A DNA stretch of 19,507 bases, from NCBI GenBank assembly GCA_964408285.1, contig CAYOYV010000018.1, positions 1 through 19,507 of the forward strand. Direction: 5' to 3'. Numbering within the stretch: position 1 is the stretch's first letter; every line of letters begins with the position of its first letter. Source of the stretch: an uncultured Nitrososphaerota archaeon (GTDB taxonomy: Archaea > Thermoproteota > EX4484-205 > JAAOZO01). Below, in pieces: positions 1-19,507 of this stretch. The notes below the pieces were generated by a model. That model made no database searches and was not told the DNA's origin. It saw only the letters and a program-made list of their open reading frames with translations. The position numbers and the translations under genes are program-made.

Positions 1-49
1 TGTTTTGATTATTCTGTGAAGCTATGCTGCAATTCCTATGGGGTTTAAG

Positions 50-185
50 TGCGCCAGGCAGGATTTTCGCCAAAGTGACTCGAACCTGCGAATTCAGGTC
101 ACGGGTCCGCATAACACGGGCCTGCGAACTCCTTCGAGAAGGGATCTTGAGTCCCTCGCCTTTGTCCTGACTCGGCAACTGGCGC
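50..185 (-). tRNA. tRNA-Leu(CAA) with two non-canonical introns (36 nt in the variable arm, ~93-128; 15 nt at 59/60, 64-78)
   Basis: Minus strand: acceptor GCGCCAG/CTGGCGC-A, D-stem GCC/GGC, anticodon arm AGGGA-CTCAAGA-TCCCT, long variable arm, T-stem GCAGG/CCTGC. Removing 36+15 nt leaves an 85-nt mature tRNA with T-loop TTCGAGT. The T-loop intron has BHB central helix TTCG/CGAA with bulges AG|T and AA|T. Confidence 0.9.
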
Positions 186-278
186 CTTACTCCCCCTCCC
201 ACGATTTCAGACACTTCTCCCTAAATTAAGTTTATTGCAATGGATCCTCGTTGTGTCTGTATGCTACGGACCTAAACA

Positions 279-285
279 TTTTAAA
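279..285 (+). promoter_or_regulatory. TATA box of the wHTH-PAC2 operon (probably leaderless transcript)
   Basis: TTTTAAA about 24 nt upstream of the ATG at 309, typical archaeal spacing. Confidence 0.5.
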
Positions 286-308
286 CTCCGCTGGCCGATC
301 GAGAATCA

Positions 309-587
309 ATGCCCCTCCTGACAGATCTCTTTGGAGATTCGGTGCAAGTGAAGATAATAGAGTTCCTATTGCTACATCCCGGAAAGTTATTCAGCCAATC
401 ACAGATATCGAGAGAGGCAGGTTGTTCGGGGTCAAGCGTTGGAAGGGTCCTTGAACCTATAATGAGAATAGGGCTCGCAAAGTCAATCTCGTTCCCTGGA
501 GAAGCCAAGATAATAGGGCTGAACGCCGAAAGCCCTATTACAAAGGAACTACTCAGGCTCAAAGAGGTTCTGGGACCGAACAAATGA
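309..587 (+). CDS. Small winged helix-turn-helix protein (92 aa)
   Basis: LFGDSVQVKIIEFLL...FSQSQISREAGCSGSSVGRVLEPIMRIGLA is a typical archaeal wHTH pattern. ATGA overlap with the next gene. Confidence 0.8.
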   Translation: MPLLTDLFGDSVQVKIIEFLLLHPGKLFSQSQISREAGCSGSSVGRVLEPIMRIGLAKSISFPGEAKIIGLNAESPITKELLRLKEVLGPNK

Positions 588-1216
588 GCGTCTTCACGGA
601 ATTCCCCCTAGGGGAGTTGCCATCGCCGGCAAACGTGATGCTAATTGGCCTCCCAGGGGTATCAGTCGTCGGAAGAAGAGTAGTCGACAAGATATTGGAA
701 GTAACGAAGTCAACGGAATTGCTGAAAACAGTGCCACACTTCCTTCCGGACATACTGATAGCTGATGAGGAGGGAAGGCCATATCTTCCTGGTCTCGATT
801 TCTACAGGTCAAACAAGGGAGATCCGACGATAGTTTCTGTCACAAGTAACTTCCAGATAGACCTCCTGCCTTCTCCTTTTTCATATTGGATTGCAGAGTA
901 CCTAGTGAGAAAAGCCAAGGAATTCTCTTGCAATAAGATCGCCGTTCTAGGTACGGTATTGGGGAAAAAGACCGTTATCTTCTACTTGGCAAGTGGCGAA
1001 GCTTTCTCTCCATCAATAGAATCACTTAATCTGACTCCATTACAGCATCGCAGCATCGAGGGCATCTCTGCCCTTGTATTGCCTATGTCTCGGTTCTACA
1101 AGATCCCTGCCATTGAACTGGCGTTTCAGGTCACTGCGGATGGTTCAGCCCCGCCATCATTAGTCAACGATGGATTCTCGCTCTTAGTTCGTTTACTGGA
1201 TCTTAACATTCCTTAG
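584..1216 (+). CDS. PAC2-family (proteasome assembly chaperone-like) protein
   Basis: N-terminal LIGLPGVSVVGRRVVDKIL matches the PAC2 GxPGxGxVG motif. Later IAVLG and SIEGISALVL segments fit the family. Translationally coupled to the wHTH gene. Confidence 0.75.
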   Translation: MSVFTEFPLGELPSPANVMLIGLPGVSVVGRRVVDKILEVTKSTELLKTVPHFLPDILIADEEGRPYLPGLDFYRSNKGDPTIVSVTSNFQIDLLPSPFSYWIAEYLVRKAKEFSCNKIAVLGTVLGKKTVIFYLASGEAFSPSIESLNLTPLQHRSIEGISALVLPMSRFYKIPAIELAFQVTADGSAPPSLVNDGFSLLVRLLDLNIP

Positions 1217-1221
1217 GACGC

Positions 1222-2574
1222 TCATCTAAACCAATCTTGGATGAGACCTACTACAGGTGGTCTAGTGGCTTCTACCCCATAGCGGGAAAAGGGTTTTGTC
1301 AAATGCCTCTGGCCGGTTGGATCTGGCAGGTAGGTTCCCTCCAGTATTCTTCTATTCGTTCTCTCTATGACGGGGACGGCCATTCGGTAATCACAATGTC
1401 TGCATCGATACCCTTGCCTCAACCCCTTGCTATCGCATCTTATTCTGCAGTTAGGACAGATCGGCGCTTTCTTCACATTTACATTGACGAGTTCGAGCAC
1501 TTCTAACTTCTCAAGGTTTAGGAAGATTGAACCATTTCTTTGTCTTGTGCCACCACAAACGAGGACTTTATCCCCTACTGTCAATGCGGAAACAACATGT
1601 CTCAGGCGCCCGGATTCCCTGTAGCATACAACATCGAGCTTGCTCGTTCCTAAATCAACTCGGCATACTACGTGACCGCCTCTTATGATCCTAGGTTTAG
1701 CGCAGACGTTTGCATTGGCGCAGAAGACAATATGAGGCCGTTTCGGAACGGGGGGCTGATTTCCTATGCGGTAGAAGGCTTGGAAATGGGCATCTGTTCC
1801 TTGATTTGTCTTGAATATCATCCAGCCGGCGATTTCCTCATTAATCTTCAGATAACTCAGTGCGTTGAGCACGGCCTCCGGAGTTTCACCTCTAATGCCA
1901 AACAGAATAGGATCGGGGCCATGGGGGGTTATCAGAATCCTCCTGTTGTCAAGGTCGATGTTATTGAACGTAAGGGACCTAGTTCTCTGGTCCATCAGAA
2001 TGATGCTTTGCTTATCTACCTTTCTGGGCTTACCACACATCTCGCTACTCCGGTAAGCTAAGAGCTCGTATGTACAGTCTCCACTGAGGTCTGCTCCCAA
2101 TGCGGAGATGGCGCCAACCGATCCAATCTTGGAGTCTTTGAGGAATAGTATGCTGATTCCGTGACTTTGTGCGAAATCCAGAGCCTCCTGAACGCTTATT
2201 ATGTCGCACAACGCGCGGCCATAGAAACGAGCGAGGGCGCCATTTTGGATGCCAGTGTAGGATAAAGCGACCGCAGGATTTGTGTCGCGTTCTTGCATAT
2301 GTGAATTCCTTTTTACCGTGTCTTCTATGAAATCTGTAAAGCGGTTCATGTCAAGATTATCACCAATTGGATACGAGATTTTGATAGCAGCATTGCCCTT
2401 TGTCTTCCTTGGGAAATTCGGGTTGAGCCTCACGAGGTAGGGGTATTCTATCGGTGTGATGTCGAAGGTCTGCCTTATGCGCTTCACTATCTCGTAGGCC
2501 ACGTGTGTAGTACAGCCACCCTTTAGAGAATCTGTGTCATCTATTCCGATATCCAACCTGGTAGGAATCGACAT
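1222..2574 (-). CDS. tiaS: tRNA(Ile2) 2-agmatinylcytidine synthetase TiaS (the ORF extends to 2649; start more likely 2574 or 2601)
   Basis: Motifs IGIDDTDS..GGCTT, LVRLNPNFPRKTKGNAA, PHGPDPILFGIRG, TNQGTDAH, an OB-fold, Zn ribbon CPNC..CRHC and RHLTKP. TTAAAT on the minus strand at ~2613-2618 favours a downstream start. Confidence 0.95.
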   Translation of the reverse strand: MSIPTRLDIGIDDTDSLKGGCTTHVAYEIVKRIRQTFDITPIEYPYLVRLNPNFPRKTKGNAAIKISYPIGDNLDMNRFTDFIEDTVKRNSHMQERDTNPAVALSYTGIQNGALARFYGRALCDIISVQEALDFAQSHGISILFLKDSKIGSVGAISALGADLSGDCTYELLAYRSSEMCGKPRKVDKQSIILMDQRTRSLTFNNIDLDNRRILITPHGPDPILFGIRGETPEAVLNALSYLKINEEIAGWMIFKTNQGTDAHFQAFYRIGNQPPVPKRPHIVFCANANVCAKPRIIRGGHVVCRVDLGTSKLDVVCYRESGRLRHVVSALTVGDKVLVCGGTRQRNGSIFLNLEKLEVLELVNVNVKKAPICPNCRIRCDSKGLRQGYRCRHCDYRMAVPVIERTNRRILEGTYLPDPTGQRHLTKPFSRYGVEATRPPVVGLIQDWFR

Positions 2575-2666
2575 GGTCTTTGCTTGCGTTAGGTTATGCA
2601 TCTGGTTGTGAGATTTAATCGTTTTTGATTCCTGTAGCCGATTAGGCATTTTAACACCTATAACGC

Positions 2667-3341
2667 CTAAACGAGAATTACCGTAACTTGGTCCGGACTA
2701 GACCTAAGCTCCTCGATTTTCAAGTCCTGAGTATTGTCCACTAATTGATAACCGATAATCTTGCTCGCCAGTCCCTTCTTAATCAATGAGCGTATCATGA
2801 CATCTAGTAGCTCTTTGTCGTGCGAGAGGTCAACACCCATCGCTTCTATGATTAGTTTGTTTGCCTGTTCTGACTCCACCTCGCAGAGCAACTCCGTGTC
2901 AGAAATGACAACCGCTACCTTTTTTCCTCCCTCCGCAAGGGGCTTGACCCGCGAGTCGTCCTTGAACTTCTCGGCCAGCGTCCGCAGCCATTCTGTGTAG
3001 GTCGTTTCCACGTTCTCCATGCTCTGTCTGTATCTTTCTTCCACAGAGAGAATTCCGTCATACAGCACTATCCTCACGGAATAGACTTTGGTGTCTCCCT
3101 CCGACGCCACATTAAATAGCTGCAAGGCCAAAGCTCCCACTTTTTTGGGATCGCTCGTGTAAGCAACCATCTCAAAACCGGTTCCTTGGCCCCTCTCTCT
3201 GCCATCGACTATTATTTCACACTCCTTGGTCGCGTCCTTCCATCTGTTCCTAATGTACTTATTGCAGTTCTGATCGATGATCCCCGGCTCGTCCTCGGGT
3301 GTCCAAACGGTGACTCGCATGGCTTTGGTTAGACGTGACAA
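2667..3341 (-). CDS. Hypothetical protein (224 aa from TTG; alternative ATG at 3320)
   Basis: Long ORF with protein-like composition starting 6 nt after the stop of the LAGLIDADG gene. No motif recognised. Confidence 0.75.
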   Translation of the reverse strand: MSRLTKAMRVTVWTPEDEPGIIDQNCNKYIRNRWKDATKECEIIVDGRERGQGTGFEMVAYTSDPKKVGALALQLFNVASEGDTKVYSVRIVLYDGILSVEERYRQSMENVETTYTEWLRTLAEKFKDDSRVKPLAEGGKKVAVVISDTELLCEVESEQANKLIIEAMGVDLSHDKELLDVMIRSLIKKGLASKIIGYQLVDNTQDLKIEELRSSPDQVTVILV

Positions 3342-3347
3342 TTTGTC

Positions 3348-4283
3348 TTATAAACTCAACTCTTTCTTCTTTTTTATGGCCTCAAATATTGTCAGATGTT
3401 CGAGCCTTACGGTCCCTATTTCTTCGATGAATTTCAAATGGTCTTCCTCCGGAAGCGTGAACCAGCGATCAGTCCATTTCTCTATCCTCCCCCTCCTCAC
3501 TCTCTGCCTCTCCTTCTCCTGAATCTCATGCGGATGGAAACCGAGATCCATGAAGGCTTGCCTAAGTTCCTCTAAGCAGTCCCTATACTTAGAGTACACT
3601 CGTATCATGTATGTCTCACCAGTTTTGCTCACATTTCCATCTCCTGAAAAGAACCCCTTCAAATATGCCCTTAATCCATCTTCATCTAGGTGCTCAATTG
3701 GCACGTGAAACCTGTATGGACCTGTCTTGATACCAATATCGTTGAGGTCATAGAATATCCCCTTATCGTTTATCATCGCCCTTATCATTCCGTCAGCTTC
3801 AAAATAGTGATGCGAAGTCTTATTGTAGACCTCTTTAGACAAACTATCGAAAAGCCCGATGGGTTCCTTATCTTTCGAATTAAGATATGTCTTGTATTGG
3901 CCGTAATATCTTCCTCTGGACTGATCGAAATACCAATAGAAATGATTCCCTCCATCGGAAGCTATTAAGCCGCAAAGCAAGGCTTTAGCCGGGCTAAGTA
4001 TCTCTCTTCTCCCCCTTTCGGATACTTCCAATAACATTCCGTGACTTAAAGGAAAGACGACCCTATCCTTCTCTATCGACACGTCGGAAAAAGTGCCGAC
4101 GGCTAGGTCCCCTTTGGCCAGCTCATATCCTCCGTCCTTTGACTTATACATCTCGTATCCTCCAAACACCTTCACAAGCTCGGGCATCTCATCGAAGATG
4201 CACTCCTCCTTCTCGCCCGACCATGCTGGCTCTCTTTGAGAGAACCTCCTTTCATGCTGTCTTATCGCTGATCCACTGCCCAT
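3348..4283 (-). CDS. Free-standing double-motif LAGLIDADG (DOD/intein-type) endonuclease-like protein
   Basis: Two LAGLIDADG helices, ALLCGLIASDGG and AYLKGFFSGDGN, about 105 aa apart. The pattern VP..L....LRAYLKG..IRVYSK..CLEELRQAFMDLGF..KFIEEIG is typical of intein-type endonucleases. No C-terminal intein HN block. Confidence 0.85.
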   Translation of the reverse strand: MGSGSAIRQHERRFSQREPAWSGEKEECIFDEMPELVKVFGGYEMYKSKDGGYELAKGDLAVGTFSDVSIEKDRVVFPLSHGMLLEVSERGRREILSPAKALLCGLIASDGGNHFYWYFDQSRGRYYGQYKTYLNSKDKEPIGLFDSLSKEVYNKTSHHYFEADGMIRAMINDKGIFYDLNDIGIKTGPYRFHVPIEHLDEDGLRAYLKGFFSGDGNVSKTGETYMIRVYSKYRDCLEELRQAFMDLGFHPHEIQEKERQRVRRGRIEKWTDRWFTLPEEDHLKFIEEIGTVRLEHLTIFEAIKKKKELSL

Positions 4284-4284
4284 T

Positions 4285-5439
4285 TCATTTACCTGCGAAA
4301 GAATTTGTCAGAGCCAACAGGTTGTGAGTGGTTAGTGTCCTGATATAAGATGTCCCACATTCGAATCCGGTGTCAAAAAGCTCCTGAGGCATCCTTCCTT
4401 TGCAGATCTCACAATGACATTCCTCATACCTGATTTCTGGATCCCCCATTTCGTAGAACCTGCCGTTCTTGAAGTAATGTTCATGCTTAGCCTCTATGAA
4501 CCAGGAGAGATTGCTATAGCTTACCCCTTCATGTCTGATTCTATAAGCGACCCCATAGAGAAGAAGTTGCCAGTCTAGGCCGTTGACGTTACGGTTCTCG
4601 CCTAAGACATCGAGGGTACGGGATACGAAGCCTTCCAACAAGCGTTGCTCGAGGAGTTCTCGTGCTGGCATTACGAAGGAGACGTACCCCATTTCAATCT
4701 GCTTCTGGAGTGCCCAACGAATCTGATGCGTATCCGCCCCCTTGACCAAACCAATCACGGGAAGTTGTAGATCAAGAAAATCATTAGCAAAGGTTACTAG
4801 GCGTATTGTTTGGGTCCAAGACTGGTAGAGCGGGACATCAGTGTAAGTATAATTGTCAGGTACCATCGTGGCATCCGGTCGGAGATCTGTGATGAGCTGG
4901 AAATAGTCCTGCCTCTTGAGCTTATCGATGAATTCATCCTGCATCACGGTGGATAGCAGTATCTTCCCGTCAAATCCCAAGTAGTCGTGTAGGCCCTTGC
5001 TCGTGGCGTTAGATAGAACGTTCTCGTTAACTAACAGTTGCCACAGGGGGACAAATATCGCTGGTAGCTTGATCCCTTCGTTCCAGAACCATGACTTTTC
5101 GTCTTGGGTATCGATCTCCGGCACGAATTTAGGGAAATCTACCTTCACCTTGCGCTCGTTCTTGATGGATGGAACCTGCAAAGGAGGGGACCTAGTCTTG
5201 CCTCCAATTGGGCAATACGACCTCATCGTGCAGAACGACTTCGGGTAGGTCAATCCTGTATAAGAGATCCCCTTAATGCATTGCCAGACGAGGCAACCTC
5301 CTGCAGTGCAGCCAAAGCACAAGTCCTTGAGGTAAGGGCAATTCGTACATCTGATTCCGCATCTCCCCTGTTCTCTCACGATCCACTTGATCTCTTTCAA
5401 TAATGTATTTCTCTGCTTAATTCCGTATTTATAACTCAC
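4285..5439 (-). CDS. Divergent tRNA-guanine-transglycosylase (TGT)-fold-like protein with N-terminal Cys-rich metal-binding domain
   Basis: N-terminal CGIRCTNC..CFGC..C..C..C..C (DUF3795-like). TGT-like segments KGLHDYLGFDGKILLS, MVPD, VIGLVKG and LLYGV, plus C-terminal Zn site CHCEIC...THNL. GTG start. Confidence 0.7.
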   Translation of the reverse strand: MSYKYGIKQRNTLLKEIKWIVREQGRCGIRCTNCPYLKDLCFGCTAGGCLVWQCIKGISYTGLTYPKSFCTMRSYCPIGGKTRSPPLQVPSIKNERKVKVDFPKFVPEIDTQDEKSWFWNEGIKLPAIFVPLWQLLVNENVLSNATSKGLHDYLGFDGKILLSTVMQDEFIDKLKRQDYFQLITDLRPDATMVPDNYTYTDVPLYQSWTQTIRLVTFANDFLDLQLPVIGLVKGADTHQIRWALQKQIEMGYVSFVMPARELLEQRLLEGFVSRTLDVLGENRNVNGLDWQLLLYGVAYRIRHEGVSYSNLSWFIEAKHEHYFKNGRFYEMGDPEIRYEECHCEICKGRMPQELFDTGFECGTSYIRTLTTHNLLALTNSFAGK

Positions 5440-5590
5440 CGATAGGGCTCATCAGGATAATTGAGGATCGGCTCCAAGAGTATGAGAGAGTTATTTCCCT
5501 TTGCATTTGCCGTAGATCTTAGGCTTTGATCTTACCTCAGTTGTTCGGCACTCAGGTTAGTTATCTGTGAGGTTGTTAATTCATTTACAG

Positions 5591-5627
5591 CTCTTTGAGA
5601 GTATGCAGCATGAACTTGTTCAAAGAG
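5591..5627. repeat. 8-bp inverted repeat directly 3' of the tRNA-iMet discriminator (possible trailer hairpin or terminator)
   Basis: CTCTTTGA (5591-5598) / TCAAAGAG (5620-5627). Confidence 0.4.
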
Positions 5628-5772
5628 TAGCGGGGCATGGATTTGTTCCGAGCAAAAAGCTCGCTTGAACCATGGCTCTCAGGGTTATGAGCCCTGCGGG
5701 TTAGACCTAGTTGGGCCTTTCTTTGGTCTACCCCATTACGGCTACTCACCGTGGAGATGAGCAGACCCCGCT
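5628..5772 (-). tRNA. Initiator tRNA-Met(CAT) with three non-canonical introns (7/8: 5736-5765; 15/16: 5711-5727; 58/59: 5643-5664)
   Basis: Acceptor AGCGGGG/CCCCGCT-A (A1-U72), anticodon arm CAGGG-CTCATAA-CCCTG with three G-C pairs, T-arm CATGG-TTCAAAT-CCATG. The 145-nt gene minus 30+17+22 nt of BHB-flanked introns gives a 76-nt mature tRNA. Confidence 0.93.
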
Positions 5773-5805
5773 ATTGCCCCGCCGTTGATGATTTTTCCGT
5801 CCGGT

Positions 5806-5812
5806 TATTTAA
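5806..5812 (-). promoter_or_regulatory. TATA box of tRNA-iMet
   Basis: TTAAATA on the minus strand 34-40 nt upstream of the tRNA 5' end. Confidence 0.6.
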
Positions 5813-6336
5813 GAGTTGGGGAATCATTGCAGAAAAAATCTCCGATTATTCCTCTTGCGTTTGGTATCTTCAGCGAACGCTCCTTTTTCAGGGAGGTATG
5901 TCTTCTCGTATGATCAAACGACGCCTACGGCCCTTACATGACGCCACATGTTCACTGAACCTGGCTTCCTAAGAAGTGACCGGAGGCAGGAACCTCAATT
6001 CGAACTATAAGCGGCAGGAAAAACAATGTCCAACGCGCGAGACCTTCGGGTGACCCGGATGGTGAACCGTCAATCCCGTTTCGCGATTCCAGAAGATGAT
6101 TCTGCTTTCAGTTGATTCAGATTTCAGAGACAGATATCCGATCAAAGACGGTCGCGTCTCATAGTTTCAGTACTCGTTCCAGGGGGTGACCCACTGGGCG
6201 GATTGAGTGAACATCTCCACCCCTCTTGCTTTGATTCGTGAACCGTGCAGTAACCTAAAGCCCCAAACAGATTGAGGGCCTATTTGGCGCCCTGAGACCC
6301 CCCGCAGGCGTTTCTACAGCCTACTCAGGGATAGAC

Positions 6337-6343
6337 TTAAATA
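6337..6343 (+). promoter_or_regulatory. TATA box of the wHTH-wHTH-NurA-HerA operon
   Basis: TTAAATA about 33 nt upstream of ATG 6377. Confidence 0.55.
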
Positions 6344-6376
6344 CGAACATACGTAAACGTTAACGTAGACACGTAG

Positions 6377-6853
6377 ATGGGGAGACTCAAGGTTTCATTT
6401 AGGCACAGAGGTTCTGTTATCTCGATACTGGCCAAAGATCCAGAGGAGATGGCTAGGCTTCTGGAAAGCGTTCCAGAGATCTTCAGGAAGATTGACGATG
6501 CCTTGGAAAGGGCCAAAACCCGAGAGGAAGAGGAAGTGGACTACAGTAGTCTGATTAGGATAGACGAGAATGGGGGCCCCATATTAAGGGTCATGGAAGG
6601 AAGCACGACCGATAAAGAGGCAATTATGCTCTTGCTCTACCCGGCAGGTGACGAAGGGCTCAGGTCTGGGGACATAAACATGAGGCTCGGCCTAAGCGGG
6701 GTCGTAGCAGCAGGCTATGCCTCCAGACTGACGGAGATGAGGAGGGAAGGCATAATCACGAGAAAACCCACAGGAGAACACGTATTGACGGAGAAGGGGA
6801 AGATGATGGCAAGGGAGCTGGTGAAAAGACTCAAAGAGGCTGTTCAGGAATGA
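6377..6853 (+). CDS. Putative DNA-binding protein with C-terminal winged HTH
   Basis: EAIMLLLY..GLRSGDINMRL....YASRLTEMRREGIITRK..GEHVLTEKG is a wHTH with its wing motif. Confidence 0.75.
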   Translation: MGRLKVSFRHRGSVISILAKDPEEMARLLESVPEIFRKIDDALERAKTREEEEVDYSSLIRIDENGGPILRVMEGSTTDKEAIMLLLYPAGDEGLRSGDINMRLGLSGVVAAGYASRLTEMRREGIITRKPTGEHVLTEKGKMMARELVKRLKEAVQE

Positions 6854-7356
6854 CTGGTGACACCATAGAAGCGCTCATTGAAATAAAGACGAATACAGGC
6901 GTAGTTTCATCAACATTCTCAGGAACAGCGGAAGAGGTTCTCAGGGCGGCTGTCCGTTTCCTATCGGAGTCCTTGCCTGCATTTTCAATGGTTCACAGAA
7001 TCCTTCTGACTGTCCCATCAGCAGAGCAGCTAGTTGATCTCTTGGGCGACGATGTCAAGATAGCTGGAAAAGACATCGTGCTGCTGAAGAAACCCTCAGA
7101 CGCTGCGGAAGGAATAAGAAAAGTGCTTATAGCTGCGAGGATATGTTTTGAACTGGGGGTCACCGACACATCTGCTCTTTCCGTGAAGGAGTTGTCAAAA
7201 ATAACATCAATAATTGAGAAGACGATTAACAACAACTTGACGGACCTGGTCAAGACTGGCGGGGTAGAACGCGTCTCGAAGGGAACGTACAAAATTACCG
7301 ACAGGGGGCTGCTTGGAACTTACGCCATTTCATCTAAAGCAGGTGCGCGGCAGTGA
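6850..7356 (+). CDS. Putative DNA-binding protein with C-terminal winged HTH
   Basis: LSVKELSKITSIIEKTINNNLTDLVKTGGVERVSKGTYKITDRG is a wHTH. ATGA overlap with the upstream gene. Confidence 0.8.
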   Translation: MTGDTIEALIEIKTNTGVVSSTFSGTAEEVLRAAVRFLSESLPAFSMVHRILLTVPSAEQLVDLLGDDVKIAGKDIVLLKKPSDAAEGIRKVLIAARICFELGVTDTSALSVKELSKITSIIEKTINNNLTDLVKTGGVERVSKGTYKITDRGLLGTYAISSKAGARQ

Positions 7357-7413
7357 TGGATATAGCGGGTTGTGGGGTTGGACCCCACGCAATAATAGGG
7401 AGGTAGACATGGT

Positions 7414-8253
7414 ATGTCCCGCCACCCCCAGATTGAACTCCTGTTCTCTGAATATATTAGAAGCTTACCCTTAATGAAGCGAGAGTTCAACTCTCCCGGC
7501 CTCAGATTTGCAGACACAGATATGAGCGTCATTGGGGGTGTGGAGGACCTAAGGTTACTTGATCCATCAGCGCCTGCATTACCCATAGCAGCGGTCGACG
7601 CGTCCTCGAACATGATTGGCTATTCGGGCGGCTATGCGTACGAATTGCTCAGGGCAGGAATCGTAATGAAAAAAGGAAACGGGAGAATGAGGCTGATAAA
7701 ATTGGGCCCATTTATCATCAAGTCTTCCTCGGATGGTGCGTCATTTCTCTTTGAACTGGAGACCCTGGCTCAGAGAATGGCAGGTAGGAGGATCAAGAAC
7801 GGTATCGTGTTGTTCGATGGGACCATGATTGAATCAACTGACTCAGAGCTCACCCTCGGTTCTTTTGAAGGGTTGAGCAATTCGATATCCCTAAGTAAGG
7901 TGGTTCCGGTCTCGCGGATCGGCAACAGTGAGGAACTGCCGAAGAATCCTTTCATCGCAAAACTGAAAGACGAGGATTGTTATTTGGTTAGATTATCTTC
8001 CAACGGCTTCGTACTGAGAGCGCGAGCGTCTACCAAGGACATTGAGTCAACGGCCTGGCTCTTCTCTTGTTTGTCCAGAAGCGACTCAATAGAAATGGGA
8101 TATCCGCGGACAATGAAGTTGGCTCACATGTACTCTAAGATACTGTCTATGGACATAATATCTGCACGGCTGGCGTTGTTTGAGAAACACAACATAAGGG
8201 CCAGAGATCCGATCGATGGGCGGAAGCTACTTCTCGGGTGCCTGTGGGGATAG
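7414..8253 (+). CDS. NurA-family nuclease
   Basis: IAAVDASS, LFELE, IVLFDGT, SLSK and GYPRTMKLAHMYSKI are NurA motifs. SD-like GGAGGT upstream. Adjacent to a HerA-like ATPase. Confidence 0.8.
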   Translation: MSRHPQIELLFSEYIRSLPLMKREFNSPGLRFADTDMSVIGGVEDLRLLDPSAPALPIAAVDASSNMIGYSGGYAYELLRAGIVMKKGNGRMRLIKLGPFIIKSSSDGASFLFELETLAQRMAGRRIKNGIVLFDGTMIESTDSELTLGSFEGLSNSISLSKVVPVSRIGNSEELPKNPFIAKLKDEDCYLVRLSSNGFVLRARASTKDIESTAWLFSCLSRSDSIEMGYPRTMKLAHMYSKILSMDIISARLALFEKHNIRARDPIDGRKLLLGCLWG

Positions 8254-8255
8254 GT

Positions 8256-9710
8256 ATGTTCTACTTGCTGTCAAAAAGCGGCCCCAATTATGAGATTTTG
8301 GAGCTTCCGGCGGGGGATGCGGAGATAGGGGCCTTCCTAGCACTCAGAGCTCCGGAATCAAACAGAACCCTTGTGCTCCAGATCTCCGATATATCATACC
8401 TCAAGCTACCGGGCGAAATCGAGGAGATAATTCGGGTGACGCGAGCTTCGGACATGTTGGTGGAGTCGCAAGCAGATGGTATCTTCGAACGATTACAAGA
8501 CGAAATAATGGATTCCAAGCTTCTGAAATGCAAGGTACGAGGCGCGATTCAAGATGGAGGCTTCTCGACGAATACTCTCTGGGCCCCCTCAAGAATGCGG
8601 TCGTCGATATATGCGATATCGTTCGAAGACCTAAAGTCGTCGCTACGTGCTAACACATTGATTCCGGTCTCATTGGGGCGCGCTTTGGGAACGAAAGCGC
8701 CGATTCTCCTAGACCTAACTGATGTTGACGGTGCACTCACTTTGATACTAGGAAGAAAAGGGGCTGGGAAATCGATGCTTGCGAAGAGTATAGTAAATTC
8801 CTTAGTTGCAAACGGGGCAAAGTGCCTGGTTCTCGATGTGAATAATGAGTACCTCTCTCGATTACCTTCCGATGAGTTTGCAGTCTGGGAACCCGGAGTT
8901 AATCTGAGGTTTGAATTCAAGAACCTGTCCAAGGGGATCTTCCTAGCACTTTTGGAGGACCTCATGGAATTGCCTCCCTCCTCTGTACTGGAAATATCGA
9001 GGACATGGGATAGACTGGAATCGAGTGGCAGGTTGTCGTTCTTAGGACTCAAACGGGAAATCCTGGCCTCCAGAATCAATGATCTGGTCAAAGAGGCACT
9101 CTCAAGAAGGCTTGATGTCGTCTACAACTCGGGCATAATAACTGACGATCCGGAGACTATTGACCCCCTTGCTCAATTGAATCGTAAGGGAGGCTTCTGC
9201 ATTTCACTGGCCTTGCGTGGGAGGTCGTCATTCCTTAGGAGGCTCATCATAGAGCTGCTGATGAAGAATATCATATCCGCCCTAGAAAAAGACGAGATCA
9301 CACCATTTTTCCTATTTGCAGAAGAGGCGCACACATATCAAGATATGAAGTTCTGGGAGGACCTCGTTACACGCATGCGCCATTTGGGCCTTTCAATGTT
9401 CTTCATCACGAACGAACCAAACAGTCTTTCTAATTTCATCTACAGACAAGCCGATTCCCTCTTCCTTTTCAATTATTTCAATGACAACGACCTATTCTTT
9501 CTCTCTAGGGTTTCCGATCTGGATACAGAATCTCTATTGTCGTATGTGAGGGGCCTACCAGATCGTTGCTGCCTAGCCGTAGGTAAGATAACCTGCAATC
9601 TGCCACTGTTATTTGAAACGTACGCAGACGTGATATTCGAAGGAGGAAAGACAAAAACCTTCTTTGGGGCTCGCGCGATTCAGACTATGAAGAGGGCTTC
9701 TCCTGGATAG
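8256..9710 (+). CDS. HerA/FtsK-family ATPase (start probably ATG 8256; ORF track start 8238)
   Basis: N-terminal HAS-barrel-like region, Walker A GRKGAGKS, LVLDVNNEY, Walker B FLFAEEAH and Arg-finger TRMRHLG. Confidence 0.88.
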   Translation: MFYLLSKSGPNYEILELPAGDAEIGAFLALRAPESNRTLVLQISDISYLKLPGEIEEIIRVTRASDMLVESQADGIFERLQDEIMDSKLLKCKVRGAIQDGGFSTNTLWAPSRMRSSIYAISFEDLKSSLRANTLIPVSLGRALGTKAPILLDLTDVDGALTLILGRKGAGKSMLAKSIVNSLVANGAKCLVLDVNNEYLSRLPSDEFAVWEPGVNLRFEFKNLSKGIFLALLEDLMELPPSSVLEISRTWDRLESSGRLSFLGLKREILASRINDLVKEALSRRLDVVYNSGIITDDPETIDPLAQLNRKGGFCISLALRGRSSFLRRLIIELLMKNIISALEKDEITPFFLFAEEAHTYQDMKFWEDLVTRMRHLGLSMFFITNEPNSLSNFIYRQADSLFLFNYFNDNDLFFLSRVSDLDTESLLSYVRGLPDRCCLAVGKITCNLPLLFETYADVIFEGGKTKTFFGARAIQTMKRASPG

Positions 9711-10969
9711 GTTGCTTTTTCTTTTTCATGATCATATATTCGAAGCAGCCTATTGTACTTCGCCGTTCGCTCTCCCCTTGCCGGTGCTCCTGTCTTGATT
9801 TGTCCTGTGGCTTTTCCTACAGCGATATCGGCTATATAATCATCCTCGGTTTCTCCGGACCTATGGCTCACCACGACTCTATACCTGTTCTGGAGGGCCA
9901 GACTCATAGTCTCGAAGGCCTCCGTTAACGTCCCTATTTGATTCACTTTGAATAGAAGCGTGTTTGCTATCCCTCTGGATATCCCCGCTTCCAAGCGTTT
10001 CTTGTTTGTTACGAAGATATCGTCTCCGATTATCTGGACGTTACGGTGTTTTCCCGTAAAGAGTGCGAAATTGTCTGGGTCGTCTTCGCAGAACGGGTCC
10101 TCAATCGACCTCAGATTATACGATTTCAGTAATTGACCATAGTAATCCATCAAATCAGGTCCGGCCAGAATTCTCTGATCGATATGATACCTGTTATCCT
10201 TCTCGTTAAAGAATGAGCCGGAGGCACAGTCTAGGCCAAGAACGACCTCGCTCTGACAATCGTATCCTGATTCGTCTATTGCTTGAACTAATACATCCAA
10301 TGCTTCTGATGTGAACTTCATCGGAGGGGCAAATCCTCCCTCGTCTCCTACGTTTATGGCGATTGGCCCATACTTCTTCCTGAGAATGGATCTCAACTGG
10401 CCGTATATCTCGACGCTAGCCCTGAGTGCTTCTGGAAATTCGTCAAAGCCTGCTGGTATCACTATGAATTCCTGAATGCTCAATTCATTCCCAGCGTGCT
10501 TTCCGCCATTTATCACATTCATCAAGGGGACAGGAAGGACTATAGCGACACTTCCTTCCCTCAGATATTTGTACAGAGGAACGCCACTGTGAAGTGCTGC
10601 TGCCTTTGCATTTGCTATCGAGACAGCAAGTAAGGCATTGGCTCCCAGTTTCCCTTTTTGTGGTGTTCCATCCAATTCTATCATCTTCTGGTCTATCGAT
10701 TTTTGGCTAAGAGCGTCTAATCCTAGCAGTTCTCTTGCTAGGACTTGGTTAATGTTGGTTACAGCTTTCTCTACGCCTCTGCCGTGGAACTTTGTTGGGT
10801 CTTCATCCCGCAATTCTATTGCTTCCCACTTGCCGGTTGACGCTCCTGATGGGACAGAAGCCCTTCCGACATGACCGCTCTCTAGCGAAACTTCCGCTTC
10901 GACTGTTGGGTTGCCTCTCGAATCGATTATCTGTCTTCCCCTGATTTTCTTGATGGCGCTTGAGAGCAT
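9680..10969 (-). CDS. eno: Enolase (phosphopyruvate hydratase)
   Basis: DSRGNPTVE, VPSGASTG, INGGKHAGN..QEF, GDEGGFAP, SIEDPF, GDDIFVTN, KVNQIG, SHRSGETED, GQIKTG. Confidence 0.98.
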   Translation of the reverse strand: MLSSAIKKIRGRQIIDSRGNPTVEAEVSLESGHVGRASVPSGASTGKWEAIELRDEDPTKFHGRGVEKAVTNINQVLARELLGLDALSQKSIDQKMIELDGTPQKGKLGANALLAVSIANAKAAALHSGVPLYKYLREGSVAIVLPVPLMNVINGGKHAGNELSIQEFIVIPAGFDEFPEALRASVEIYGQLRSILRKKYGPIAINVGDEGGFAPPMKFTSEALDVLVQAIDESGYDCQSEVVLGLDCASGSFFNEKDNRYHIDQRILAGPDLMDYYGQLLKSYNLRSIEDPFCEDDPDNFALFTGKHRNVQIIGDDIFVTNKKRLEAGISRGIANTLLFKVNQIGTLTEAFETMSLALQNRYRVVVSHRSGETEDDYIADIAVGKATGQIKTGAPARGERTAKYNRLLRIYDHEKEKATYPGEALFIV

Positions 10970-11011
10970 CCTATCGTCGGCTAAGGTCTTCCTGTTCGTG
11001 GTTATAATCTT

Positions 11012-11359
11012 TCAAGGAAGAAAAGCGGGAAGAATGAACTCTATGAAGAAGGCCAATATCAAGGCTCCAACGATAAGTTCTTTTCCAAGGTAACGATTCA
11101 GACGCGTAACGTACAAGATTATCCCGACCACCGCCAAAGGAGCATATAGTACTCCTATTATTGAGAGAGAGGCCCGCAGCACTAGGCTCGCAAATTGGAC
11201 CGTGGTTTGCTGTACCGTGTCGATTAGACCTGATATGATCTCAGTGAATTTCGAAACTCCGTCGGTGGAATTCATCGGGCTTGCTTGGACAACAGGCATC
11301 ACGAGCAAGGTGGCGGAAATAGTGGCCAAAAACAAGCGCTTCGTGGAGAACATATCCAT
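11012..11359 (-). CDS. Small membrane protein with signal peptide and two hydrophobic helices (VirB2/CedA1 pilin-like architecture)
   Basis: Signal peptide KRLFLATISATLLVMPVVQA, then an amphipathic helix, then TM1 (SLSIIGVLYAPLAVVGIILYVT), a basic loop RLNRYLGK and TM2 (ELIVGALILAFFIEFILP). The pilin assignment is inference. Confidence 0.65.
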   Translation of the reverse strand: MDMFSTKRLFLATISATLLVMPVVQASPMNSTDGVSKFTEIISGLIDTVQQTTVQFASLVLRASLSIIGVLYAPLAVVGIILYVTRLNRYLGKELIVGALILAFFIEFILPAFLP

Positions 11360-11596
11360 TTCTTAACTCGCAAGAGCATATTAGCACCCCTAAAGCACGA
11401 AAGGGCTCTAAAAGCAACTATATCGAAGGTTACCAGAGCGCATGTCAATGCAATGGAAACCTCATGCGCATATTCTACAGATCCTAACTAGACCTTTGAT
11501 GTGGCGTGGATTCCAGACCCTCTTTCGTGAGTCCACCCCTTGAAACGAGGAACCGCGATGGAATTCCTGATAGGCTGCAATCCAAGGAGGTTTAGG

Positions 11597-11602
11597 TTTA
11601 AG
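11597..11602 (+). promoter_or_regulatory. TATA box of SRP RNA
   Basis: TTTAAG about 25 nt upstream of the predicted 5' end at 11627. Confidence 0.55.
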
Positions 11603-11626
11603 AATTGTGGAATGCTTTCTATAGAC

Positions 11627-11939
11627 GGTGATGGCGGGGGGCTTGGGTGCTCGCCGTGCCCTTTCCTGAAACCGGCGATACGCGGGGGCTCGCAACTCAT
11701 GGAAAGTGGCGGAGGACCCGGTTCAACCATCGAAGCTCCGTGAAGGTCTCCTACTCGCTGGGCAGTGGTAGGGTACGATAGGATCTCGTAGGGGATCCGA
11801 AAACTCGTACCATCGAACACGCTAGGTTCGGGAGAGAGCAGCGATAAGGTGGGCCTTCTGCGTTGGCGAGGCGGAAATCGGATGGGGTTGACGTGGCTTC
11901 CGGGCACCTCTTTCGCGAACCATGAGGTCCGCCATCACC
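11627..11939 (+). ncRNA. ffs: Archaeal signal recognition particle RNA (7S)
   Basis: Terminal helix GGTGATGGCGG (11627-11637) / CCGCCATCACC (11929-11939). Alu-domain-like CCTGAAACCGGCGATACGCGGGGG. Helix 6 GGATCTC-GTAG-GGGATCC with GNAR loop. Helix 8 TAGG-TTC-GGGA-GAG-AGCA. Length about 313 nt. Confidence 0.9.
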
Positions 11940-12016
11940 ATTCGATCAGACAGAGGGCCATTTTTCTCGCAGTCAACTGGCTAAAGGGATAAATCAATCC
12001 AAGAAACGGTAAGCTC

Positions 12017-12090
12017 GGGCCGGTAGTCTAACCTGGCTAGGATACCACTCTTACGAGGTGGTGGCACCGGTTCAAATCCGGTCCGGCCCA
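12017..12090 (+). tRNA. tRNA-Val(TAC), intronless
   Basis: GGGCCGG/CCGGCCC-A acceptor, CCACT-CTTACGA-GGTGG anticodon arm, ACCGG-TTCAAAT-CCGGT T-arm. Confidence 0.97.
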
Positions 12091-12110
12091 TCTGGGGGAC
12101 TCTATGGGAT

Positions 12111-13199
12111 TTGAGGATAAAAAGGAAGGATCTCGCTGACCTCACATTAGTGGCAGTTCCCACTGGCCCCGAGGACCTTTGGGCTCTTTACATGTTCGTC
12201 GAGAAAGGCGATCTAATAGTTGGAAAGACTCATCGAGTCATGAAGTTAGGGTCTGCGGACAAAACGGACAAGGAAAAAGTGCTGATGGTGTTGGAGATAC
12301 GTCTCGAGGAAAAGAACCTGGACTTGAGTTCGTCGAAACTGAATCTCTCGGGAAAAGTAGTCTCGGCTCCGGAAGAACACGAAGGGATAATGGGGAAGTT
12401 TCAAACAATATCAATAACTGTCGGGCACCAACTGAAAGTGGTCAAGTCAAAGGCGAACCCTCTTCTCTGGAAATTGCTGGAGAAAAGGGCAGAAACTAAA
12501 GGGCCTGCGGTGGTTGTCGTTGCTATAGAAAGTGATAGCGCAGCAATAGGAACGGTGACGAATCTCGGTGTCATGAGGACAGAGGAACTACACTCGGCAA
12601 TGGCAGGCAAAGACAAATCTGAACAGAGAGAACAGGACAAATCCAAGTTCCTCGACAAAGTAGCCAAAACATTAGGGGACTACTTGAGAGGTTCAGAGGC
12701 GAAGATTGCGGTGGTTGGACCTGGTTTCATGAAGGATGACTTTGTATCGTTGCTGGAAAGGAAATATCCGTCCATCAGGAAAGCTGTAGCAGTTATATCA
12801 ACAGCAACAAGTGGGACTCCTGCTGGCATTCATGAATCGCTTAGAAGCGGGGCCGTGGAGAAAGCCGCAAAGCACTTACGCTCGATGCGGGAGGTCTCTC
12901 TTGTTGAGGACTTCATCAGAACTGCCGCTCAGGATGATCAAAGAGTAGCGATCGGTCTGGACGAAGTGATACGAGCCCTCCGAGCCGGTGCGGTGGAAAC
13001 CTTGCTGATATTAGATACGTTCCTTCCGGTATCGAATGACAACATGAGGCCTGAGAATCTGGCGAGGGCGGCTCAGGAATTTGGGGGCAATTTCTATGTG
13101 ATAAACTCGCGGCATGAAGGAGGTTCTAAAGTGAAATCGCTCGGTGGAGTAGTCGCCTTTCTCAGGTACAGAATGGAGTTGCGTGAAGCTAATGTCTGA
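12111..13199 (+). CDS. pelA: Pelota/Dom34 ribosome rescue factor
   Basis: EDLWALYMFVEKGDLIVGKTHR, LSGKV, VVGPGFMKDDF, GLDEVIRALRAGAVETLLI and GGVVAFLRY fit the eRF1-like domains 1-3. TTG start. Confidence 0.93.
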   Translation: MRIKRKDLADLTLVAVPTGPEDLWALYMFVEKGDLIVGKTHRVMKLGSADKTDKEKVLMVLEIRLEEKNLDLSSSKLNLSGKVVSAPEEHEGIMGKFQTISITVGHQLKVVKSKANPLLWKLLEKRAETKGPAVVVVAIESDSAAIGTVTNLGVMRTEELHSAMAGKDKSEQREQDKSKFLDKVAKTLGDYLRGSEAKIAVVGPGFMKDDFVSLLERKYPSIRKAVAVISTATSGTPAGIHESLRSGAVEKAAKHLRSMREVSLVEDFIRTAAQDDQRVAIGLDEVIRALRAGAVETLLILDTFLPVSNDNMRPENLARAAQEFGGNFYVINSRHEGGSKVKSLGGVVAFLRYRMELREANV

Positions 13200-13962
13200 A
13201 AGGCTCATAACGAAGCCGACGGCGTACGACATAATATTCGTTCTCGCCTTCTATGCCTCGCTGGCGTATGGGCTTGTATGCCTCTCGTTGCCATGGATTC
13301 CAATCGTCCTTGAATGTCTAGTGAGCATTCTGCTGTACTTCTATTATCTACTGCTTAGGAAGACATCAGAACGTCCACCGCATGAGGGGCGGGTCTATCG
13401 CAAAGTGTTCCATATGATAGGGGGAGGGTCGCTCGCAGTCTTTCTGAAACTTTATTCCTCAGCGCTGGTACTTTACCTCGTTTTCTCGCTTCTGATTCTC
13501 TTCTGCCTCTATGAGGCACTAAGATGGTATATCTTAAGACGCCCTCTCTTCATTTCCACAGTACTCCTGTTTTTTGGAGATCAAGAGGAGTCCCAAGGGG
13601 GTCCTTTCTATGAGGCCTTAATCGGGTTGGGTGCAGTTCTACTAACGGTGCTTTTCTTCCAAAAAGAAGCAGCCTTATGTGGATTGATTGCCTTGTCGTT
13701 GGGCGACGGTGTGTCCGGCCTTGTAGGAGAAAGAGTCAGGACCTCCACTTTGCCATTTAGCGAGCGCAAGACAATTGGAGGCTTTCTGGCTGGCGTCATT
13801 GTCTCATCTTTCGCGGTCCTGCTGGCAGTAGGAAACGTGCAAGCTCTGGCAGCCGTTCTAGGAGGTATGCTGGTTGAGACCGTTTCAGGTAAGTTCGATA
13901 ACTTCTCGGTTCCTATATCAACGGCACTGTTCTATTCTGCATTGTCTCTCCTCCTTCCTTAG
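13192..13962 (+). CDS. Dolichol/phytol kinase-like (SEC59/DGK1/VTE5 family) membrane protein
   Basis: RKVFHMIGG, GDGVSGLVG, KTIGG and DNFSVP motifs with multiple TM helices. Probable ATG at 13192 overlaps the pelota stop. Confidence 0.8.
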   Translation: MSERLITKPTAYDIIFVLAFYASLAYGLVCLSLPWIPIVLECLVSILLYFYYLLLRKTSERPPHEGRVYRKVFHMIGGGSLAVFLKLYSSALVLYLVFSLLILFCLYEALRWYILRRPLFISTVLLFFGDQEESQGGPFYEALIGLGAVLLTVLFFQKEAALCGLIALSLGDGVSGLVGERVRTSTLPFSERKTIGGFLAGVIVSSFAVLLAVGNVQALAAVLGGMLVETVSGKFDNFSVPISTALFYSALSLLLP

Positions 13963-14017
13963 CCGCCCATTCCTGCTAAAATTGGAATCAGTCCTTGGCT
14001 GAGCTCGCCCTCTCCTT

Positions 14018-15526
14018 TTAAGCGTATTCGATATCACTTAGACCCAAGGGCAACACTCTAGCGTCATTCATAAGGTAAGCAGCAAAGGTTCCTGGGGTTG
14101 GCATGATCCTTAGGCTGTTCTGGTATGGGGTCTGTTGTTGCCAAGTACCGCTGTTGACTATCCTTGTTCCTCTGTACTCTGATTTGCCGAATATGTGAAC
14201 GTGACCAGCATGAAACACGTCAGGTTTGTCGCCTATTACAAGATCGTCATTGTCGGCGAGCGCGATTTGGGTGTTGTCGCCATAGATGGGAGCCAAATGC
14301 CGAACCGAAAGCAGGTATTCCATTCCAACCTGTGGTTTTGAATATTCAACCTTAGCGACGTATGAGGCGACGTCCTCCAAGCTCTGCCCGTGATAGACCA
14401 CGAATCGCACCCCATGCAATGAGATCACGGCGGGATTTCCGACTAATGTTACATTTCCTCTCTCGTCAGCTAATTCCTTCAGGTATTCCGTTGGAATTGG
14501 AGGCTGTGGCAACCCCTTCCTAACAATGTCATGATTTCCAGGCGCGACAATCACATGAATATACTCAGGGATTTTTGCTAGAATCTGGGAAGCCCGCCTA
14601 TATTGCTTTTCTACCTCAACTATATCGAGCTCTCTTTCCTGACCGGGGTAGACGAAGACGCCATCTATCACATCCCCCGCTATTATGAGGTATTTGGCCG
14701 ATGCAGCCACAGATGATATGGATGAACCCCCCTCAACCTTGGATAACCATTCTATTACCCTCAAGAAATCCTTCTCCATAAAATACTTACTCCCAACGTG
14801 CAAATCGGATAATAGAAGGGTGGAAATAGGCTCACGGATCTTTCTCACAGGGGTGTCGGGAATCTGCGGAAGAATTATATCTGTCGCAAAAAGGGCATCT
14901 CTGTGCCTTGTCACCTCAATTCCGACAACGATATCAGTTACCAAATCATGAAAACTATCGATGACGATTTTCTTCGCATTCTTCGGAATATTCAAGGTCA
15001 TTTCTTCTTCCAGATCCTCTACGATGAAATTGCCCCTGCCCTTCCTTGCGACCATCACGATGGTCTTGAAGGGACCCGGGGAAGGGCTGCGGAGTATTTC
15101 TCGAACAGTATATGCAGAGGCGAAGTCTGGTCTCCTCCTGATGATGGCGGCCAATTTCTCGAATCTGTTCCTGAAGTGCCTAGTCTTTGATTGGACTGAA
15201 TCGTCGACGTATGAAACGCTAGGCGGTGAATAGATCAGCTCAACATTTGATTCATATTCTTTCCCCAGGGGTACCACCTTGGTGGCACCTATTTCCATGC
15301 TGCCAATGCTCCTGACCAAGGATAGCGAGAGTCTGACGTGCCTCTCCTCGATTATCTTCGTTCCTTCCTCCTTAGCTGCCCTTATGCTTCTCTCTATTGC
15401 TTCTTCTAGAACGTTCCTGTTTCTTTCTGATCTCAAGGCCTGTAATGCGTCTGGATTGATTAGTAGTCCTTCCCCCGAGATCCTGCCTATTATCTTGATG
15501 TCTCTGTCCCGATCTTCCCTTCGCAA
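14018..15526 (-). CDS. polB: DNA polymerase D small (proofreading exonuclease) subunit DP1
   Basis: OB region (HFRNRFEKL..IVED) followed by calcineurin-like phosphoesterase motifs LSDLHVGS, AGDVIDG..YPGQ, PGNHD, YHG, GHVH and NSGTWQ. Confidence 0.93.
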   Translation of the reverse strand: MRREDRDRDIKIIGRISGEGLLINPDALQALRSERNRNVLEEAIERSIRAAKEEGTKIIEERHVRLSLSLVRSIGSMEIGATKVVPLGKEYESNVELIYSPPSVSYVDDSVQSKTRHFRNRFEKLAAIIRRRPDFASAYTVREILRSPSPGPFKTIVMVARKGRGNFIVEDLEEEMTLNIPKNAKKIVIDSFHDLVTDIVVGIEVTRHRDALFATDIILPQIPDTPVRKIREPISTLLLSDLHVGSKYFMEKDFLRVIEWLSKVEGGSSISSVAASAKYLIIAGDVIDGVFVYPGQERELDIVEVEKQYRRASQILAKIPEYIHVIVAPGNHDIVRKGLPQPPIPTEYLKELADERGNVTLVGNPAVISLHGVRFVVYHGQSLEDVASYVAKVEYSKPQVGMEYLLSVRHLAPIYGDNTQIALADNDDLVIGDKPDVFHAGHVHIFGKSEYRGTRIVNSGTWQQQTPYQNSLRIMPTPGTFAAYLMNDARVLPLGLSDIEYA

Positions 15527-15576
15527 ATACTCGTGAAACCAGTTGGACTCCGAAAATAAGGTTTCCCCCGTTCAAG

Positions 15577-15584
15577 TTTAAATA
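15577..15584. promoter_or_regulatory. TATA box for Sec61-beta, possibly shared with the divergent DP1 gene
   Basis: TTTAAATA about 26 nt upstream of ATG 15610. The TTTAAA core is palindromic. Confidence 0.55.
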
Positions 15585-15609
15585 ACATTATACGTGGAAG
15601 AGTCCGCGC

Positions 15610-15792
15610 ATGGTCAAGAAGAGAAAGCCTCAAAAGAAAGGCTCGAGGCTGCCACCAACTGGCGTCGGGCTCACGACCTTTCTCGATGAAAGAACTGGCG
15701 GCCCAGAAGTCCGCCCTGAGCTAGTGATTGGTCTTGCTCTCGTTTTCATAGCGCTGAGCATAGCGGCGATAATTTTCTTCAAACCGGCATGA
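15610..15792 (+). CDS. secG: Preprotein translocase subunit Sec61-beta (archaeal SecG/Sec-beta)
   Basis: Basic N-terminus, PPTGVGLTTFLDE..GPEVRPELVI, then a single C-terminal TM helix. Confidence 0.88.
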   Translation: MVKKRKPQKKGSRLPPTGVGLTTFLDERTGGPEVRPELVIGLALVFIALSIAAIIFFKPA

Positions 15793-15813
15793 ACGATTCA
15801 TTTTCAGGGTTAT

Positions 15814-16098
15814 CTACTTAGATAACAGGATCTCTATGGCCATGATGGTCCTTCTGCCATTCCCCGATATTGTCTCTTCGACTAAGGAAACATTGTCGAC
15901 CTTCAGATCGCTGTAGAAGCTTTTTCTCAAAGCGTTGGTCACATCTATTGCGTTGGGTATGTTCGTGCCCCTTGCTCGTAGCAGGAGCTTACTACCTCCT
16001 TTGTTGAAATAGGTCACACATGCGGTCACATAGGGCCAGACTTTCTTCTTCCCTACCTTCACCACGAAATATTCGCCTTCCCCCGGCTCCATCCGCAA
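15814..16098 (-). CDS. albA: DNA/RNA-binding protein Alba
   Basis: VKVGKKKVWPYVTAC..LLRARGTNIPNAIDV..IEILLSK. Confidence 0.9.
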   Translation of the reverse strand: MRMEPGEGEYFVVKVGKKKVWPYVTACVTYFNKGGSKLLLRARGTNIPNAIDVTNALRKSFYSDLKVDNVSLVEETISGNGRRTIMAIEILLSK

Positions 16099-16103
16099 TA
16101 ATC

Positions 16104-17609
16104 CTACCTCTTCTCGATTTCAGTCTTACGCGTAACTAACAGGAAGATCTCTCCGGCAAACTGGTCTCTTTTGGCATCGACCCATTTGACTAAGATGGGC
16201 TGATTCTGTGTCAGACCTGATATCTTCTGCACATCGTCTCTCCAAGCTGTCACCCTTATCAAGCCAGTGTCATCTGCGATATTGAAATCGCCTTTTGGGA
16301 TGGTCTCTCCGCTCCGACTGGTGATCTCTTGTCTTCTTATGCTGGATAGAACCACTCCCTCTATCCATAGATTTCTCGCCTCGGTCTCAATATCCTTTAT
16401 TCGGGTGAGTTTTACAGGAATTTCTTGGGTAGCCAAAAGGGACGGTCGAGTCTGTTCTATGCGTTTAATACTACCGTAGGTTCCTAGACTAAGGGAGGCG
16501 GCCATACCTGCTTTTCTGACCTTGGCGCCTATTATCTCTACCAGATCTCCTTCGGCCAGTGTTGGCATTGCGTCAATTGCCCTCTCCCATATCGTCAGGC
16601 TTGCGGTTCCGCTCTCATCATAGATAATGACCTCTCTGAATCTCCTCGTACCAATCTCGGTGAGGTTCAGCACGCCCTCATCAAATATCTTCGCAACTCT
16701 ACATTGAAGTCTCACCGTCGCACCCTCCTCTAGCTCATGCACAGTGAGGAATTGCTTGGCACTCTCAATCTTCTCCCCAAGCTCTATTGCTCCTCCATCA
16801 TCCAAGGACAGCTCTATGTTTCCAGTTATTCCAACACGCGTCCTAGCTCCAACAATATACACTCTCTTTCCTGTATCATTCTCTGTTATCCTTTGCGCCA
16901 TTTTTCCCCAGAGAACAACTGGGATCTGCGACGTGTCATCCTCAATTACTATATTCCTTCTTTCACTTTCGCCTCTCTTCCCAGAGAACTTCCTCGAATC
17001 GGAAACCAGTCCTATCAGGCCAGACACATTCACTATCGATGGCCTCTCTGGAAGCGTTGATGGATTGATGAAGAAGGAGGTCATATCTGGCAACTGACCA
17101 AAATTCTGCAATTTAGCTAGTGTTCCAAGATTTCCAACATGTATTTCCGTCGTATTAAACAACCCCTCCTTAGAGTATCCCCCCTGTACTTGAACAATGT
17201 CTCCATTGTGCAAGGACAATAGCTCAGGCAACTCTGATTTATCTCTCCAGAGGATTACCGTGCACCATCCAGTTTCGTCTCCAATGTAAAGCTTGGCGAG
17301 GCCCACCTCATCTCCGGCTTGCGTCGTCACAGATCGCGATGACATACCCATTACTCTGCCTATGATGCTAATCCCCCGCATCCCGGGAACAATCTTAGCT
17401 ACCTTCAAGGCCTGATCCAGCGAGATATGTTCAAGCCTCACTCCCAACTCTTGCGCGACAAGAAAGATGGAGTATATAGTCTTGTAGCTATCCCCAATTC
17501 TTACCTTTTTCATTTTCTCGGCTATCATCTCTTGCAGGGTCTCCCTCGTTATGTCCGGCCTGTTGGCTAATATCAAGGAAAGGTATTTCTCTACCAGGCT
17601 CTGTTCCAT
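16104..17609 (-). CDS. Replication protein A-like ssDNA-binding protein with about four tandem OB folds
   Basis: Four repeats of the OB signature (IGDETG..VILW, IEDDTS..VVLW, IYDESG..LTIW, IADDTG..VTAW) after an N-terminal helical domain ending LVAQELGV. Confidence 0.88.
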   Translation of the reverse strand: MEQSLVEKYLSLILANRPDITRETLQEMIAEKMKKVRIGDSYKTIYSIFLVAQELGVRLEHISLDQALKVAKIVPGMRGISIIGRVMGMSSRSVTTQAGDEVGLAKLYIGDETGWCTVILWRDKSELPELLSLHNGDIVQVQGGYSKEGLFNTTEIHVGNLGTLAKLQNFGQLPDMTSFFINPSTLPERPSIVNVSGLIGLVSDSRKFSGKRGESERRNIVIEDDTSQIPVVLWGKMAQRITENDTGKRVYIVGARTRVGITGNIELSLDDGGAIELGEKIESAKQFLTVHELEEGATVRLQCRVAKIFDEGVLNLTEIGTRRFREVIIYDESGTASLTIWERAIDAMPTLAEGDLVEIIGAKVRKAGMAASLSLGTYGSIKRIEQTRPSLLATQEIPVKLTRIKDIETEARNLWIEGVVLSSIRRQEITSRSGETIPKGDFNIADDTGLIRVTAWRDDVQKISGLTQNQPILVKWVDAKRDQFAGEIFLLVTRKTEIEKR

Positions 17610-17720
17610 TAATCAGCATCCGATAAGATTAAGGCTACTTAAAATCTTTCAAGATAGTCCGGACAGGTAGAGATAAATACACACTTCGGAAGGGCAGCCC
17701 CTCCGAGGGCGAATCTTAAG

Positions 17721-17906
17721 TTGAAGGTCTCAGTCGATAATGCTCTCTGCATAGGATGCGGTGTATGCGTGAGTCTTTGCCCTACCGTTTTTGCACTGGA
17801 TGAGGAGGGCAAGTCCAAAGTGATAAATGAGAACGGTTGTGGCACAGATTGCGATTGCGAAGCCACAGCATCAAGCTGTCCAACTGGTGCAATAACGCTG
17901 CAGTAG
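17721..17906 (+). CDS. Ferredoxin (monocluster [4Fe-4S] type)
   Basis: CIGCGVCVSLCP...SSCPTGAI. TTG start. Confidence 0.9.
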   Translation: MKVSVDNALCIGCGVCVSLCPTVFALDEEGKSKVINENGCGTDCDCEATASSCPTGAITLQ

Positions 17907-17916
17907 ACCCTCCGAT

Positions 17917-18045
17917 CTAACGTGCTTCCCTTTCGGCCCTTTCCCGCCTTCTTTCGATAATCATCAACACGATTACTGCCAGCGACACAAGTCCAAGAAG
18001 TAATATCATGGGATTCAATATCTGGAAGAACTCATCTATCGTCAT
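17917..18045 (-). CDS. Small single-pass membrane protein, 42 aa (not in the ORF track)
   Basis: MTIDEFFQILNPMILLLGLVSLAVIVLMIIERRRERAEREAR*. GGAGA just upstream of the ATG and TTAAAATA about 25-32 nt upstream. Fills the otherwise empty gap. Confidence 0.7.
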   Translation of the reverse strand: MTIDEFFQILNPMILLLGLVSLAVIVLMIIERRRERAEREAR

Positions 18046-18120
18046 TGTCTCCAACCGCTGCTCAAGAAATATTTTAATCTTGTGAATTGACGCTTATCGG
18101 AGCCAGAGAGGCGCAAGGAT

Positions 18121-18726
18121 ATGAAAAGTGAGGAATATAAGGTGCGATTTCCCCTATCAGAGGCTATATCGTTTAGCGTTGAGAGCATTCGAAGAAGATT
18201 CACCAGAGCGCTAATTACAATAGTTTCAATCATACTCGGCATAGCCTTCCTCTCAGCGATCCTCACGATAGCTAGAATTGTAGTAGCACTCAGCGGTCCC
18301 TCAGCCGGCGCTGAGGCGCTTCCTTCCTACCAGCTCTGGATGGCTATCATAGCACTGCTGGTGTGCGGTGTTGGTATAGTAAACAGCATGCTCATGAGCG
18401 TAACTGAGAGGTACAAGGAAATCGGAACGATAAAGACATTGGGTGCGGAGGACATTCACATACTTGAGATTTTCCTGATTGAGGGCGTCATAATGGGAGC
18501 AATAGGCGGCGTATTTGGAGGGATTGCCGGCTGGGGGGTTGCCTTTGGGATTTATTACTTCCAATCAGGTGCGCCTGCAACAGTAACGGCAGCCGCCCTT
18601 TCTTCGCTCGATATAGTGGCTGTGTCAATGGTACTTAGCCTGGTACTCTCGTTGGTCTCCTCCATAATTCCCGCCTACCTCGCAGCTAAGCTAAATCCAG
18701 TAGAGGCCCTTAGATATGAGGTGTGA
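18121..18726 (+). CDS. FtsX/MacB-family ABC transporter permease (compact)
   Basis: RRRFTRALITIVSIILGIA, GIVNSMLMSVTERYKEIGTIKTLGA and PAYLAAKLNPVEALRYE. Confidence 0.92.
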   Translation: MKSEEYKVRFPLSEAISFSVESIRRRFTRALITIVSIILGIAFLSAILTIARIVVALSGPSAGAEALPSYQLWMAIIALLVCGVGIVNSMLMSVTERYKEIGTIKTLGAEDIHILEIFLIEGVIMGAIGGVFGGIAGWGVAFGIYYFQSGAPATVTAAALSSLDIVAVSMVLSLVLSLVSSIIPAYLAAKLNPVEALRYEV

Positions 18727-19460
18727 AATCAAAGATGCTCAAGTATGAGTACACAGTTGAAACGGAGGATCTGGCAAAGACTTACGTTATGGGTCCCATT
18801 ACAGTGAAGGCCCTTGACGGAGTCTCTGTGAAAATCAGACGAGGAGAATATCTTTCGGTTATGGGACCGAGCGGTTCCGGTAAGACGACTTTCTTCAACA
18901 TGATAGGTGGATTGGATAGGCCGACCAGGGGCAAAGTATACATCGATGAAGTTGACATTGCGAAGCTCGACGCATACGAGTTGGCTTGGCTTCGCGCCAG
19001 GAAGATCGGGTACATTTTTCAAACCTTCAATCTAATACCAGTTTTAACTGCCATAGAGAATGTGTCGCTACCTATGATTTTCGCGGGTGTCGGAAGAGAG
19101 GAGAGGTTGACTAGGTCTAGGGAACTACTTGAGAGGGTTGGTCTTGGGGAAAGGCTTGATCACAAACCAGCAGAGCTCAGTGGCGGTCAGCAACAAAGGG
19201 TGGCCATTGCCAGAGCTTTGGCTAACAACCCAGTCATAGTGCTGGCTGATGAACCAACAGGTAATCTGGATCTACATACCGGGCTGGACATAATCAATTT
19301 GCTGAAGACCATGAACACAGAGAAAGGTGTAACCATAATAACCGCGACTCATGACCTCAAGATGATCGATGTAAGTGACAGGATCTTCTGGATCAGGGAC
19401 GGAAAGGTAGAGCGAGTGGAAACTAGATCCGAAGTTGCTGTAAGAGGACTAGAGGAATAG
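18723..19460 (+). CDS. ABC transporter ATP-binding protein, LolD/MacB-type
   Basis: Walker A GPSGSGKT, signature LSGGQQQRV, Walker B VLADEPTGNLD and ATHD. GTGA overlap with the permease gene. Confidence 0.95.
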   Translation: MKSKMLKYEYTVETEDLAKTYVMGPITVKALDGVSVKIRRGEYLSVMGPSGSGKTTFFNMIGGLDRPTRGKVYIDEVDIAKLDAYELAWLRARKIGYIFQTFNLIPVLTAIENVSLPMIFAGVGREERLTRSRELLERVGLGERLDHKPAELSGGQQQRVAIARALANNPVIVLADEPTGNLDLHTGLDIINLLKTMNTEKGVTIITATHDLKMIDVSDRIFWIRDGKVERVETRSEVAVRGLEE

Positions 19461-19507
19461 ATTAAATCCAGCCATTGCGGTTGACGATAACCGCTACAAT
19501 GCTACCA

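Follow-up and report, generated by a model that had tools for sequence, protein, structure and literature searches.

Integrative elements target the 3′ ends of tRNA genes by means of tyrosine integrases, and were considered here together with casposons. A different mode of spread, termed "intronless homing", is that of the free-standing homing endonuclease genes of phage T4, Seg and Mob. It is an old idea that the fragmentation of tRNA genes is a response to mobile elements. The locus described below also contains a protein of the TGT fold, and for enzymes of this type one report describes two aspartates, the general acid and the nucleophile, as invariant in TGT and DpdA and as needed for guanine exchange, with mutation of either one abolishing exchange by DpdA (PMC10164549).

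The window analysed in this work is a stretch of 19,507 nucleotides from an uncultured archaeon. Within it, three minus-strand ORFs, A, B and C, are tightly packed between tRNA-iMet and tiaS (Table 1). An earlier note on this DNA had pointed to three co-oriented ORFs in this interval, separated by gaps of 1 nt (A/B) and 6 nt (B/C), and the ORF list, Pfam and a tRNA alignment confirmed this layout. The second gap becomes 27 nt if C starts from the ATG at residue 8, where its homologues and a database copy (P0121, 217 aa) begin. On the far side of the block, the tiaS product matches Pfam TiaS_FLD (E 7.9e-40), TiaS_TCKD and a zinc ribbon; its relatives align only from residue about 25-32, so the true start may lie some 75 nt further in.

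Table 1. Position of the three cassette genes and of their immediate neighbours in the window.
Feature	Position	Strand	Description
tiaS (tRNA-Ile2 agmatidine synthase)	1222-2649	(-)	host gene flanking the insertion opposite the tRNA, outside the cassette
gene C	2667-3341	(-)	224 aa, TTG start; 217 aa from ATG at residue 8
gene B	3348-4283	(-)	311 aa (ORF list)
gene A	4285-5439	(-)	384 aa, GTG start (ORF list)
spacer, tRNA 3′ end to A start	5440-5626	(-)	187 nt
tRNA-iMet (CAT)	5627-5772	(-)	target-side neighbour; 3′ end faces gene A; three non-canonical inserts; exon blocks 5772-5766, 5735-5728, 5710-5668, 5645-5627

As encoded in the window, tRNA-iMet was missed by both ARAGORN and Rfam. The gene was mapped by aligning the minus strand from 5625 to 5778 with the intron-less initiator tRNA of a relative (L078), which revealed inserts of 30, 17 and 22 nt separating four exon blocks; once these inserts were removed in silico, ARAGORN called a tRNA-Met(CAT). 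Relaxed ARAGORN settings allowing long introns were tried for tRNA finding and gave mostly false calls. The tRNA gene and A are on the same strand, with about 188 nt from the tRNA 3′ end down to the A start; the intervening spacer presumably holds the cassette promoter and the left border. The larger ORFs of the window include, besides tiaS, genes for a PAC2 protein and a HerA-like ATPase as well as housekeeping genes (Pfam), and the presence of housekeeping genes in the window and on contig C17 led us to reject a plasmid or virus contig. The comparison of GC content suggested by the earlier note gave a mild deviation only (0.472 for the cassette against 0.494, 3rd percentile of genome windows). 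The same note had seen neither an integrase nor an att duplication. Both statements hold for the window: Pfam returned no recombinase, and no direct repeat flanks the block, the matches found being at chance level (Smith-Waterman score of 16 for the tRNA against the region beyond C; 15.6 +/- 2.1 for shuffles).

Gene A combines an N-terminal domain having nine invariant cysteines in the family alignment (C27, C31, C34, C41, C44, C49, C54, C70 and C76) with a TGT-fold TIM barrel spanning residues 96-384. The barrel contains a zinc site, CxCxxC...H (C341, C343, C346 and H372), invariant in 28 sequences and aligning with the site of ArcTGT. The description of A as "TGT-like" was borne out by profile and by fold. 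The A profile matched ArcTGT in the PDB (1iq8, E 1.3e-6); the AF2 model (mean pLDDT 81) gave a TGT-fold match in Foldseek (E 1.7e-11) and superposed on 1iq8 with a Z score of 25.7 and an rmsd of 2.6 Å over 277 residues (VIA). Scores against family models were low: 14.2 bits for Pfam TGT (PF01702; cut-off 26.3), 16.5 for TIGR00432 (cut-off 350) and a weak, sub-threshold match to the PADLOC TGT model (E 1.2e-4). Alignments made with HMMER against 1iq8 and with hhalign against the genome's own ArcTGT placed S163/T164 or a gap at the position of the general acid/base aspartate (DpdA Asp95, "DSGG" loop). The position of the nucleophile (DpdA Asp256, "DMFD") is occupied by S309 of "SYSN", replaced by alanine in some members, and is not an invariant column. 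An invariant aspartate, D195 ("PDNY"), aligns with the Asp of ArcTGT "LDIP"; it may be the equivalent of the base-recognition residue DpdA Asp130. Judging from its sequence, A is not a base exchanger, since both TGT/DpdA catalytic aspartates are replaced. The pocket is strongly conserved in the alignment, in a form that is not that of TGT, and A is presumably nearer in function to non-catalytic TGT paralogues such as eukaryotic QTRT2. No Pfam family was found for the Cys domain in six members; a resemblance to DUF3795 in the Atlas reached a TM of about 0.3 only and was set aside. A search of IMG/VR viral contigs found no relatives of A. An ordinary archaeosine-pathway operon was rejected as well, because another gene of the genome encodes a bona fide ArcTGT and the trio exists in multiple, decaying copies.

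Gene B encodes a monomeric LAGLIDADG protein with two motifs, in which a conserved, family-specific N-terminal domain of about 95 aa precedes a core resembling I-DmoI (about residues 98-284). It scored 36.7 bits with Pfam LAGLIDADG_3 (PF14528, E 5.3e-9; cut-off 22.5), and its best relative among solved structures is I-DmoI (5akm, E 2.1e-9, residues 98-284). In 29 sequences, D110 of the first motif ("LCGLIASDG") is present in at least 90% of the rows and is otherwise a glutamate, while D215 and G216 of the second ("LKGFFSGDG") are invariant. Going by these residues, B looks like an active nuclease. In all fetched loci it is an ORF of its own, between A and C, and lies in neither an intron nor an intein; the family match, both motifs and the I-DmoI relationship thus agree with the free-standing LAGLIDADG nuclease named in the earlier note. 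Gene C, called simply an unknown protein there, proved to be an orphan. It is predicted to be a two-domain alpha/beta protein (AF2 pLDDT 94) with invariant residues W13, E40, K85 and E154. Pfam, NCBIfam and PADLOC hold no family for it, word-based protein search, PDB profile search and the Atlas returned nothing, and Foldseek gave no match to the model at E <= 1e-3; across VIA the best hit (Z 5.7) was to a generic ferredoxin-like N-terminal domain. Its homologues amount to 36 representatives among 1.84 billion proteins. The alignment contains no invariant Tyr, no invariant Ser and no His-hydrophobic-His signature.

The three genes recur together. Homologues of A, B and C were found in 22, 20 and 21, respectively, of 41 genomes of relatives, and the trio, in the same gene order, is present in the majority of the genomes of this archaeal order, with hardly any occurrence in the rest of the phylum. 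Going by the names that databases give to the homologues, the order corresponds to Brockarchaeota-type Thermoproteota. The cassette measures about 2.7-2.9 kb. In 14 of 20 fetched loci A, B and C are colinear and tightly packed; C is divergent in four, and two contain A and B only. Thus, the genes form one unit, as supported by their common order in many genomes, and the co-occurrence that the earlier note had asked about is observed. Broken copies are common across genomes: for A alone a genome may have as many as 19 matches, and many of these contain stops or are fragments. All three genes are under purifying selection (dN/dS 0.06-0.46 in 27 gene pairs). For A, this sits awkwardly with the gene being dispensable. 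A is absent from four of the order's 25 genomes, and A and B are both absent from two; none of these genomes is more than 92% complete. A B+C element bracketed by a perfect 53-nt repeat was found in G015, a genome only 92% complete in which no A gene was found. B is constantly accompanied by C. In a second cassette of G000, the similarity of a putative C′ to C was limited to an hhalign E value of 0.049 (probability 1%). The block is not part of the syntenic core genome, and we lean towards regarding it as an intact member of a family of mobile cassettes restricted to this archaeal order.

The earlier note had proposed a modification-plus-nuclease module, which could be a defence system, an addiction system or a selfish homing cassette. 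A selfish cassette fits the data. In the restriction-modification-like or addiction version, A would introduce a 7-deazaguanine-type base into DNA, B would attack DNA left unmodified by cutting it, and a specificity or regulatory subunit would be supplied by C. The TGT fold and zinc site of A, its weak PADLOC match, the active look of B and the numerous diverged, decaying paralogues per genome, reminiscent of defence or addiction genes, would all fit such a module, as would the apparent persistence of potential B sites in the occupied locus, which would call for some protection. Yet the catalytic aspartates are replaced (T164/S163, S309) in two independent alignments, the Pfam TGT score falls below its cut-off and a B+C element exists in a genome with no A found. 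Scanning of the neighbours yielded no DpdB-like ATPase, no preQ0 gene and no PADLOC system call; the surroundings are housekeeping genes rather than defence islands. Since this reading also leaves the repeats at tRNA ends (see below) unexplained, we consider it very unlikely, and the DpdA-type part of the proposal is not retained.

An ARAGORN tRNA lies no more than 250 nt away from 33 of 64 cassette groups. This is a minimum, since the program detects just 20 tRNAs in the entire 1.82-Mb genome. Of the 18 tRNAs present in the 11-kb loci, 16 are no further than 250 nt from a cassette. In 28 of 34 adjacencies the cassette faces the tRNA 3′ end, with the C stop in 22 and, as in the window, with the A start in five; five copies at tRNA-Gly sites face the 5′ end. 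Direct repeats of 24-135 nt, corresponding to the 3′ part of the target, bracket 16 of 57 testable groups, and no repeat was found in the other 41. Start point and length of the repeat vary widely among copies, with different tRNA positions being used, and the element is found in either orientation relative to it. In one locus (L020) the repeat consists of the last 135 nt of a Ham1-family gene, that is, the end of a protein gene with no tRNA. These data show that insertion takes place at the 3′ ends of tRNA genes and, in occasional cases, at those of protein genes; since each side of the insert then has a copy of the target's 3′ segment, the target gene is not disrupted. The earlier note's option of a selfish cassette fits both the tRNA-iMet of the window and the adjacencies and repeats of the family. 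The resident gene in G014 is a tRNA-Leu(CAA) with a 13-nt insert, whereas the far repeat copy lacks an intron and has TAG as its anticodon; the difference in anticodon and intron implies that the far partial copy came in with the element. Comparison of the repeat copies showed no consistent immunising change. In trees of C (47 rows) and B (32 rows), copies group by tRNA class (Leu isoacceptors, Ala, Gly-tcc, Arg-ccg). The family encodes no known recombinase: Pfam found none in A, B or C, nor in 73 flank ORFs from 10 of the 20 fetched loci.

Comparison of sites showed movement of the family, both from one tRNA site to another and from genome to genome. At tRNA-Leu(caa)/tiaS, a cassette or its remnants occupy the site in G012, G014, G016, G011 and G008, and the site is empty in G023, G019 and G015, which are congeners of filled genomes. 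Two loci from different families, L019 (f1) and L023 (f4), are 92.6% identical over 2914 nt comprising only tRNA-Gly and the cassette, and their flanks do not align, whereas in the congener comparison the copy is 86.7% identical and the flanks do align; as the genomes are MAGs, mis-binning could mimic transfer between families. The synteny comparison proposed in the earlier note was positive for the window's own site. In G002, a genome of the same family as that of the window and of another genus, about 270 nt separate tRNA-iMet from tiaS, and none of the three cassette genes is present in between. The G002 spacer matches the window only at the tRNA end and at the start of the tiaS coding sequence, the spacers themselves not aligning.

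Such data bear on the idea of a host-serving module, each copy of which would process, modify or guard the neighbouring tRNA gene or its transcript (odd introns, for example) and which would have spread by duplication. That copies adjoin tRNA genes, that the TGT fold is a tRNA-binding fold, that lineages track tRNA class, that every gene is under purifying selection and that tRNA genes are heavily interrupted in these genomes would all be expected of it. Set against this are the many broken copies, the filled and empty sites among congeners, the transfer between families, the lineages targeting protein-gene ends with no tRNA (L020), the variable orientation toward the tRNA and the absence of A from 4 of 25 genomes, two of them also without B (none more than 92% complete). 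This explanation appears most improbable.

Taking the cassette as a mobile element, the mechanism that we find somewhat probable from the analysis is homing by means of B and host repair. B, an I-DmoI-like LAGLIDADG nuclease, would cut the unoccupied target, and host homologous repair would then use an occupied site as the template for copying the cassette. On both sides, the target segment present in duplicate would act as a portable homology arm, and the element could in this way reach any tRNA gene sharing that 3′ half. C would act as the constant partner of B. A, a catalytically remodelled metal-cluster protein of the TGT fold, would be a helper rather than an essential component and might, for instance, bind tRNA-shaped nucleic acid; these roles of A and C are guesses. 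Some points go against homing: a B site contained entirely in the repeated segment would be retained in each of its two copies at an occupied locus, and there are the five tRNA-Gly-site copies facing the 5′ end along with the 41 of 57 groups without a repeat.

The same cassette could be driven by another engine, in which a small circle is excised and its att, the tRNA 3′ part borne by the element, undergoes site-specific recombination with the chromosomal gene. A or C would then be an unrecognised recombinase, and B a helper or a passenger homing gene. Intact target, element and displaced 3′ fragment compose the classic attL/attR picture, with which the foreign origin of the far copy in G014 and the two orientations relative to the repeat agree; moreover, purifying selection acts on A, B and C alike, and a new activity could hide in C, devoid of a known fold relative, or in the conserved, non-TGT pocket of A. 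However, a repeat of 24-135 nt with a variable start looks like homology and not like a fixed core site, and the catalytic residues of B are kept in all lineages. The G015 element, with its perfect repeat where no A was found, suggests that A at least is not the integrase, and C is without the invariant Tyr, Ser or His-hydrophobic-His signature. No circle junction was seen in contigs, a weak argument because contigs drop rare forms. We therefore view this engine as possible but unlikely, and favour homing.

The copy in the window is intact, with A, B and C in family order, tightly spaced and beside a tRNA gene. It sits on a long branch, as a deep separate lineage whose highest identity to other copies is 43% for C and 53% for B. 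Contigs of four sediment runs (X1, X3, X6 and X8) uniformly contain the filled site; neither a joint nor an empty site nor a circle was seen in them, with the reservation that contigs drop rare forms. With no repeat, a long branch and a single arrangement, the mobility of this copy is deduced from family membership and from one empty site in another genus. On the homing proposal, the copy would have arrived between tRNA-iMet and tiaS; the best explanation for its present state is that it has since lost its flanking repeat, and it gives no sign of current movement.

Neither PADLOC nor the literature searched contains a described system matching the cassette, which on that basis is apparently undescribed so far. 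In our reading it is a mobile element that targets tRNA genes without a known recombinase, and a testable case of homing-endonuclease-driven integration in which the element carries its own homology arm. A would represent a TGT-fold enzyme that has lost its chemistry and been co-opted by a mobile element. Since the TGT fold occurs here without the catalytic aspartates, annotations of "DpdA-like DNA modification" based on fold need a check of the catalytic residues. C offers an orphan family under purifying selection with a confidently predicted fold and no match among solved structures, and lineage-specific LAGLIDADG nucleases with known natural targets could become tools. Because the cassettes target tRNA genes, and do so in genomes in which these genes are interrupted to an unusual degree, the family bears on the idea relating fragmentation to mobile elements. 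It is conceivable, though we would call it doubtful, that the cassette is a new kind of self-contained, integrase-free integration system, in which a programmable LAGLIDADG nuclease (B), a protein of new fold (C) and a repurposed metal-cluster TGT-fold protein (A) recognise tRNA-shaped nucleic acid, insert about 2.8 kb precisely at chosen gene ends and rebuild the target; repeated hits on tRNA genes may also help to drive the extreme fragmentation and intron load of these genes in such archaea.

Compared with known systems, A resembles ArcTGT (1iq8), bacterial TGT and DpdA in its TIM-barrel fold (Z 25.7) and invariant CxCxxC...H zinc site. It differs from them in having both catalytic aspartates replaced, Pfam and NCBIfam scores far under the cut-offs, no C-terminal PUA-type domains and a new nine-Cys N-terminal domain with no Pfam match; these enzymes are encoded by single housekeeping or dpd-cluster genes, A by a multicopy mobile cassette. 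B shares with homing endonucleases of the I-DmoI type the monomeric two-motif structure and the catalytic acidic residues, and with free-standing homing endonuclease genes the location between host genes, the presence/absence variation and the horizontal transfer. Unlike the I-DmoI-type proteins, it lies outside introns and inteins, carries at its N-terminus an additional conserved domain of about 95 aa, is always accompanied by C and usually also by the TGT-fold gene, and its cleavage activity is a prediction. Unlike homing genes, the cassette docks on the 3′ ends of genes and is bracketed by target duplications of 24-135 nt. The integrative elements that target tRNA genes are similar in inserting at the 3′ end, in leaving the tRNA intact with a displaced partial copy as direct repeat and in having targets specific to each lineage. 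Relative to these elements and to casposons, the cassette dispenses with a tyrosine or serine integrase and with Cas1, comprises only three genes in about 2.8 kb, varies in the length of its repeat and, in some lineages, uses the ends of protein genes.

Three closely packed, co-oriented genes lie between an initiator tRNA gene and tiaS, the gene for tRNA-Ile2 agmatidine synthase: A, for a TGT-fold protein, B, for a putative LAGLIDADG nuclease, and C, an orphan. This layout, recognised in the earlier note, was confirmed by the ORF listing, the TiaS Pfam domains and the tRNA alignment. All three genes are intact in the window. The ORFs are separated by 1 nt (A/B) and 6 nt (B/C); if C starts at its eighth codon, an ATG, like its homologues and the database copy, the B/C gap becomes 27 nt. 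Neither ARAGORN nor Rfam called a tRNA upstream of A in the window. Alignment to the intron-less initiator tRNA of a relative revealed inserts of 30, 17 and 22 nt, and their removal in silico led ARAGORN to call tRNA-Met(CAT). The inserts are non-canonical: one is close to position 7/8, and the D-loop and T-loop hold one each. Because ARAGORN calls only 20 tRNAs in the genome that the window belongs to (G000; 93.7% complete, 1.82 Mb), many of its tRNA genes are probably interrupted likewise. The remainder of the contig is ordinary chromosome, with genes for enolase, a Pelota-like factor, the PolD small subunit, RPA and an ABC transporter. Just past the tRNA-iMet gene, a group of four ORFs that overlap or abut one another may form a NurA/HerA-like or defence-type module.

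Coordinates of the cassette genes, their neighbours and related loci (L, loci fetched from genomes)
Feature	Location	Strand	Length	Remark
tiaS	window 1222-2649			downstream of cassette; three TiaS Pfam domains
C	window 2667-3341	-	224 aa	ORF listing
B	window 3348-4283	-	311 aa	ORF listing
A	window 4285-5439	-	384 aa	ORF listing
tRNA-Met(CAT), initiator	window 5627-5772	-		upstream of cassette; four-block alignment to relative's intron-less initiator tRNA
Four-ORF group	window 6377-9710	+	158, 168, 279, 490 aa	orphan; weak Mrr_N-like winged-helix match; orphan; HerA/DUF87-type P-loop ATPase
Second, deeply divergent cassette	G000 contig C17, L109 63-2735	-		A 1593-2735; B 685-1614; possible C' 63-713
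tRNA-like match near second cassette	2864-2962			tRNA-Sec model, 29 bits, sub-threshold
A-like paralogues	G000 C8 (L111 1172-4387); C17 end (L110 13269-16447); L015 7201-8955			other partners
C-gene fragments	L015 3171-3645; L072 3533-3989
Interrupted B	L065 (G023:C11:2800-9500) 1862-4390			about 2.5 kb of unrelated DNA
Lone C	L090 (G005:C168:20200-22700) 617-1644			between two tRNA-Leu genes

The earlier note had proposed that a tRNA-iMet gene beside tiaS in a relative would reveal an insertion, and this comparison gave a clear result. In G002, a genome of the same family and another genus, tiaS is preceded at a distance of about 270 nt by a co-oriented, intron-bearing tRNA-iMet gene, and the interval contains nothing resembling A, B or C. 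The two tRNA-iMet/tiaS spacers are too diverged to locate the insertion point; in genus g2, tiaS is instead preceded by tRNA-Leu(gag). No direct repeat flanks the window cassette and the integrase test was negative, in keeping with the initial impression that neither an integrase nor an att duplication is visible here. Four sediment-metagenome runs, each from a different study and one of them perhaps the source, gave contigs that invariably had the occupied form (0-1 differences) and showed no joints. At 0.472, the GC content of the cassette is below the genome value of 0.494 and falls at the 3rd percentile of 634 windows. The window copy forms a deep branch of its own, its best identity to other copies being 43% for C and 53% for B.

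Homologues of A, B and C were found in 22, 20 and 21, respectively, of 41 related genomes, and A is present in 19 of the 25 genomes of the window's order. Matches to A reach 19 per genome, many of them fragmentary or with stop codons. In a phylum sample of 301 genomes the A family was matched in 23 (E ≤ 1e-15), with only 3 of 275 genomes beyond the order giving a match at this threshold. The co-occurrence anticipated for the three families thus holds, A-B-C recurring in this order across related genomes: among 20 loci fetched with their flanks, the genes are colinear, overlapping or a few nt apart, in 14; C is divergent in four, all representing one orthologous site, and two have A-B only. The flanking genes are unrelated housekeeping genes (MiaB-like enzyme, S10, malate dehydrogenase, LysX/ArgC cluster, Kae1 and others), and a Pfam search of 73 flank ORFs from 10 of the 20 loci detected no integrase. 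Many copies stop at contig ends, as expected of repeats. Purifying selection acts on each of the three genes in intact orthologous copies: after exclusion of pairs under 60% amino-acid identity, dN/dS is 0.06-0.33 in six pairs of A, 0.08-0.18 in nine of B and 0.09-0.46 in 12 of C.

The three-gene unit lands on the 3' ends of genes, and the target end is duplicated. When A, B, C and the ARAGORN tRNAs were mapped on 60 fetched loci and the window, a tRNA lay within 250 nt of 33 of 64 cassette groups. Given 20 ARAGORN tRNAs in the whole G000 genome under the same settings, chance adjacency is expected in well below one case in 64. The count is a lower bound because ARAGORN missed the window tRNA, found by hand, and those of L017 (a partial match, seen by Rfam only) and L060 (seen by alignment only). 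Conversely, a cassette is found no further than 250 nt from 16 of the 18 tRNAs in the 11-kb loci. The C stop codon points toward the tRNA 3' end in 22 of 34 adjacencies; five present the start of A to the tRNA 3' end, as in the window, five the stop of B to the 5' end of tRNA-Gly(tcc), and two are broken copies. Direct repeats of 24-135 nt bracket 16 of the 57 cassette groups with enough flank and are built from the 3' part of the adjoining tRNA plus some 10-30 nt past it. At L020, where no tRNA is present, the perfect 135-nt repeat corresponds to the 3' end of a Ham1-family gene. In G014 the partial target copy on the side away from the intact gene has a TAG anticodon and no insert, and its intact neighbour is a tRNA-Leu(CAA) with a 13-nt insert. 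This difference indicates that the partial copy arrived with the element and was not derived from the resident gene.

Filled and empty sites exist, cassette lineages follow the target sequence, and transfer between host lineages has taken place. Within one genus, the tRNA-Leu(caa) site beside tiaS is filled or carries remnants in five genomes (G012, G014, G016, G011, G008) and is empty in three (G023, G019, G015). In the trees of C (47 rows) and B (32 rows) copies cluster by target class, with clades for Leu (several isoacceptors with a common 3' half), Ala, Gly-tcc and Arg-ccg, which implies sequence-directed jumps between tRNA genes. The copies of G003 and G021, genomes of different families (f1 and f4), are 92.6% identical over 2914 nt with flanks that cannot be aligned, whereas the G003 copy is only 86.7% identical to that of its congener, where the flanks do align.

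Homing, through a cut by B and host recombination, is probably how the cassette works. After B had cut an unoccupied target, host recombination would use an occupied locus as the template to copy in the cassette, with the duplicated target segment providing the homology arms. Such copying would account for the structure seen, the foreign anticodon of the far copy in G014 included, and would let one lineage reach every tRNA with a common 3' half. The main rival has a circular intermediate that recombines via this target segment, A or C being the unrecognised recombinase. Although this route would yield the same end product, the variable lengths and start points of the repeats favour the homology route, as does an element lacking A: G015 (92% complete) carries B and C at tRNA-iMet within a perfect 53-nt repeat, and the whole genome yielded no A gene. 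Under homing, a B site inside the repeat would persist in occupied loci, so that self-cutting must be restrained in some way, perhaps by C or A; no consistent protective change that would spare occupied loci was seen between repeat copies.

B fits the free-standing LAGLIDADG nuclease originally proposed: it passes Pfam LAGLIDADG_3, has two motifs whose acidic residues are both conserved in the family alignment, and its core is closest to I-DmoI (E 2.1e-9). An N-terminal extra domain of about 95 residues is also conserved. A database homologue 48% identical to the window B (P0142) is labelled as coming from a Candidatus Jordarchaeales MAG, outside Thermoproteota, which could reflect transfer or mis-binning. 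C belongs to no Pfam, NCBIfam or PADLOC family and has only 36 representatives among 1.84 billion proteins; its predicted structure (two-domain alpha/beta, pLDDT 94) has no clear solved relative by Foldseek or VIA-wide search.

The reading of A as a base modifier of the DpdA/TGT type was not supported. A profile of 28 family members matched P. horikoshii ArcTGT (E 1.3e-6), as did the AlphaFold model of A (mean pLDDT 81, residues 1-80 poor) by Foldseek (E 1.7e-11) and VIA (Z 25.7; 277 residues within 96-384 of the model, rmsd 2.6 Å). The 28-member alignment shows no variation at the zinc ligands C341, C343, C346 and H372. Both catalytic aspartates are absent from A in the HMMER alignment to the ArcTGT structure (1iq8) and by hhalign against the separate true ArcTGT that G000 encodes: the 'DSGG' position is S163/T164 or a gap in these alignments and the 'DMFD' position S309, itself not invariant. 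A study of DpdA (PMC10164549) describes both aspartates as invariant in TGT and DpdA and reports that changing either abolishes guanine exchange. A has the TGT fold, yet it is not classed as a TGT or DpdA enzyme because it fails the catalytic-residue tests. Its first 76 residues hold nine invariant cysteines, and this part has no Pfam match.

The second cassette of G000 adjoins CysRS, with a tRNA-like match 130 nt away; its possible C' is a 216-aa ORF (hhalign against C, E 0.049), and its B groups with the G004 and G007 copies in a separate deep clade. A-like TGT-fold paralogues with other partners may be other cassette types on the same fold. In one arrangement, orphans of 440 and 277 aa come after a 334-aa A-like gene; in another, a 450-aa orphan comes after a 609-aa 'long A'. 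Relatives carry multiple copies of such long versions (585-661 aa; 26-30% identity to A).

At L015 and L072, fragments of C separate the tRNA from a complete cassette or adjoin a second tRNA, suggesting serial insertions at one site with the older copy decaying. The B gene of L065 is split between residues ~111 and 197, possibly by insertion of another element. Between the G003 copy (L019) and L023 (the G021 copy), L021 or L026, synonymous divergence is several-fold unequal among genes of one cassette pair (for example, dS 0.47 for A and 0.12 for C), which hints at recombination between cassettes. The lone C of G005, a genome with no match to A or B, is framed by complete tRNA-Leu genes (gag, taa) sharing 61 nt at 95%.

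A full-text literature search, to which subscription journals were mostly closed, returned no paper on the A-B-C trio or its docking on tRNA genes. The cassette moves without a known recombinase. It behaves similarly to tRNA-targeting integrative elements but differs from them by the negative integrase test, and B is a member of the LAGLIDADG family, but a free-standing one.

Follow-up and report, generated by a model that had tools for sequence, protein, structure and literature searches.

An initiator tRNA-Met gene with three predicted introns and a leader copy of its acceptor strand that may assist splicing

The stretch of DNA analyzed here (19,507 nt, hereafter the window) is contig C18 of assembly G000, which comprises 1.82 Mb in 46 contigs and is 93.7% complete. 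It carries what is very probably a real initiator tRNA-Met gene interrupted by three introns, which we infer from the sequence to be removed by the splicing endonuclease EndA. The gene as such is a further example of a known multi-intron type of tRNA gene; the new element is a 7-nt copy of the 5′ strand of the acceptor stem, located in the leader immediately upstream of the tRNA. Modeling of the precursor suggests that this copy may well act as a stand-in strand during the splicing of intron 1, a role that we hold to be a good possibility while stopping short of calling it probable. The essential initiator tRNA of this organism, encoded in a sole copy, would hang on three noncanonical splicing events, one of which borrows the acceptor stem.

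The gene runs on the minus strand from position 5772 down to position 5628 of the window and spans 145 nt (Table 1). Removal by script of pre-tRNA nucleotides 8 to 37 (30 nt), 46 to 62 (17 nt), and 109 to 130 (22 nt) leaves 76 nt, which ARAGORN recognizes as tRNA-Met(cat) with a regular four-armed cloverleaf, with an acceptor stem of 7 bp, a D stem of 4 bp, an anticodon stem of 5 bp, and a T stem of 5 bp. The same program reports 0 tRNA genes in the unspliced 145 nt. Archaeal initiator tRNAs are marked by an A1:U72 pair, three G:C pairs at 29-31:39-41, and a purine11:pyrimidine24 pair. All of these are found in the spliced product, as A1:U72, G29-31:C39-41 (the three G:C pairs at the foot of the anticodon stem), and G11:C24. 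Together with the cloverleaf and the CAU anticodon obtained by in silico splicing, these marks bear out the initiator identity that had been proposed in the initial annotation of this DNA. A1:U72 is also named as an initiator mark in PMC8450103.

Table 1. Predicted features of the initiator tRNA-Met locus (positions are those of the window)
Feature	Coordinates	Strand	Remarks
TATA-box-like element TTAAATAA	5805..5812	minus	33-40 nt upstream of mature position 1; sequence reading
Leader copy of acceptor 5′ strand, GGCGGGG	5777..5783	minus	putative function
Spacer CAAT, 4 nt, between leader copy and tRNA	5776-5773	minus	
Exon 1, tRNA positions 1-7	5766..5772	minus	acceptor 5′ strand (AGCGGGG)
Intron 1, 30 nt	5736..5765	minus	position 7/8
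Exon 2, positions 8-15	5728..5735	minus	
Intron 2, 17 nt	5711..5727	minus	position 15/16, D loop
Exon 3, positions 16-58	5665..5710	minus	anticodon arm with CAU and three G-C pairs
Intron 3, 22 nt	5643..5664	minus	position 58/59, T loop
Exon 4, positions 59-73	5628..5642	minus	T-stem 3′ strand, acceptor 3′ strand, discriminator A

Comparison of the spliced product with six uninterrupted initiator genes of relatives gave identity at 65 to 69 of the 76 positions. Exon 3 matched 24 of 41 related genomes by BLAST (E ≤ 0.001) and was the sole part of the gene found in this way in the relatives. Contigs from other sediment runs, which may represent related samples, cover the locus with 0 differences (X7 over 5300-5903 and X8 over 5300-5885). 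No intronless form of the gene and no joints were seen in the contigs of four DNA runs. A search for RNA runs covering 5300-6100 returned none.

For scoring, the EndA motif was taken as a central helix of 4 bp, formed by the four exon bases just ahead of the 5′ bulge and the four intron bases just ahead of the 3′ bulge; one 3-nt bulge lies on each strand and is taken to be cut between its second and third nucleotides. Intron 1 has the central helix GCGG/CCGT, which uses tRNA nucleotides 2 to 5, the bulges GG↓T and AA↓T, and an inner stem of 9 bp; having no outer helix, it is of the relaxed HBh' type. The central helix of intron 2 is GGGT/GCCC (D-stem nucleotides 10 to 13), flanked by the bulges AG↓A and AA↓C, with one inner and two outer pairs, and that of intron 3 is GTTC/GAAC, with the bulges AA↓G and AA↓A and an inner stem of 5 bp. 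Expressed as central, inner, and outer base pairs, the three motifs are (4,9,0), (4,1,2), and (4,5,1), and they depart from the strict hBHBh' form in their outer helices (0, 2, and 1 bp) and in the single inner pair of intron 2. Every helix and bulge listed in the initial annotation was recovered in this geometry check.

The boundaries were also derived without reference to any motif, by a spliced alignment with free long gaps whose templates were 92 compact mature tRNAs taken from three further genomes in the phylum. Applied to the whole genome, this alignment returns the locus with exon blocks of 7, 8, 6+36, and 21 nt separated by gaps of 30, 17, (1), and 22 nt, where the last block consists of the 15 nt of exon 4 and an overrun into the trailer. 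An EndA motif is present at all three intron boundaries found in this way, and these coincide exactly with the boundaries placed previously. Script splicing, motif-free alignment, and motif geometry thus agree on three introns at 7/8, 15/16, and 58/59, none of them at the canonical site, and the short exons 1 and 2 (7 and 8 nt) are the same in script splicing and in the motif-free alignment.

The frequency of such motifs was gauged by drawing 200,000 boundary pairs at random from this window, with lengths equal to those of the introns. A 4/4 central helix occurred in 1.87% of the pairs, a central helix with at least one inner pair in 0.67%, and a central helix with at least five inner pairs in 0.014%. 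Since introns 1, 2, and 3 can be shifted among 2, 1, and 4 placements, respectively, that give an identical product, simple multiplication of these rates puts the occurrence of all three motifs by chance at about 1e-9. Across the genome, a 4/4 helix was found at a product-equivalent boundary in 27 of 54 aligned gaps, for an expectation of about 3%.

The enzymes that would process such motifs are encoded in the genome. There are two EndA paralogues, of 194 aa (alpha) and 217 aa, encoded on contigs C4 and C8, respectively. The 194-aa protein is similar to the S. tokodaii (2cv8, E 2e-45) and A. pernix (3p1z_B, E 3e-43) catalytic subunits and retains Tyr/His/Lys; its segment VPKPK is aligned over VEKPR of A. 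pernix, with a Lys at K44. This residue of A. pernix is described as a Crenarchaea-specific loop lysine tied to the cleavage of relaxed motifs, and the relaxed HBh' and BHL forms, to which the three motifs conform, are described in the same source (PMC6379350). The 217-aa paralogue carries Thr at the position of the catalytic His of M. jannaschii EndA, which fits a structural partner subunit. The type of EndA, a point left for follow-up by the initial annotation, is thus the two-subunit one, with the crenarchaeal loop lysine in alpha. Since RtcB is encoded as well (contig C15, 560 bits), the predicted enzyme set for relaxed motifs is in place. Introns 1 and 2, of which the former lacks an outer helix and the latter has one inner pair, would rely on an enzyme of such broad specificity.

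Interruptions of the initiator gene vary among relatives. The class to which the window belongs is represented by 26 species-level genomes in the set examined, and the three nearest EndA loci come from MAGs labelled Nitrososphaera sp., Thaumarchaeota archaeon, and Ca. Brockarchaeota archaeon, at 67 to 70% identity. The initiator gene is uninterrupted in 13 genomes of one genus of the same order, and another member of that genus carries an insert in the D loop. Within the same family, G003 has a single initiator intron, of 17 nt, in the D loop, and G002 has two, one of 17 nt following position 6 and one of 22 nt in the T loop; the G002 gene, which has a variant acceptor, was parsed by eye, and its central helix has only 3/4 pairs. 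Two genomes of two other families (G239 and G442) have a 31-nt initiator intron at 7/8 of the same design as intron 1 of G000, with related ends (inner stem CT.C...GTAG, then CCGY, then AA). A metagenome contig (L177) has a 30-nt intron at 7/8 with a few differences from intron 1, two of which convert G-U pairs of the inner stem to Watson-Crick pairs. Intron 2 is absent from L177, G239, G442, and G002, and T-loop introns at or adjoining 58/59 occur in G002 and in contigs of other organisms. The three introns of the G000 gene differ in history.

The 7/8 introns of G239 and G442 were brought up by a pattern scan, which covered 401 genomes of the phylum and 201 from another class. The scan was noisy: 7 of the 401 genomes matched, versus 5 matches with the reversed control, and only 3 of the matches were initiator genes. 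Matches in G082, G156, and G294 were rejected as coding-like sequence without a tRNA, and that in G045 was not found in its locus. Given the 7/8 introns of G239, G442, and L177, the initiator 7/8 intron is rare but not unique. The initial annotation had treated 7/8 as an unfamiliar site. It is indeed absent from the position lists of the reviews, but it recurs in G239, G442, and L177 and in tRNA-Leu(GAG) of G000 itself. The position 3/4 is termed an extreme case (PMC4090602), and reviews list 3/4, 20/21, 22/23, 25/26, 29/30, 30/31, 45/46, 53/54, 56/57, 59/60 “etc.”; the available text of the reviews on archaeal tRNA introns does not name 7/8, which may be listed in primary position catalogues.

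Further interruptions of the acceptor stem were noted in G377 and in three genomes of one genus, where they are tentatively read as 4/5 introns. The initiator genes at L166 (G377; 1501-1670), L173 (G422), and L174 (G475) appear to have four interruptions, in the acceptor strand (4/5, with AGCGGGG upstream), the D loop, 37/38, and the variable region, where older reviews give three as the maximum.

The leader copy in G000, GGCGGGG, is identical to the true strand, AGCGGGG, at 6 of 7 positions and pairs with the 3′ acceptor strand at 7 of 7. The center of an archaeal TATA box lies about 26 to 27 nt before the transcription start. From its position, the TATA-like box would place the start about 10 to 11 nt upstream of the tRNA, at the copy. 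Nucleotides 2 to 5 of the acceptor stem are needed by the motif of intron 1 and would otherwise be held by the 3′ strand, and this is why the leader copy is proposed as a stand-in. We propose that a single precursor of about 156 nt would start at the leader copy. The 3′ part of each intron would pair over 4 bp with the exon just before the cut and so offer a 3-nt bulge to EndA, and pairing of the leader copy with the 3′ acceptor strand would leave the true strand free for the intron 1 motif. With three local splice motifs formed, EndA would cut and RtcB would join, while the copy would tether the 18-nt piece of leader and exon 1 to the body of the molecule during cutting and joining. With intron 1 excised and exon 1 running directly into U8, the true strand would displace the copy, and removal of the leader by RNase P and 3′ trimming would follow splicing. 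The gene sequence has no trailing CCA, so that CCA would be added after trimming. A copy that tethers exon 1 until ligation implies that splicing would have to precede trimming by RNase P.

A different account of the same element is that the gene is spliced as described and that the copy is a functionless relic of a small duplication, with the motif of intron 1 cut cotranscriptionally before the 3′ strand is made. We regard this account as possible, though less likely than not; folding and the distribution of the copies bear on both accounts.

Folding energies were nearest-neighbor estimates at 37 and 60°C for protein-free RNA. When the 145-nt precursor is folded alone, the acceptor stem forms and the GCGG/CCGT helix is absent; for the first 40 to 66 nt of the transcript, the minimum-energy structure is the exact motif of intron 1. 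These in silico folds support the earlier proposal that this motif competes with the acceptor stem, and the fold of the short transcripts is also what cotranscriptional cutting beside a functionless copy would call for. The ordered refolding that had been deduced from the competition holds in part: the competition is real in silico, but the leader copy takes most of it away, which softens the need for a fixed order. Indeed, in the minimum-energy structures of the four genes tested, the 3′ acceptor strand pairs with the copy and not with the true strand. For G000, the ensemble that combines the paired copy with the intron 1 helix lies 0.6 kcal/mol from the free ensemble, and the ensemble with the true acceptor stem lies 7.5 kcal/mol from it. 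Similar values were obtained for the relatives: the former ensemble is within 0.6 kcal/mol (G000 and G442) or 0.3 kcal/mol (G239, one copy) of the free ensemble, and the latter is 3.8 to 7.5 kcal/mol from it in G000, G442, and G239.

The cost of forming the intron 1 helix in G000 is 0.5 kcal/mol with the leader, 8.2 kcal/mol without it, and 1.8 kcal/mol on average with shuffled leaders, a control that is weak for this gene because any G-rich leader can pair with the C-rich 3′ strand. In six of seven genes, the cost is 0.0 to 0.6 kcal/mol with the native leader; it is 3.2 to 8.2 kcal/mol when the leader is removed, and the means for shuffled leaders are 0.9 to 5.5 kcal/mol. That shuffled G-rich leaders yield part of the effect speaks for a copy without function. 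For tRNA-Leu(GAG) the copy gave no folding help, with costs of 9.9 kcal/mol with the leader and 15.6 kcal/mol without it.

The distribution of the copies is harder to reconcile with a relic. Leader copies stand beside the 6/7 or 7/8 introns of all five such initiator genes (G000, G002, G239, G442, and L177), whereas no second copy of the acceptor strand was found within 260 nt in any of the 19 initiator genes whose acceptor strand has no intron; 14 of these 19 controls are from one genus and hence are not independent. The copy in G002, GGCGAGG, follows the variant acceptor of that gene (A5), and those in G239 (two copies), G442 (one), and L177 (one) are all identical to the true strand of their own gene. 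The 7 nt are kept although the spacers of G000, L177, G239, and G442 (CAAT, ATGAT, AAT, and CAAAACAC, respectively) and the flanks are unrelated, which argues against a mere remnant of duplication. The tandem arrangement in G239 (L167, 1019-1038) consists of exact AGCGGGG plus AAT twice before exon 1, which makes a 10-nt unit three times in a row.

Within G000, a copy of at least 6/7 identity lies within 35 nt upstream of all four genes whose first intron is at or before nucleotide 10, versus 3 of the remaining 31 genes, where about 1.2 would be expected by chance according to our own arithmetic. Two genes favor a copy without function: in tRNA-Leu(GAG), the 7/8 intron is accompanied only by a copy of 6/7 identity that lies 24 nt upstream, and tRNA-Arg(CCU), whose acceptor carries no intron, is preceded by an exact 7/7 copy at a distance of 17 nt. 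By its TATA spacing, the Arg(CCU) copy may lie upstream of the transcription start, and it is either a counterexample to or a relic under the leader-copy idea. It is found at about 46954-46960 in minus-strand coordinates of contig C8, with the tRNA at 46971. On the other side, if a 7-nt exon had no tether and only the 4 bp shared with the excised intron kept it in place, it would readily be lost after cleavage. We prefer the stand-in role of the copy.

The literature found on archaeal tRNA introns, BHB motifs, and acceptor stems does not describe leader copies. It is tentatively suggested, with somewhat less assurance than for the role of the copy in G000, that such a copy is a selected cis-acting helper wherever archaeal introns arise at positions 4 to 10, which would be a general rule that has gone undescribed. 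If the copy is a stand-in strand, it would explain how introns in the acceptor stem are tolerated, it would fix the order of maturation with splicing before 5′ trimming, and it would provide a simple annotation signature for such genes.

We also considered whether the upstream copy is the real exon 1, or an alternative one, with the spacer and the proximal AGCGGGG inside a 41-nt intron. Either copy could supply the exon strand of the helix GCGG/CCGT, and in G239, G442, and L177, where the copies equal the true strand, the same mature tRNA would result either way. In G000 and G002, however, the copy begins with G and would give G1-U72 instead of the initiator pair A1:U72; moreover, only the proximal copy sets a 3-nt bulge against the 9-bp stem, the distal one leaving 11 unpaired nucleotides, and we consider this arrangement very unlikely. 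Least probable of all is that the locus is decaying or silent and that the working initiator gene is hidden in the ~6% of the genome missing from the assembly. The 46 contigs, the 93.7% completeness, and the about nine expected isoacceptors that the census did not find speak for this; against it, all stem pairs and initiator marks are intact after splicing, a dead gene would not keep three splice motifs intact, the interrupted genes of relatives have no second copy in the loci examined, and most other tRNA genes of G000 are interrupted too.

The search for another initiator gene, raised by the initial annotation, returned one initiator-type anticodon arm in the 1.82 Mb of the assembly, that of the present gene; as the assembly is 93.7% complete, a second gene could sit in the missing part of the genome. 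The other CAU tRNA, on contig C14, carries G1:C72 and is interrupted by introns at 15/16 and 37/38.

Interrupted tRNA genes are common in this genome. The motif-free census gave 37 tRNA loci, 35 of which were confirmed as cloverleaves once spliced, and about nine expected isoacceptors were absent from it. By number of introns, the loci divide into four with none, 16 with one, 13 with two, and four with three, which amounts to about 54 introns, or 1.46 per gene, a figure that is approximate because some boundaries and two loci are unsettled. The value is close to the 1.54 introns per gene given for Pyrobaculum calidifontis (bioRxiv 10.64898/2026.10.13.758758). Introns in the D loop (14/15 or 15/16) and in the T loop occur in many of the genes. 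Introns near the 5′ end occur in tRNA-Leu(GAG) (7/8, 35 nt), tRNA-Ser(GGA) (6/7, 16 nt), and tRNA-Gln(UUG) (10/11, 24 nt), and all three show a 4/4 central helix. The genome-wide positions are approximate, since automatic choice of boundaries mislabelled several other tRNAs (Ser-GGA as Pro, for example). Further intron-rich loci are exemplified by C1 44770-44892, C8 53738-53896, and C6 39846-39970.

Such genes largely escape common annotation tools. Both ARAGORN and the Rfam library found only tRNA-Val at 12017-12090 in the window, so that the suspicion that standard annotation misses the initiator gene proved true for ARAGORN and the Rfam tRNA model. Above its cutoff, the Rfam tRNA model found 17 genes in G000, versus 32, 42, and 46 in three relatives, and these common finders detect fewer than half of the tRNA genes of G000. 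A probable tRNA-Leu(CAA) lies at 47-185 of the window on the minus strand, with one insertion of about 51 to 59 nt near the T arm whose boundaries are approximate; Rfam gave only a weak match to it (117-185, E 4.4). The window also contains a gene for TiaS, the agmatidine synthetase for tRNA-Ile2 (1222-2649, minus strand). Two CAU tRNA genes were found in G000, the initiator and the G1:C72 gene (C14, minus-strand coordinates 24122-24250). With TiaS present and two CAU genes, either tRNA-Ile2 or elongator tRNA-Met is hidden or unassembled.

Multiple introns have been described in several archaea. Up to three introns per tRNA gene are given for Thermoproteales (PMC4390854, PMC4033280, PMC8450103), which confirms the statement in the initial annotation that triple-intron tRNAs occur there; examples with three introns are Pyrobaculum calidifontis tRNA-Glu(UUC) and P. 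islandicum tRNA-Pro(UGG) (PMC4390854, PMC4090602, PMC8450103). The G000 gene resembles what is described for this order in having no more than three short introns with BHB or relaxed BHB motifs, at noncanonical sites, together with a two-subunit EndA, and in being missed by gene finders. It differs in that there are no named Thermoproteales among the nearest relatives of G000, in that all three of its introns lie away from the canonical site, and in its intron at the acceptor/position-8 joint with a leader copy, a combination that the available text on Thermoproteales does not mention.

A 2026 preprint gives more than two intervening sequences per gene on average, and up to five, for Asgard archaea, where annotators miss D-arm introns and BHB enrichment was detected by a motif-free census. 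G000 belongs to another phylum; in the available text of the preprint, acceptor and junction insertions appear only as “other” and leader copies are not mentioned. The fragmentation of archaeal tRNA genes thus reaches beyond the classic Thermoproteales and Asgard examples.

The initiator tRNA of Thermofilum pendens is permuted, with its junction at 59/60 (PMC3218864). It is likewise an essential single-copy initiator that needs EndA processing in the T loop according to this source, but the four exons of the G000 gene are collinear on one strand within 145 nt and are neither permuted nor split. Ordered processing of several BHB motifs has a precedent in Cyanidioschyzon merolae (PMC3728597); for the G000 gene, unlike that case, the order is known only as a proposal.

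Directly downstream of the initiator tRNA lies a pair of genes on the minus strand (window 3348-5439), which encode a 384-aa protein and then a 311-aa protein with a LAGLIDADG domain. A homing-endonuclease link to the initiator gene was considered and rejected, since the pair is not beside the initiator in G002, G003, or G012; with the query used, the pair was not found in G239 or G442. For the 384-aa protein there was only a weak TGT-like match at the C terminus (E 0.002). The pair looks like a mobile or tRNA-linked element. The 384-aa family has eight copies in G000, four of which have a tRNA gene no more than 400 nt away (iMet, Tyr, Ser-GCU, and Lys-CUU), and several copies of it are present in G012, some with stop codons and several beside tRNA matches.
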